This document shows positions 1-64,000 of a stretch of 64,000 bases of DNA, piece after piece. How positions within the stretch are numbered: position 1 is the first letter of the stretch; each line of letters starts with the position of its first letter. The stretch covers positions 32,001 to 96,000 of the IMG/VR virus record IMGVR_UViG_3300023238_000005. The stretch is one strand, 5' to 3'. Source of the stretch: a virus. The translations under genes and the position numbers were made by a program. The notes under the pieces are model-generated. The model worked only from the letters and a program-made list of their open reading frames with translations, was not told the origin of the DNA and did not search any database.

Positions 1-613
1 AGTTATGGAACTGTCTGCCGTTACGACTAAACAGTTCTACCTTACCTGCGCGACATACAGCCAGTACACGTACACCATCCAGCTTAACTTCGATTTGTTT
101 TATGCCAACCATCTTCTTTTCGTGGTTAGCACTGTCATGTGCAAGTTGGCATCCAAAGATTGGAATAGCGTATTGCGGAAACTCTTTGGCTACTTTGTTA
201 ACAGTCTTTTCGCTCATGCCGCATCGTAAGTCTTTGATTAAGATGCGTCTGTAAAACATATTCCACTGTTCAGTAGTAGCAACACTCATTGCAAGTTCAA
301 TTGCATCACGTGCCGCGTGTCCTGTAAGCTCTCGATTAATAAGTTGGAATGCTAGTGATTTGAATGTTATCCAGTCCAAGCCTTGTCCACTAAGTACGTC
401 TGAACGCTCCGGAACTTTCTTAACTCCAAATGTTACAAGCGGATCAAGTGCCATCGTAATGCCTTCAAAGAACTCATCAAGTCCTTCCTGCATTGCTTCT
501 AGTAGAATTGCTTGTTTAGCGAGCTTGCTATTGTCAGCTTCTAAATGTTTGATAATTTCTTGTGGTTGCATTCGCATGTAGTCACCTGCTGTTGTAAATT
601 TCATATCGTTCAT
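1..613 (-). CDS. lig: ATP-dependent DNA ligase, N-terminal part (runs off window start)
   Basis: Not in the ORF track. Manual translation gives MNDMKFTTAGDYMRMQPQEII...CQLAHD...IEVKLDGVRV...ELFSRNG, with the KxDGxR adenylation motif and the SRNG motif. Confidence 0.85.
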   Translation of the reverse strand, partial: MNDMKFTTAGDYMRMQPQEIIKHLEADNSKLAKQAILLEAMQEGLDEFFEGITMALDPLVTFGVKKVPERSDVLSGQGLDWITFKSLAFQLINRELTGHAARDAIELAMSVATTEQWNMFYRRILIKDLRCGMSEKTVNKVAKEFPQYAIPIFGCQLAHDSANHEKKMVGIKQIEVKLDGVRVLAVCRAGKVELFSRNGRQFHN

Positions 614-644
614 TATATTGCCCTTTTGCCTAATTGTTATATAT

Positions 645-673
645 AGTATAACACCTAAATGCCACTATGTCAA
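645..673 (-). promoter_or_regulatory. sigma70-type early promoter TTGACA-N17-TATACT
   Basis: Near-consensus -35/-10 with 17-nt spacer. The same architecture recurs at 4882-4910, 7537-7564, 9243-9271, 10016-10044, 10474-10502, 15803-15831, 16646-16674, 34217-34245 and 51709-51737. Confidence 0.85.
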
Positions 674-683
674 CCATTTAGAT

Positions 684-902
684 TTAACGCTTGTATCGTA
701 CATTGTATCGTACATCTTTGTTCATTTCATTCATAATACGATCTGCTTCAATCCTAGTATTATATTTTACTTCATCTATTGCAATAGTATCAAATACGTT
801 GCCCCAGAATTTACGTGCCCACGGAGTTAAATTGTCCCGTTCTAGAACAGCATGTACATTTGCTTTACGTTCTAACTGCGTCATTTCATCAAATGGCATC
901 AT
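684..902 (-). CDS. hypothetical protein
   Basis: ORF on the coding strand within a tightly packed operon. Confidence 0.6.
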   Translation of the reverse strand: MMPFDEMTQLERKANVHAVLERDNLTPWARKFWGNVFDTIAIDEVKYNTRIEADRIMNEMNKDVRYNVRYKR

Positions 903-1024
903 GTTTCACCTCTTTGTTTTCTCTGGTATACCATTTTAAACCGCACTCTGCTCCACAGAATATGTGTTGCTTTCCTGCTGAATAATACGGTGAGTATAAG
1001 TATGCTTTGCCACATTCACTACAC

Positions 1025-1210
1025 TTATTCATGTTTCACCTTCTCAAATTTGCGGCGGCTCTTGGACCATTGCTTCATAGGCTTTGAAAACATAATCTCT
1101 TCAGTTGTACCTTGCCTAATGTAGCCTGCCAAGTTGCCGCCATCGTTAACAATATATGTGTGATTCTGAACGAGTGTGTCCCATACTGTCACTTCTTTAA
1201 GATATTGCAT
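1025..1210 (-). CDS. hypothetical protein
   Basis: ORF translationally coupled to the upstream gene. Confidence 0.6.
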   Translation of the reverse strand: MQYLKEVTVWDTLVQNHTYIVNDGGNLAGYIRQGTTEEIMFSKPMKQWSKSRRKFEKVKHE

Positions 1211-1506
1211 TATGCTTTCTTCTTTGCTGGTTTAGTAAATCCATCTCTTGGGTTGGCGTTTGCTGCCATAGAGCTTTTAAAGCCTCGCTTTATTCTATTA
1301 AGCCTCGATGGATCTGCGCCTGAGACAGTTTCTATTGCCCTAGCAACAGCCGCTAGTTCTAAGTCGCGTGTAGGTGAATTTGACCATTTTTGCTTCTTAA
1401 GAACAATGTCATACAATTCATACTGCCTTTCAAGACTTAACGGTCTGATTAAGTTCCTTGCTTCTTCATCGTAATTACGATTATCTTCCTTTGGTATATG
1501 TTTCAT
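1210..1506 (-). CDS. hypothetical protein
   Basis: ORF on the coding strand. Confidence 0.6.
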   Translation of the reverse strand: MKHIPKEDNRNYDEEARNLIRPLSLERQYELYDIVLKKQKWSNSPTRDLELAAVARAIETVSGADPSRLNRIKRGFKSSMAANANPRDGFTKPAKKKA

Positions 1507-1524
1507 ACTGTATTTCTCAGTTAG

Positions 1525-1674
1525 TTAGTCATCCCACACAATTTTAGTGTGCTTAATTTTCTTCTTCATCTTATTTTTAATTACTTTGGGACGGAAGGGA
1601 CCTTGTGGATCCCTTACCGCCTTTGCTTCAAAGTTGCGTACTTTCGGTGCTTGCGGACGTCGAGTACTTTTCAT
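1525..1674 (-). CDS. small basic protein, possibly ArfA-like ribosome rescue factor
   Basis: 49 aa MKSTRRPQAPKVRNFEAKAVRDPQGPFRPKVIKNKMKKKIKHTKIVWDD; ATG overlaps the upstream stop; RN-x-x-AK...FRPKVIKNK resembles the ArfA core. Confidence 0.4.
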   Translation of the reverse strand: MKSTRRPQAPKVRNFEAKAVRDPQGPFRPKVIKNKMKKKIKHTKIVWDD

Positions 1675-2171
1675 TGACCTAGTGCTTCGTGTGCGGCGTA
1701 GTGGATAGCACTACCTTTGACTTTGTCCAACACTTGGATAAGCAACAGCATTTCTTTGCGGTACACTACATTAAAGCTAGGATCATTGTCGCCAATATCA
1801 TGAGCGTTGTCTATGATGTCAGCACACTTAACAAACTGAGCTTCGTATGTTGCATCTGCACTATGCTGTCTATCCATTGCTTTACGTACTGCACGATTGC
1901 CATCTTCTGGCACACTAACATCAGTAAGACCATCAACGATAAGTGCAACAGCTGGTCCGAACATATCTTGTATATCAACAATGCTTACACCAGTGTCTTC
2001 AACAACATCGTGCAAGTACGCCGCAGAGATCATATCGTCAGTACCACCAAACTTTGCAACAGTTGTTGCAACACGAATAGGGTGTACAATGTATGGCTCA
2101 TCTGTGTATTTGCGCATCTGACCAACAGCAGCGTGAGCAGCAGTTGCGTATGTTAATGCTTGATTTTTCAT
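1671..2171 (-). CDS. HD-domain hydrolase, RelA/SpoT hydrolase (small alarmone hydrolase/Mesh1-like)
   Basis: AH..Q.RK...EPYIVHP, LHDVVEDT and VKCAD..DN motifs; likely start MKNQAL at 2171. Confidence 0.85.
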   Translation of the reverse strand: MKNQALTYATAAHAAVGQMRKYTDEPYIVHPIRVATTVAKFGGTDDMISAAYLHDVVEDTGVSIVDIQDMFGPAVALIVDGLTDVSVPEDGNRAVRKAMDRQHSADATYEAQFVKCADIIDNAHDIGDNDPSFNVVYRKEMLLLIQVLDKVKGSAIHYAAHEALGQ

Positions 2172-2223
2172 TGCCTTACCCTTGTTTTTGCAATTTATAC
2201 AACTATTATAGCACTTTGTCAAC

Positions 2224-2249
2224 AAAAAAGAGGCAGTTAAGCCTCTTTT
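2224..2249. terminator. intrinsic terminator hairpin (bidirectional)
   Basis: AAAAGAGGC-agttaa-GCCTCTTTT. Confidence 0.65.
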
Positions 2250-2660
2250 ATTTGTCTAAATTGCAGTTAGTCTTAGTAAAGTTCTCGCACTTTACAATTT
2301 TAATGTGATCGTGATGTTCTATAATGCGCATGTTTTTAAATTCAAGGCTTGAACAGTTGGCATTTTTACGATTACAAACGCAACACATACCGCCTTTTGG
2401 TTGATATTGATTATTTGTCATTGTAGTCCTGATTCCCTGTCGTGTGCGGCAAACCATTCATCAACGGTATATATGATCGGCGCGTAATACACCCCTTCAT
2501 CACAAAAATCATACGACTCAAACGTGGTTCCGCTTATAGTAATAAAATCTTCCTCACTTTTACATATTCCTTACCACTAGATTGCAAGTAAGCCTCAATG
2601 TCACGATCCATATGAACTGTATATCGCCCATCAATATGTTCTAGTGGTACATAAATTATT

Positions 2661-2924
2661 TTACTCATTGGCGTTTCCTTTCTTGTTTTCCCAACTGCTA
2701 TAGTAGTCGTACTGTGTTTGTTTGTTTTCTCCAACATTCCATACTCTTGTTAATGTCTGAGACCACGACGTTTTTGATCCAAAATTGTTACTATGACATA
2801 ATGGCTGCGCTGGGCCTTCACAACACCAACCGTCAGCTAACATTAATTCAACCACACGCGAAAGATTTGCTGAATGTTCTTCCTGTACAATCTCGTATGA
2901 ATGTGTAACAGTTGTATCTGTCAT
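2661..2924 (-). CDS. hypothetical protein
   Basis: ORF coupled to the macrodomain gene. Confidence 0.5.
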   Translation of the reverse strand: MTDTTVTHSYEIVQEEHSANLSRVVELMLADGWCCEGPAQPLCHSNNFGSKTSWSQTLTRVWNVGENKQTQYDYYSSWENKKGNANE

Positions 2925-3448
2925 ACAATTTCACCATTAGCTGGAACATCTTCTGCACTAAGTACACATATAATAGGGTCTATGTTAGTTATTTCCTCTT
3001 CAATGATTTGTGAAATAATTTCCCAATCTCCACCTGCTATGCCTGCTCCCATTTTTGGTAGGCCTATAGTAAAACCAGCCGGTAGACTTGTAATTGACAC
3101 ATTAAACGCTCGCAATGAATGCCGCAATGCCTCGTATCGCTCCAATCCGTCATATATTGAACCAACATCTAATACTGTTGTTTTACCAGGATAGTATTGT
3201 CCATAAAAATTTATAATGGTGCCAGACACCCCACCAGTACGCGCTACGAGCGCACACGTCCAATTTCCTAGCTTTTTAATACCCATAGCCATGGTTTTGT
3301 TATCAACTGCTCTAGCTTCTGGCCACCTGTTTGCTATCACTGGTGCAATACCACTTCCCATTTTGCAAAAGCAATTGCATTGATGTCCCATCATGTCTAC
3401 GTCACAATCATCAAATGCAGTTATTAAGCTTTTAACTTTATATTTCAT
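2921..3448 (-). CDS. macrodomain protein (ADP-ribose binding/hydrolase)
   Basis: HQCNC...MGSGIA and P.MGAGIAGGDW.II..II motifs. Confidence 0.85.
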   Translation of the reverse strand: MKYKVKSLITAFDDCDVDMMGHQCNCFCKMGSGIAPVIANRWPEARAVDNKTMAMGIKKLGNWTCALVARTGGVSGTIINFYGQYYPGKTTVLDVGSIYDGLERYEALRHSLRAFNVSITSLPAGFTIGLPKMGAGIAGGDWEIISQIIEEEITNIDPIICVLSAEDVPANGEIV

Positions 3449-3590
3449 TTTTTAATCCTTTATAATATCTTCGTAATTAAAGTGGTCGCATAAGTCGTCA
3501 TCGCCGAGGATATGATCTATTACATCATCTTCTTCCTCATAGACACTAATATCAAATTTAGAAATTAGTATAGGAAAAAGGTCCCATGAT

Positions 3591-3947
3591 TCAGGTAGCT
3601 TTATCATTTCCATCTCTTATTTCGGTATACCAGCCCATCTTGTATTCGTCAACAACATCTACACTGTTGATACGATCATAACGGAAACTGCGCCAGCCTT
3701 CTGCATTAACGTCCCATACATTTACAACAGCATCTGACATTTCACGAACCTTCTTTTGACTTAACGGGTCAACTTTAGCTGCTCGAGGCTTCATGTCTTC
3801 TCGTAGTGTACATGTCATTACACGCTTGTCACCACTGATCTTATTAAAGTCAACTACTATTACATTTTGTTCAAGTAGTCCTTTTAGATCCGCTTTGGTT
3901 GGAATACCTTTAATAGCTGCAACTGTATTACTTACTGCGTTGTTCAT
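3591..3947 (-). CDS. WYL-like/SH3-fold phage protein
   Basis: F.K..G..R.M.CTL and VWDV...GWRSFRYDRI pattern; SD AAGGAG before ATG 3947. Confidence 0.65.
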   Translation of the reverse strand: MNNAVSNTVAAIKGIPTKADLKGLLEQNVIVVDFNKISGDKRVMTCTLREDMKPRAAKVDPLSQKKVREMSDAVVNVWDVNAEGWRSFRYDRINSVDVVDEYKMGWYTEIRDGNDKAT

Positions 3948-4000
3948 CGTTTGCTCCTTTTGTTTCACTTCTAACCAACATATATCCAGCCACTGGCTCA

Positions 4001-4618
4001 TTAGCGTTTCTCAACAACTTCGTCTGCAAGTCCATGCTCGACTGCTTCTTGTGCTGTAAGGAATGTATCAAACTTCATAGTTTCAAACAGTTCATCATAT
4101 GTCTTACCAGCTGTGTTATGGCGTACATAAAGCTCTGTAAGGCGCTTGTTAACCTTCTTAGACTCTTCAAATGCTCGTGCAGCATCTTCAAACTGTAGCT
4201 CTTGTACGTGTACGCTACCGCTTGTGCCGCGTGTGCCTGAGCTTACTCTGTGAATCATTGTACGTGCTTCTGGCAGTACAACACGCTTGCCTGCTGTGCC
4301 TGCTTGTGCAAGGAACGATCCCATGCTACATGCTTGACCCATTACAATTGTGCGCACATCGCATTTGATGTACTGCATGGTGTCGTAGATAGCCAGTCCT
4401 GCTGTTACAGCGCCGCCTGGTGAGTTGATGTACAAGTTAATGTCCTTGCCAGGCTCTTCGCTTTCTAAGAACAACATCTGTGCTACAATCAAGTTAGCCA
4501 TGTTATCTTCTACAGGACCGTTAAGCATAATAATGCGGTCTTTCATTAAGCGGCTGTAAATGTCATACGAGCGTTCGCCATTTGATGTTTGCTCGACTAC
4601 CATAGGTACTAGTGGCAT
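4001..4618 (-). CDS. clpP: ATP-dependent Clp protease proteolytic subunit
   Basis: [35 protein letters not shown], catalytic Ser in GQACSMGS, His in MIH. Confidence 0.95.
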
Positions 4619-4619
4619 A

Positions 4620-4847
4620 TTAATATCTTCCTTTGTTAGTGTTAAATTGTTTTGGGCCGTCGGTAGTAAATTCCATACCAAGCGCATTACCGACATATGT
4701 TTGGCCATTCCAACGCATGTGGATTTTGTTGCTTGCAACGAAAGCATCAAGTGATTCGTTTACTCTTACGTTGTCGACTTCGCACTCAACTTCCTGCTCG
4801 TTGCGAGTGTTTTTAAGCATTGCTGTCTTACCGAAATAACTGTCCAT
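4620..4847 (-). CDS. hypothetical protein
   Basis: ORF with SD GAGG, downstream of an early promoter. Confidence 0.65.
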
Positions 4848-4919
4848 ATCTACCTCAAGTTTGCTACTAATAATTAATACTAGTATAACAAACTATGTGG
4901 TAGATGTCAAGCAAATTCT

Positions 4920-5183
4920 TTATAGATTCCTTATTACTTCATCAGCCCCTTTGAGGCGAAGATTAAGAACAAAGTTTTCAACAAGTAACTTAGTAGTTGT
5001 TGCTAAACTAATGTGAAGACGCTGGTCCTCATCCATTGCTGCCATTTGTTCAAGTAAGTTAGAAGCCATCATTTGATATGCTTGTTCCTCGGTGACTTTA
5101 AGTTGACCCCAATCAATTGGGTCAGCTGTATCACATTCCCTTGCTAAGTCTACTAGCCAATCAACTTGTTCTTGTGTTATCAC
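4920..5183 (-). CDS. hypothetical protein
   Basis: ORF in operon. Confidence 0.6.
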   Translation of the reverse strand: MITQEQVDWLVDLARECDTADPIDWGQLKVTEEQAYQMMASNLLEQMAAMDEDQRLHISLATTTKLLVENFVLNLRLKGADEVIRNL

Positions 5184-5401
5184 TAGTGCATGACCCTATG
5201 ATCACTTTGATCTGAGTCTCCGTTAGGGTCAATTCCAAACTTCTGAATACACATATCTACAATGCCTTCAGGAATGTCTTGATGGTCCATACCTTTAGGA
5301 ACCCAGATTCCTTTGAGCATTCCGTCACTGCCTACAATTAATCCGTAGTCTGTTGTGTCTAATGATTGTTTAAATTCTAGTGTTATCTGCTTGTGGCTCA
5401 T
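5183..5401 (-). CDS. hypothetical protein
   Basis: ORF with SD GGAG. Confidence 0.6.
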   Translation of the reverse strand: MSHKQITLEFKQSLDTTDYGLIVGSDGMLKGIWVPKGMDHQDIPEGIVDMCIQKFGIDPNGDSDQSDHRVMH

Positions 5402-5427
5402 GGTATTCTCCTAGTTGTAATATTGCT

Positions 5428-5853
5428 TTACTCGGAGGATTCGTATCGTACAAACTCTCCGTCTTGGATCTTAAATACGTCTACTTCACCGCTACTACGA
5501 ATGTATGCGCGGCCACCGTCAATCATCTTGTCTTCGATTACTTTGTAATCGTGTCGATGTTGACTGTAATAGTATTTACCTTTTGACTCAATCATTCCAA
5601 AGTCAAACGACTCTACTATGTCAGCATTACAAATCATTACTCGTGCATCGCCAGCATAAGGATTACTGTATATTCCAAAGTAGTAATTACCAAACTCAGG
5701 ATGAGGAGTTTCACGATAAAAGATGTCAGCGGCAAAGTCTCCGCCTTCCTGAGTTGCTGTTGTGCATATGTACTTTACAAGTACACCGTCTTTTTCTGTG
5801 TATAACTGTTCTGCTTTTTTTGTGTTAAACAGTGGCGAATGTTGTATATTCAT
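5428..5853 (-). CDS. hypothetical phage protein
   Basis: YS.HRHDY...MIDGGR.Y.R motif typical of a phage family. Confidence 0.65.
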   Translation of the reverse strand: MNIQHSPLFNTKKAEQLYTEKDGVLVKYICTTATQEGGDFAADIFYRETPHPEFGNYYFGIYSNPYAGDARVMICNADIVESFDFGMIESKGKYYYSQHRHDYKVIEDKMIDGGRAYIRSSGEVDVFKIQDGEFVRYESSE

Positions 5854-6451
5854 CTTGTTTTACCTTTTTAGCGATAGTCTTATGGATACCAGGATTAACT
5901 TTTAATACGCTTGACATCATATCATGTCTAATGTAATTACGAGTATAACATGTATCTGCGTTGCTGTCATCCTCAATATGTGGAACATTGTTTAGTCTTG
6001 CCCAAAGTTCTAAGTCGCGTTTGCGATTTAAACGAAACGGACGAAAGATCCTATCATTACGACTGTAGGGGATAATCTTTCCTGTACCATGCATACTGCT
6101 CCACACCCAGGTTTCTACACAATCATCTAAATGATGTCCTGTAATGACGTCTCGTTCAGTACATCGTTCTAACCAATCGTAACGAACATTACGCCAGTAT
6201 TCTTCTTGACTTTCACTAGCGTCTTTTACTCTAGTGTTAGTTGGAATATTAGTTAGCCAAGGAATGTCTTTTTCCTTACAATACTTTTCAACAAACTGCA
6301 TTGCCTTGTGTCCGTGTTCAGTACCGTGATTAAAGTGTAGTACAAATACATCGTGCTTACGACTTAAGAAGTCAACTACTGCCATACTGTCAACACCTCC
6401 ACTACAGGCAACATAAACTTTACGAGGCAATTTACCTTGTAGTTTAATCAT
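5825..6451 (-). CDS. tilS: tRNA(Ile)-lysidine synthetase-like PP-loop ATPase
   Basis: ACSGGVDSM, HFNHG, R..RY, TGHHLDD..ET, RP, ED.SN....Y.RN.IRH. Confidence 0.88.
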   Translation of the reverse strand: MIKLQGKLPRKVYVACSGGVDSMAVVDFLSRKHDVFVLHFNHGTEHGHKAMQFVEKYCKEKDIPWLTNIPTNTRVKDASESQEEYWRNVRYDWLERCTERDVITGHHLDDCVETWVWSSMHGTGKIIPYSRNDRIFRPFRLNRKRDLELWARLNNVPHIEDDSNADTCYTRNYIRHDMMSSVLKVNPGIHKTIAKKVKQDEYTTFATV

Positions 6452-6538
6452 ACAAAAACATACCTAAGTGTAAAGCCAACAATACAAAAAATTATACACA
6501 CAATGCCGAAGATTGCCTTTGCTTCATCGTGTTCCTCT

Positions 6539-6739
6539 TCAGTCATCGTTGGCGTTCCACTTGAGAATTTCAACTTCTCCATCGTCTAGTTTTTTATGAC
6601 GCAAGAATCCTTTGTCAATTAATGCATCAATTGTTGCTTCAGTTGCATTTTTAAAGTTTTGTCCTAGAAACAAATAATACGTAGCAAACGATCCTGCTAG
6701 ATACGCTCCGAGTAACCACATTGTATTTTCAGTAAACAT
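6539..6739 (-). CDS. small membrane protein
   Basis: N-terminal hydrophobic helix. Confidence 0.55.
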   Translation of the reverse strand: MFTENTMWLLGAYLAGSFATYYLFLGQNFKNATEATIDALIDKGFLRHKKLDDGEVEILKWNANDD

Positions 6740-6743
6740 ATTA

Positions 6744-7499
6744 TTATACCTTGTATAGTTTTACATAATTAAGACGTGTTTCGTTTGCACTAAACAACTT
6801 ATTTTGTGCTTGTGCTTTTACTTTACCTTTGATACGTTTCATAGCACCTACGTCATGCTCGTACTTATTCATAAAGCTAATTAAGTTTCCATCTATTACT
6901 GCGGTATAGTTATAGCTTTCCCATTGTGTGCTAAAACGCTTGTCTAGTATCTTAGCAACACCTTCGACTATATCTGCTACGTTACCCAAGTGCTTACTGT
7001 CACGATACTCTACACGGATCTCTTTCTTTAATCCGCTTTCGTGCTTGTCGCGTCTTACAAATTCTGGAATATATGCAACACGACCTAAGTTGCTAAACTT
7101 CACTGTGTCCTGTGACACTGTAGAAATCATGTCTTTCTTAAAGTCGTCTAAGTCACCAAGCCCAAGCATTATGTAACGCTTCATCCACTGCTGGATTTCT
7201 GCAACTTGTGCATAGTCTTCTTCAGTAGGCACAGGGCGTATAAAGTCCATAGGTAACATGCCCGGACGTTGTTCAAAAGCAAACTTAACAAGTTCTTTGT
7301 TAGCAAACTGTGTTAAGTTTTCTTCACAACTAAAGCGACGAGTGTCTTTTAGGTAGGCGCCATTAATACGAAGTGCAGCACATGCAACAGCAAGTGCGTC
7401 TTGTATACTAACAGCAGGGTGCTTCCTTGCCCCAGTAGGCGCAAGCTCATGTCGCAATTCAACTTCAAGTTCATCGCGTTTAAATGCTTGTTTGCTCAT
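6744..7499 (-). CDS. hypothetical protein (possible C-terminal OB-fold)
   Basis: 251-aa ORF after an early promoter. Confidence 0.65.
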   Translation of the reverse strand: MSKQAFKRDELEVELRHELAPTGARKHPAVSIQDALAVACAALRINGAYLKDTRRFSCEENLTQFANKELVKFAFEQRPGMLPMDFIRPVPTEEDYAQVAEIQQWMKRYIMLGLGDLDDFKKDMISTVSQDTVKFSNLGRVAYIPEFVRRDKHESGLKKEIRVEYRDSKHLGNVADIVEGVAKILDKRFSTQWESYNYTAVIDGNLISFMNKYEHDVGAMKRIKGKVKAQAQNKLFSANETRLNYVKLYKV

Positions 7500-7553
7500 G
7501 GTGCGCCTCTGTGTTGTTTGCCTAATTGTTATATACAGTATAGCATCTATACA

Positions 7554-8021
7554 CTAGATGTCAAGACCTTTTTTACCTAAAAAGTCACCTTCGATGTAAG
7601 TCTTTGCCATGTGACACAATACACATAATGTATTGATATTGTCTTTGGTGTCTTTACCGCCTTGACTCTTTAAGTGAATATGATCTCCGTGCATTACACC
7701 ACGCATGGCTCTATTTCTAATAAAAGCATCTTCAACATGTCCAAAGCGTACTTCGTCAGTGCGTGGATCATATCCACAATTGGTACATTCCCATCCTCGG
7801 TAGAACGTATGTGGACGTTCAGGTTTGCCCATTCCGCCATAAGGACTACATTCTAGTTGATGATCTCTGCACAGTATGTTGCTGCCTGGACCATCGTAAA
7901 TGCTAAGTGGGTTACTGCAATCTTCTAGCATACAAGTTGGAGCAGCGCGATGCTGCTCCTTTAGTATCGCATTGCTCTTTAGATTATCGTTGCGCGGATC
8001 TCGTAAAGTTTTCATTTCCAC
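7554..8021 (-). CDS. Zn-binding HNH endonuclease
   Basis: C..CG...DHI......GG.....N...LC..CH..KT. Confidence 0.8.
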   Translation of the reverse strand: MEMKTLRDPRNDNLKSNAILKEQHRAAPTCMLEDCSNPLSIYDGPGSNILCRDHQLECSPYGGMGKPERPHTFYRGWECTNCGYDPRTDEVRFGHVEDAFIRNRAMRGVMHGDHIHLKSQGGKDTKDNINTLCVLCHMAKTYIEGDFLGKKGLDI

Positions 8022-9172
8022 AAGTCCTGCTTGATAACTGTATAACCATTGTTAGGTGTATACGTAGGAGTTTTCAACTTAGTACTTAATTTCATTTGTG
8101 CAATTAAGAACGGAATACCTGTGCGCATCTCTGTGCTGAATCCTTTAAGCCCAAACTCTGCATAGCTGTCTGGGTTAGCATTAGCGTACCATCGAGTGTA
8201 GCTCATCTTAACCTTGTCCCAGAACACACCGGTTTCGCCAAAGTTAGCTTCGAAGTAATCTTTGGTAAATGACACCATCTCCAACAAATACTTCTTGTCT
8301 ACTTTAATGTCTTGCTCATAGCACAAGTTAAAGTATTCGTACAACTGCCTTGCTTCTTTAGCACGTACAGGACGTTCCTCGTTCAAGTATGCCCAGTAGT
8401 CTGCAAACATACGTGTTACTTCTGGGTGCTTACGAGTTTTTAGACCTTTACTCATTAGCGTGTCAGCTAACAAAGTAAATGCACCTGGTGCATCTTCATC
8501 ACCAAACTTTGAATTAGTAGCAAATAATCCTGCTGCTTTAAAGTAATCATTTTTTAGTGCAGTGTCTAACCATTCTTGGTCAGTTGCACCATCTACTTTT
8601 ACGCCGAATACCATCTGCTTGTAAGTATCAATAAAGTCCAAGCTTTCTTTAGCATCGCCATTAAGCAAAATAAAGTTTCTGCGAATTTCTAGTTTCTGGT
8701 GCGAACTATAAACAACAACAGGAACCATTGCTGTTGCAGTACGTTCGCCAAACACTTTAGTAAGGATAATAAACAGTGCAATGCTAGTGTGCTGGCCATC
8801 CCATGCAATGTACTTTCCTGGGCGGTTCGGGTCTTCATATACTTGAATTGACATTACCATGCTTTCACTAAAGTATGATAGGATTTTTAGTATATGACGC
8901 ATGTTAAGCTCACGTTGCATAGTTTCATCAATTAAGATGCAATCCATGATAACTTGTATTGCTTTACATAGTCCAATTTGTTTAAATTCTGTCCAGCCAC
9001 GTGCTGCTGGAGGACTACAGTTGCGACGACGAAACTCGTCTACTACTGCTTCTAGCTGTGCTTTGAATTGAGGGGATTTTGCAATTGCTTTTTCTAAGCG
9101 TTCTTGCAGTGTTACGAAGTTGCTCTCTGATACATCATAGAGATCGTTGATCTTTTGTGCGTGGTTGTTCAT
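8012..9172 (-). CDS. ParB/Srx-like (DUF262/DndB-type) domain protein
   Basis: IDETMQREL and WDGQHT motifs resemble the QR/DGQ(Q/H)R signature. Confidence 0.6.
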   Translation of the reverse strand: MNNHAQKINDLYDVSESNFVTLQERLEKAIAKSPQFKAQLEAVVDEFRRRNCSPPAARGWTEFKQIGLCKAIQVIMDCILIDETMQRELNMRHILKILSYFSESMVMSIQVYEDPNRPGKYIAWDGQHTSIALFIILTKVFGERTATAMVPVVVYSSHQKLEIRRNFILLNGDAKESLDFIDTYKQMVFGVKVDGATDQEWLDTALKNDYFKAAGLFATNSKFGDEDAPGAFTLLADTLMSKGLKTRKHPEVTRMFADYWAYLNEERPVRAKEARQLYEYFNLCYEQDIKVDKKYLLEMVSFTKDYFEANFGETGVFWDKVKMSYTRWYANANPDSYAEFGLKGFSTEMRTGIPFLIAQMKLSTKLKTPTYTPNNGYTVIKQDLWK

Positions 9173-9256
9173 CTTAGTTTCCTTTGCGCGGACATACTCG
9201 TCCTGGGTTTTTTAAGTTGTAAACTTTATTGCTTACTATACTAATATAGCATTGTT

Positions 9257-9514
9257 TTAGGCAGTTGTCAAGAACTTTTCTTCAAAATCATCTGAAAAAA
9301 TGTCTCTCCATTTCTGTGCTACTCCTTCTGTGTGCTTGCATTTGCCACGGAATGTAAATCCAGGACAATCACAAGTAAAGCCTTTGTCAGTAATAGCAAC
9401 AGTATAAGTATTGCCCTTACTACCTTCGATCGGATATTCAAGTCCTACTGCCCAATGTGTTTTGAAGTCAAAGAGATCAGTAGGCTTAAAGTGTTTGGTT
9501 GCAAATTTACTCAT
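9257..9514 (-). CDS. SWIM zinc-finger protein
   Basis: GSKGNTYTV...CDCPGF..RGKCKH. Confidence 0.8.
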   Translation of the reverse strand: MSKFATKHFKPTDLFDFKTHWAVGLEYPIEGSKGNTYTVAITDKGFTCDCPGFTFRGKCKHTEGVAQKWRDIFSDDFEEKFLTTA

Positions 9515-9980
9515 TGATCTGTGTCCATGTTTTTTTACCATAGTCGTTCTTTTCGCACCATGTAATAAACAATGCATGTTCACGACCCATTGCATCCCAT
9601 TCCCAAGGGCTTTCCCAATAGCTAGGATGCTTTGACATCCATTTGCCTTGCCAGCGTGTCTTGTCAGTAAGTTGACTTTCGTATAACTCGCCGCGAGCAT
9701 ATTGCTTTACATGCACCATTTCGTGACATAAAGCAACAAGCAACGTTCGGAGTTTTGATTTGGAGCATACTTCAACTTCAAAGTAGCGAGGACGATCTGA
9801 GCGTTCGCCATCATCTACCAACGGTAAACAATAGCCAAGGGCTTTGCCTTTTAAGTCTGCTATCTTTACATTTACATGTATACCTAGCATACGAGGCAAA
9901 AGCTTCTTTTGACAAAACTTAACTGCACTTCTGACGTACTTTTTCTGCGACTTAGAGCCGCCTTGAATAGTAACTCTCAT
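9507..9980 (-). CDS. zincin-like metallopeptidase
   Basis: HEMVH..QY and PWE..A motifs. Confidence 0.75.
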   Translation of the reverse strand: MRVTIQGGSKSQKKYVRSAVKFCQKKLLPRMLGIHVNVKIADLKGKALGYCLPLVDDGERSDRPRYFEVEVCSKSKLRTLLVALCHEMVHVKQYARGELYESQLTDKTRWQGKWMSKHPSYWESPWEWDAMGREHALFITWCEKNDYGKKTWTQINE

Positions 9981-10036
9981 TGCACTTGCCCTTGTGTTGT
10001 TTAACTTATACTACTATTATACACTCAGAACAGCTA

Positions 10037-10438
10037 TTAGTCAATAGCTGATTTGCCTATATCTGACTCATATGTAGGTGGCTCATAGCCTTTGAGTGTA
10101 TTTTTTACGTCATCTGGGGTTTCTGATAAACGTTGAGCTCGCAACTGGTAAGTTAAGTTCACTAGCTTAATGACACTGCCTGGTCCATCCCAAACTTCGT
10201 TCATCACTTCGTTAATATCTTCCAACGGAATTGCTTTAATATGGCCTCTGCGAGTTTCGCCAAGCTGTTTACGGAAGTATTCCAATAAGAACTCTACATG
10301 CGGTTCAGGTATTCTAGAGTGGTCACTAAATGCAAATGTGCCAGCAAACCCATTAATGCTAAACGGATCGTCTGTAGGCATATTTGCCCAATAAGTACTA
10401 ACTGCTCGTGGAGTTATTGCTCTTTCTTCGGTATACAT
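10037..10438 (-). CDS. hypothetical protein
   Basis: ORF after a promoter; C-terminal half homologous to 16655-16860. Confidence 0.7.
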   Translation of the reverse strand: MYTEERAITPRAVSTYWANMPTDDPFSINGFAGTFAFSDHSRIPEPHVEFLLEYFRKQLGETRRGHIKAIPLEDINEVMNEVWDGPGSVIKLVNLTYQLRAQRLSETPDDVKNTLKGYEPPTYESDIGKSAID

Positions 10439-10503
10439 AGTGTGTATTCTCTTAATTGTATGATTGAGTAACTATTATAACACAGGTTTAGGAGCTTGTC
10501 AAC

Positions 10504-10722
10504 CTATAAACGGTAAGTAACTCTGCCTTTTGTCATGTCATATGGTGTCATTTCGATACGTACTTGATCGCCTAATACCAAGCGTATTCTGTTCTTTCTT
10601 AGTCTTCCGCTAGTATAGCACACTACAATGTGTCCATTTTCTAGTTCTACTTTGAATGATTGTCCTGGAAGAACATCTATAATTTGTCCTTCAAACTCTA
10701 TTACATCATCACTCTTTGACAT
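10504..10722 (-). CDS. infA: translation initiation factor IF-1
   Basis: MSK.DVIEFEG.I..VLP...F.VELENGH...SGR.RKN.IR...GD.V..E..PYD..KGR.TYR. Confidence 0.95.
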
Positions 10723-10900
10723 CTGGCTCCTTCTTGCTAATTGAGATTTGACCGTCTTCTACGGTAATTTTTAAAATGTCACCTTCTGTCCATCCCATAC
10801 GTTCTGAGATTTCAGGTGGAATGTTCATATTGACATTTTCTGGATCACCTTCAATATCTTCAAAGATGTCTTCTACTTTATATGTAATTATTTTGCTCAT
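10709..10900 (-). CDS. AbrB/MazE-like small DNA-binding protein
   Basis: IPPEI...MGW.EGD.L.I.V.DG.I.I pattern. Confidence 0.6.
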
Positions 10901-11680
10901 AATATATTTATCTCCATATGTTGAGGACTAGCTTGCATTACATTAAACGCATACCCACGAATAGGATACACGTAAGTTACGTTTGAGCTTACTTTAATTT
11001 TACCACAAGCAGCAAATGCATTCCATGCCGGAACTCCATATTCGTTGGCACCAAGAACCACTCGCATTAGATAATTATTTGGAGTTTTCCAAAAATAGTG
11101 AATTTCATTGTTGCCATTTGATTTAATTTTGAATTTGTCTACAAACTCAACAACTCCGTCAAATTTAGGATATTCTAAAGATTTATTTTTAGGAACACTT
11201 TTACACCCTTTCATTACATGCTCTAGCGAACGATTCTGTTCGTAGATACGAACAAGGCTAACTAATATTTTTACGTGTTCTTTATTAATCTTATTACGAT
11301 TCTCAATTAAATCGTCTACTGCTAACATATACTCGCTAACAAACTCGCCTTTGATTCGACGCATAGTATGCTTCTTGGCAAAGTAATCGTAAATCTCAGC
11401 AGCCTGTGCTTGATGTTCAATATTAATTTTAGTTGTACTGTCAAGCTGTTTGCCCACTCGTTCGAGTGTTTCATAAATTTCAACTCCAGATTTTCCTGCT
11501 TCATGCATCGCAACTACAATAGCCAGCGGAGGAGTAGTAAACTCTAGATATTCGATAGGTTTTTCTGTTTTACTGTTGTCAATAGTATCCCATTCGTCAA
11601 TCCAAACTGCTGTTGCTTTTTTACCAAAGATACTTTTACCAGATTGTCTTGCTGTCATTACTGCTAGTGAAGTTCCCATT
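10897..11680 (-). CDS. hypothetical protein
   Basis: Long ORF; likely start MGTSLA near 11680 to avoid overlap. Confidence 0.6.
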
Positions 11681-11690
11681 GTTTTTGCCT

Positions 11691-12077
11691 TTATGCTGCT
11701 AATAAGTTTTGTGCTAAATTCATTGCTGTTGCTGTTGCTGGGATAACACTGCCCAGCATTACTGCCTTGTCGTTCCAATAGATGCCTACAAGTGTCCAAC
11801 TAGTTGCTCCTAGTAGATAACAACCTTGTCCGTATACACCAAAGCCTGCACTTTGTAAAAAGATACCACCTACTGCAAAGACTACACCTATCCACTTTAG
11901 ATAACTGTCAGGGCCTCCTGTGGGAGTACTAGGAGCAACAATCTCAAACTGATGTTGCATGTCCTCTAGCTCTTTTTGTAGTCGTGCTTTTTCCTTGCTC
12001 AATTCCATAGCAAGGGTTGCTGCCTTGCTCATAGTGCTTTCAGCTTGGTATTCTTCTTTGGTAGTAGTATCGTCCAT
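11691..12077 (-). CDS. membrane protein with coiled-coil N-terminus
   Basis: Three hydrophobic segments (LKWIG..., CYLLG..W..VG..WND). Confidence 0.65.
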   Translation of the reverse strand: MDDTTTKEEYQAESTMSKAATLAMELSKEKARLQKELEDMQHQFEIVAPSTPTGGPDSYLKWIGVVFAVGGIFLQSAGFGVYGQGCYLLGATSWTLVGIYWNDKAVMLGSVIPATATAMNLAQNLLAA

Positions 12078-12138
12078 TATCCTGACTCTATCATTGCTAA
12101 TACAATTCCGCCTACCCATAAAATTACTAATAACTCAA

Positions 12139-12384
12139 TCATAGGTCAACTCCAAAATGTTGTTTCACTGCTTGAGAAAAGTTGTTGGCTTGAAACTCAC
12201 CAGCATCTAGGTGCTCGTATGTTTGACCTTCATTCTGAATTGCTTGAATACATTCCTCTACAATCAACTGGGCGAACTTTTCTAAATGCTGATCTGTTCC
12301 TGCAATCACACTCCACCCAAATGACTTATCCTCAAATAGTCTAATCTGAGCTTGTTCGGCAAGTAGTTTAATACGTTCGTTCAT
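12139..12384 (-). CDS. MNERI...FAxxIVxEC...HFGV family small protein (copy 1)
   Basis: Paralogue of 12622-12837, 13585-13821 and 13818-14015. Confidence 0.7.
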   Translation of the reverse strand: MNERIKLLAEQAQIRLFEDKSFGWSVIAGTDQHLEKFAQLIVEECIQAIQNEGQTYEHLDAGEFQANNFSQAVKQHFGVDL

Positions 12385-12625
12385 CGTAGTGCCTGTTATC
12401 ATAAAAAATAAACTCAAAGTTGTATCCAAACAACCCAATGTCAAAATTAAAGCCGGCGTGGTCTTGTTTAAAGCTAGTAATCCCAAAACTAAATTCAAAT
12501 ATGCAGTTGTTCCTGTACAGTGCAACTTCAATAGTTTTGTTTTCAGTGACTGTAATTGCTTTATCAACAATTACCGCATGCCGTTGAAGCCATGGGTTTC
12601 TTAGAGCAAATCCAATGTAAATCAT
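12368..12625 (-). CDS. hypothetical protein
   Basis: Coupled ORF. Confidence 0.55.
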   Translation of the reverse strand: MIYIGFALRNPWLQRHAVIVDKAITVTENKTIEVALYRNNCIFEFSFGITSFKQDHAGFNFDIGLFGYNFEFIFYDNRHYDERTY

Positions 12626-12837
12626 TCTTCAACTCCGAAATGTTGTTTAATCTTGCTCACAGTCAGAATATCGTATCCTTCTGAGCAAGGTTGTTCATCG
12701 CTCCACACATTCACAACACCCACACATTCCTGCACAATCGATTCAGCAAACGATTGTAGGCATAATTGAAAATGAGGGTTAGGCTCTATGTCCAGACTCC
12801 AAACCTTATCAGCGAGTTGTTTAATTTTTTTGTTCAT
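12622..12837 (-). CDS. MNERI family small protein (copy 2)
   Basis: Paralogy. Confidence 0.7.
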   Translation of the reverse strand: MNKKIKQLADKVWSLDIEPNPHFQLCLQSFAESIVQECVGVVNVWSDEQPCSEGYDILTVSKIKQHFGVEE

Positions 12838-12861
12838 AATGTTCTTTCTTGTTTCAATCGT

Positions 12862-13386
12862 TCAGCTCATAAATGGGAGTTCAGTCAAATCCTCATTAGG
12901 AAACTGTTCAGTTGGAGTAAACACGTACTCGGACTTCTCGGGTTTTACCCACGGAAATTCAATAGGAACACACGAGTCTGAATTAGTGAAATACGACTTG
13001 AATAGTTTACTGTCATCAATGTCCGGTGATGAGCACCATTCCCAGAATACTTTGCTATCCAACCAATATGCTTGACCATCGAAACGATCAGCTCGTTTGA
13101 ACACAGAACACATTCGTTTGTTCTGGAACACGCCATCTCCAACTTCATGCCATTCATCATCGGCGCCAGTCAGCGGACCTAGTGGTTCGAAACTTGCGAT
13201 TTTCTTGAATAAGTTGATTGTATAAGATGCGGAAGATCCAGAGTGACCTTCATCAGCAAAGATATCAAGCATTTTCAATACATTAGTACAGATCGCTTCT
13301 TGCATCTCATTGTTGTACTTTCCAGTGTCGTCTACCCAACCGGCAGCTTTGAATTCTGCCAGTGCGTGAAATTTATAGTTACTCAT
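12862..13386 (-). CDS. hypothetical phage protein
   Basis: F..EGHSG.SA...PL.PLTG.DDEW...QNKR motif. Confidence 0.7.
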   Translation of the reverse strand: MSNYKFHALAEFKAAGWVDDTGKYNNEMQEAICTNVLKMLDIFADEGHSGSSASYTINLFKKIASFEPLGPLTGADDEWHEVGDGVFQNKRMCSVFKRADRFDGQAYWLDSKVFWEWCSSPDIDDSKLFKSYFTNSDSCVPIEFPWVKPEKSEYVFTPTEQFPNEDLTELPFMS

Positions 13387-13387
13387 A

Positions 13388-13585
13388 TTATTTTCCTTTA
13401 AAATTAACCAGTGCTTGCAAACAATCCCATTGGCCCCAAGTGAGTGAGAATTGACGTTCACTAAGTGTAAAGTCAAAACCCTCGCCGTTATGCCATTCAC
13501 ACACTTCTATGAAGTCATGTTCTTTGGCTGTATGGTCATACGGTTTGAGTTCAGCAAACTTTGCGCTACGATTATATTGTTCCAT
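13388..13585 (-). CDS. hypothetical protein
   Basis: EV.EW.NGEG.D motif. Confidence 0.6.
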   Translation of the reverse strand: MEQYNRSAKFAELKPYDHTAKEHDFIEVCEWHNGEGFDFTLSERQFSLTWGQWDCLQALVNFKGK

Positions 13586-13821
13586 TAGTCAACTCCAAAA
13601 TGTTGTTTCACTGCTTGAGAAAAGTTGTTGGCTTGAAACTCACCAGCATCTAGGTACTCGTATGTTTGACCTTCATTCTGAATTGCTTGAATACATTCCT
13701 CTACAATCAACTGGGCGAATTTTTTCATTTGGTTATTACTGAATTCAAAGTACGGAACAGTTCCGCCAACATGGTATATATGACCTGCTTCTTTAGCAAA
13801 TTCAAGGATTCGTTCGTTCAT
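13585..13821 (-). CDS. MNERI family small protein (copy 3)
   Basis: Paralogy. Confidence 0.7.
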   Translation of the reverse strand: MNERILEFAKEAGHIYHVGGTVPYFEFSNNQMKKFAQLIVEECIQAIQNEGQTYEYLDAGEFQANNFSQAVKQHFGVD

Positions 13822-14015
13822 TTTTCAACTCCGAAATGGGTTAGGACATTTCCGCCAATCCATTCACATTTATTTTCATCAGCAAGATCCGCAACACGAG
13901 CACATTCCTGCACAATCGATTCGGCAAACGACTGCAAGCATAATTGAAAATGTGGGTTCGGCTCAATGTCTAAACTCCAGATCTTATCAGCAAGTTTTTT
14001 AATTCGTTCGTTCAT
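13818..14015 (-). CDS. MNERI family small protein (copy 4)
   Basis: Paralogy; start at ATG 14015. Confidence 0.7.
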   Translation of the reverse strand: MNERIKKLADKIWSLDIEPNPHFQLCLQSFAESIVQECARVADLADENKCEWIGGNVLTHFGVEK

Positions 14016-14016
14016 A

Positions 14017-14736
14017 TTAATCCCAGAGATTTTGGTAGTACTTTCCAAACAAGCGGAATCCGTTTTGGATACGTGCTTCGTATGCTTTGCGTCCTTCCCA
14101 ATCATACACTTTAGTATCATTAGGACCGCGAATCATTTGGCTGTTACCGTTTTCGAGTTGCTTCCACTGTAGATCACTTTCTCCAGTTTCAAACTGTTCT
14201 TCCCAACGTCCGTCATCAACTTTAGTTTCAAACGCAAAGATCATTTCTCCCATTACCCAATCCCAGCGTTCAAAATGTTTGTCGTCTAGTTCGCCCAAAT
14301 CTTTCTGCTTTTTAGTAAGTTTCTTGCCGTGTAGTTCTTTAGGTACATCTGCTAAATCTACATACGGAGCACCGTGTTTGGCAGCCTTTAGTTGTACAAG
14401 CATAGGCAGAACGATGTGGGCAAGAGTACTGTCCATACTCCAAGTATCCCAGCGATCAATGTGTACTTTGATCTTACGTTTCTTGAAACTTTCAATCCAG
14501 ATAAGAAACTTGTACAACCAAGTAGTGTGACGCTCACGATCCCAACTACGGATTTCTCCTACTTCTGCTTCAGGTTCTACACTACCGTGAGCAAGGTATT
14601 CACCAAACTTGTGTACCCAGTCAGGCTTATCTTTCATGCCGTGTTCGTCTTCTACTTCTTTAACCCAAAAGCAAAGTAGTTCAGCGAGCTGATATGGTCC
14701 AACCCAGGATGTATACGGTCCTATTTTAACTTTCAT
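14017..14736 (-). CDS. hypothetical phage protein, paralogue of 60240-60782
   Basis: Shared MKVKIGPY, DTWSMD.TLA, HGAP, HFERWDW..GEMI and NGF.LFGKYY.NLWD. Confidence 0.8.
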   Translation of the reverse strand: MKVKIGPYTSWVGPYQLAELLCFWVKEVEDEHGMKDKPDWVHKFGEYLAHGSVEPEAEVGEIRSWDRERHTTWLYKFLIWIESFKKRKIKVHIDRWDTWSMDSTLAHIVLPMLVQLKAAKHGAPYVDLADVPKELHGKKLTKKQKDLGELDDKHFERWDWVMGEMIFAFETKVDDGRWEEQFETGESDLQWKQLENGNSQMIRGPNDTKVYDWEGRKAYEARIQNGFRLFGKYYQNLWD

Positions 14737-15151
14737 AATCGTTTCCTATATCTTGTTCAGCAATAGCTCTAGCATCGTGTAATGCGTTGTGCGGCACTTT
14801 ACTATCACCACTGCTTAGATCACGTCTTGATTCCATTGTAATTGGCGGGTAATTTAAACAAACTCCTGGACCTACTATCAATGCTTCACAGAAGTGCTTT
14901 ATATCATCGGGCCAATCTGATATTAACTGAATATTAGTATACTGATATAAAAACAATTGCAGTGTATGTTGAAACTCGTGTATAGATACTGGCTCTTTTT
15001 CTAAAAACGGCATAACATTCTTTGCTACCCAACTTTTTGGGTTTTCACATGCTAGTACTTCATAAAATTCTTCTCCATCTGCTGCTACTAATGCCATTGA
15101 TATTAGTGCTCCTTGAAACTCGTTAAACTCTGTGTCAATATAAATTCTCAT
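14726..15151 (-). CDS. DEDDh 3'-5' exo(ribo)nuclease
   Basis: YIDTEF...HNALHDA. Confidence 0.8.
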   Translation of the reverse strand: MRIYIDTEFNEFQGALISMALVAADGEEFYEVLACENPKSWVAKNVMPFLEKEPVSIHEFQHTLQLFLYQYTNIQLISDWPDDIKHFCEALIVGPGVCLNYPPITMESRRDLSSGDSKVPHNALHDARAIAEQDIGNDYES

Positions 15152-15173
15152 TTTGTATCCTCGTATGGAAGTG

Positions 15174-15554
15174 TCATGATAGATTTGTAATTAAATTATA
15201 GTTGTCCCACGCCTTTTGTTGGGCAGGAGTGTGTTCGTCTATTGACACCGAACAGTCTAACCAATAGTTCCGCATGCGTGGCGGGCGTGCCTGGAATTGT
15301 CTAGGCTGATGGATTAGTCCACGATTGAACATTACTGTTGTAAGTTCTCTAAATTCTTCTTCATAGGGTAGATAATCCATCCACTCAGCATTACTTAACC
15401 CTCCTTGTGTGTAGGCCCGCCATACATCGTTCCACTCGTTATCCTTTGTTGGGTTAAAATCAGTTCGTGCTATAATAACAATCACTTTGTCTAGTGTTAC
15501 TTTTTTGTCGTAGATGTCTCGTAAGCATCTACTAAAACTTAATCCAATTTTCAT
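15174..15554 (-). CDS. hypothetical protein
   Basis: ORF in operon. Confidence 0.65.
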   Translation of the reverse strand: MKIGLSFSRCLRDIYDKKVTLDKVIVIIARTDFNPTKDNEWNDVWRAYTQGGLSNAEWMDYLPYEEEFRELTTVMFNRGLIHQPRQFQARPPRMRNYWLDCSVSIDEHTPAQQKAWDNYNLITNLS

Positions 15555-15796
15555 AAACTATCCTGATTAATAAAGTCGGGCCATTGTGTTGCAAACAGTG
15601 CTGCATGTTCTGCAAATTCAAAATAGAACGTATGTTCGTACACGTTTGTCCATGTATTCATTTTCCATTGCTGTCGTTCTAAGTTTCTTCGACACCAAGT
15701 TTTACCTTGAGTATCGAGGTCGCTGTGTAAACGTACAGGATTATTTTCTGTACGCATCCAATTCATTTTATAGTCTGCTATTTCTTGTGGTTTCAT
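15551..15796 (-). CDS. hypothetical protein
   Basis: ORF directly after an early promoter. Confidence 0.6.
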   Translation of the reverse strand: MKPQEIADYKMNWMRTENNPVRLHSDLDTQGKTWCRRNLERQQWKMNTWTNVYEHTFYFEFAEHAALFATQWPDFINQDSL

Positions 15797-15949
15797 AATA
15801 CTATTATACAACCTTTATTGTACTTTGTCAACCAACTAAATATATATATGAATGATACTTATAACTTAGCTTTATTTGACATTGTCAAAGAAACTTCCGC
15901 TACAGGCGGTTACGATTTACCTGAACCAATTGAAGCATATATAGTTATC

Positions 15950-16501
15950 TTAAATTACAATATCATCAAGTGCATTTGTAGGTAACAATTCAAAAACTGT
16001 TATTTGGTTGTACATTAAAAACAACAAACACAACACCAGACAACCAGTACCTGCGTAGATTAGTAATTTTTCTATGGCTTGGCCAAGCCGCATTTTAAAA
16101 AGTCTAGTTGTTATGAAGTTACCAGTAGTAATTATCGCATAAACAGCTACTAAAAATTGCCAGAAATACAATACTACAAATATAAATGACATCGGCGTAC
16201 TGAATAAAAAATAACTACCTTGGTTAACTTGCAATGCGGTAATAAAAAGAACTGCAAATATTAGAATACTTTTGAATGCATCTTGTATTATATTTTTTAA
16301 TATTCTTTTTACAACATCGCATACGTCAGTCGCGTACGAACCGCCGCGATTTAGCCATTGATCAAAGTGTGAACCTAATTTAATTTTCGTAATAACTCCA
16401 TTAATGTTTTGTAAAAGCATACACCAAATGTAATGCTTATTATTGCTGATATTGGTATATAACTTATAGTGCCACCAGTTAAAAAATACCCACGTAACCA
16501 T
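15950..16501 (-). CDS. AT-rich membrane protein or chimeric ORF
   Basis: Several hydrophobic segments; lies within a mosaic patch. Confidence 0.4.
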   Translation of the reverse strand: MVTWVFFNWWHYKLYTNISNNKHYIWCMLLQNINGVITKIKLGSHFDQWLNRGGSYATDVCDVVKRILKNIIQDAFKSILIFAVLFITALQVNQGSYFLFSTPMSFIFVVLYFWQFLVAVYAIITTGNFITTRLFKMRLGQAIEKLLIYAGTGCLVLCLLFLMYNQITVFELLPTNALDDIVI

Positions 16502-16654
16502 CCATACACTATAACACTGGTGTACACAGTAAGCAAACTTATTATAAAATTTATCATGCTTCTAACGTGTTTCTTTTGGCTTCTAGTGCCACCTTTAATA
16601 CTAATTGTCATTGCATTTGCCCTTGCTTTGTTAACTTATACTACTATTATAACA

Positions 16655-17359
16655 CTATTTTTCCAGTCTGTCAACCACATTTTCACCTAAATTTGACTCA
16701 ATCGTAGGTGTTTCGTACCCTTTGAGCGGGTCTTTCGTATCATCTGAGTCCGCAAATAGGCGTGAAATGCGCATATCATACATCATTTCTATTAGTTTAG
16801 ACATACTACCGGGTCCCTTCCAGACGCTGTTTAGTAAGTCATTGATTTCATTGAGGCTCACTGTTTTATTAGATAACGGGCCTCCCCAAAAGTCATTACA
16901 AATTAATCCAGCTGCCCAGAAGTTTTGTATATCATGGTCTACATCAATAACATTAATTTCAGAAGGCATGGTTTGATCGTAGTCTGGAAGAATATAAGAT
17001 TTATTTGTACTGCCTAAAAATGTACCAGTTTTTGAGTAAAATCTAATTTGATTCTCTTTACGATAACCTTCATCAAATGCCTCGTCAGTTTCTGCCCACA
17101 TAGTTCCAAGACACAAACCGACATTGTTTTCGACAGCACATTCAACTACTTCCTTTTCTGCATCATACAGATCTTGTATTGTCCTGCCAAATAATACGTC
17201 AAATCCTGGAAAGTATCCTGAAAGACTTCCTTCAGGTGTTAATAGATAGTCTACTGCGTTTTCACCTGCCCACACAATTGCATCTTTAATGTCAGTAACA
17301 TTTTTACTAAGGTCGTCTGATGCTGGAAGTTGCGCTCCAGCAAATCTTATATCTACCAT
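16655..17359 (-). pseudogene. truncated carbon-nitrogen hydrolase (nitrilase family) fused to a fragment of another gene
   Basis: AQ, LTPEG.LSGY, K and ICND motifs, then the sequence switches near 16865 to a homologue of the 10037-10438 C-terminus. Confidence 0.7.
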
Positions 17360-17413
17360 TACTTTTATTCTCCTATAATGTATTATAACATTATATATTC
17401 AGAAGAGCAACCT

Positions 17414-17962
17414 TTATTTCATATCATTTAACGGATTATCTAATGCTTCCTCAACTTGTGCTTGAATATCCTTTTCGAGCTTGTCCATATCAGTTTCTAT
17501 ACGTTCTTCAGTTTCACGCATACGATCACGAACATCCTTTTCGCTTTCACGACTAACAATCTCAACTTCACGTAGTGTTTTGTCAATACTGTCTTGCGTT
17601 GTTTTAACAGTATTTTCAACTCTATCTACTTGTGACTCGATGCCTTGGATGTCTGCTTTGAGATCAATCTTAATATCTCTTGTGTAATCTAGTGCTGCTA
17701 GTACAGACTCGTCAACTGCTTTTAATTTAGTGTCTATGTTTGATTCTGCTGATACAAGGCGTTCTGTTAACACGCTTATTTCTTCTCGCATACCACTAAG
17801 GTCAGGAGCAACATACTCTTGTATCTGCTCTTTCATATTCCTATAATCGTTATAAAATTCAAAGCCTCCCCAGGCAACTCCGCCTAGTGTACTTAACGCT
17901 GTAATGACAGCAAACATTTTTCCACCGGTGAACTTAACGCCACCTACTTCTACTTCAGCCAT
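17414..17962 (-). CDS. single-TM coiled-coil protein
   Basis: N-terminal TM helix followed by long heptad-rich helix. Confidence 0.75.
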   Translation of the reverse strand: MAEVEVGGVKFTGGKMFAVITALSTLGGVAWGGFEFYNDYRNMKEQIQEYVAPDLSGMREEISVLTERLVSAESNIDTKLKAVDESVLAALDYTRDIKIDLKADIQGIESQVDRVENTVKTTQDSIDKTLREVEIVSRESEKDVRDRMRETEERIETDMDKLEKDIQAQVEEALDNPLNDMK

Positions 17963-17964
17963 GT

Positions 17965-20900
17965 TTATTTCCTCTCATATTGCTGACGCACCATTGCTTG
18001 ATGCGTTTCGTCACTTGCTCCGCTAAAGAACCTAGATGACGGATTATCATAATTCTGTTGGTCTGTGTATATTCCATCAGATCCATACCAGTTACTATTA
18101 GTTGGCATCTGCGGCTGTACATATTGACGGAAGTTAGGATTATATCCTAGTAGTGCTGCTTGTGCATCTTCACTGTCATCGCCTGCTATTGCCTTTTCAA
18201 CAAGGTCGTCTTCTAACTCTTGCTGCGCTTCTAATTCTTCTTCACTTACTTCGTCTAACGGTTCGCCCATTTCATTTGCTTCTTCTAATGTGCGTTTGGT
18301 TATGTCTATTATCATTTGATTTAGTTCTGCTGCAATTACATTTGATATGTCGCTTGCAACTGTAGCATCTATGTTACCAAATGAGTAGCTTACTTGCCCT
18401 GAGCCTAAGTCTTCTACTTCGCCTGTTAGTTCTTGTGTGCTTAATCCTTGGCTGGCAAGCATTTGTGTATCATTGCCGCCTGTCATGGCTCCTATTCCTG
18501 CGTCTCCTGTTTGGAGGTCTGGCTGTCCTGTTGCAGAATTAAAGTCTTGGCTGCTAAATCCTCCACTGCTGTTGCTGCCGAAGTCTGCGCTTGTGTTACT
18601 TCCTCCAAAGTCTGCGCTGCCTGATGAGCTGCCTGATGAGCTGCCTGATGAGCTGCCACTACTACTGCCACTATTATTATTCCCACCGCTACTGCCGCTA
18701 TTGCTTCCCATGTCATCGCTGCCGCTATTTCCGCTACTGCTGTTGCCATTATCGCCACTCCCATTATTAGTACTACTAGAATTGCCACTATCGCCTGCAT
18801 TGCCTGAGTCGTTACTATCTGATGCGCTTGTTGATGCCTCTGTTGCTGCTGTGTTCTCTGCTGCTGCTGCTGTTGCTTCTGATGCAATACTCAACGCACG
18901 TTTCTTCACACTAGTTGACTTGCTAGTTCTTGGAGTATCTGGTGTTGCTGAAATTTCTTCTATTGGTGCAAGTTCTTCTACTGACTCTGATAGTTCCTCT
19001 TCAAATGCTTCAGCTAGTTCCTCCCTAACTTCTGCTTCTTCCATAGCCATTTCCTCTGCTACCATTTGTTCTTCGGCCATTGCTTGTTCTTCGGCTATCA
19101 TTTGTTCCTCTTCGATTGCTGCATCAAATGCTTCTTCGAGCATATCTGGTAACGCTTCAAATTGTTCTTCGTTGAGTGGATCTAAGTTGTCTAGTGGGCT
19201 ATCAGCAAATATGTCGTCCATTGGCATTTCTTCAAATGCATCTTCAAACGGTAATTCTTCAAACGCATCTGGAAACGCTTCTCCTGGAAAGTCTGGTAAT
19301 CCGTTTGCGCCGCCAAAACTATCTGCCTCTTCAAAAAACTGTTCAAACTCTGCTTGCTCTCTAGCAATGTCTTCTTCGCTTGGCATATCCATTGGACCAT
19401 TTTCAAATGATTCTAAGTCAAACTGTTCTCCATTTTCATCAGGACCCATTAAGTCAAGCGCACCTTGCATGTCAACTTCTACTTCGCCTTTAGCTGCTGA
19501 ATCATCTATACCAGTTGCCATCTCTTGGTCGATGCCTGTTGAAGATTCTAAATCAATACCAGTAGACGCTTGTACATCAATACCTGTTGTTGCTTGTATA
19601 TCAACACCTGACAGTTGTCCATCGAAAGGCATGTTAGGATCGAAAGGCATGTTAGGATCAAACTGTCCATCAAAGTTGTCGTCCATGCTGCCATCATCTT
19701 GGCCACTATAATCATCTTGACCATCATACTCATCTTCAAACTGTTCTTCTTGGTAGCCGTTACACATCATACTGCTTTGCGGATCTACATTACAGTCCTG
19801 TTCAAACTGTTGGTCTTCTATAGTGTCAGCATAACCAGCACATCGTTGTGTGTAAGTACCATCTGCTGAACATGCTGTGTCTATTTCAATAAACTCATAC
19901 CATTTGCCGCTTTGTGGGGTTATTACATTTCCGTCTATGTCTTCCGTATACAAGAATATATAATCATCGCCTTGCTGTACTGCGTCTTTAATGTAACCAA
20001 TTTGATTGTCGCCGCACTCTGCTCCGCTTGTACATTCCCACATCCAATCAAATAAATTAGCTAGGTTTGCTTGTAGTGTTGCAAATACTTCTGGATTGTT
20101 TCCTCTAAAGATGAATATGTAATCACTGCCCTGTCCACTTACATTCATACCTGGTACAGTCATCTTTGCTTGCGACTGATTGTAGTAAGGACAACTAGGA
20201 TCATATGACTGATCTATATCACATTGCTGTGCTGTATTTGCTGCTTCGTATCCTGGACAACCGCTGTCGTATAACGCATCTGCTGTACATTGTTGATCGT
20301 AGTAGGCAGTTGCATAACCGTCACAGCTAGGGTCGTATAGTGAATCTGCTGAACATTGTTGCTGTGTGTATGCTGCTGTATAACCTGGACACTGATCAGA
20401 ACTCATTGGATCTGCTGCACATTGATTCTCAAATGCTGTTAATCCGTAATCGTATGTATCGCTAAAGTCATCTTCGTGTCCTACTACAGGAGCATAAGAA
20501 ATAGTATATTTTATATTTCTAACACCACTACCTTGGCCGTTGCCTGACATTGTAGATTTAACTGTCCAATCGTCAGCAGTTTGAAATGCAGCACCCGGTG
20601 GTTCATCTGCATTAAAAGCAGTCCAGTCTACAAACTGCTGTCCATCATAGTTATAAACTGCTTGGTAAAGAGTTTGTCCATTTCCTAAAAGTATATTAAC
20701 TTTTAATTCTAAAGCACTACTAGCGTCTGGTTTCTTTACTTCCCATTCGTATCTAAGTCCTCTTATCTCAATACCAATGCCTGCAGCCTGGAGTGCTGTA
20801 TTAATTGCAAACGTAGTCGATACAACTTTGTTAGTAATTGTATTATTAGAAAATACCATTCCGCCTGAAGCATCTTCGTATGCAACAGGATTGCCGTTAT

Positions 20901-21156
20901 CGTCTAGTGGAATATTTAAGTCTACAGCATTATCAACAAAATTGTCGTTGTTCATGTCAAGAGTTTCACAGCGTAGTTGATCTTGATTATAACCAGCAGG
21001 GTTTGCATCTCCTGCATTAAAGGCAGTGGCTGCGGAGCCAGTATACGTTGTTGCACTACACTCAGCACTTGGTGGTGTTGTTTGAGCTACTACGTTAGAG
21101 CAATAAAAGAAGAAGCAGAGCGCCGCCAGCACCCTTGAGCATATTGTTAGTTGCAC
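17965..21156 (-). CDS. large exported protein with Cys-containing repeats, acidic and Ser/Gly linkers
   Basis: Signal-peptide-like N-terminus; repeated QQC..D..YD..C.GY units. Confidence 0.8.
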   Translation of the reverse strand: MQLTICSRVLAALCFFFYCSNVVAQTTPPSAECSATTYTGSAATAFNAGDANPAGYNQDQLRCETLDMNNDNFVDNAVDLNIPLDDNGNPVAYEDASGGMVFSNNTITNKVVSTTFAINTALQAAGIGIEIRGLRYEWEVKKPDASSALELKVNILLGNGQTLYQAVYNYDGQQFVDWTAFNADEPPGAAFQTADDWTVKSTMSGNGQGSGVRNIKYTISYAPVVGHEDDFSDTYDYGLTAFENQCAADPMSSDQCPGYTAAYTQQQCSADSLYDPSCDGYATAYYDQQCTADALYDSGCPGYEAANTAQQCDIDQSYDPSCPYYNQSQAKMTVPGMNVSGQGSDYIFIFRGNNPEVFATLQANLANLFDWMWECTSGAECGDNQIGYIKDAVQQGDDYIFLYTEDIDGNVITPQSGKWYEFIEIDTACSADGTYTQRCAGYADTIEDQQFEQDCNVDPQSSMMCNGYQEEQFEDEYDGQDDYSGQDDGSMDDNFDGQFDPNMPFDPNMPFDGQLSGVDIQATTGIDVQASTGIDLESSTGIDQEMATGIDDSAAKGEVEVDMQGALDLMGPDENGEQFDLESFENGPMDMPSEEDIAREQAEFEQFFEEADSFGGANGLPDFPGEAFPDAFEELPFEDAFEEMPMDDIFADSPLDNLDPLNEEQFEALPDMLEEAFDAAIEEEQMIAEEQAMAEEQMVAEEMAMEEAEVREELAEAFEEELSESVEELAPIEEISATPDTPRTSKSTSVKKRALSIASEATAAAAENTAATEASTSASDSNDSGNAGDSGNSSSTNNGSGDNGNSSSGNSGSDDMGSNSGSSGGNNNSGSSSGSSSGSSSGSSSGSADFGGSNTSADFGSNSSGGFSSQDFNSATGQPDLQTGDAGIGAMTGGNDTQMLASQGLSTQELTGEVEDLGSGQVSYSFGNIDATVASDISNVIAAELNQMIIDITKRTLEEANEMGEPLDEVSEEELEAQQELEDDLVEKAIAGDDSEDAQAALLGYNPNFRQYVQPQMPTNSNWYGSDGIYTDQQNYDNPSSRFFSGASDETHQAMVRQQYERK

Positions 21157-22306
21157 GTTCTTTTTCCTCCTCAGCCTGTACTACCTTAGGTTGCAGTTCC
21201 GGATTTGCATTCCACTTTTCTTTTGCTTCTGTGCCTATGCTTCCATCAAACGGACAAGGTGTGCCTGCCATTTCCATAGAGCGATATACTCTTTCATCTT
21301 GGCAGAGCAAACTAACAGCCGCTACCTTCATGCCCATGTTATACAATGTCTTGCTAAGTTTTAACGCTTCGCAATTCATATCTCTCACATGAGTACCGCC
21401 TGCAATACCAATAATCTGTGTTTGGACTGCACCACTTATACTAGTTGTACAAGTATCATTGCCGCCGGCATTTACAGTAGGAGCAATTGCACTTGGAGGA
21501 GGTGCAATAATCTTTTGTGTGATAGTGCTGTTATTGTTATTATTGTTAGTGTTCTCGTTTTGACTAGTGCTGTCAACAGTAGTATCGTTCTTATTGGTGT
21601 TAGTATTTGAGTTAGTATTTGAATTCGTATTGTTGTTAGTATTTGAATTCGTATTATTACTAGTACTGTTTACAGTTTGATCTACTGTGCTGTTGTTTGT
21701 GCTGTTTACGGTTTGATCTACTGTGCTGTTGCTAGTATTGTTATTTGTGTTGGTGTTTGTATTGTTTGTTCCGCCACTCATTACGTTGTTATTGGTGTTG
21801 GTTGCTGTGCTGTTACTAGTGTTATTATTTGTATTTGTGTTGGCACTAGTGCTGTTTACTGTGCTGTTGTTGGTGTTAGTATTGTTGTTTGTATTCGTGT
21901 TAGTAGTTCCGCCACTAAGTACGTTGTTATTCGTGTTAGTAGTTCCGCCACTTATATTATTGTTATTTGTATTCGAGTTGGTATTTGTGTTAGTACTTGT
22001 ATTAATATTTGTATTAGCATTGGTATTTGTGTTATTGTTTGTGCCACTGTACGTTGTGTTATTTGTGTTAGCATTAGTATTTGTGTTATTGTTTGTATTT
22101 GTGTTGGTGCTAGTGCTAGTATTATTATTCGTGTTGGTGTTGGCATTAGTACTGTTTACTGTACTATTGCTGTTAGTTGTGCTATTTGTTTCTACATAGC
22201 TAGTTTCGTCAAAATTTCCATCTGCATCATCTACTACCTGCGCGAAAGCTGCTGTGCTTGCCGAAATTAACGCCGCAATGATTGCAATTTTTAACCCAAA
22301 TTTCAT
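21095..22306 (-). CDS. exported Asn/Thr-rich repeat protein with Cys-containing C-terminal domain
   Basis: Signal peptide MKFGLKIAIIAALISASTAAFA; about 230 aa of TNTNNN-type repeats; PPPSAIAP...C...C...LLCQD...GTPCP; C-terminal hydrophobic tail. Confidence 0.8.
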   Translation of the reverse strand: MKFGLKIAIIAALISASTAAFAQVVDDADGNFDETSYVETNSTTNSNSTVNSTNANTNTNNNTSTSTNTNTNNNTNTNANTNNTTYSGTNNNTNTNANTNINTSTNTNTNSNTNNNNISGGTTNTNNNVLSGGTTNTNTNNNTNTNNSTVNSTSANTNTNNNTSNSTATNTNNNVMSGGTNNTNTNTNNNTSNSTVDQTVNSTNNSTVDQTVNSTSNNTNSNTNNNTNSNTNSNTNTNKNDTTVDSTSQNENTNNNNNNSTITQKIIAPPPSAIAPTVNAGGNDTCTTSISGAVQTQIIGIAGGTHVRDMNCEALKLSKTLYNMGMKVAAVSLLCQDERVYRSMEMAGTPCPFDGSIGTEAKEKWNANPELQPKVVQAEEEKERATNNMLKGAGGALLLLLLL

Positions 22307-22406
22307 ATAATTACCCTTGTTGAATAGACGTGTGTCTATACCCTCAGTAATATTTATCATTCGATGTTAAAAATTTAACACCTAGTTAATTGTTATAAAT
22401 AACTTT

Positions 22407-22664
22407 ATGCCAAATAACGACACAGGTCCTACAGAGCAAGATGCAATGTTCCAAATTTTCAGAGAAATATTCGATGAATCGCGTAGTATTGAACCTATTG
22501 TAATTCCTAATGATTTGAAGGACGTTATTGAAAAATACGAACGTCAGCATATAATGGATGCATTAGAACACTACGAGTTCAATCAAACGAAAGCTAGTAA
22601 GTGCTTAGGTATAAAACGTACTACACTTATTGCTAAAATGAAAAAGTTTGATATTGTATATTAA
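22407..22664 (+). CDS. Fis-family helix-turn-helix protein
   Basis: E...I..AL.....NQTKA...LGI.RTTL..KMKK; preceded by TATAAATA. Confidence 0.8.
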   Translation: MPNNDTGPTEQDAMFQIFREIFDESRSIEPIVIPNDLKDVIEKYERQHIMDALEHYEFNQTKASKCLGIKRTTLIAKMKKFDIVY

Positions 22665-22843
22665 TCTGTCGTAACTGGCGGATTAGCAATGTATAAACAG
22701 TCAATGGTTTCTCCAGTTTTAGTAACTAAGATATGTGCTTTTCCTAATTCTTCTCCACATTCTTCTACAGTTGCATAAGTTCCTAAGTGATAGTATCTCA
22801 TATCACCGCCACTGTTAATTGCTAACCAAATTAGTATCCACAT
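22661..22843 (-). CDS. small hypothetical protein
   Basis: MWILIWL...Y.T..EC...C pattern. Confidence 0.5.
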   Translation of the reverse strand: MWILIWLAINSGGDMRYYHLGTYATVEECGEELGKAHILVTKTGETIDCLYIANPPVTTD

Positions 22844-22844
22844 A

Positions 22845-23327
22845 TTACCATTTCCCTGTTCCTGCACCTATTACATAAACGATACCACCTAATACACTAG
22901 CTAATGCTACTGCCATTACAATACCTACTATCCATTCAATAATTAGTTGTTTGCGTTCTTCAATAGCATACACTTCTGCGGCACGTTTCTTTCGCATTTG
23001 ACCTTCGATCCGTACAATTTCTTCCCAAGCTGATGGACCATAGTACAATGATATGTGACTACGTAATTCTTCACGCATCTCTTTTGCTTTTGTTTTATGT
23101 CCCCACACTTCTAGTGCATTGGCTTCTACATTACTAGCGCCAAACATTTTTTTGAATAAAGGTGGATTTTCAGCTTGCTTGTGAGAAAAGTCTAAGTCTG
23201 ACATTGCGCCAGCCCACTGCGAAAGTGTACCTGCCATATCTGACAGTTCTTTTCCTGTACTTATTGCTGATTTAATGCCGCGATATGCAGCGGATGCCAG
23301 GCCAATGGCAGTTACTGGATCTATCAA
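22845..23327 (-). CDS. hypothetical membrane protein
   Basis: IDPVTAI N-terminus; C-terminal TM helix. Confidence 0.7.
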   Translation of the reverse strand: MIDPVTAIGLASAAYRGIKSAISTGKELSDMAGTLSQWAGAMSDLDFSHKQAENPPLFKKMFGASNVEANALEVWGHKTKAKEMREELRSHISLYYGPSAWEEIVRIEGQMRKKRAAEVYAIEERKQLIIEWIVGIVMAVALASVLGGIVYVIGAGTGKW

Positions 23328-23391
23328 ACCAATGCCCTTTCATTTGATAGGAGCGCCCTCACGCTCTACAAATGTATTTATCAGATAGTTG

Positions 23392-25056
23392 TTAGACTGT
23401 GGCGTTTGGATCGTTAACTTGCTTGGTTTGATCTGCTGGTGCATCGTCAGGCTCAGCTGGGTTTGTAGGCGCTGTTTTGTTCTTTTCTACTTGAGCTGCA
23501 TCTAGTTTTTCAACATTAGCAAGCTCTTTTAACAGAGGACCCATTTCAACTAGGTTACGAATCGCATCAGCACTGGTTCTTGAACTCAATTGTACTAATA
23601 CTGCTTTGCCGTCTAATTTTTCAGCGCCGTCTTTGCCAAGAGTTCTAACTGCTTCTTCACCTTTTAGTTCGCCAATAATACTAATTCTGTGAGTTGAAAG
23701 ACCTTGATCATTTGTTACTCTTAGGTCATAAAGTTCTAATGCTGATAATAGTCTAGCATCAAACGCTAGTTCTTTGTATGCTACTTTTGCACTAGGCGAA
23801 AGAATAACCATTGTTACACCTTCTTCGCCTCTTGTTGCATGAAAGTTAATAGCATCATACACATGTTGTACAAGTTTGAATTCTTTGCTTGTGTCGTCAC
23901 CAGCAGTGTATGCTTGTACCTGCTTGGCCATTTCTGAATACAGTTTAGCAAACGGACCGTTGCTATAGTTGTGATCTTTGTAGTCTTCTTCGTTGCTGCT
24001 TTTAAATCCAAAATCTTGTTTCATAGAATCTGGAAGTCTAAACTTAAATATGCTTTCAAAGAAATCACTTACAGTTTCCCACTCTCCGCCGCTTATTTGT
24101 CCAAACTGTTTTACAGTTCCAGCTTTTAAACTTAGTAGTCTTTGTGGCTTACCATCATACTCGAGTTTCAAGTCAACTTTAGTTGAGCTCTGTTGTGTAG
24201 CATCGCCGCCGTCGGAGATAATACTAATTTGATTGTTGCCTTTTAGTTCTAGTTTGGCTTTATCAACTGCTGTGGATGCTCTTTTATTTTTGTTTGCATA
24301 TTCAACAGCATCTGTCACTTGCTTTTGCATGCTGTCCAATGTTTCCTTTTTAACTTCAAACTCTGTGAAAAGTCGAAGATCTCCGACAGCACCCATTGGA
24401 TCTTCTTCGTCTATCCATAGTTTTAATGGTTTCATCGATGCACTATTAAGTGTTAGAGTAAATTTATAGTTGTCATCGACAACTCCAACAGTTTGATAAT
24501 CAGTTGTGCCTTCAGCAATGCCTGATGCTACTACATCTTTTAGAACTCGTATAACATCGTTTTTAGAAATGTTCCTGCCGCCTACTGCAAATTTTGCAGA
24601 AAGTGCAGAACCCAACACTGCTTCGGCAATATCGCCGAGATTAGGGACCAATGAGCCTTTTACTGCTTCATTCTTTTTCAGTTTATTAAGTGGAACTTCA
24701 TCGCCGTCAATAAAGAATTTAGTATTTTTTATAAAGTCTGGATAATTTGATAACGCATATGTTTCCCAATCATCAGTGGACATTTCCTTACCGTTAACAG
24801 TAATCTTGTCTACCTTGCCAGCTTTTTCAGGAGCTTTGCCTGCCGAGCCTTTTGCACCAATCTCGGCGTAGACAAAATCTTTGGCATTTCTAATACTCTT
24901 TGCTGTAGCAATTACATATTTGGTAGGCTTGCCTGTGCCGCCAGCTTTTTTATCACCAGACGCTAACCAATTTTTTCCACTCATCATTGAGGCTTCTGCC
25001 AAGTCAGTCTTTGCTTTAACTTTTGATTCTACAATTTTAATATCTGAAAAACGCAT
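23392..25056 (-). CDS. putative virion-associated protein with PD-(D/E)xK-like nuclease motif
   Basis: GDIAEAVL...KVDL...LLSLK; late-promoter-like TATAAATA upstream. Confidence 0.5.
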   Translation of the reverse strand: MRFSDIKIVESKVKAKTDLAEASMMSGKNWLASGDKKAGGTGKPTKYVIATAKSIRNAKDFVYAEIGAKGSAGKAPEKAGKVDKITVNGKEMSTDDWETYALSNYPDFIKNTKFFIDGDEVPLNKLKKNEAVKGSLVPNLGDIAEAVLGSALSAKFAVGGRNISKNDVIRVLKDVVASGIAEGTTDYQTVGVVDDNYKFTLTLNSASMKPLKLWIDEEDPMGAVGDLRLFTEFEVKKETLDSMQKQVTDAVEYANKNKRASTAVDKAKLELKGNNQISIISDGGDATQQSSTKVDLKLEYDGKPQRLLSLKAGTVKQFGQISGGEWETVSDFFESIFKFRLPDSMKQDFGFKSSNEEDYKDHNYSNGPFAKLYSEMAKQVQAYTAGDDTSKEFKLVQHVYDAINFHATRGEEGVTMVILSPSAKVAYKELAFDARLLSALELYDLRVTNDQGLSTHRISIIGELKGEEAVRTLGKDGAEKLDGKAVLVQLSSRTSADAIRNLVEMGPLLKELANVEKLDAAQVEKNKTAPTNPAEPDDAPADQTKQVNDPNATV

Positions 25057-25083
25057 GTAATTGTTCCTATTTCTTTTTAATAT

Positions 25084-25770
25084 TTATACGATTTTAGGAA
25101 ACAACATGTCTGTGCAGAACTTGTCTACGTCTGCTTCATCTAAACCTAATGATTTCATTGTGCGAGGAGTGTGTGGATTCTTTTGCTGGTTTTCACAGTA
25201 GTAATTCTGTGCGCCGATAACCATATCGCTATTCCCACTGCCAGTAAATTCGCCTATCTCATCAAAGTATGCACGTAGGTTATCTTGTGCTAGTTCTATA
25301 ATAGCAACTGCTTCGTCAATGTCACTTACATTGCCTGCGGCAAGCATCTTATCTGTAAAGATGTTAGTTGCCCACTCAGGTAGTACACGTTGCTTGCTTG
25401 GAATAAATTCTGCTACTGCTTCCTTATAGCCTGCAATCATAGGATTGTCGTGATCACTACTAGGACTAAAGTCGTGAAATGCACCTGTCATTTTGTTCTT
25501 GCCTGCAATAACATCAAAGCCGTATATTGGCCCATCGTTTTGTATTACAGGAAAAACGCATACGTGCATCATCCACAAGCCTTTGCTATCGCGAGCATCT
25601 ACAACATCAATGTGTGCTCTGCGTACATTGTCGTTAGCCCATACACGGTTAACCCAAGTATCGCTGTTAAAGTGTGCTAGTCCTGGCTCGTCATATTCTG
25701 TTGCCTTCTCGTCAAAGATGCTAATTATTTCTTCTTGGCATTCAATTAGCCTATCCCAAATAGTACTCAC
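25084..25770 (-). CDS. ferredoxin-dependent bilin reductase (PcyA/PcyX-type)
   Basis: RRAH....MMH.C.FP...PIYGFD......AF.DFSP...LPEWA..IF...Q..YC..Q..N; adjacent to heme oxygenase. Confidence 0.85.
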   Translation of the reverse strand: MSTIWDRLIECQEEIISIFDEKATEYDEPGLAHFNSDTWVNRVWANDNVRRAHIDVVDARDSKGLWMMHVCVFPVIQNDGPIYGFDVIAGKNKMTGAFHDFSPSSDHDNPMIAGYKEAVAEFIPSKQRVLPEWATNIFTDKMLAAGNVSDIDEAVAIIELAQDNLRAYFDEIGEFTGSGNSDMVIGAQNYYCENQQKNPHTPRTMKSLGLDEADVDKFCTDMLFPKIV

Positions 25771-26324
25771 GATTCTTTTGCCTCACTTAATTCTACAAAC
25801 ATTTTAGTTGCAAAGTCAAAACATAGTTTAGCTTCGTCTGCCATGCTATCGTCTAGTCTAGCACGTACCATTTCTTTAAGTTCATCGTGTCCTTTGTCAA
25901 ACTTGTACATACGTCCTTCACCTGGAACACGCTTGGCAATCATCTGTCCGCCACTTAGGTCACCCATGTGTCTTACATAAACATGTGCCATAAGTTTGTC
26001 AGCATCATCTTTAATACTCATTAAGTGATCCATATACTCTTTTACTACTGGCATTAGTGGAGGTTGATTAGCATTTGCTTTGCCCCAAAGTTCTTGATAA
26101 TCTTCGTGTATACTTGGAGCTCTGCGCAATTCTGGCATGCCATCAAACAATCCGTGCATCATAGCAAGCATTTCTAGCATGTTATATTGCGGATGCTGAT
26201 TAAACAAGTAACAAGCATAACGATCGTCAGTTATCTGCGTTGTCTTATTGAACATCTCTTTCACAAACGTTTGACGTTCTGCGTTCTTATGATGCTCCAT
26301 TGTTAGTTCTTTTAAGTTGCTCAT
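25767..26324 (-). CDS. heme oxygenase
   Basis: LKE.T...H..AE, AHVYVRHMGDLSGGQMI and EA..CF motifs. Confidence 0.92.
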   Translation of the reverse strand: MSNLKELTMEHHKNAERQTFVKEMFNKTTQITDDRYACYLFNQHPQYNMLEMLAMMHGLFDGMPELRRAPSIHEDYQELWGKANANQPPLMPVVKEYMDHLMSIKDDADKLMAHVYVRHMGDLSGGQMIAKRVPGEGRMYKFDKGHDELKEMVRARLDDSMADEAKLCFDFATKMFVELSEAKES

Positions 26325-26623
26325 AGACTCTCTTCTACTGTTACTTGCAGAGGGAATCCGTGATTGCGACTTGCATTTATCGCTTCGACACTCTTTTGCT
26401 CTGCTATCTCGTACTTATACGTGCCTACTACAGCAGAATCTTCATTATGGATTTTCATTGTAATTGCCTCAGCGGCAATATCGCTATGCTTAAATATTTC
26501 TTTAAGAACACCCAATACCCATTCTATAGGAGTAGCATCATCATTGAGCATGATCACATCGTAATCACTAGGCTCTTTAATATCTAGTTTAATTTTTTCG
26601 TCAATCTGTACGTCAGTTGTCAT
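26321..26623 (-). CDS. clpS: Clp protease adaptor ClpS
   Basis: P..Y.VI.LNDD.TP.EWV...F......A....IH....VVG.Y..EIAE.K...FPL. Confidence 0.92.
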   Translation of the reverse strand: MTTDVQIDEKIKLDIKEPSDYDVIMLNDDATPIEWVLGVLKEIFKHSDIAAEAITMKIHNEDSAVVGTYKYEIAEQKSVEAINASRNHGFPLQVTVEESL

Positions 26624-26644
26624 GTTATATCCTAAGTGTAAGTT

Positions 26645-26666
26645 GGGGGAGATATTTCACTCCCCC
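26645..26666. terminator. GC-rich hairpin after hsp20
   Basis: GGGGGAG-atatttca-CTCCCCC. Confidence 0.55.
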
Positions 26667-26673
26667 GGTTTAG

Positions 26674-27147
26674 TTACTTGCTGTCTGTGTCAACTGCTTC
26701 GTGTACTGCGCCTGAGTAATCTTTAATAGCGATTTTCTTAGGTTTTAGTGCATCTGGCAGATTTCTTTGTAAGTGTATATTGAGCATGCCTAGTTCAAGA
26801 CCGGCCCCTTCAACTTCAACGTGATCAGCTAATGTAAACTCTCTTCTGAAGTTGCGTCCGCCAATACCTTTGTGCAGGTAGTTAACTGATTCATCTCCTT
26901 TTGGAGCCGTACCTTCAATCTTTAATTGATTACCATCTGTAGTAATATCAAGATTGTCCATACCAAAGCCAGCAACAGCTAATGAGATCATATACTCATC
27001 ATCGTTTATTTGTGCAATGTTGTATGGGGGATATCCGTTTCCGTTTGGACTATTTGCAAAGCCTCTTTCGAGTTCATTAAATAGTCTGTCAAAGCCAATA
27101 GTAGCTTTGTGGAAGTGTGGTAGATTTATTGTGTCAATTCTTGTCAT
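26674..27147 (-). CDS. small heat-shock protein (IbpA/Hsp20)
   Basis: IGFDRLF, YPPYNI, LAVAGF, YLHKGI..R.F.R.F.LA. Confidence 0.95.
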   Translation of the reverse strand: MTRIDTINLPHFHKATIGFDRLFNELERGFANSPNGNGYPPYNIAQINDDEYMISLAVAGFGMDNLDITTDGNQLKIEGTAPKGDESVNYLHKGIGGRNFRREFTLADHVEVEGAGLELGMLNIHLQRNLPDALKPKKIAIKDYSGAVHEAVDTDSK

Positions 27148-27224
27148 TTTGTTTTCTCCTTTAAAAAAGCAAGATATAATTGTGTGACCCTCACGGCATC
27201 ACACAATTATTTATCATCAAACAG

Positions 27225-29151
<1,927 letters not shown>

Positions 29152-29203
29152 CTTTATTTCTCCTTTAAAGCAAGATTTAGTTTGAGCTCTTTCGACGCTC
29201 GAT

Positions 29204-30331
29204 TTATTTATTATTGTTAGCATACACAGCATTGAATTGCTGAGTACAACGAACAAAAGTTGTGCATTTGCTAAGTTGCTTGAGCTTCATAGCGCCTGCA
29301 TAAGTGCAGGTAGATCTAATACCACCGAGTAAATCTTGTATGGTTACACCAACAGAGCCCCTGTATGGTATTAGAACTTCCCTGCCTTCAGAAGATCGAT
29401 AATCTTTCAATCCTCCAAAGTGTTTCGTGTTTGCTGCATCACTACTCATACCGTAGAACTGTATAAAATCTTTTGTTTCTACGTACTGCTCGCCAGTTTG
29501 ATTATTAAGTTCGTTTGACAGATAACTTCTAGTAATAATTTCGCCGCCACCTTCATCGTGTCCGGCAAGCATACCGCCAAGCATTACAAAGTCGGCACCG
29601 CCAGCAAAGGCTTTAGCCACGTCACCAGGGCAAGTACAGCCGCCATCAGCAATAATATGTCCACCCAAACCATGAGCGGCGTCAGCGCACTCGATGACCG
29701 CACTAAGCTGCGGATATCCCACACCAGTTTGTATACGAGTAGTACACACGCTGCCAGGCCCAATCCCAACTTTAATAATATCAGCTCCATTTAAGATTAA
29801 CTCCTCTGTCATCTCTCCAGTAACTACATTACCAGCAATGATTACAATGTGTGGAAATGCATCGCGCACCTTCTTAACGTGTTGTGCAAAGTGTTCTGAA
29901 TAACCATTTGCAATGTCCATACATACGTATTTTAAGTTACCATCTGCTAATGCAATTACACTTTGTAATTTGCACCAATCGTCATCACTAGTGCCAATGC
30001 TCATTGCAACATGATTAGTACGTAGATAGTCGTCAGTATTAAAGAACTCTATAAGTTCATCTGCTGAATATGTTTTAACTAGACAAGTAAAGATGCTTTT
30101 TTTAGCAAGTGTATCTGCCATTTCAAACGTACCAACACCATCCATATTACTTGCCATAATAGGAATGCCAGTACAGTGTACATCATCTATATTTTCAGGA
30201 AAGTCTGGAACGTAGTTCCTAAATGTAAAACTTCTATTTAAAACTACTTGCATACGTGATTTAAGTGTTGATCTCTTTGGACGTATAAGAACATCTTTGT
30301 AGTCTAACTTAATATCTTCTTCGAGGCGCAT
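29204..30331 (-). CDS. guaC: GMP reductase
   Basis: [45 protein letters not shown]. Confidence 0.95.
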
Positions 30332-30345
30332 TTTGTATTACCTTT

Positions 30346-30603
30346 TTAATATAGACGGTTTTTAGAACTTGTTGGTGTAGCTTCGTTCATTGTTGCAAGT
30401 TTCTTGAGCCAACGTGCTCTGCCTGCTTTTTTGGCTTTAGCTCGTTTAGTAGTTGGCTTTTCATAAAACTCACGATTACGTAGTTCCTGTAAAATGCCGT
30501 CTTCTGCGATCTTCTTTTTAAACTTGCGTAGTGCAAAGTTAATGTCATTGTTTCGTACTTCAACGCTTAAACCGCGTTTTTCAAATTTATCATTGTGTCT
30601 CAA
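30346..30603 (-). CDS. rpsU: ribosomal protein bS21
   Basis: V.VRNN.I..ALR.FKKK....GI..E.R.REFYEKP...R. Confidence 0.9.
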   Translation of the reverse strand: MRHNDKFEKRGLSVEVRNNDINFALRKFKKKIAEDGILQELRNREFYEKPTTKRAKAKKAGRARWLKKLATMNEATPTSSKNRLY

Positions 30604-30988
30604 AGTTGTCTCCTATTTTAGACAAAAAATCTAAGTTGTATATTTTATTACTACTTAAACTATTATACACTGAATCCTGGCTGTTTGTCAACCAGTAAGT
30701 TTTGTTTTTTGCAATCATATAGCTTGCAAGGTCTCTGCACCAAGGCGATGTATTATCTATATCAATTATAGCTACATCGCATTGTTTGAACACACTTAAC
30801 AGCCATGTTACTTCATCTTTGTCATGGACAGGTTTGTCGTATACATAGACATTAACATCGTCATCAGACTGTGCCAAGAATTTATCTTGGAGTTCATCTT
30901 GTAGGGGTTTACTGGGATATACTAACAACAGTTGAAGACTGTCATTGAATAACACATCCGGGGATGTAACAATGTTAATTTTTTTCAA
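30590..30988 (-). CDS. hypothetical protein
   Basis: ORF in operon. Confidence 0.6.
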   Translation of the reverse strand: MKKINIVTSPDVLFNDSLQLLLVYPSKPLQDELQDKFLAQSDDDVNVYVYDKPVHDKDEVTWLLSVFKQCDVAIIDIDNTSPWCRDLASYMIAKNKTYWLTNSQDSVYNSLSSNKIYNLDFLSKIGDNFETQ

Positions 30989-30996
30989 TTAAGAAC

Positions 30997-33006
30997 CTAT
31001 TTTTTAGATAGTTTGTTAAAAAGTGTACTTTCGCTTTGCTCTGCATTTTGTTGATAACCTTCGCTATTGCTATTATAGTTATCAGGTTGTACTAGTGTTT
31101 CCCACGGAAGTGAATCTATTTCACCTTTTGAAAATGCATCCTTCCACGCTTCTCTTTCTTCCTTTGGATTACTTGCTTCCCAGTCTGCACGAGCAGTTAC
31201 CCATTCGTCATCTTGTTCTCTATCTTCATAGTATCTACTGTTTGGGTTTGATTCTTCCGGTAACTCTGAAGCTAGTTTTTTTTTGGTCTCTTCAAGTTCT
31301 TCTGGATAAAACATTCTGTTTGCAGTATCAGGGATGTCCTTAGGAGGTAGCATGTCAGCATTTAAATTTATTACGGGTGTCGCTAAGACTTGTTTCTCTA
31401 GCGTTGCAATGTCTCCGAAATCATCAGCAAACACTTCTGGATTGGCCTCAGCTTCTGCGTTTGCTTTTTCGACCCACTCGTTCCAGTTCTCTAAGTTATC
31501 TATTCCGTAGTCTTGTTCTGTTGATTCCACTCTTCCGGCATCGTCTCTTCCGATAGTGTAGGCTCTAGCGGCATCGTTCCCATTAGGCTCTTCAACTTCT
31601 CCTCGATCAAACCAGGCTGCTTCGCCTTTATTATCTTCTCCGGTTCCTTCGGTAGTATCACCGGTGCCGGGGAGTTGCCCATCATCAATTGTATCAGACT
31701 GTTCATTTACTTGTTCTTTCTCTTCTTCCGCAGGCGGCGTAGGAGTAGCAATATCAGGAGGAACGTTGTCAACTATTGCTTGTGCTCTTGCTCTTTCGAA
31801 TTCAGCTTGTTCGAGCCGAAGACGCTCACCGGTTTCATCTTCGAGTTCTTTTCTGCGGAACTCAAAGGTATATTGTGCGGCTAATAATAGTAGTACTGCT
31901 AGTGGATCAAACACAAAGATGATAACAATAATGACCCACTTCACTGCTTCTTCAAGCATATTTTTATCGGCTGCTTCGCCATACACAAATTCAGCAATAT
32001 ATTTAATTGGACCTACTTCAGCTTCAAGCTTACGATACTCTGCTTCTAGCTGTATCTTTTCTTCAGTCAGTCCATCTATAACTGTTGCTGCCGTTGCAAT
32101 ACGTGCTTGCTGTGCGTCAATGTCGCCCTGTACGGTGTCTGCTGTTGTAGTGTTACCTAGTTGTGTGCGTAAGCGGTTTATTAGTGTGTTACTGTTAGCA
32201 ATCTGCTGTTCTACTCCACTGCGTAAACGTGTGATCTCTGCGCGAGCTGCTATTACTGTTGGAGACTGTGCTGCATCTTGTAGCTTTTGTATCCATTCGC
32301 CTCGCTCTACTTTCTTAGCATCTTGAAAGTCAGTAAACGCTTGTGCTGTCTTTGGTCCGTATGCGCCATCTGCTTTAGCACCAATCATACCTTGTGCTTT
32401 AGGAATATCTCCTGCATCAATATACGATTGTAGCTTGTCCAACTCTGCGTCGATCTTATCTAATTCACTTTGGAACAATGCTGTAACGTTTGCAATAATT
32501 ACATTCTGTTCTGCAATGGCAGGTTGGATACGTGTGTATGCACTATCAATACGTGTTTGTTCTGTGTCAATTTGTTGCTGTATGCCTGCATCAACTCCAC
32601 TGTCAGTATCTTCCAACTGCTCAATACGATCTTCTGCTCGAGCAACAAGTACGTCTTGCCTGTCAAGTTCCTTTTGTATTGTTTCTACGCGAGCAATACT
32701 TTCTTCACTTGCACTTGTTTGTTCAATGTGTGCTTTACTTAGGAAGCCAAAGATGCCCATACTTGTAATAAACATAAGCACAACAACTGATATGCTTAGA
32801 TAAGTTTTAAGCCACCAAGCTGCTCTGTCCCAGTACTTGTGTAACCAAACTGCTGTAACTAGTTTAGCTATCTCAAGTGTGGTGCCCATAATTAAAATAG
32901 GTATTGCTGCCGCTGCAAAGATTGCAACCAATCCCGCGACAGAATAGTATATTGCTACTGCACTGATTGCTAATGCAGTAATTAATGTTAGTATTCCGAA
33001 TATCAT
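30997..33006 (-). CDS. membrane-anchored coiled-coil protein with peptidoglycan-binding motif
   Basis: N-terminal TM helices, coiled coil, G...DG.YGPKT..A...FQ motif, EVGPIKY...FVFDPLAV TM. Confidence 0.75.
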   Translation of the reverse strand: MIFGILTLITALAISAVAIYYSVAGLVAIFAAAAIPILIMGTTLEIAKLVTAVWLHKYWDRAAWWLKTYLSISVVVLMFITSMGIFGFLSKAHIEQTSASEESIARVETIQKELDRQDVLVARAEDRIEQLEDTDSGVDAGIQQQIDTEQTRIDSAYTRIQPAIAEQNVIIANVTALFQSELDKIDAELDKLQSYIDAGDIPKAQGMIGAKADGAYGPKTAQAFTDFQDAKKVERGEWIQKLQDAAQSPTVIAARAEITRLRSGVEQQIANSNTLINRLRTQLGNTTTADTVQGDIDAQQARIATAATVIDGLTEEKIQLEAEYRKLEAEVGPIKYIAEFVYGEAADKNMLEEAVKWVIIVIIFVFDPLAVLLLLAAQYTFEFRRKELEDETGERLRLEQAEFERARAQAIVDNVPPDIATPTPPAEEEKEQVNEQSDTIDDGQLPGTGDTTEGTGEDNKGEAAWFDRGEVEEPNGNDAARAYTIGRDDAGRVESTEQDYGIDNLENWNEWVEKANAEAEANPEVFADDFGDIATLEKQVLATPVINLNADMLPPKDIPDTANRMFYPEELEETKKKLASELPEESNPNSRYYEDREQDDEWVTARADWEASNPKEEREAWKDAFSKGEIDSLPWETLVQPDNYNSNSEGYQQNAEQSESTLFNKLSKK

Positions 33007-33013
33007 CTTATAT

Positions 33014-33550
33014 TTAACCTGTTTTACCTAGTAAATTAAGTGCTAACCTTACTCCCAGCGATAAAAAAATATGCTCTCCAATGCGTCCAACTAGTGCAAA
33101 GTCTCTTGCCCATTCAGGTTCCACGTATGTTGCATGATAATGGGTAGCACCTTCTGTAATGCCGCGAGCATCATAGTGTATCATCATATTGTAGGCAATC
33201 TGCTGTGCTTCTACCCATGCATCCATGTTAGTAGGCCAATCTGACTTTCCATCACAGTACCAGCTGAACTGACACATGTTGCGTATCATTGCGCCACTTG
33301 CATGCTTCTTGCCTTGTTGTACTACTCCGCAAATTGTGTCTGGGTAGTAAGTGTGCTTGACTCGATTCATTACAACATCAGCAACAGCCATACGATCTGC
33401 TCGATTGCTTGAGCGCGATTCGTAATAAATGTTTAGTGCTAGACACCACATCTCAGGTTTGTCTTCTGCTGTAAACAACCCTTTAGCTTGTGATGCGTTT
33501 GCTGAGCCCATTACTGCAATTAGAGAAATAGCTAGTATTAATAGTTTCAT
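33014..33550 (-). CDS. SleB-like cell wall hydrolase (Hydrolase_2)
   Basis: CLALNIYYES, VA.VV.NRV...YP.TIC.VV, CQFSW.CDG, GATHYHA.YV.P.W. Confidence 0.9.
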   Translation of the reverse strand: MKLLILAISLIAVMGSANASQAKGLFTAEDKPEMWCLALNIYYESRSSNRADRMAVADVVMNRVKHTYYPDTICGVVQQGKKHASGAMIRNMCQFSWYCDGKSDWPTNMDAWVEAQQIAYNMMIHYDARGITEGATHYHATYVEPEWARDFALVGRIGEHIFLSLGVRLALNLLGKTG

Positions 33551-33553
33551 TAT

Positions 33554-33754
33554 TCAGTCTCCTAAAAATATTTTTAATGTTTTACCGTCGTCTTGGAAGC
33601 TAATGTCAATACCGTTGACACCATGCTTTACAAACTCTCTGCCGTTACCAATAACTTCTACTCTGCTTATTAGTGGATGAGATTCAATAAAGTCTATGTC
33701 GTCTTGCACGTTGTTTCGTTTGTTAAATGCATCAATGTCATCTTGTGTTTTCAT
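33554..33754 (-). CDS. hypothetical protein
   Basis: RVEVI...GR......QDDGKTLKIF motif. Confidence 0.6.
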   Translation of the reverse strand: MKTQDDIDAFNKRNNVQDDIDFIESHPLISRVEVIGNGREFVKHGVNGIDISFQDDGKTLKIFLGD

Positions 33755-34182
33755 CGTCTCATCCTCGCAATCTCAATTGCTTCGTGCTTATTATCTTCAA
33801 AAATAGGTACCATATTACTTTTGTGCATCGTGGCGATCCCAAGCAATTTACGTTCGCCTGAATAAGTTGGCGATTCTTTCTTAGTACAATTACCAATACC
33901 GTTACCTGCGCTAGGATATTGCTTACCCTGCGGACGCTGGAATACATTTGATGGTACTAGTTCTTTAAATTTCTTTGCTGTGGGCTTGTAAAGACCGCGT
34001 ACATACAAGTCATAATCTACCAAAGACATCATTTGATCATGTGCGTGTATACGCTTCATGCTTTTATTGTATTCACGATGTTGTTGTTCAAATGTTGCTT
34101 GTTGATTCTTAGTACGCTTAGTTTGCTTACGCTTCTTATATGATGTTGTTGTTAGACCTGGACCGCACATCGACATAGTCAT
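33751..34182 (-). CDS. conserved T4-like phage hypothetical protein
   Basis: Y.G....GIATMHKSN.VP....A....MRR motif. Confidence 0.7.
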   Translation of the reverse strand: MTMSMCGPGLTTTSYKKRKQTKRTKNQQATFEQQHREYNKSMKRIHAHDQMMSLVDYDLYVRGLYKPTAKKFKELVPSNVFQRPQGKQYPSAGNGIGNCTKKESPTYSGERKLLGIATMHKSNMVPIFEDNKHEAIEIARMRR

Positions 34183-34254
34183 AAAAAACTCCTGCTCTAA
34201 TTGTTATTACTTAACTAGTATAGCAGGAGTTCAGTGGATTGTCAACCTTTTATT

Positions 34255-35439
34255 TTACCAGAATTTTAACTTCTTAGCTGCTTTTTTAGCTGCATTAGCG
34301 GCTGCATTTGCTGCATCTGCTGTTGCTTTAGCGGCTGCATTTGCTGCATCTTGTGCTGCTCTGGCCGCAGCTTCTGCTTGACGTTGTGTTTCTGCTGCAA
34401 CTTGAGCTGCTGCTTCGGCTGCCGCTCGAGCTGCTTCTTCTGCATGACGCTGTGTTTCTGCTGCTATTCTAGCGGCTTCTGCTGCGGCTGCATCTGCTTG
34501 ACGTTGTACTTCACGAGCTGCTGCATCTGCTGCATCTTGTGCTGCTTTGGCTGCTGCTTCAGCTTGACGTTGTGTCTCTGCTGCAACTTGAGCTGCTGCT
34601 TCGGCTGCGGCATGTTCTGCTTCTGCGGCTGCTTTGGCTGCGGCATTAGCTGCTGCTTCTGCTGCTTCTTGTGCTGGCTTTGTATCAACACTAACACTAA
34701 GGTCAACATCAACGCCGGCTAGTAATTCAACTTCGCCACTTATACCAACAGTAGCAACACCGTCATCCATAGTTGCTCCGCCGCCGATATCTGCGCCTGC
34801 TTGTAAACCAATACTTACACCTGCTGTTGCTGCTCCGCCATTGCCGGAACTATCATATGCACTTGTAGTAGTATCTGCTCCAACACTTGCTCCGGCGTGT
34901 GCGCCTGCATGTCCTGCAACGCCGTCTTTGCCAATTTGTGCATCTGCGCCTATATCAGCACCTGCTTCTGCGTGTACTCCACTTTCGTTCTTGATTTCAA
35001 CATCACCTACTTGCTGGCTTACGCCTGCGTGTGCTTCTGTACTTGCACCAACTTCTGCGCCTGCTTGTACATATGCATTGCCACCACTTACTCCTGCTTG
35101 TGCGCCAGCTTCTGCATGTGCTTCTGCACTTGCGCCTGCTTCTACAGTTGTATCTCCGTAGGTAGCACTTGCGCCTGCTTCTGCACTCACTCCTGCTTCT
35201 GCCATAGCTGCGGCGGTTGTGTCAGTTACTTCTGTGCCCGCACTTGCATGTGCTTCTGCGCCGGCATGTGCTTCTAAGTCAACGCCGCCTACATTTGTTT
35301 CTGCACTTGCACCTACTTCTACACCTACACTTGCTTGTGGGTCGTTAATATCTGACCCAGCAGTAAATCCATTGCTTACGCCAACTTCAGGACCTTTGTC
35401 CTCTTCAGTAGCATCTGTGTTATTTTGATCTTCGTTCAT
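34255..35439 (-). CDS. Ala/Gly-rich low-complexity protein with C-terminal helical repeats
   Basis: AGA.A repeats and repeated AAAEAAAQVAAETQRQAEAAA; SD AGGAG. Confidence 0.75.
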   Translation of the reverse strand: MNEDQNNTDATEEDKGPEVGVSNGFTAGSDINDPQASVGVEVGASAETNVGGVDLEAHAGAEAHASAGTEVTDTTAAAMAEAGVSAEAGASATYGDTTVEAGASAEAHAEAGAQAGVSGGNAYVQAGAEVGASTEAHAGVSQQVGDVEIKNESGVHAEAGADIGADAQIGKDGVAGHAGAHAGASVGADTTTSAYDSSGNGGAATAGVSIGLQAGADIGGGATMDDGVATVGISGEVELLAGVDVDLSVSVDTKPAQEAAEAAANAAAKAAAEAEHAAAEAAAQVAAETQRQAEAAAKAAQDAADAAAREVQRQADAAAAEAARIAAETQRHAEEAARAAAEAAAQVAAETQRQAEAAARAAQDAANAAAKATADAANAAANAAKKAAKKLKFW

Positions 35440-35466
35440 AATTAATCTCCTGTGGTTAGTGATATG

Positions 35467-35937
35467 TTACTTATTCATTTTAGCAACAGCAGCATCATAG
35501 TCCGACTGTGCTATTATTTCTTCACGCAAAAGTTTAGTTCTGTTTACTAAATGCTTTGCTTGAACTTCTTCTTTATTGCCGCCGAAATATGCAACTGCAT
35601 GTCCTTCTTCAATAAGGATGTCTGTTACTTTACGTCCATCTCCAATTCGGAAGTCTCCTAGGATACGACCGAACTTGCCTTTCATATCTTCGCCCTTGCG
35701 ATCTTCAGTAGTAATAAGTTTACCACCGTCCTTCATAAGCACTTTCAATCGTGCTTTAGCTGCTTCGCCAAACAAGTCTTCTACTTTGTCTCTTGTGCGT
35801 GACTCTGGAGTATCAATGCCCATGATGCGCACTCGCTCATCTCTAAGTGTTACTCCGAACCCTAAGTCAATGTCAACGTCTACAGTGTCTCCGTCAACTA
35901 TTTTAACGACTACTACGTCATATTCATTTTGTTGCAT
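35467..35937 (-). CDS. thermonuclease (SNase-like)
   Basis: VDGDTVD, RVR..GIDTPE, GKFGRILG. Confidence 0.9.
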   Translation of the reverse strand: MQQNEYDVVVVKIVDGDTVDVDIDLGFGVTLRDERVRIMGIDTPESRTRDKVEDLFGEAAKARLKVLMKDGGKLITTEDRKGEDMKGKFGRILGDFRIGDGRKVTDILIEEGHAVAYFGGNKEEVQAKHLVNRTKLLREEIIAQSDYDAAVAKMNK

Positions 35938-36217
35938 TACTTAACTCCATCTTAGTTTCTAATTCTTTTACTTTAAGTTCTAATATGCGAACTCTTTCTA
36001 CTGCAATAGCAACTGCTGGTGGAAGTGTCCACTCCTTAGTCCAAGTATAGTTGTTTTCAATAGAGACTTCATGCATTGCTGATGTATACTCTATCATTGC
36101 TATTCTTTCAACAAGGCCAAAGTATACCCATACTGCAACTCCAACAGTTATTGCAAGACTAACAAGATTTTTTAACGGTATTGTAAACTCAGATTCTTCA
36201 CTTAATTTATTTGCCAT
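35924..36217 (-). CDS. membrane protein
   Basis: TM helix plus coiled coil. Confidence 0.6.
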   Translation of the reverse strand: MANKLSEESEFTIPLKNLVSLAITVGVAVWVYFGLVERIAMIEYTSAMHEVSIENNYTWTKEWTLPPAVAIAVERVRILELKVKELETKMELSNATK

Positions 36218-36426
36218 GTTTGCTCCTATTTTTCTTTGCCAGACAGCAAATCTTCAATTCGCTGACGCTGCTGTTCAATCAAATCACTTTGTGTTTCAAT
36301 CTCTTCGAACTGTCGTTCTAGTTTGTCAGCTTGCTTTGCTTCTTCAGTTTTTTGCGGAAATTGTACTATGTTGTCACTCATATATGTTCTCCTATTAACT
36401 GCTAATATTTAGTTAATTTTAGTCAT

Positions 36427-36460
36427 AAAAAAAGAGTGCTACATTGCTGTAACACTCTTC
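36427..36460 (-). terminator. intrinsic terminator after tmRNA
   Basis: AAGAGTG..ACA...TGT..CACTCTT hairpin followed by a U-run on the minus strand. Confidence 0.75.
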
Positions 36461-36710
36461 CTGCTATTTTTGGTAACAAAGTATAACTACTTCGTAGAAG
36501 CCCTTAGGCTGCTAATGCGAAATTTTCATTTGCGTTTATAGTTTTCGTTCGCGATAACCGTGCTTACATCCGGGTAACTCCACTTCCTCTCTTACGTGTA
36601 TCGATACCTGCTTCACCCCCATCAACTATACACTCAGTAAATGTATACTTGGTGGAGGTGCCGGGTGCCGCCCCCGGGTCTACTCCGTCGTTGCTAAAGT
36701 TTCAACGTTA
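36461..36710 (-). ncRNA. ssrA: circularly permuted (two-piece) tmRNA, tag (A)ANENFALAA
   Basis: T-arm and acceptor 3' end GACCCGGGGGCGGCACCCGGCACCTCCACCA (ends 36650) precede the 5' end GGGGGTG (36620); G3-U70 pair; tag ORF GCA AAT GAA AAT TTC GCA TTA GCA GCC TAA at 36533-36504; TATAAATA upstream. Confidence 0.92.
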
Positions 36711-36729
36711 CATACTATTTATAACACGT

Positions 36730-37035
36730 TTAACTAAACATGTCAAGTTCTTTTGATGCTTTTGTCTTTGTCTTCTTAGCTTCAGGACGAATTGGTTCTA
36801 GCCATGTATCAGCAATGTATGCTTTAGGTGATGGTCCCAATTGTATATCTATGTCTTCGCCTTGTATCCACCAATAATGATCATGTATCATACAAGTGCA
36901 AGTCATGCTATGTGCTTCAAACTGTTCGCCAGCTTCAAACTTACCAATGTACTCGACTACCTTTACAGCTCGTCCAATGTTACTCGGATTCACTGAATGT
37001 ATGATGCGGGCAAAGTCGCCCTGCACACACTTCAT
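36730..37035 (-). CDS. hypothetical protein
   Basis: ORF in operon. Confidence 0.6.
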   Translation of the reverse strand: MKCVQGDFARIIHSVNPSNIGRAVKVVEYIGKFEAGEQFEAHSMTCTCMIHDHYWWIQGEDIDIQLGPSPKAYIADTWLEPIRPEAKKTKTKASKELDMFS

Positions 37036-37379
37036 TCTTCTTCTTTCTTCTTAGGCTTGCGACCGTAGAAGCCGCCTTTAACTTCGAGGTCTTCGGTCCT
37101 TGCAAAAGGCTTGCAAACTTCTATCTCGCCGCCTTTAGCTAAAAACTCTTTAATTAATCTTTCTGACTCTTTGTCAGTTTCTCTAGGTGTCGGGTTCAAT
37201 TGATCTTCCTTACCAAAAATTTAATAGTCTACCATTACCAATGATAATCATTGAGCAAGTTACAACGTGCAGTAGCACCCAAACTGTTCGAATGAGTGCT
37301 ACTGCATCTGCTCTGTTGTTATCATCGTATGCTTTTTGTCCAATGGCTTTACACCAATATTCCCACATACGATTACTCA

Positions 37380-37565
37380 CTACAATGCGTTCTTGCGGTC
37401 TTGGATCTCTGCACGTCTTGACTTTGTTAACTTGCCTAAGTCACCTAGTGCGCCACGGGCGCGGGTTGCTGCTGCTTTAACATTCTTATCTTCCCAAGCC
37501 GCATGTTCGACTAAGTAATTTTCAAATGCTGCAACAATTTGTTCGTGTTGTGATTGTTCACTCAT
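37380..37565 (-). CDS. Hc1-like small basic DNA-binding protein
   Basis: KAAATRAR.AL.DL.KL....R.EIQ..KN pattern. Confidence 0.65.
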   Translation of the reverse strand: MSEQSQHEQIVAAFENYLVEHAAWEDKNVKAAATRARGALGDLGKLTKSRRAEIQDRKNAL

Positions 37566-38167
37566 ATTGTTTCTCCTGTAATATGATTGTATATTTCTTT
37601 CCAGTTAACACATTTAGTCATGCCTTCTGGAAGTTCGTCGTGCATGTTAAATCCATGCTCTACCAGTATTGCATTTAAACCTAAGTCTAAACCAAGTACT
37701 GCATTAGATAGCTTGTCTTCGATCCAGTACAATCCGGAATCACGATACAGTTCAAGCGCATCATCTTTATTTGCACCAGTATCTAAACAAACTAATTCTT
37801 CAAAAGCTGATTCGCCGAACAGCTTCTCCAAATTCATTTTACGAAGCTTATATGCATTAGGGTCTAAAGACATAGACGTAATGCAACGGAATACATATCC
37901 GTGTTCTTCGTGTAATCGTTTAACGTAATACATAGCGTCACGTAGTGCTGGGAGAAATCCCATTGCTGCACTTTCATTAAATACCTTTACGTGTTTAATT
38001 GCTTCGTTGCGTGAAATACCAAAGCGTTTAGCAATGTCGTATTCCCAGTTGCCGTTCTCAATCTGTGTGTATCCACACTGTTCTAAATAACAGCAGAATG
38101 CATACTCCCAGTTAAGTAGGCAACCATCAGCGTCTGTAAGTATTACTTTATCGTTGTATTTTTTCAT
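37562..38167 (-). CDS. HAD-superfamily phosphatase (5'-nucleotidase-like)
   Basis: ILTDADGCL, ITS, K, WIED motifs. Confidence 0.8.
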   Translation of the reverse strand: MKKYNDKVILTDADGCLLNWEYAFCCYLEQCGYTQIENGNWEYDIAKRFGISRNEAIKHVKVFNESAAMGFLPALRDAMYYVKRLHEEHGYVFRCITSMSLDPNAYKLRKMNLEKLFGESAFEELVCLDTGANKDDALELYRDSGLYWIEDKLSNAVLGLDLGLNAILVEHGFNMHDELPEGMTKCVNWKEIYNHITGETI

Positions 38168-38227
38168 GTGAGCCTCTTTTACATTATGTATATACTATAA
38201 CATAGATAGAGTGTGTTGTCAAGTGAT

Positions 38228-38953
38228 TTATACAGTAAACCCATTAGATGATAATATGGGCTTATATATAGCATATTGGCCCGTTCTGCTGCCACTAGGT
38301 CCCCATTGACGCTTAGGCCCAATATCAACATGGATAAAGTCCTCGTAGCACCCGATACCAGTAAATCCTGCATCAACTGCACGTTGTATCATATCTACAC
38401 GACCTTGTTGACTAGATGTTCCCCATAGTACATCCATTGCTTTGCGCTCTGTATGCATGCTCTTTTTGGCGCCGCCAACTTTTACATTGTACTCTGGTGT
38501 ACGATAAGCACTAGTAATTGTAATTGGTTTTCCCATGCTCTGTGCAAATATAACTGCTTTATCCCAAACTTCAGGGAGTACTCGGTTATTAACATGTTTT
38601 AGTGTATTAATCCATTCTGATTCATTGCGGGGAAATTCGTCACTATCTGATCCATCTGCGCCTGTGCCCTGATCACTGCCAGGGGCTGCTTCTGCACCTT
38701 CTCTTCCAGTAATTGGATTCGTGCCATTTGGAGATCCTCCTCCAAATTGTTCTAGTGCTTCCATTGTATCTGGGTCGTTTCCAGCATCCAATTCTACTGC
38801 TCTGCCACTAATAATTGCTCTTGCTTGATCATCATCTATTCCGATAGTGTCTTCAAGACCTAATGCATCAGCTATTGCTCCGCCTAGTGTCGGACCGCCA
38901 TTTACAAATACATTTGCGGCAAAGGGTGTGTTACTGTGCGTTACTGCTGGCAT
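38228..38953 (-). CDS. peptidase M15 (Zn D,D-peptidase) domain virion protein
   Basis: ITSAYR...N..VGGA..SMH....AMD...FIHVD. Confidence 0.85.
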   Translation of the reverse strand: MPAVTHSNTPFAANVFVNGGPTLGGAIADALGLEDTIGIDDDQARAIISGRAVELDAGNDPDTMEALEQFGGGSPNGTNPITGREGAEAAPGSDQGTGADGSDSDEFPRNESEWINTLKHVNNRVLPEVWDKAVIFAQSMGKPITITSAYRTPEYNVKVGGAKKSMHTERKAMDVLWGTSSQQGRVDMIQRAVDAGFTGIGCYEDFIHVDIGPKRQWGPSGSRTGQYAIYKPILSSNGFTV

Positions 38954-39705
38954 TAGCTTGCTCCTGCACTATAATCTGTTGCCGGCGGCGCTGTGCTGCC
39001 AGATGCATTATTTGTGTCTTGTGCTGTAGATGATTGCGCTACTATTAATCCTGTCGCCGGATCAATTAAGTCTGCATTAGGATTAGCAAGTGTTGATGCT
39101 GTTTGTCCTTCAGGTCTTGCAAACGGCCATCTCTTCTTTGGCGCGGATGCGTTTGGTATGCCATCAGGTGGTCCTGGAGGTGCACCTGCAACAATAAGCC
39201 CAGTTGATTCGTTATCAAAGCCTAGTTGTTCGCCTAAGGCAAACGGAGTAACTATTGTATTAGAGCCTCGAATTCCATCGTCTGGACCTGCTGTTCCCTT
39301 TGCTTCCCAATAGTATTGTCCTGCTACTCGTATTAATACTTTTAAGTCTGCTGGATCTTCTGTAGCACCTAGTGCAGCAATTATTGTTGTTCTTTCTGCT
39401 GTAAGGTCTGCGTTGCTTTCACCACTTGCTGCTGCAACTGCTGCGCCATTTGGTAGTGTTCCGGCAATAACTGCTGCTGCAACTGCTGCCGCTGTATTAC
39501 CTACAGCTGAACTCATACTAACTGCAAGGAGTGCCCTTTGAAAGTCGTTTAGTACATTACTTGTAGCAATACCACTCTCTGGATCAGATTGTAATTTTTG
39601 TAACAATCTTACGTCATCACGTATACCTGTTAGTGCTGTGATAATCCGGTTGTATTCCGGAGTCATGTCTAAATGTGTATAATCTGTATCAGTAGATTCT
39701 GGCAT
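38953..39705 (-). CDS. hypothetical (probable virion) protein
   Basis: Coupled ORF in a late operon. Confidence 0.65.
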   Translation of the reverse strand: MPESTDTDYTHLDMTPEYNRIITALTGIRDDVRLLQKLQSDPESGIATSNVLNDFQRALLAVSMSSAVGNTAAAVAAAVIAGTLPNGAAVAAASGESNADLTAERTTIIAALGATEDPADLKVLIRVAGQYYWEAKGTAGPDDGIRGSNTIVTPFALGEQLGFDNESTGLIVAGAPPGPPDGIPNASAPKKRWPFARPEGQTASTLANPNADLIDPATGLIVAQSSTAQDTNNASGSTAPPATDYSAGAS

Positions 39706-40769
39706 TATACGTTATCCTTTGGTGTCATAAGATCTTGTAAGTACTGTGGAGGAGTTTTTCCGTTTTTGCCGCCCCAATATCTAAGTGGTAATATGTTACT
39801 AATGTAATTAGATTTTTGTCCTGTCCATGCAATATCAATATGTATGGCACCAGCACCTAGGTATCCATTACCCATACCAATTGCAGTTGCTCCGGCATCC
39901 CTGCATGCTTCAGCAAACTTTATCATAATTGCAAGTTGTGCAGGATCAGTTGTGTATAGTCTATTACTATCGCCGTCTGTTAGTCTAACTTCTGATGCAA
40001 ACCCTTTGTCAAATCTATTAGAGCCAGTTCTGTTTTTGCCGTTGAGGCCGCCTTCACTAGTAGGAACTTGGCCTCCAGTGATTACTGTAACATTAACACC
40101 TGCTGCTCTTGCTGCTGTTTCAAGTATGTTCCATAGTTGTGATTGTATAGGAAGATTACGAATACCACTTATTCTATAGGTAACAATGCCGTCAGCAGAT
40201 CCAGCTGTTGGTACTACTTGATCAAATGGGACACTGCTTTCAGAATAAGTCTCGCCATCTGCGCCAGTAATAGCTGTAGTGGTGCCGCCAGCGTAGCCTG
40301 CACGTTGAGCATTAACTTCAGTGCCGCCAGTGAATCCTCCTGGATTCGACGTGTTGTTCCTAATTGCATTATAGTTAGCTGCACTTGTGTTGCCTAAGTT
40401 CGTTGGATTACCAACTTCAGCATTAACTATGTCGAGTATACCCGATTGCTGCAAGTTAATAAAATCACTTGCTGCTTTTGCAATATTAGCTGGATTGTTT
40501 GCTACGTTATCTGCTTCGCGTTGATAAATGCCTTTAGCTCTGTCATCGCCTCTATCTGTAATAATACGCAAGTCTACTTGTATATCTTCAAACAAACTTG
40601 CTATCTCAGCAAGACATGCTTGGTGAGCAATATCAAAATCAATGTGTACATGATCAGCTGGCGCTGGCGCTGAACCCGGATCAGTGTCAGTGTCACTATC
40701 CGTATGGTTGACCGTAGTTTTACCTAAACTTGCGGAATCTTCATATATATTTGCGCCTGCTATTGACAT
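39705..40769 (-). CDS. probable virion protein with degenerate M15-like domain
   Basis: V.V.TGGQ...RTGSNRFDKGFASEV...G.T.IG.G.GY......IHID. Confidence 0.6.
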   Translation of the reverse strand: MSIAGANIYEDSASLGKTTVNHTDSDTDTDPGSAPAPADHVHIDFDIAHQACLAEIASLFEDIQVDLRIITDRGDDRAKGIYQREADNVANNPANIAKAASDFINLQQSGILDIVNAEVGNPTNLGNTSAANYNAIRNNTSNPGGFTGGTEVNAQRAGYAGGTTTAITGADGETYSESSVPFDQVVPTAGSADGIVTYRISGIRNLPIQSQLWNILETAARAAGVNVTVITGGQVPTSEGGLNGKNRTGSNRFDKGFASEVRLTDGDSNRLYTTDPAQLAIMIKFAEACRDAGATAIGMGNGYLGAGAIHIDIAWTGQKSNYISNILPLRYWGGKNGKTPPQYLQDLMTPKDNV

Positions 40770-40802
40770 TTACATTCCTCTTTAGTATATTTATCCTAGA
40801 AT

Positions 40803-41093
40803 TTACGCGACTTGAATATTACTAGTACTTGCTGTATATTGTTTTGCAATTTCAGTTTCAGTTGCAGCCATACAACTTACTGCATGTGCTTGTAGTTCAA
40901 ACTTTGCATCAGGCGATACGCCAAACATGAAAGGTGCTAGACCTAAACCTTGCTGTTGCATAATTAGCACCATTGGCTTAAAAAGTGTATACTGTGATGG
41001 CGTCTCGCCATCCATGCGGGCAACTAATTCTTCGCCTGAGTTTAATTTGAATGAGACAATTTCGCCTACTTTAAGTGGCTTCTGAATGATCAT
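40803..41093 (-). CDS. hypothetical protein (Sm-like fold candidate)
   Basis: KL.SGEEL.A motif. Confidence 0.6.
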   Translation of the reverse strand: MIIQKPLKVGEIVSFKLNSGEELVARMDGETPSQYTLFKPMVLIMQQQGLGLAPFMFGVSPDAKFELQAHAVSCMAATETEIAKQYTASTSNIQVA

Positions 41094-41341
41094 AGTGAGT
41101 ATCCTGTTCCGTTATAGTTAGTTTCTTCTAAGTATGCGCCTAGCTTATCGTAGCCACCAATTTTTGTTCCGTGTACTGTAATTTGTGGGAAGGTACGTGC
41201 TCCTGGAAACTTTTCAAGTACCTCGTCTCGGGTAAAGTCTGTGCCAAGTTGGAAGTACTTGTATGGCAACTTCCTTGCTTCGCACAAAGCCTTTGCTCTA
41301 TCACAGAATGGACACTGAGGCTTGCCATAAATTTCTATCAT
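41090..41341 (-). CDS. glutaredoxin
   Basis: CPFC, TFPQI, IGGY. Confidence 0.93.
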   Translation of the reverse strand: MIEIYGKPQCPFCDRAKALCEARKLPYKYFQLGTDFTRDEVLEKFPGARTFPQITVHGTKIGGYDKLGAYLEETNYNGTGYSL

Positions 41342-41421
41342 AAACTAAATCCTTTAAAAGTATCTTCGCCGACATCCTGCTTTGTGCCGCCGCTGACGTA
41401 TGATGTAATTTCTGTTTCTTG
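41338..41421 (-). pseudogene. orphan duplicate of the nrdB 3' end
   Basis: Reads QETEITSYVSGGTKQDVGEDTFKGFSL-stop, a second copy of the nrdB C-terminus with no start codon. Confidence 0.85.
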
Positions 41422-41425
41422 AGTA

Positions 41426-42553
41426 TTAATCATTTTTCATTACCTCTAATTTCCAACCTTTTGTTTTTCCCTTTTTTGGTATCGGCCAGTTTTTTTGTAT
41501 TTGCATTTTTAACGTACTTTGACTTAAATTATGCTCCTTGCAATAGTCGCCTAATTCACTGCCGTATAATATGTGCTCTTCATTATCCGGTGATGATAGT
41601 TTGTAACAGTAACTTTTCTTATTTAACTTGCCAACTCGCAAGCTAGCTTTTTGTCCAATTAACGCTTTAGTATGTGCAGACTGCGTCTTTCCATACATAG
41701 GGTTTCCAGAACCAGCATTAAGTTTTTTAAACAATTCCTTTGTTTCTTCACTGTGTTGCTTTGGGCCATAGCCGCCCCTTTCTTTTTGTAATCTTGATCT
41801 TAACTCACGCTGCGCTTGTGCCTTTTCATTACCGTATATTTCTTCATACGATTTACCTTTATGATTAGGTGGTCGAGCATCTTTGCATATATTTGTTAAG
41901 GTGCCGTTCTTATTATATCCTTTGCGGCCGTACTTTTCTATTAACACTTCTTCCATATCATATGCTAACTGTTCATCGATGATATTTTCTGCAATATATT
42001 CTATAACAGGTTCTAAACCTGCTTTACGAATACTAGCTATTTTATTTTCTTTATACTTATTTCTAGTATTAGGCGTAGGGCGCAAATGCGTTGACGCTCT
42101 GCCTCCTGTTCCTTTACCAATATAAAACGGTTCATTTGTTCTTGGATCAACTAGCTGATATACATAAAACATATTATTAATCTCCTGTGTATTGTATTTA
42201 GCAAGAGACAGAGAATACCAGTTAGGTACACTATAATCTGTATTTTGTATTGCACTCCTTGCAAAGATAATAAAATCTCTATTATCCTTATAAGGTGTTA
42301 CATCAACTAACATTTCGCCATTATTCCATACAGTATGTCGTATAGCTTGTAGCGTAACTCCTCCGTCAATTATATACCATCCTATAACTGGAGACCCGCC
42401 TTCTAACTGAGTATGTGTGTATACATTATTGTGACAGTTGTCATAATCGTACTCTGCTTCAGGCTCTACTAGTATTGCTCCTACCCAGCTACAGTCTAAG
42501 CTTTTACTAAAACTTAGAATGCTATCATCAATGTTAGTAGGAGTTGTCCACAT
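41426..42553 (-). mobile_element. GIY-YIG homing endonuclease (NUMOD-like repeats) with extra N-terminal domain
   Basis: FYVYQL.DP....PFYIGKG...R; HSEETK and GNPMYGK motifs; internal SD AGGAG and ATG at 42172. Confidence 0.85.
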
Positions 42554-43681
42554 TTAAAGACTAAATCCTTTAAATGTATCTTCACTTACATCTTGCTTCG
42601 TACCACCTGAAATATAGCTCGTTATTTGTGTTTGCTGAGGTGCCACTTGTACTTCGCTACCACTTATCCATTTCTGTGTCCAGGGTAAAGGATTAGTCTT
42701 TGTATTGTACGGACTTTTTAGATTTACATTAGTCATTCGACGTGTGCAAATCCATTCAATGTATCCACTCAACAACTCTGTGTTAAGTCCAATCATTGAT
42801 CCATCTTTAAACAAATATTCTGCCCAAGCCTTCTCCTGATCAACTGCGTCAACAAACATTTGAATACATGCTTCTTCTGTTTCTTCTGCAATCTTTACAT
42901 AGTCTGGATCGTCTTTCTTAAGAATCTTTAGCAACATTTGTGTGCTTGCTAGGTGCAAGTTCTCGTCACGGGCAATAAGTTTAATAATCTTAGCATTGCC
43001 TTCCATTTGCTTCATCTCTGCAAACGCCCAGCTACATGCAAAGCTTACATAGAACCGCACACCTTCAAGAATGTTAACACTCATTAGTGTAAGCCACAAC
43101 AATTTCTTTAGTTCATACATGTCAACTTTAATCTTCTTGCCATTAACAGTATGAGTACCTTCGCCTAGCAACTTGTACCAGCGTGTAGTTTCGATAAGGT
43201 CATCGTAGTACTTGCTAATGTCTCCAGCACAGTCTGCAATCTCTGCAATGTCTAGCATCTCATCAAAGATTTTACTGGGGTTGCTGTATACGTTACGAAT
43301 AATATGTGTGTATGAGCGTGAGTGGATTGTTTCTGAGAACGTCCACGTTGTGATCCAGTTCTCAATCTCTGGTAAACTTACAATAGGCGAAAATGCTTCT
43401 ACTGGTGCACGACCTTGCACACTATCTAGTAGAATTTGACGCTTTAGGTTACTTGTAAAGATGTGACGCTCATGGTCACTAAGAGCTTTAAAGTCTTTTG
43501 CATCTTGATAGATGTCTACTTCTTGAGGGACCCAAAAGAATCCCAGTTGCTTTTCTGTCAATCCATCAAAGCTTTTGTACTTCAGCGTATCATAACGCTG
43601 GATTGTAGGACCGCCCGTTGGGTCCAAGAATGCTAATACTTTTGTGTGGTCTGCTTTATTTTCAGTGTTAAAAACGCTCAT
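42554..43681 (-). CDS. nrdB: ribonucleotide reductase class Ia beta subunit
   Basis: FFW.PQE, LDSVQ, ETIHSRSY, LEG.RFY.SF, DE.LH. Confidence 0.97.
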   Translation of the reverse strand: MSVFNTENKADHTKVLAFLDPTGGPTIQRYDTLKYKSFDGLTEKQLGFFWVPQEVDIYQDAKDFKALSDHERHIFTSNLKRQILLDSVQGRAPVEAFSPIVSLPEIENWITTWTFSETIHSRSYTHIIRNVYSNPSKIFDEMLDIAEIADCAGDISKYYDDLIETTRWYKLLGEGTHTVNGKKIKVDMYELKKLLWLTLMSVNILEGVRFYVSFACSWAFAEMKQMEGNAKIIKLIARDENLHLASTQMLLKILKKDDPDYVKIAEETEEACIQMFVDAVDQEKAWAEYLFKDGSMIGLNTELLSGYIEWICTRRMTNVNLKSPYNTKTNPLPWTQKWISGSEVQVAPQQTQITSYISGGTKQDVSEDTFKGFSL

Positions 43682-43751
43682 CTAATCTCTTACCCTTGTG
43701 TGTGTATATCTATAGTATAACTATAACATGTCCCAGAGGACATGTCAAGTA

Positions 43752-44285
43752 TTAAATGTGACAAGATTCACAATTCTCTTCATCTACTTCAACAACTTCA
43801 AGTTCTCCCATCATCTTGTTAACATCTACTTCGCCTTGGCCATCGTTTGTTTGGAAATAATAAAGCTGTTTTCCGCCTAGCTTGTAGAACATTAAAAGAT
43901 GCTGCAACATTGTGCTCATTGGTATCTTTTCATCTTCAAAGTAAATTGGATTGTAACTAGTGTTAACACTAATTCCTTGATCAATGTACTTTTGTAGTAC
44001 AGCCATAATCTTCAAATAACCTTCTGGAGACTGTTGATCCCATAGCAAGTCATATTTATTCTTTAAACGCTTGTACTCAGGCACAACTTGCTTTAGTACA
44101 CCATGCTTGCTCTGCTTGATACTAATTAAACTACGTGGAGGCTCAATGCCATTTGTAGCATTTGCAATTTGCGCACTAGTGTTATGACTAATGCATCCAT
44201 TTGACAAGGTATAAGTTTCGTTGTCAGTTGAAACATCCCAAGTGTGTTCTGTTCCTGCGTCTCTTGTAATACGTTTAATTTTCAT
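43752..44285 (-). CDS. nrdA: split-intein C-fragment (44285-44181) plus C-terminal part of RNR alpha
   Basis: MKIKRI...TWDV......Y.L.NG.ISHN then TSAQIANATNGIEP, DQ.ISVN, KQLYY and C-terminal CESC. Confidence 0.92.
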   Translation of the reverse strand: MKIKRITRDAGTEHTWDVSTDNETYTLSNGCISHNTSAQIANATNGIEPPRSLISIKQSKHGVLKQVVPEYKRLKNKYDLLWDQQSPEGYLKIMAVLQKYIDQGISVNTSYNPIYFEDEKIPMSTMLQHLLMFYKLGGKQLYYFQTNDGQGEVDVNKMMGELEVVEVDEENCESCHI

Positions 44286-45268
44286 TTTAATAATTCCTCT
44301 TTTGTAATTGAACATTTTCCTTGTTTTGATACGTTATCTTCCCAGGGAATAAATTCTAAATTTTGCAAGCTCCCTAATAACGCAGGATCAATTCTTTCAA
44401 TAAATCCTCGAGATATTGAAAACTTATGATCTAGATGATAGGCGTGGTCGATTCCCGCTCGGCCCCTCTTTTCATAATTCGCTAATAGACTCAGGTCGTT
44501 TTGATTAGTATATTTCCAAACTTCTTTGTGATACTTTTTATAATCAGATAAGTCACAATACGGGACCCAGATGCCATTTTCTTCTAATGTTTTTCTAATC
44601 TTTGATTGTCGTTCTCTAAAAACGGTTTCTCCTAGATTATCTAGTGTGTTATGACCTCTAGTTTCTCTTATCTTAATATCAATTTCGTTTTTATTTAATG
44701 ACGTTGTCTTTTCTAAATACTGTCTATAAGAATCAATGCCTATTTTTTGATCGTGTATTTCTCTAATTTTTCTTTTTGCATAATCAAAAGATTTTCCTCT
44801 ATCTAAATAATACTGAATATGCAACGGACTATTAGCATATTGAAATTCTTTTGCTTTAATTTCTGACTCTTCTTCGCTGTGACCTTTTCTTATATAGAAC
44901 TCTTTACATCTAGGGCTTTGTGATTTTCCATTTTCTTTAGCAGTTTTCCATCCTTTTTGTAAGGATTTATTTCTCCATTCGTTGTATAGTTGAGTTCCTT
45001 TGTCTACACCGTGTTTTTTAATGAAATTTTCTTTTGATGTTGCTTTAGATTTTTTAAATTCGAGTATAGTTGTCTCAGCTTCTTCTCGAGTACAACTATC
45101 TCTCTTCATTACATAATCAGGGTCATATGGATTGGCCTTGTTTATTTTTTTGCCCCGGTTCCATGCATTCTTTTCCTTCACCAGAGAGATAGTTGTCTCA
45201 GCTTCTTCTCGAGTACAACTATCTCTCTTCATTACATAATCAGGGTCATATGGATTGGCTTTTTTCAT
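44282..45268 (-). mobile_element. free-standing HNH-type homing endonuclease between split-intein halves
   Basis: HLDH.FS...GF...NL..IPW..N..K; AT-rich; N-terminal repeated modules. Confidence 0.75.
45066..45259. repeat. 71-bp exact direct repeat (45066-45136 and 45189-45259)
   Basis: Encodes ANPYDPDYVMKRDSCTREEAETTI twice. Confidence 0.9.
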
Positions 45269-45300
45269 TATAACTTCCTTAGCGTTAATGCTCTAGTTAT

Positions 45301-46257
45301 TTATCCATTAACGCTAACAATATCGTCATCTTCAGTTAATTCACCTACTGTTATCCATACTTCTTTGTCATCTCGATTGACTAAAAGTTTATGATTTTCT
45401 GTAAATTTGTATGTCGATCCGTCTTCGAATTCAATTTCTGTAACAGACTGCGGACCGTTATAGTAGCATTCGTGTGCTATACTATTTTCTAGTTCAACAG
45501 GTTTTAAGAAAGGAAATCTCTGGCCTATCATGAATCTTTCGTGAACTGTGTCAATATCAATTTTTCCATAATCTTGAATAACTTCGGCAAGTGTTACAAC
45601 TGTTCCATCTTTTAGTCTCATTTCATTTTCTAAACTCTGGCATTCAGCTGGCATAAGGGCCATTAGTGTTGAGTTACGAATGCCTGTGTCCTTTAGCTGT
45701 GCTCTAAGTGTATCCCAATCCATACGCTCTACATGTGGAACCAACTCATCTAAGTCTTTCTTGTATGTTTGGTTAGGTGTAATACCGTGTCCGTACTTTG
45801 TTTCCATGTTGCCACTTGGCGCACCAAATTCTACTGCTAAGTCGGCACTTGCTTTAATTAAGTAGTACGACCATGCTTCTGCCCACTCGTCTACAAGTGC
45901 AAGCCCGTCTGCATCAATGTGCTGATACGTTAGATCATGTTTTGCTAACCAGTATGCGAAGTTAATAATGCCAACGCCTAAAGGACGGCGCTTCTCTGTA
46001 GATAATTGTGCTGCTAGAATTGGATAGTTTTGATAACTTAGCAGTGCATCCAATCCACGTACTGCCAAGCGACAAACACGCTCAAAGTCTGCCGGAGTAC
46101 GAATGTTACCCCAGTTGATTGCACTTAGTGTACAAAGCGAGATAGCAGCGCCGTCATAGTCTTCTACCATTTCATCTACATATACATAATCGTCATCATT
46201 AACATCGTCTAAGTTATCGTCTACAATTTCGTACAGCCATTTATTTTCCATTTTCAT
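45301..46257 (-). CDS. nrdA: middle part of RNR alpha plus split-intein N-fragment (45642-45301)
   Basis: AISLCTLSAINW, RRPLG.G, GIRNSTLMALMPAE then CQSLENEM...FTENHK (intein blocks A and B). Confidence 0.92.
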   Translation of the reverse strand: MKMENKWLYEIVDDNLDDVNDDDYVYVDEMVEDYDGAAISLCTLSAINWGNIRTPADFERVCRLAVRGLDALLSYQNYPILAAQLSTEKRRPLGVGIINFAYWLAKHDLTYQHIDADGLALVDEWAEAWSYYLIKASADLAVEFGAPSGNMETKYGHGITPNQTYKKDLDELVPHVERMDWDTLRAQLKDTGIRNSTLMALMPAECQSLENEMRLKDGTVVTLAEVIQDYGKIDIDTVHERFMIGQRFPFLKPVELENSIAHECYYNGPQSVTEIEFEDGSTYKFTENHKLLVNRDDKEVWITVGELTEDDDIVSVNG

Positions 46258-47008
46258 ATCCTTTTAATTTTCTTAATTTATACATAGACAATCCTGTTGC
46301 TAGCGATGCTTCAGACATTGATCCGTATTTAACGTCATCAACAACTATTGATTTAGCAAAAGCATTATCACTTCCGAACATTGCTTTTCCAGGTTTGCCT
46401 TTACTTTTCCAATCGTTATATTCGTACTCTACATTACGATTGTTTGTTAGTTTTTTACATTTATAATTTTTATAGTGCCTACGCTTACCTCTTGCAACTG
46501 CACTCATTGCAGAAGGTTTTAAATTATGTTCCTTACAAAAATCTAACATATTTTCTCTAACAACAACATCACCGTTAGGCAAAGTGATTTCCCACGTGTC
46601 AATTTTTAATTTATGTCTGTTATGATCGCCCCATAACTGCTTTCCTTTGTGAGGACTAGGTTTTCCTTTTTTTGCTTTAGATATCCTATCATAATATATT
46701 TTAGCTAGCTCTGGATTATCGTGATGGCTCCAACCTCTTCCTGAATAATTATGAAGATTATAAAAATTAAAATTATTTGCAGCGTCAATATTGCATAGTA
46801 TATCTTGTTCTTTAGACACTGCTTCTTCCCTAGTTAAATTATAGTGTAATATCGTTCTAGTAAAATTTTTAGGATTATTTTCATATATTTCGTTAAAGTA
46901 ATTGCTAGACGAAATATACCCATCGTCAAACGTTCCATAATGAGAACCTATATATTTTTTATTATCTGTTGCTGATTCCCACATATAAATAAATCCTGTT
47001 TTACTCAT
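46241..47008 (-). mobile_element. free-standing GIY-YIG (Seg-like) homing endonuclease
   Basis: GFIY.W......KKYIGSH......Y..S...E...FYN. Confidence 0.8.
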
Positions 47009-47040
47009 AATACTATACTCCTTTGTATAGTATTATTTAT
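47007..47040 (-). promoter_or_regulatory. late-type promoter GATAAATA plus 12-bp hairpin covering the endonuclease RBS
   Basis: ATAATACTATAC-tccttt-GTATAGTATTAT encloses AAGGAG and reaches the ATG. Confidence 0.75.
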
Positions 47041-47042
47041 CC

Positions 47043-48521
47043 TTATGTACTTTTTTTGCCATCAAATCTTTCTTTGTCAAGCCTTAAAATATTTCCTACT
47101 GATTTTTTATATTCTACGTATTCTTGATACTTTTCTTTAGGAATACGCACTCGTCTCCTGTGTGCCCCGTCGTTTAGATCTTTAAGTGGCTTAGTTGGCA
47201 ATGTAATTTCTGCGCACAAGTTACTCATTCTAATAGGTGCAATTTCTGGTATAAAGCTGCCATGATCGTTTGCATTGTCTACGTTTTGTAAATAAATGCG
47301 TCCTGTATTCTTACGCTCTTCCATAAAATTACTGAACAGTTCACTTGCTTTAACTGACTTCTTACGTAGTCGTGTGTTACGTTCTGCTGTTTCGTATAGT
47401 TCTTTAAACTTGTCTTGATCTGCAAAGAAAGCTTCGTACAATCCAGGAACGTCTGCAGGCGAGAACAAAGTTATGTCGCTACCAGTTACTAGTCTTTCAT
47501 ACATCAACTTGTTAAACTGTACACCGTAGTCCATGTGTCGTACACGGTTCTCTTCGGTCCCTTTGTTGTTCTTTAACACTAGCATGTCTTCTACTTCGAG
47601 GTGCCATACAGGGTAGTATATAGTTGCTGCTCCGCCACGTACACCGCCTTGGCTGCATGACTTTACTGCTGATTGGAAATGCTTATAGAAAGGAATGATT
47701 CCTGTGTGATATGCATCGCCTTTACGTATGGGGGAGCCGATAGCACGTATGCTTCCTCCGCCGATACCAATGCCTGCTTTTTGTGAGACGTACTTAACAA
47801 CAGAGGCAGCAGTAGCATTAATGCTGTCAAGACTGTCATCAGTTTCAATGAGTACGCACGAACTGAACTGGCGCTGCGGGGTACGCACACCAGCCATAAC
47901 AGGAGTAGGTAAACTAATGTCGTGTAAACTAATAGCATCGTAATATTCCTTGACCCATTGCAACCGAGTCTCTATTGGATAGTCTTGAAACAAACTTGCT
48001 GCAATAAGAATGTAGCAAACTTGTGGAGTTTCAAAGATTTCGCCGCTTACTCTATTTTGTACTAGGTATTTGCCGCGAAGCTGTTCCATTGCAACATAAG
48101 TTAAGTTCTCGTCGCGCTCGTGCTTAATAAATGTATTGATTCTATTCCACTCGTCAGTTGTATACTTTGTAACGAGTTCAGAATCATAAAATCCAGCTTC
48201 TGTATTTCTGTCAACTAGTTCTTTAATATGACAAGGTTCAAACCCATCGTAAACTTCTTTGCGTAGTGCATAGTTTACAAGGCGTCCGCCTACATATTGA
48301 TAGTTAGGAGTTTCTGCACTGATAAGATCTGCTGCTGCTTTGATTAGCGTTTCTTGGATTTCTTTACTAGTTACTCCATTGTAGAACTGTATTTGACTTT
48401 TAAGTTCTACTTCGCTAGGGCTAACTCCTGTAATATTTTCACAAGCATAAAATACAACCTTGTGTAGTTTTTCAATGTCTAGAAGTTCTTTGTCGCCGTC
48501 ACGTTTGGTAACTTGAATCAT
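47043..48521 (-). CDS. nrdA: N-terminal part of RNR class Ia alpha (ATP cone to NLCxE loop)
   Basis: VTKRDG ATP cone, PTP.MAG.R...QFSSC, SNLCAEI, then a basic non-RNR tail. Confidence 0.95.
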   Translation of the reverse strand: MIQVTKRDGDKELLDIEKLHKVVFYACENITGVSPSEVELKSQIQFYNGVTSKEIQETLIKAAADLISAETPNYQYVGGRLVNYALRKEVYDGFEPCHIKELVDRNTEAGFYDSELVTKYTTDEWNRINTFIKHERDENLTYVAMEQLRGKYLVQNRVSGEIFETPQVCYILIAASLFQDYPIETRLQWVKEYYDAISLHDISLPTPVMAGVRTPQRQFSSCVLIETDDSLDSINATAASVVKYVSQKAGIGIGGGSIRAIGSPIRKGDAYHTGIIPFYKHFQSAVKSCSQGGVRGGAATIYYPVWHLEVEDMLVLKNNKGTEENRVRHMDYGVQFNKLMYERLVTGSDITLFSPADVPGLYEAFFADQDKFKELYETAERNTRLRKKSVKASELFSNFMEERKNTGRIYLQNVDNANDHGSFIPEIAPIRMSNLCAEITLPTKPLKDLNDGAHRRRVRIPKEKYQEYVEYKKSVGNILRLDKERFDGKKST

Positions 48522-48561
48522 GTGCTTTGTCCTTTAAATTGTTATAGTAGTTAGGTATTTA

Positions 48562-48984
48562 TTATTGTGCTGGCAGCACATGCGTTAGTTCAGAACGCAA
48601 AGTTTTAGGCAGTTTATTCCTTTGCACATACGTATCTGCATCGAAACCTATCACCTTGTTGTCGACATAAAGCAAGTAGTATGTCTCCGAGTTTTTATAG
48701 TCTCGTGTTATATGTATCTCATAAGATGCTCGGGATAACACATCAGTTAACTGCAAGGTGTAACAAATTGCAAGAATCTTAACAAAGGAACAATAATTAT
48801 TTTCCTCTATTAATTCCCATGCTGTTGGCCAACTACTTGGAGTAAACGGATCAGCAGCAATCAAACATTCTGGTGCTCGATCGTAAAAATTAATTGTTTC
48901 TTGTATTGGATCATCTGCCGTTTCTAAAGAGTCTCTGAACTCGCGCCAGATGAGTAGTCGTTGTTCATATTTTTTGTCAAACAT
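48562..48984 (-). CDS. hypothetical protein
   Basis: ORF in late operon. Confidence 0.65.
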   Translation of the reverse strand: MFDKKYEQRLLIWREFRDSLETADDPIQETINFYDRAPECLIAADPFTPSSWPTAWELIEENNYCSFVKILAICYTLQLTDVLSRASYEIHITRDYKNSETYYLLYVDNKVIGFDADTYVQRNKLPKTLRSELTHVLPAQ

Positions 48985-49000
48985 TCATTTCACATGTTAG

Positions 49001-50611
49001 TTATGATTTGGCTTTTACGTTATAGTGTAGTACAGCATTGTCGCTACTTGTTAAGTTTAACATCATAATGGCTATTGTGTCAACCGAAGAATTGCCATCT
49101 TCATCATAATTTTGTGCTTTAAATTTTAAGTTCTCAGCAAAGGTATTATTACCTGTATAGTTGAAATCATCTGAAAAGTTAAATGTATTATTTACAGGAT
49201 CAACTATTAATGTCATTGTTCCTGATCTTGAAGCAATAACTGCACTACTCTTATAAACATAATCAATTTCGTAGCCTTTAGTAGTATCTGCCGGCAGTCT
49301 AAATAGTTTTGAATATTCACCTGACTGTCCGATTGTAAGTTTGTGTGTTGTGTTGAATGTTGTAATACTTGGTCCTTCAACTTCTGGAACATATACAGAG
49401 CCATTCTTATATTCTTCAGTATATCCTAGTTCTTCACTACGTTGGAACCAATCACCGTGACTATTATTTTTTATACTTTCAAATTTTATGATTGAATGGG
49501 CAGCTAAACTTGCATTGCCTCCGTTGTTTCCAACAGTATAGAATCTATTATTTTTACTAATATTATCAGTACCGTTTTTAATATGTATAGCGTGTGTATA
49601 AATGTCATTAAACTTACTGTTAGACACTGTATTATCAATCGGTCCGGTTTTTACTGGACCGTCTGAACTAAGTGCTGAATTAAGTCCAAATGCGTGTCCT
49701 TGCCAAAGAGTATTGAACGTACAATTTGTCCATGTGTTGTTTTTAATATCGTCATCTGATTTAATAGCAGTAACAAATTTCTCTACAATAACATTGTCAA
49801 ACATATTGTTGTTAGATCCAACAGCAGTGCTTAGTGAATCTAATCGTATGCCGTCACTTTCGCCGGCTATTGTGCCACCGAGTGAATATGCACCTTTTAT
49901 TAATAAATCCTTAAACACACTGTCTTTACAACTAGTTAACACTAATGCAGGACCTGTTGTGGCATTAATTGTTAAGCCTGATATGCTAATGTTTCTTGCT
50001 TGATTTAACGTTGTGCTAGTTGAATCATTAGCGTATACGCCCGGAGTACTTGAATCGTTTATTGTTCTAAATACATACGAAATGCCATTAATAATAGTCT
50101 TATCTTTGCCTGCGCCTCTAATAGTAGTATATGGCGGTAAGTATATGCTATTAGTAAGATTATACTCACCAGCTTCAAATATAAGTTCTACTCTTGCTTG
50201 AGTTGTGCCTTTGTTTGATGCATTTAAATACAGTTGATCAATTGCTCGTTGTATTGCTACTGTTTGATCTGTGCCATCGCCTGCTACGCCAAAAGAACGA
50301 ACACTCACTCTGTCATCTAATCTAGATTGCAGTGTACGCAGAACAGGATTATTAGCCGTGCTACCTGTTTGAACATTTGTACCAGTTTTGTATTGGTATG
50401 TATTCGCAAATTCAAATAAGTTATCAGCTTCGCTGAGTAGTTTAGTGTTGCCTACAAACGGTGATCCTTCTGCAACACTGCCGTTACCAATATATAACTC
50501 TTGTGAATCCACTGCCCAACCAAATTCTCCGCTGGCTAGTTGTGGCAACCCACTACCTACGTTTTTTTGTCCTCTGCGAACTTGAATTCGACTGATGGAT
50601 ACTACGGCCAT
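49001..50611 (-). CDS. tail/baseplate protein with beta-helix (pectate-lyase-like) region
   Basis: IQVRRG...LPQLA.GE.GW...LYIGNG head; SV..FG..GDG.DQT.AIQ.AI. Confidence 0.75.
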   Translation of the reverse strand: MAVVSISRIQVRRGQKNVGSGLPQLASGEFGWAVDSQELYIGNGSVAEGSPFVGNTKLLSEADNLFEFANTYQYKTGTNVQTGSTANNPVLRTLQSRLDDRVSVRSFGVAGDGTDQTVAIQRAIDQLYLNASNKGTTQARVELIFEAGEYNLTNSIYLPPYTTIRGAGKDKTIINGISYVFRTINDSSTPGVYANDSTSTTLNQARNISISGLTINATTGPALVLTSCKDSVFKDLLIKGAYSLGGTIAGESDGIRLDSLSTAVGSNNNMFDNVIVEKFVTAIKSDDDIKNNTWTNCTFNTLWQGHAFGLNSALSSDGPVKTGPIDNTVSNSKFNDIYTHAIHIKNGTDNISKNNRFYTVGNNGGNASLAAHSIIKFESIKNNSHGDWFQRSEELGYTEEYKNGSVYVPEVEGPSITTFNTTHKLTIGQSGEYSKLFRLPADTTKGYEIDYVYKSSAVIASRSGTMTLIVDPVNNTFNFSDDFNYTGNNTFAENLKFKAQNYDEDGNSSVDTIAIMMLNLTSSDNAVLHYNVKAKS

Positions 50612-50640
50612 ACTATAACTCCTATTTCATTATATAATAT

Positions 50641-51348
50641 TTAGCCAAATTTCTCGTAGTACTGCTCGCAGCGTTTCCACCACTCTTGTGCCCAGTCATC
50701 AAACTCATCTGGCCATAGATCAAACTGCTGATAAGTCTCACCACCTAGTTCAATTGGATCGTCACCTCGGCTACACATAAAGATATGACCTTCACGTATG
50801 TTAGTGCCATGTATTTCATTATGTCCTAGTGCATATGCTGTCATTTGCAAATAGTAGTCTTCTACCCACTCGGGCTTCTTTGGCTTATTTGTTTGCTTAT
50901 GATCCATAATACAAGCTTCACCTTTGTACTGTCCTACTAGGTCAGTTGTGCCTGCAAAGATACCAGGAACATAAAGCGGAACTTCGCTACCCCATATCTC
51001 ATCTACGTGACACATTGCTTCGTCACGGATAACTTCTGCCATGCGATATGCTTTTTTAGAATAAGGATTGCTGCCTGGACTCTCTGTCCACACACCATTG
51101 TCAACATAGTCTTCAAGATACTTGTGCATACGTGTACCTACGCCAGCAGCTTCAGTTACAATCTCTTGTGCTTTCTTTTCGCCTACGCGCCTGCGCCATT
51201 CATGTAAGTGTGTCATATCCTTAGTACCACTAAGAATAGTTGTTACACTAGCTACAGGTGGACCACCGGGTGCTGCATATCGACGCTTGCCGTTTACTTC
51301 AACACGTTGTAGTTTTTCGTACTTGTATTTGTCTATAATTAAACTCAA
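50641..51348 (-). CDS. PD-(D/E)xK exonuclease
   Basis: SVTTIL, GTRMH, E..L....AGTTD.......DHK, Y.LQ..AY. Confidence 0.85.
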   Translation of the reverse strand: MSLIIDKYKYEKLQRVEVNGKRRYAAPGGPPVASVTTILSGTKDMTHLHEWRRRVGEKKAQEIVTEAAGVGTRMHKYLEDYVDNGVWTESPGSNPYSKKAYRMAEVIRDEAMCHVDEIWGSEVPLYVPGIFAGTTDLVGQYKGEACIMDHKQTNKPKKPEWVEDYYLQMTAYALGHNEIHGTNIREGHIFMCSRGDDPIELGGETYQQFDLWPDEFDDWAQEWWKRCEQYYEKFG

Positions 51349-51686
51349 TCTTCTGACTCCTTTGGTAGGTCATAATCGGCATCCCATGCAGCATCGCCAA
51401 ATGGATCCGAAGCGTAATAAGGATCGTTAAAGGATGGATCATCAATTCCTTCTACAGACTGTACCTCTGGAATCATGTTTGTCATCATTTGTTCAATGCC
51501 ATGCTTGAGTGTCATAGTGCTGCCTGCACATCCGCTACATGCTCCGCTAAGTTGTACAGTTACACAACCTTGTTCAAAGCTAACAAAGTTAACTTCGCCG
51601 CCGTGTTGCGCCACCGAAGGCGTTACGTATTGTTCCATTACTTCTGTAATGTGTTTAACTATATCTTCTTGTGTTCTTTCAGTCAT
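51345..51686 (-). CDS. NifU/NfuA C-terminal domain Fe-S carrier
   Basis: P.V..HGG.V.......V.L.GAC.GC..S..TLK.GIE. Confidence 0.9.
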   Translation of the reverse strand: MTERTQEDIVKHITEVMEQYVTPSVAQHGGEVNFVSFEQGCVTVQLSGACSGCAGSTMTLKHGIEQMMTNMIPEVQSVEGIDDPSFNDPYYASDPFGDAAWDADYDLPKESED

Positions 51687-51745
51687 TAAAAAGCTCCTAT
51701 TAGTGTATATTATAACACCAAATAGGAGCCTTGTCAACCGTTATA

Positions 51746-52078
51746 TTATAGTTTGTCGCCGATGTCAGCTGCTGCCTTGCTAGCCATCTTTTTCCCAAGA
51801 TCAGCTTTGGGTCCATCATTACCTGGTACTGCGCCAGCAATATCATCTACTTCACTTTGTTTGAACTCAATCTTATCTTGATCAAAGTTAGTTACTAGAG
51901 CTTGTATTTTAGGATCTGCATCATACATTGCTTTAAAGCCTTCGAAGTCAAAGTTGCCTTTGCCTTGGTTGCGCATGTATTTGTCTAGCTTACTCATGGA
52001 TAAAGCAGCCACACCGGCTGCTTTTTGTTGACGTAATAAAGCGTAGATGACACCGCCATCTACTGCACCTTCATTTAC
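51746..52078 (-). CDS. hypothetical protein, possibly reached by -1 frameshift from the upstream gene
   Basis: Open frame extends to the A9G run at 52078-52087; first start codon (GTG 52012) has no clear SD. Confidence 0.6.
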   Translation of the reverse strand, partial: VNEGAVDGGVIYALLRQQKAAGVAALSMSKLDKYMRNQGKGNFDFEGFKAMYDADPKIQALVTNFDQDKIEFKQSEVDDIAGAVPGNDGPKADLGKKMASKAAADIGDKL

Positions 52079-52914
52079 TTTTTTTTTGAATTAACAGTCT
52101 CGTAAAACTTGGCTGCTTCTTTGCCATGCTTTTTAACAAACTTTGCTTTAGTCATGTCTTGTGCTTCTGCAATGAGTCCTTCGCGCTGGATTGACTCACG
52201 CTTCTCACGTCCGCCTAGCTCTTCGCCGCCTGCTGCTGCATCTGCTGCTCCAAATTCGTCATCTTGTGGAACATCATCCATATTCATGTCTGGTTCTATG
52301 TCGCCGTCTACTGGTTCCATATCCATATCTGGCTCTTCAGCACCCATAGTATCCATTGGCTCACCTTCGCCAGTTAGCATGCCTACGCCGCCTGTTAGTG
52401 CAATACGTGTTGTTTCCATTACGCCATACATTGCTTCTAGTGCTGGTTTAACTACTGCTGTAAATGCTTCAGCTGATTCGCTGCCCATTTCGTCCCGGAT
52501 TGCATCAGCTAGTTCTAGCATGGATTCAGTTTGCATTTCTGCTGTGTCTTCCATCCAACCAGTAACACGATCAACCATGTCCTTAGCTGCCATTACTAGT
52601 TCTGCTTTGTCTTCTTCGCCTTCATTAACTTGCTCAATAGCTTCGTCAATTGCGATAGCAACATCGTCACGCTCATGGAGTGCAGCGTTAAGTACGTCTA
52701 GGAACAATTTGTTCTTAGTGTGTCCTTTTTGCTGGACAGCATCAAAGCTTTCAGTTGTTTCTACATTAAATACTTGGGTACGTAGTTTGTTACGAGCGTC
52801 TTGAAGTTGCTCTGTAGTAAACTCGTCGATGTTGATTTTTGAACCAAAGCGTTTAGCTAGGCTTTCGTTTAGTTTTGCAGCCGTTACCGGCGCTGAAAAT
52901 TCTCTAATTTGCAT
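52075..52914 (-). CDS. acidic coiled-coil protein (candidate prohead core/scaffold)
   Basis: Late promoter upstream; several (L/I/V)xE motifs; acidic linker. Confidence 0.6.
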   Translation of the reverse strand: MQIREFSAPVTAAKLNESLAKRFGSKINIDEFTTEQLQDARNKLRTQVFNVETTESFDAVQQKGHTKNKLFLDVLNAALHERDDVAIAIDEAIEQVNEGEEDKAELVMAAKDMVDRVTGWMEDTAEMQTESMLELADAIRDEMGSESAEAFTAVVKPALEAMYGVMETTRIALTGGVGMLTGEGEPMDTMGAEEPDMDMEPVDGDIEPDMNMDDVPQDDEFGAADAAAGGEELGGREKRESIQREGLIAEAQDMTKAKFVKKHGKEAAKFYETVNSKKK

Positions 52915-52961
52915 TTTACTCTTCCTGTTGATAGGTGTTGTGTTCTATATTATATTTATCA

Positions 52962-53381
52962 CTAACAAAAAATATAACGGTCTAAAAGGCTGCGCACACG
53001 TCGTGATTCCTGTATAGCAACATCTAACCTAGTTTCTCTTATCTCTTTCTTTGCATCATCTGTTGTATTACGTATTGCATGCTTATAAAAGATAGCATCA
53101 TTGTAATGTTTTAACATTGTGCCGTCAAACTCCATTGCTTGTTCAGTAATGTCTTTACCTTGTGCAAGATTCTTAGCAATAGCAACTGCTGTAGTCTTAA
53201 AGTAGGTTCTTACTACTTGTTTATTCTCTTTAGCGTCATATATCAAGTAGCCTTTAGGACTCTTACGTATAATGACATGCTTGATCCTAATACTATTTCC
53301 TCGTTGATGAGGGATAGCACTATCTTCAAGTCCTCTATTAACAATTTCTTCAAGGTCATTTAAAAGCTTTTCAGTTATCAT
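52962..53381 (-). CDS. hypothetical protein
   Basis: Coupled ORF. Confidence 0.65.
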   Translation of the reverse strand: MITEKLLNDLEEIVNRGLEDSAIPHQRGNSIRIKHVIIRKSPKGYLIYDAKENKQVVRTYFKTTAVAIAKNLAQGKDITEQAMEFDGTMLKHYNDAIFYKHAIRNTTDDAKKEIRETRLDVAIQESRRVRSLLDRYIFC

Positions 53382-53571
53382 TCCGTATCACCATTATCGT
53401 CCCATTGTGTTGTACTTTACTTATTATACTCTTACGAATTAGATTGTTGATAATGGTTTGTTCACGCTCTGGAAATGCTCCAAGCGGACGCGGCTCATCA
53501 ATACTTGCCAAGAGTTGTTTTTCCTCATTGGTCTTATAAGTGTTTTTAATGATAAGCTCGTTAATTTTCAT
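53371..53571 (-). CDS. hypothetical protein
   Basis: Coupled ORF, MKINEL start. Confidence 0.6.
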   Translation of the reverse strand: MKINELIIKNTYKTNEEKQLLASIDEPRPLGAFPEREQTIINNLIRKSIISKVQHNGTIMVIRNDN

Positions 53572-53831
53572 TTAATTGACTGTAACTGCTGTTGTAATGT
53601 TTTCAGCTGATCTTGTGTAGCTTTAATTTGTACTTGAATTGCTTTCTTTTGCTCTTGCTTTGCTTTTTGTGCTTCAGGACTATTAGGATCAGGTTGTCCC
53701 ATTTCTTCGCCAGGTTTTTGCGTAGGTTGTCCAGGTTTAGCAGCAGGTGTGCCAGCAACATTTACTGGAGCAACTCCAACTGCCGCTGTACCTTGAGCGT
53801 CTGCAGGTATTCCTAATTCAAAGATTTTCAT
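53568..53831 (-). CDS. hypothetical protein
   Basis: Coupled ORF, MKIFEL start. Confidence 0.6.
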   Translation of the reverse strand: MKIFELGIPADAQGTAAVGVAPVNVAGTPAAKPGQPTQKPGEEMGQPDPNSPEAQKAKQEQKKAIQVQIKATQDQLKTLQQQLQSIK

Positions 53832-54154
53832 ATTCTACTTCCTCTACGCTTAGTCTTGCTTATTGTCCTGCGCCCAGTATTTAATCGTTTTAATCTTTGA
53901 CTTGCTGGATTTGTTCTTTTAGTTCTACTAGCCTTAATGCCTATAGTTGAACCTTTTTTGCGTCTAGTTTGTTTAAGTGTGTTAGACGCTTTCATATTCT
54001 TAGGAGCATTACAAGTTGCAGGCTTTGCAACAATACGTCCTTTACGAGTGCCAGTTGTGCAACGATACTTGCGAACAGTCTTGTTTCCGCTCTTGCCAAA
54101 GATAGTTGTGACACCTTCTTCAATAATGTCGTTATATAGATCACGTAATAACAT
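53828..54154 (-). CDS. highly basic protein, tandem paralogue A
   Basis: SG.K.VRKYRC..G.RK.R.VAK...C.AP...NPAS.R...LN shared with 54155-54451. Confidence 0.75.
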   Translation of the reverse strand: MLLRDLYNDIIEEGVTTIFGKSGNKTVRKYRCTTGTRKGRIVAKPATCNAPKNMKASNTLKQTRRKKGSTIGIKASRTKRTNPASQRLKRLNTGRRTISKTKRRGSRI

Positions 54155-54451
54155 CTATCTTCTCTTACGGTTAAGAGCTTGTACTCTTTTACTTGCTGGA
54201 TTAATGCGCTTAGTCTTTTTAGCTTTGCGTATCATCCTGCTGCCGAGTCTAGCTTTAGTCTTCTTAAAAGCCATACGCTTTTTAATGTCAGGCGCTGCAA
54301 AGCACTGTGCCATCTTAGCAACAACTCTATTTTTGCGGGGACCACTTGAACAACGATACTTGCGAACAACCTTCTTTCCAGAACGTGCCCATGTTTGACC
54401 TTCTTCTAGGTCTGCTTCTGTTGGATCAATAAAAAACTCACGTAATAACAT
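54155..54451 (-). CDS. highly basic protein, tandem paralogue B
   Basis: Paralogy with 53828-54154. Confidence 0.75.
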   Translation of the reverse strand: MLLREFFIDPTEADLEEGQTWARSGKKVVRKYRCSSGPRKNRVVAKMAQCFAAPDIKKRMAFKKTKARLGSRMIRKAKKTKRINPASKRVQALNRKRR

Positions 54452-54476
54452 ATAGTTATTTATCGTGAGTGGAAGG

Positions 54477-54707
54477 TTACTGTAATAAAATTACAATGAT
54501 GGTTGATAATAGTCCTGTTACTATTGTGCCTGCTGCTCCAATAATAACTTTGGTCATTGATTGCTGACCTGTACTAATTACAGTATGTAATGTGTCTATC
54601 TTTGTTTCTACGTTAGAAAGGCGCTCGTCTAATTGTTCGTAGCGTATTGCACATAAGTCAACATGTGCTTCTAGATTATTTCTTTCTAATTCGGTAGTAC
54701 TTGGCAT
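54477..54707 (-). CDS. coiled-coil plus C-terminal TM protein (holin/hemolysin-like)
   Basis: H...C..RY..L..RL..VE..ID then TM helix. Confidence 0.6.
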   Translation of the reverse strand: MPSTTELERNNLEAHVDLCAIRYEQLDERLSNVETKIDTLHTVISTGQQSMTKVIIGAAGTIVTGLLSTIIVILLQ

Positions 54708-54814
54708 TATAAATCCTCAAAACCCGTCTTATCGTAGGTTGTATTCTGTAAGTAAACTCTAAGTTAGCCTTGATGTGTGATTTAAAATGCCTGGTAGTTT
54801 TTTAGGCTACAAAG

Positions 54815-55210
54815 TTATTTATCATCAATTTCAAAAAATATGTTGCATTTAGCGGTATCTTTGGTAAGAAAATGTGCATTATCAAACTCTGCTGTTTCAT
54901 CTAACTTTGTAATGATTGGTATTAAATCAAAGTCATTTACTAGTGTTTCAACATCTAGTGCGTCTCTAAATTCCATATCAAAAGCGTATTTCCACACGCT
55001 TTGTTTAGTTTTAAATGATGTTCCTAACCCTAATTTACTAGGTACTTCGCTAATGATTGTAGGCGATCCAATGTATTCTGGATTAACTCTTAACCCAATT
55101 GTTTGCATCACAGTAAGGAAGTTTTGCTGCTGTCGATACTGTTTAGGATCTTCGCCGCGTCGACTACCGGTCTCGGTTATATCTACTAATGTATGTATTA
55201 TAAATCTCAT
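54815..55210 (-). CDS. hypothetical protein
   Basis: TLVDIT.TG...QQ.N..T..Q.IGLR motif. Confidence 0.7.
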   Translation of the reverse strand: MRFIIHTLVDITETGSRRGEDPKQYRQQQNFLTVMQTIGLRVNPEYIGSPTIISEVPSKLGLGTSFKTKQSVWKYAFDMEFRDALDVETLVNDFDLIPIITKLDETAEFDNAHFLTKDTAKCNIFFEIDDK

Positions 55211-55225
55211 ATAGTATTTAAGTCA

Positions 55226-55258
55226 TAAAAAAACAGTCACTCGTTAAAGTGACTGTTT
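55226..55258 (-). terminator. intrinsic terminator
   Basis: AAACAGTCAC-loop-GTGACTGTTT with U-run on the minus strand. Confidence 0.8.
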
Positions 55259-55310
55259 AGTGTGACGCCTGCCTTGCGGCCGTATATCACGATTCTAAGG
55301 TAGTTAGAAT

Positions 55311-55640
55311 TTAGTCAATAAACTCAGCAATTAGCGTAGTTGTAATACCAGTGGTGCCGATACCAAAGTCAGCTGCTGCTGTTAGTACGCCTGTGCCTTG
55401 AATTGCAATTTGCACGTCATCAGTTGTTCCGCCTGTAAACACGCCTGATTCTGTTAATACACTAATACCTGTGATAGTATGTGCATCGTTAGTTCCTGCT
55501 ACGTCACCTGCTGACACGTAAAGTACTAATGCGTCAAATTCTTCTTGAGTCATGTTAGTTTTTGCTGCGTTAATGATTCTAGTACGTGGACCTAAACCGT
55601 TACCTGCTTTTGCTGTTGCGTTTGTTGTTACTGATGCCAT
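55311..55640 (-). CDS. probable small structural protein
   Basis: Own late promoter, strong SD, terminator; Thr/Ala/Gly-rich. Confidence 0.6.
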   Translation of the reverse strand: MASVTTNATAKAGNGLGPRTRIINAAKTNMTQEEFDALVLYVSAGDVAGTNDAHTITGISVLTESGVFTGGTTDDVQIAIQGTGVLTAAADFGIGTTGITTTLIAEFID

Positions 55641-55731
55641 TTTATATTCTCCTGGGTTCTAATGGTAAAGTAAGATTCTCTTCTTACTTGTATAATATTA
55701 TTTATCATCTTACTAAAAAAAGCACCGGTTG

Positions 55732-56673
55732 TTAGGATCGTTTAGCTCTCTTATGCACTGCTCGTAGCTGTTGAACTGCTCCTGGACCCGCTTTTACAAT
55801 ATCATCTATCATTTTAATAGCTGGTAAGTAGGCTGCAACCATGTTTGCACTTGCTGCTTTACCGTCCTTGGCTTGCTCTAGGAACTTCTTAGTAAGTGCT
55901 AAGTTCCTGTCTCCTACTAGATATCTATACAATGCTAGTTCGGCGCCTGTAGTACTTAGGTCAGGCGTTGATATAGTTGGTTCTGGATCTATTACACTTG
56001 CTTTTTCTAAGTTCTTAATTGCTGCAAACTTTTCAAAGTCCTCAATGATGTCTGAGCTGCGTAGTTTAGCACGAACAGCATAGATAAGGCGTGTGGATAT
56101 TAAACGCTTCTCTGCTTTGGTCAAACGTGCAAAGTTCATTAAGTTTCTACGTATTGATTTGTAGTCACTGTTGCTAACTTTAAGTGCAGATTCAATTGCT
56201 TGAAACATATTGTTTAATTGCACTGGAGTTTTACCTTGTGCAACTGCGTTAATGTATCTATTAATAGCAGACGTTGGTAACTTTGTACTAGCTCGCATAC
56301 GCTTTGCTGACTCAGGATCTTTAAGCTTATCCTGTGCGCCACTGTCTCCTACAAGGAAATATGTAAAGTTGTAGAGATCAGTACCCATAATGCGATACAT
56401 TTTGTATTGCTCAAAGCCAGCTGTCTTCTTTGCATAACGTTGCACGTAAGCTTTAAAGTCTGGATACTGTCGCATTGTTTCCAAAGCCAACAGTGTTAGA
56501 TACATACGTTCACCACAGTCAGTGTAAGTCAACTTCTTAGCATTGCCATTATCTTTGGTCATGCGCGACTCTTGCAGATCTCTTAAGAAAGAATATGATT
56601 CCTCTTGTACTGGCGGCACTTCATGTCCGCCATCTATCTCTGCCCATTGTGCTGCCGTAAACTTGTCAGTCAT
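55732..56673 (-). CDS. hypothetical (probable head-associated) protein
   Basis: 313-aa ORF in a late operon. Confidence 0.7.
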   Translation of the reverse strand: MTDKFTAAQWAEIDGGHEVPPVQEESYSFLRDLQESRMTKDNGNAKKLTYTDCGERMYLTLLALETMRQYPDFKAYVQRYAKKTAGFEQYKMYRIMGTDLYNFTYFLVGDSGAQDKLKDPESAKRMRASTKLPTSAINRYINAVAQGKTPVQLNNMFQAIESALKVSNSDYKSIRRNLMNFARLTKAEKRLISTRLIYAVRAKLRSSDIIEDFEKFAAIKNLEKASVIDPEPTISTPDLSTTGAELALYRYLVGDRNLALTKKFLEQAKDGKAASANMVAAYLPAIKMIDDIVKAGPGAVQQLRAVHKRAKRS

Positions 56674-57140
56674 TACTGTGTTGCTAATCTTGCTGCTTTA
56701 TCTGCTGCGCTATCATCATCAGCAGGTGCTGCAAACTCGTCATCTTCTGGCTCGTCAGCTTTAGCTGGCTCTGCCATTTTAGGTTTAACGTCTTCTGCAT
56801 CTTGTGTGAATTTAATAAGCTCTTTAACTTTAGAAACTTCAACTCCAGCCTTCTTAGCAACTTCTGCAAACATTTTTGCAAGAGAGTCTTTAGGCTGCAT
56901 GCCTGGTAGCGGCTTGCCTGGATCGTGTGGACCAAATGATGTTCCAACAGCAGCTAATATATCGCCAACTTTTAAAAGGTCATCTAAGCGTCTTAGTTCG
57001 TCGTCAGTCATACCTTTAAGACTACCGTGTTCGCCAGTGCCGTGACCTAGTCGATTCATCTTTTGTCCTAAAGGAGCAATAACTTTCCTTGCATAATCCG
57101 AACCATCATACTGGACTTCTGTTACTTCATTAATTTTCAT
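56673..57140 (-). CDS. hypothetical protein
   Basis: MKINEVTE start. Confidence 0.65.
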   Translation of the reverse strand: MKINEVTEVQYDGSDYARKVIAPLGQKMNRLGHGTGEHGSLKGMTDDELRRLDDLLKVGDILAAVGTSFGPHDPGKPLPGMQPKDSLAKMFAEVAKKAGVEVSKVKELIKFTQDAEDVKPKMAEPAKADEPEDDEFAAPADDDSAADKAARLATQ

Positions 57141-57150
57141 TGTCTATTCC

Positions 57151-58263
57151 TTAATTTGGTTGCCAACGCTGACGCGGCACTAGTTTAGTCTTTGATCCTA
57201 GAGCAACGTATCCTTCGCCACCCTTCTCACCTTTTGTTGTTGCTGTTACATCAGCAGGAGCATTATCTAACTGATCAATAATATGATCCTTTACAGTCAT
57301 GATCTGTTTTACAAGACCAAACAATGCAGGCAATGCCTTAGGACTTGCTGTGTTCATATCTGCAATCTTTGCTTGCTTGTTAGTACTTACCTTTGATGCA
57401 CCTAGCCAGTCAAAGAAACCATTTTCAATATTCTTTAATTGCTGTGTGCGTGTCATATGGTTAACGTATGTATAAATGATGTTCTTCATATCACTTAGTC
57501 CTTGAACAGGAGCAAGAAATGCATCAACTAACTGGGCAGTTTTTGCTGCTGTAGCTCTGATACTCTTAACTTCTGATGTGTCAACTTTAGGCTGATGTGT
57601 TACATATGTCTGCCCTAGTACTACTACATCATTGCTGTTAAGTTCTTTTACATCTTTAATAGGTGTTGCAGACTTTGAACCAAACTCTTCAAGTTTTGTG
57701 TGAACTACTACACCAACTTTTGAGTTCGCTATGCGCCCACCTATTTGGCCATTCGTATCAACTGTGTACTTAACCAAGTTTGGTTCAAATTCTACTGCGC
57801 CTTTAGTTGCTGTAAAAGGCTTGCGTGGACTGTATAGCAAGTCGCCATAAACATATCCTCGGAAGCTTCCAGGAGTTGCTGATTTCATTAGTTCAAACAC
57901 TTCTGCCATTTCTTCGCCGAAGTCCTTGCGCCAAGGTTGTTCTTCTACACCCTTGCCTGAATTTTGTATAAAGCGTGATAGATCATCTGCGCTTGTTGAC
58001 TTGTTGCGTCCCCAACCATTTTTACCTACTAGAACAAACTCGCCGTCTGGCTCGCGTCCCCAATAGATAGTTGGATTGCCGTCCCACTTGATTGCAACAT
58101 CACTGCTGTCAGTGCCTAGCTTGTCTAGAATGTCTGCTGCTTCTACTGCTCCTGCTGAGCCTTTAACAAACACAAGATCTTCTAGGTGATTATACTCGCG
58201 ACCTTTAAACTCTTCAGTTAATACTGCTTCAGTTAATACTGTTCGGAACTCTTGGTATCTCAT
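57151..58263 (-). CDS. ligase-like covalent nucleotidyltransferase (DUF6267-like)
   Basis: HLEDL, IKWDG (motif I), YGDL (III), GEGYV (IV), KLV (V). Confidence 0.6.
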   Translation of the reverse strand: MRYQEFRTVLTEAVLTEEFKGREYNHLEDLVFVKGSAGAVEAADILDKLGTDSSDVAIKWDGNPTIYWGREPDGEFVLVGKNGWGRNKSTSADDLSRFIQNSGKGVEEQPWRKDFGEEMAEVFELMKSATPGSFRGYVYGDLLYSPRKPFTATKGAVEFEPNLVKYTVDTNGQIGGRIANSKVGVVVHTKLEEFGSKSATPIKDVKELNSNDVVVLGQTYVTHQPKVDTSEVKSIRATAAKTAQLVDAFLAPVQGLSDMKNIIYTYVNHMTRTQQLKNIENGFFDWLGASKVSTNKQAKIADMNTASPKALPALFGLVKQIMTVKDHIIDQLDNAPADVTATTKGEKGGEGYVALGSKTKLVPRQRWQPN

Positions 58264-59165
58264 CTTATAAAGCTTCCTGATACCATTACTGAACTGTTTA
58301 GCATGTTGCCACTTAGCTCTTTAATACGTGCAAGTTGCTTGTCTTCTAGTGTTTTGTATCCAGTTGGTGTTTTAGACTCAGGTACTTCTTTGCCAGACTT
58401 TTCCATTGTTTCTTTCCACGGAGCAATTAGCTGTTCGTAGTTTGGATCGTTCTTTAACTTTGCAAGCATAGTTTCTACAGTATGCGTGTCGGCATTTGTA
58501 GCGCCTTTGCCTAACAATAATTCTGGAATACCTTTATTCCAATCGTTACTAATAATCTTGTCGCCATCATTAGGATCAACTACGCCAAACTTAGGACTAA
58601 ACTTTACTCCACGTCCTCTTGCAATAGCTGATAGTAGGATAGCTCTGTCTGTACCGCCAAACTGATCTGTACCGCCACGCTTTGCATTGCGTTGATGTAC
58701 TGGATCGTCTGTAAACATAAAGTCTGTTTGAACAAATCCATTCTTGTCGCTGCCTGCAATAGGTGTGCGGAAGTGTACTTGATCGCCTGCGTCTTTGATC
58801 CAGCCGTCATTTTTAGCAACAGCAACACCGTTTATTCTTTTGTTATCTACTTTACCTAGATTCATAATCTCAGCGTCATTAACGCCTTGACTCTTTAACC
58901 ATACACTAAGTTTTTTAATTAGCTGCGCTTTGCTAATTTTGCTTGAGTCTGTGTTTAAGTCTAAATCACCTGATGAGTTATTTTCAAACTTGCCGTCTGC
59001 GTTCTCTTTCTTGCCAGTTGTGCCTAACCAATCTTCTTCGTCATATGTTAAGCCTGTGATCTTTTCAATAAAGTCAATCGAAGCCTGTACATCTTTAGTT
59101 GCAATGCGCTGAGTAATGGCACCTTGCTCAGTCTTAAATATGTTGCCGCCTTCTTTAAGAATCAT
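58260..59165 (-). CDS. Pol-beta superfamily nucleotidyltransferase-like protein
   Basis: LGTTGKK...SGDLDL...VQTDFM (G[ST]...DxD...D). Confidence 0.6.
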   Translation of the reverse strand: MILKEGGNIFKTEQGAITQRIATKDVQASIDFIEKITGLTYDEEDWLGTTGKKENADGKFENNSSGDLDLNTDSSKISKAQLIKKLSVWLKSQGVNDAEIMNLGKVDNKRINGVAVAKNDGWIKDAGDQVHFRTPIAGSDKNGFVQTDFMFTDDPVHQRNAKRGGTDQFGGTDRAILLSAIARGRGVKFSPKFGVVDPNDGDKIISNDWNKGIPELLLGKGATNADTHTVETMLAKLKNDPNYEQLIAPWKETMEKSGKEVPESKTPTGYKTLEDKQLARIKELSGNMLNSSVMVSGSFIR

Positions 59166-59415
59166 TTTTCTTACTCTCTATTATTCTATTCATGCTACGC
59201 TTAAATTTACGTGGGTCGTTTGATTTAATACTGTTAATAAGTCTGCGTTCTAGTTCGCCAGCAGTATCTACATCATATGTAGAATGTATCCTACTTAATA
59301 AGTTAATGGCACTTTCAATGATGTTGTTAGCTGTCGCGTCGATAAGATGGTCGTTATCTCTACGTCCGTAGACATTATTAAGTTCATCAAGTATACTTCT
59401 GGTACGTTTTTTCAT
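59155..59415 (-). CDS. hypothetical protein
   Basis: First gene of a late operon. Confidence 0.65.
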   Translation of the reverse strand: MKKRTRSILDELNNVYGRRDNDHLIDATANNIIESAINLLSRIHSTYDVDTAGELERRLINSIKSNDPRKFKRSMNRIIESKKNDS

Positions 59416-59484
59416 GATTTAAAATTCCTATACAGTATTTAGTAGACTTTGTTTATAAATATTAGTATACCGGGAGGACACTAA

Positions 59485-60243
59485 ATGTCAATTAAAGATT
59501 TGAGTTTCAATGAACGATCCTTACTGTTTGCTAAGTTATCAAGCATAGCATATAGTAACATAAAAGAAGTAAAACGTCAAGCAAAACAACTTGGCTTTAC
59601 AACTGTGGAATATTATGACAAGGAAGGGGCTCAGGCATATCGCTTGATGAACAAGATAGACTTAGTAATTGCATGTCGAGGTACGCAACCTAGTGAATTT
59701 GCTGATATAGCGGCAGACCTAAAAGCAACTCCAGTTAAAGCAGAAACAATTAGCAGAGTACACAGAGGATTCAAACAACAAGTAGATGACTTATGGCCAA
59801 TGATAGTTGAAGACATTGCTCGTCCTGTTAACATGAAGAAAACACTTTGGTTTTGTGGACATAGCTTAGGTGCTGGAATGGCAACTATTATGTCTTCAAG
59901 AGCAAAGTTTAACAAAGATCTTAACGATCCTATTGAGCTGTATACATACGGATGTCCGCGTGTAGGCTGGCATGCATATGCAAAAAGTTTAGGAGTTGTA
60001 CATCATAGATGGAGAAACAATAATGACATCGTCACTACTGTTCCTCTTGCTATAATGGGATACAAACATTGTGGCACTCAGCATTACATTAATGCATACG
60101 GTAATAAACGCACACCCACAGGCTGGCAAATGTTTAAAGACAGATGGCGTGGCATGTGGATGGGCATCAAGCAAGGCAAGATTGATAACTTTAGCGATCA
60201 TTCAATAGTTGAGTACATCCATCACTTAAAAAACTTAGATTAA
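59485..60243 (+). CDS. class 3 lipase
   Basis: RGT, VH.GF, GHSLG, YTYG.PRVG, N..DIV..VP, DH; TATAAATA and GGAGG upstream. Confidence 0.92.
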   Translation: MSIKDLSFNERSLLFAKLSSIAYSNIKEVKRQAKQLGFTTVEYYDKEGAQAYRLMNKIDLVIACRGTQPSEFADIAADLKATPVKAETISRVHRGFKQQVDDLWPMIVEDIARPVNMKKTLWFCGHSLGAGMATIMSSRAKFNKDLNDPIELYTYGCPRVGWHAYAKSLGVVHHRWRNNNDIVTTVPLAIMGYKHCGTQHYINAYGNKRTPTGWQMFKDRWRGMWMGIKQGKIDNFSDHSIVEYIHHLKNLD

Positions 60244-60767
60244 TCCCAAAGGTTTTCGTAGTACTTTCCAAACAGTTTGAAGCCGTTTGTCATGCGTTCT
60301 TGGTGTGCTTTTGCACCGTCACGATCTTCCCATACAAGTTTCAATCCAAATAGACTGGTAGGATCTTTAGATTCCTCTGGTCCCATTTCTCTATACTCGT
60401 AATAGTCACCTTGCCAATCATCTTTACACTTTTGTTCGAACGCCCAAATCATTTCGCCCATGATCCAATCCCAACGTTCAAAGTGATGAGGATCAACATC
60501 GCCTGTTTTACCATATGCGGCTAGTTGTTTTTTAGTAGCACGAAGTTCTTTTGGTACATCTAGCATCTCTACCATTGGAGCACCATGTTTAGTTTCTTGT
60601 AACTGTACAAGCATAGGTAGGATAATAGGAGCAAGGGTATGATCCATACTCCAGGTATCAAAGTCATCTATATGAACAGACACTTTAGGCTCGTTTTTAA
60701 TTCCCAACTTATACAGGAAGTTGTGATACCAACGATGTGTCGGGTATGGTCCTATTTTAACTTTCAT
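60240..60767 (-). CDS. hypothetical protein, paralogue of 14017-14736
   Basis: Shared motifs. Confidence 0.75.
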   Translation of the reverse strand: MKVKIGPYPTHRWYHNFLYKLGIKNEPKVSVHIDDFDTWSMDHTLAPIILPMLVQLQETKHGAPMVEMLDVPKELRATKKQLAAYGKTGDVDPHHFERWDWIMGEMIWAFEQKCKDDWQGDYYEYREMGPEESKDPTSLFGLKLVWEDRDGAKAHQERMTNGFKLFGKYYENLWD

Positions 60768-61141
60768 TAGTTCTTCCACCACCTTATCTTTTTACCATAA
60801 TCATTTTCAAATTGTTCTATGAGAGAGTCTTTTGATACAAGCTCTTTAGACTCAAAATCATCTAACCATTCACTTAATGCGTTCCAATCCTCACCGTGCA
60901 TCACCGCTAGACCATATTCGAAACCATATGGTTCATCTGGAACGCCACGAATATCTATTCTACCACCAGCATAATGTGTGGTTATTTCATCATACTCTAT
61001 TGTGTCACCAGGAGAGTATCCTTTGATGATGTCAGAGGTCACTGTGTGAGTTGCTTTGTGAGTAAGTCCTCTTTCAGTATACCAACTCGTATGCCAAGGA
61101 CCCATCATGTTTGTGCTATAACTAATCATCCCATTCTCCAA
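60767..61141 (-). CDS. hypothetical protein
   Basis: Coupled ORF. Confidence 0.6.
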   Translation of the reverse strand: MENGMISYSTNMMGPWHTSWYTERGLTHKATHTVTSDIIKGYSPGDTIEYDEITTHYAGGRIDIRGVPDEPYGFEYGLAVMHGEDWNALSEWLDDFESKELVSKDSLIEQFENDYGKKIRWWKN

Positions 61142-61325
61142 ATATTTTAGGTGCTTGCTTTTCAGCTTCTTCCATATGATATTCGCCTGGGTAATGCTTT
61201 AGGCAACGATATGCTTCTTTTCGTACAGCACTCGGTACTCGTGGTGTCTTCGTAGGATCCAGTAAGTCAACTAGAAATTGTCTAGTATAGTTAACAGCAT
61301 TCCTTCTTTCATTCGGCATAGTCAT
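61122..61325 (-). CDS. hypothetical phage protein
   Basis: MT.P.ER..AV...TPRVP..VR..A...L.HYP motif. Confidence 0.7.
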   Translation of the reverse strand: MTMPNERRNAVNYTRQFLVDLLDPTKTPRVPSAVRKEAYRCLKHYPGEYHMEEAEKQAPKIFGEWDD

Positions 61326-61533
61326 AACTTACTACCTTTACGTTGTGTTCCTTTCCAGGAATAGAAAATATATTAGCATAATCTAATGCTTTGTTAATAT
61401 CATTAAATACTATTGGTTCTATATTAAACATATTACATTTACCGTTGTCTTTTGTAATGAACAACCAGTCGTCTTGATCGGTAGTCAAACAAACCATAAT
61501 AGCCCATTTACCATTTGTCATATCAGTTATCAT
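61309..61533 (-). CDS. hypothetical protein
   Basis: Coupled ORF. Confidence 0.55.
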   Translation of the reverse strand: MITDMTNGKWAIMVCLTTDQDDWLFITKDNGKCNMFNIEPIVFNDINKALDYANIFSIPGKEHNVKVVSYDYAE

Positions 61534-61538
61534 TCCTG

Positions 61539-62477
61539 TTATCCAAATAAACTGCTAACTGACTCTTCGTTAGTTATACGACGAATTGCTTCACCAAACA
61601 AAGGCGCGACACTAACCTGTCGTGTCTTTTTGCAGTTTTTAGGACAGCGGTCTTTTATTGTGTCTGCAATTACTAGTTCTGTAAGCTGGCTTTTTTCAAC
61701 CTTCTCACATGCTTCGCCACTTAGTACACCATGTGTAATATATGCACGAACTGACAATGCGCCTGCATCCATAATTGCTTTAGCTGCATTGCATAGTGTG
61801 CCTCCGCTATCAATAATATCATCAACCATAATAGCGTGTTTACCTTTAACATCGCCTATCAAGTTCATAACTTCGCTTTTGCCTGCTGATGGTCGCATCT
61901 TGTCTACTATAGCAATGTCTGCGTGGAACATGTCTGCAAACTTTCTAGCACGAACAACACCACCAGCATCAGGGCTTACAAATACTGTACCTTCCTCAAT
62001 AATGACATTACGTTTAATATCTTTAGCAAATACCAAACGGCTTGTTAAGTCATCAACTGGGATATCAAAAAAGCCTTGAATCTGTCCAGCGTGTAAGTCC
62101 ATTGTAAGCACTCTATCTGCTCCTGCTGTTGTAAGCAAGTTAGCAACTAGTTTTGCTGTTATAGGGGTCCTACTGGCGCTCTTACGATCCTGTCTAGCAT
62201 ATCCAAAGTAAGGAATAACTGCTGTAATACGTTTGGCACTTGAGCGCCTTGCAGCATCAATCATAATTAACAGTTCCATTAAACTATCATTAACAGGAGT
62301 TGATGTACTTTGTATAATAAACACATCTTCTCCACGGATGTTGTCTAGAAACTCTACATTTATTTCACCATCGGCGAATGTCTTAATGGAACTCGGTACT
62401 AGCGGAGCAAACGAATGGTCCGCAATTTCTTGCGCTAATGCTGGATTAGCGTTACCGGCGATGATCTTCATTTTCAA
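61539..62477 (-). CDS. prs: ribose-phosphate pyrophosphokinase
   Basis: [43 protein letters not shown]. Confidence 0.97.
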
Positions 62478-63223
62478 TCTATGTCCTCTCGAATGTTATT
62501 GTTATAGTTAATTGCTTCCTGGAGAATGCTAAGATCTACATCGTGTAGTCCTGCACTGTAGGTAATAGCTTTGGCATCTTTAGGAAAGCAGTGTCCGCCA
62601 TAGCCTCTGTTGGGTGTTACTCGTGTGTGACTGTTGCCTATGCGAAGATCATCACTAATACTACGTCTAACATGTTCATAGTCAGTGCCAGTAGCTTCGC
62701 ATAAGTCGTGTATTTGATTAAAGAAAGCAACTTTAGTTGCTAGGAATGCATTACGGAAATACTTTGTAAGTATTAGTTCTCTTGGCGGGCAGTGCCTAAC
62801 AGTTATGTTACCCATTGCCTTAATGAATATCTCTGCCCAGTATGATAAACTGCTGCCGCCCATTAGTAGTTCTTTTGTGTTAGCGAAGTCTTTTAGAGCC
62901 GTCTCTGCACGTAGGAACTCTGGACTAAATGTAATGTTACTGTTGGGATGCGATAGCATTAGTTCGTCCCATCCTTCTAAGCTGATTGTGCTTTTAATTA
63001 AAAACGGAACATCTAAGTTGCTATTAATAATATCATACACATTACTCATGTCACACTTGCCATTGTCGTCTGGAGTGCTTACGCATATAATGATTGCATC
63101 AGCGTGGCGCAAATCGTCAAAGTGTCCTAGTGCTGGATCACTAATCAATATATCAAAATAGTCTTTTAGAGCATTGTGATGCGCTTGGCCAACAAACCCG
63201 TATCCTGCAATTCCTATTCTCAT
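62474..63223 (-). CDS. UDP-glucose/GDP-mannose dehydrogenase family (short form lacking the C-terminal domain)
   Basis: G.GFVG, CV.TP, KST, PEFL, K...N.FLA.K, GYGG.CFPKD. Confidence 0.88.
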
Positions 63224-63675
63224 ACTGTAATTATAACACCATTGTAATATAAGTCAAGTTAAAAATTATAGCGTATGTCAGTTTTAATCACACTGTTATA
63301 CGTCGAGTCATTAGTTATTTCTATCTTGATGTCTTTACCACATCGCTCACGTTAAAGGTAGACTCGACGTTGTCTACTGATTATTTATACTACAACTATG
63401 TTTAGTATTTGTCAAGCGAATATTACGGTATGCAGCAAACGCATAACGGGTATTTGCAAATGTATTGTAAAAACCTGCCTTTTTCAGCTCTAAACGGTGT
63501 TTTATGCACGTTAAAGTGTATAAATAACATTGTTACGTAAAGTAGTACCTGGTACTGAAGAAGTATTAGAAGCTGCAAACAAGTTTATTGAATTTGTTAA
63601 CGGTAACAAGCCAAAATAATAATAAAGAGTAAAAAACGTCAGGACATAGTCCGGTGATACATTAGAGAAACAAGC

Positions 63676-63707
63676 AAGCCCTAGCATTGGAAACAGTGTT
63701 AGGGCTT
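63676..63707. terminator. hairpin between convergent units
   Basis: AAGCCCTAGCA-ttggaaacag-TGTTAGGGCTT. Confidence 0.65.
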
Positions 63708-63711
63708 AATC

Positions 63712-64000
63712 TTATGTCCAGGGACGACTTACTGCTAATGCACCTGTATTCTCATCATCGTCTGCATTATATGCATTTACTTCATAAGGGTTAGGAAGTC
63801 TGTTTTTATTGAATGTGTTTGCTGCTCTGTAATAAACTGCATCAGTATCGGCTGCTGCTAATCCTTTACGCTTTGCACTAGCAATAGCACCCTTTTGCTC
63901 TTGACGTTCTTCTTTGTTGCCAGTCTTTAATGGTGTACACAGGACTGCACTACCTTCTTCTAATCCTGCTGCTGTTAATGTCTTTGCACCATCATTAGTT
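63712..64000 (-). CDS. C-terminal part of a hypothetical protein (runs off window end)
   Basis: Open frame ending ...GALAVSRPWT-stop. Confidence 0.6.
   Translation of the reverse strand, partial: TNDGAKTLTAAGLEEGSAVLCTPLKTGNKEERQEQKGAIASAKRKGLAAADTDAVYYRAANTFNKNRLPNPYEVNAYNADDDENTGALAVSRPWT

Follow-up and report, generated by a model that had tools for sequence, protein, structure and literature searches.

A giant-phage ribonucleotide reductase encoded in three pieces, with sequence signs of two different repair mechanisms

The large subunit (NrdA) of a class Ia ribonucleotide reductase (RNR) is encoded in three pieces in an uncultured giant phage, and its sequence supports two different repair mechanisms in this one enzyme. 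We analyzed a 64,000-nt window, i.e., positions 32,001–96,000 of IMG/VR record IMGVR_UViG_3300023238_000005; the 116-kb record holds about 32% of the genome by completeness estimate. All coordinates refer to the window, and all features described lie on its minus strand. As a previous sequence-only reading had stated, nrdA is broken twice, each time by a free-standing nuclease gene. We propose that one break would be mended by protein trans-splicing and the other by non-covalent assembly, that mobile cassettes made both cuts, and that hairpins regulate the nuclease genes; to this explanation as a whole we assign a probability of roughly 0.7.

The three open reading frames divide the large subunit between them. 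Piece A (492 amino acids, 47043..48521) comprises the ATP-cone, the all-alpha domain and the first barrel half, the latter matching positions 1–221 of the Pfam RNR barrel profile. Piece B (318 amino acids, 45301..46257) consists of an acidic head, a barrel segment (profile positions 214–394) and the N-terminal half of an intein (IntN). Piece C (43752–44285/44315) opens with the C-terminal intein half (IntC), followed by the C-extein (43752..44180), and covers profile positions 390–523. With PRK09103, the E. coli-type NrdA model, pieces B and C aligned at 451–626 and 609–756, respectively. Motif inspection found the catalytic residues distributed as previously described: SSCVLIE, with the C225 equivalent, and the SNLCAEI thiyl loop in piece A, ISLCTL in piece B, and LYYF and the C-terminal redox pair CESCHI in piece C, whose extein starts with Thr+1 (TSAQIANATNG). 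The small subunit gene nrdB (42554..43681) follows directly downstream in the same orientation. Piece C most likely starts with MKIK at 44285, where its ATG shares the sequence ATGA with the stop codon of the second nuclease gene; the ATG at 44315, further upstream and opening the longest reading frame, is the less likely start. For piece B, a second ATG at 46251 is a possible alternative.

About 70 related IMG/VR loci with uninterrupted nrdA defined both junctions to the residue. These relatives are continuous across break 1 (...LPTKPLKDLNDPEGEISLCTL...) and across break 2 (...MPAE-TSAQ...), and since they read through uninterrupted, the extents of the additional peptides at break 1 are fixed as well. 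A megablast search of the locus against GenBank phages gave no match.

Break 2 falls at MPAE|TSAQ, in the E. coli E623/T624 region; the two motifs are contiguous also in proteins split only at break 1. The split intein claimed here before was confirmed by its motifs and by the junction in intact relatives. IntN (113 amino acids, 45304..45642) begins with Cys1 (CQSL) and contains block B (TENH), whereas IntC (35 amino acids, 44181..44285) runs from MKIK to SHN and is followed by Thr+1. IntN matched Pfam Intein_splicing at 1e-5 with 25.9 bits (below the gathering score of 35.8) and TIGR01445 with a score of 15 (below the cut-off of 24.5), values to be read with the poor fit expected when a half-intein is compared with a full profile. 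It also showed weak matches to DnaE and RadA inteins. IntC exceeded the cut-off of TIGR01443, intein_Cterm (16.7 versus 15.6 bits). Both halves are under purifying selection, with dN/dS of 0.04–0.17 (IntN, 0.11–0.17). Over the 3' end of the second nuclease gene and IntC, nucleotide identity reached 97–100% against a background of about 75%, which indicates recent homing. From these features, break 2 is probably healed by protein splicing.

The nuclease gene at break 2 (44282..45268) encodes 328 amino acids; its C-terminal domain is HNH-like (HLDH ... NLEFIPWEDN), and HLDH...N...N was invariant in nine relatives. The protein matched PHROG 5104; it had no Pfam match, and a PDB sequence search returned nothing meaningful. 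An AF2 model (pLDDT 83) had HNH nucleases as best fold matches, albeit weak ones (Foldseek E 0.8; VIA Z 4.3 against the GVE2 HNH nuclease). The nuclease gene at break 1 (46241..47008) encodes 255 amino acids, with GIY-(10)-YIG at the N-terminus and resemblance to MobE in the C-terminal half. It matched PHROG 314 'homing endonuclease' (5e-19), and residues 109–247 are 34% identical to residues 99–229 of MobE from Aeromonas phage Aeh1 (E 1e-16). The motif is present as FIY-(10)-YIG, although the Pfam GIY-YIG match remained below the cut-off (E 0.05). The earlier assignment of the two genes to GIY-YIG and HNH-like types is tentative, drawing on motifs together with weak profile or fold matches. 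Relatives of the first nuclease were invariably found at the break-1 site of nrdA, and full-length relatives of the second invariably at the break-2 site.

Break 1 separates the thiyl-radical loop, with the equivalents of C439 and E441, from the cysteine equivalent to C462: piece A stops past SNLCAEI...LND, and piece B resumes at ISLCTL. Both flanking ends carry peptides that are missing from the about 70 intact relatives. Piece A ends with a basic tail of 41 amino acids (47046..47168; pI 10.2, 13 K/R versus 6 D/E), and piece B begins with an acidic head of 38 amino acids (46144..46257; pI 4.05, 14 D/E versus 2 K/R) with the conserved motifs WLYEIV and YVYVDE. The charge polarity noted previously was kept in all the relatives compared, with a net charge of +7 to +11 in 12 tails and −4 to −15 in 44 heads. 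Tail and head evolve under purifying selection (dN/dS 0.1–0.4; for more divergent pairs, dS was saturated or nearly so). At two loci (L004 and L005), the first nuclease gene has been lost, yet the split, the tail and the head were kept; in two natural proteins, P0126 and P0027, tail and head are fused in frame. Structure prediction gave a strand plus a helix for the tail and a β-hairpin for the head, and the AF2 model of P0126 (pLDDT 58, peptides 55–73) was too poor to assign contacts between them. A tblastn search with the head alone found no match.

Both nuclease genes are preceded by predicted RNA structure. Upstream of the first one, GGATAAATA is followed by a 12-bp hairpin (47009..47042; −12.6 kcal/mol, z −5.2) that covers its ribosome-binding site and start codon. 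A second 12-bp hairpin spans the end of piece B (45275..45317; −14.2 kcal/mol, z −4.5); its loop contains GGATAAATA, and the 3' arm borders directly on the ribosome-binding site of nuclease gene 2. The late-promoter-like motif ATAAATA occurs ahead of the first hairpin and within the second hairpin's loop. In contrast to the nuclease genes, the starts of pieces B and C are unstructured.

We therefore considered the following scheme, which goes beyond these observations. Three polypeptides would be translated off one operon to build the class Ia NrdA. The split-intein halves on B and C would associate, excise themselves and join MPAE to TSAQ by a peptide bond, giving a product of about 347 amino acids equivalent to NrdA-b of Aeh1. 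Piece A would remain a separate chain and assemble non-covalently with the B–C product, presumably aided by the basic tail and the acidic head, and this assembly would restore an active site with its cysteines on different chains. Both cuts would have been made by mobile cassettes, each with a homing-endonuclease gene. On the operon mRNA, the hairpins over the ribosome-binding sites may hold both nuclease genes translationally silent, and the ATAAATA motifs may release them late in infection.

For break 1, two other readings have to be weighed against non-covalent assembly of separately encoded chains. A group I intron with the GIY-YIG gene in a loop, which would make tail and head intron read-through and join A and B in the mRNA, appears highly improbable. 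Group I introns with such genes are frequent in phage RNR genes (PMC3653736), and the insert of L004, which lacks the nuclease gene, has with about 260 nt the size of an intron. However, Rfam scans matched neither Intron_gpI nor any other family, group II introns included, in the window (E ≤ 10) or in the relatives L004, L006, L008 and L009 (E ≤ 1), L004 being without the nuclease reading frame that could mask a match. Tail and head show codon-phased conservation, piece B is equipped with a ribosome-binding site and start of its own, in-frame fused forms exist, and the two polypeptides of Aeh1 are translated separately, each with its tail (PMC3045599). Alternatively, tail and head might be the shrunken remains of a split intein that no longer splices and serves only as a docking pair; assembly would still be non-covalent, and only the origin of the peptides would differ. 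We consider this origin unlikely. The idea was raised for Aeh1 by Crona et al. (PMC3045599), the head is as long as an IntC, its LYEIV and YVYVD resemble the two IntC strands by eye, and L004 has a split intein at the thiyl site 17 residues upstream. In hhalign comparisons, on the other hand, 44 heads gave E values of 0.7–0.8 against two IntC profiles, where IntC of different alleles aligned with each other at 0.0016, and tails reached 0.43 against the IntN profile. Moreover, the fused forms had no Pfam intein match over the insert, and tail and head together (about 77 amino acids) fall far short of a HINT fold. The junctions of break 1 have no Cys, Ser or Thr+1 and no HN, in line with the earlier statement that this break is without intein motifs. 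Judged from sequence, break 1 is probably repaired by neither RNA nor protein splicing.

Two further readings concern the function of the pieces. The split intein at break 2 could be splicing-dead, its associated halves merely holding B and C together, so that the enzyme would consist of three non-covalent chains. The weak intein-family profile matches would fit such an intein, but we regard it as quite improbable: Cys1, TxxH, the penultimate His, the terminal Asn and Thr+1 are all present and kept as far as the 33%-identical allele of Klebsiella phage phiKp_21, and the conserved MPxE|TS segment would probably not tolerate about 150 extra residues. Very unlikely, too, is a decaying pseudogene, with another nrdA in the unsequenced part of the genome or the host RNR used instead. 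Such a second, intact gene is conceivable because the record is only about 32% complete. However, dN/dS was 0.03–0.09 on the extein cores of B and C, all catalytic motifs are intact, and the same architecture is retained in relatives down to about 50% identity. An intact nrdA elsewhere, named before as a reason to doubt the arrangement, was found neither in the 116-kb record nor in a relative of 251 kb (71% complete), a search that for the record itself covers about a third of the genome. We hence favor trans-splicing at break 2 combined with non-covalent assembly at break 1.

The closest known system for break 1 is the RNR 'in pieces' of Aeh1, nrdA-a / mobE / nrdA-b (Friedrich et al. 2007, cited in PMC3045599; Crona et al. 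2011, PMC3045599). The two genes are interrupted in one and the same loop, past the thiyl-radical Cys/Glu and ahead of the redox Cys (ISLCTL), by a free-standing nuclease gene that overlaps the start of the downstream piece. In both, a basic C-terminal tail upstream and an acidic N-terminal head downstream are foreign to intact homologues, a hairpin with a late-promoter-like motif covers the ribosome-binding site of the nuclease gene, and the C-terminal half of our nuclease is homologous to MobE. However, the nuclease domain is of GIY-YIG type here and HNH in Aeh1 MobE, the downstream piece is split again by an intein, and the carrier is an uncultured giant phage and not a T4-like Aeromonas phage. 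Tail and head are also longer and without significant similarity to those of Aeh1. When homology was tried with profile HMMs, the Aeh1 head scored 0.1 bits against the head model, equalled by 351 of 1000 shuffles, and the Aeh1 tail 0.5 bits, equalled by 418 of 1000. The Aeh1 biochemistry is therefore carried over on the strength of the site, the charge and the nuclease module in common; homology of the tails is no part of the argument. In Aeh1, the tails are dispensable for the a/b heterodimer and needed for dimerization of heterodimers and for activity (PMC3045599). The sequence-only reading had proposed one enzyme that needs trans-splicing and a charge zipper assembling a composite active site. 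All tests run favor its two mechanisms; the charge zipper is too specific, because the Aeh1 tails are not needed for a/b assembly.

Break 2 resembles the 'fractured genes' of Dassa et al. (2009; PMC2677866), in which a split intein is combined with a free-standing homing-endonuclease gene and which include NrdA-1 to NrdA-7. IntN ends the upstream gene, IntC opens the downstream gene, the nuclease gene in between is preceded by a hairpin with a late-promoter motif, and the interrupted gene encodes the large subunit of a phage class I RNR. The split inteins published for NrdA, in contrast, directly precede the thiyl Cys (PMC2677866); ours follows about 185 residues later, at MPAE|TSAQ and with Thr+1. 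The nuclease here is HNH-like, a type predicted as possible in that study, where only GIY-YIG and Vsr-like nucleases were found (PMC2677866). In Klebsiella phage phiKp_21 (Alcyoneusvirus, LC768485.1), the insertion site is identical (MPGE|CQSW ... SHN|TSSQ), with an IntN of about 33% identity, an IntC of equal length and an HNH-like nuclease gene (28% identity over 280 amino acids, E 5e-19). This phage lacks break 1, its loop being continuous to ISLCTL. Its locus is annotated as nrdA and two hypothetical proteins, and we found no published description of it.

Phage DNA synthesis depends on RNR, whose active site draws residues from all three pieces; the locus is hence a stringent natural test of how an essential gene can be cut by selfish DNA while the carrier survives. 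Each repair trick is known singly; for both in one enzyme we found no report. Tentatively, at somewhat less than even odds, we suggest that tail and head together form a small, portable 'clasp' domain, of which each is one half; it would move along with the nuclease gene, function whether split or fused, and render an otherwise lethal cut in the active-site loop tolerable. If so, the clade would offer a natural series within one enzyme that runs from the intact gene through forms with the clasp alone, a split intein alone, the two together or two split inteins to as many as four interruptions, and covalent and non-covalent mending of fractured genes could be compared directly. The series would likewise provide a split intein with Thr+1 at an RNR site new relative to the published NrdA split inteins and a new peptide pair, basic/acidic and conserved, with possible use as a heterodimerization tag. 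As relatives show every intermediate state, the evolutionary order, cost and interchangeability of the two solutions can be tested; and as the split-intein cassette has gone unrecognized in cultured giant Klebsiella phages, its biochemistry is feasible on an available phage.

The combination had been described as unknown. Our literature search found no paper that describes an intein together with assembly tails in one enzyme, although the arrangement itself is found again in numerous metagenomic relatives, with head and IntN together on one middle piece in at least 19 protein clusters. An 81-amino-acid insert at another locus (L113) resembled the tail of piece A without significant similarity. 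At the published NrdA intein site, N-terminal to the thiyl Cys, L004 and 21 metagenomic middle pieces carry a different split intein, and the 251-kb relative has in addition a cis mini-intein and a second split intein.

The class Ia nrdA gene, coding for the large subunit of ribonucleotide reductase (RNR), is distributed over three minus-strand ORFs in a source record of 116 kb (~32% complete by CheckV). Piece A (47043–48521, 492 aa) is followed by a first nuclease ORF (46241–47008, 255 aa), piece B (45301–46257, 318 aa), a second nuclease ORF (44282–45268, 328 aa), piece C (43752–44315, longest ORF) and, as last gene in this order, nrdB (42554–43681), all on the minus strand. On Pfam, piece A covers the ATP-cone, the all-α domain and barrel positions 1–221, piece B barrel positions 214–394 and then the N-terminal portion of an intein splicing domain, and piece C barrel positions 390–523. 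On the NCBIfam E. coli-type NrdA model (761 positions), B and C span positions 451–626 and 609–756, respectively. The catalytic motifs are intact and shared out among the pieces, i.e., SSCVLIE and SNLCAEI in A, ISLCTL in B, and LYYF and the terminal CESCHI in C. From ORFs, domain coverage and motif distribution, the sequence-only reading of an nrdA broken twice by free-standing nuclease genes was correct. Directly after the nrdB stop begins a third endonuclease-like gene (41426–42553) with a GIY-YIG/LEM-3-like domain and NUMOD3; its N-terminal extension of ~127 aa is unrelated.

To fix the junctions, we scanned IMG/VR with piece B as query and mapped all window proteins onto the resulting 80 loci. 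In about 70 IMG/VR loci nrdA was uninterrupted, with B-core identities of up to 96%; here, the sequence was contiguous as ...LPTKPLKDLNDPEGEISLCTL... at break 1, the gap between A and B, and as MPAE-TSAQ at break 2, between B and C. Because these relatives run uninterrupted, the last 41 residues of A (tail) and the first 38 of B (head) are extra, as are 113 residues after MPAE and 35 before TSAQ, and both elements are insertions into an otherwise ordinary gene. The tail has a pI of 10.2 (K/R 13 vs D/E 6) and the head a pI of 4.05 (D/E 14 vs K/R 2). The basic end of A and the acidic start of B pointed out earlier are thus borne out, both being absent from intact relatives.

Break 2 carries a predicted split intein, as had been proposed for the MPAE/TSAQ site. 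Its N-terminal half, IntN (45304–45642, minus strand, 113 aa), opens with the Cys next to MPAE and has TENH as its block B motif; the terminal SHN of the C-terminal half, IntC (44181–44285, minus strand, 35 aa), adjoins Thr. Nuclease gene stop and IntC start codon overlap in the sequence ATGA, with AGAGGA 10 nt upstream. IntN matched Pfam Intein_splicing (1e-5), and IntC matched TIGR01443 above its cut-off; PDB matches were weak, yet fell on the DnaE and RadA inteins at block B. Values of dN/dS were 0.11–0.17 for IntN and 0.04–0.08 for IntC. Moreover, nucleotide identity to the related locus L006 is ~75% along nrdA and 97–100% over 44165–44404, i.e., the nuclease gene 3′ end and IntC, and drops off exactly at the intein-extein boundary. 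By its pattern of identity, we read this block as a recent gene-conversion tract, the signature of recent homing. Published NrdA split inteins lie immediately before the thiyl Cys (Dassa et al. 2009, PMC2677866), in contrast to the MPAE|TSAQ site found here.

In the second nuclease, the motif HLDH...N...N is invariant, and the C-terminal domain was well modelled (pLDDT 83) with HNH nucleases as best, although weak, fold matches. Full-length relatives always occurred at this nrdA site. The same break-2 cassette of split intein, HNH-like gene and IntC piece is present in the cultured Alcyoneusvirus Klebsiella phage phiKp_21 (LC768485.1, 52508–56220), whose annotation lists the latter two only as hypothetical proteins. 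A distant nrdA (locus L113, 272–4814, 44% identity) has at break 2 a Vsr-like (EDxHD-type) nuclease gene, in which a region similar to the N-terminal part of the window HNH-like gene is joined to the nuclease. Its intein is apparently split elsewhere, so that the N part is short and the C part, which bears block B, is long, and its break-1 loop holds an unrelated-looking, 81-aa in-frame insert.

Break 1 is, by the sequence criteria applied, neither an intron nor an intein. Rfam searches detected no intron in the window at permissive thresholds and none in the relatives L004, L006, L008 and L009; L004 is the most telling of these, since it has lost the nuclease gene and any compact intron ought to be easy to find there. 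The junctions lack Cys/Ser/Thr+1 and His-Asn, which upholds the earlier claim of a break without intein motifs. In comparisons of the window, L004, L006, L009 and L089–L092, tail and head had dN/dS values of 0.1–0.4, dS being saturated or nearly so where pairs diverged more, and their indels were whole codons; the two peptides thus evolve as proteins. Net charges ranged from +7 to +11 for tails (n = 12) and from −4 to −15 for heads (n = 44). L004 and L005 retain the split in the absence of the nuclease gene, the tail ORF overlapping piece B by 11 nt. In two metagenomic proteins, known here from their protein sequences, tail and head are joined in a single reading frame to form a loop insert of ~80 aa, in P0126 via a six-residue linker and in P0027 with a tail HMM score of 22 bits reached by 0/1000 shuffles. 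The AF2 model of P0126 was poor overall (pLDDT 58); it places the tail in a strand and a long helix and the head in a β-hairpin, at pLDDT 55–73 in the peptides. An intron is hence very unlikely, given the Rfam nulls including nuclease-free L004, protein-type evolution and the fused in-frame forms. Crona et al. (PMC3045599) raised the idea that such peptides are the remains of a dead intein. This origin was not supported for tail and head, which are very short for such tests: in hhalign, 44 heads matched two IntC profiles at E 0.7–0.8, compared with E 0.0016 for the control of one IntC allele with the other, tails against IntN gave E 0.43, and Pfam shows no intein in the fused inserts.

[quoted passage not shown] Aeh1 nrdA is cut in the same loop, and residues 109–247 of the window nuclease align with MobE residues 99–229 (34% identity, E 1e-16). 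In contrast to the HNH of MobE, the N-terminus of the window enzyme has a GIY-(10)-YIG motif (weak Pfam match, E 0.05; PHROG 314, 5e-19). It looks like a DNA-binding module shared with MobE that bears a swapped nuclease domain. Its relatives in IMG/VR always occurred at this nrdA site. The Aeh1 tails lack significant sequence similarity to the window tail and head; we therefore regard break 1 and the Aeh1 split as one type of solution at one site, with common descent of the tails unproven.

The extein cores of B and C had dN/dS values of 0.03–0.09. No intact nrdA was found elsewhere, i.e., there was no other RNR barrel match in the 116-kb record (~32% complete) or in a 251-kb relative (71% complete). 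Strong hairpins precede both nuclease genes (z −5.2 for the first, −4.5 for the second), with GGATAAATA just upstream of the first and within the loop of the second; the start regions of B and C are unstructured. This arrangement agrees with the published regulation of mobE and of fractured genes (PMC2677866). We infer that a single RNR would rely on two mechanisms, protein trans-splicing and assembly tails. Each has been described separately, and in the literature searched we found no earlier report of both in one enzyme, in line with the initial claim; what appears new is their combination.

Of the 120 top-ranking database relatives of piece B, at least 19 protein clusters, down to ~55% identity, resemble the window in having head and IntN in a single chain, and about two dozen have a head without intein, as in Aeh1. 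Another 21 clusters join the IntC of a thiyl-site intein with IntN on one chain, and their nrdA is therefore cut by two split inteins; P0027, one of these, also has the fused tail-head insert. L089–L092 have break 1 only and L008 break 2 only. Four interruptions occur in the nrdA of L004 (3509–7661; identical in L005, from a 251-kb contig): a cis mini-intein (~147 aa, AVKSC|C...HN|SQGG), a thiyl-Cys split intein and the tail/head split, both with their nuclease genes absent, and break 2, where the nuclease gene is reduced to its last 50 codons. From these varied combinations, the elements assort independently, as expected of mobile cassettes. One L004 ORF (5718–6017) consists of IntC, 17 extein residues and the basic tail, and nothing more. 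L096 and L097 (about 690–2092) have break 2, lack break 1 and show ~1.4 kb between the thiyl-Cys position and the remaining nrdA, which probably represents a split intein together with a nuclease gene of its own.
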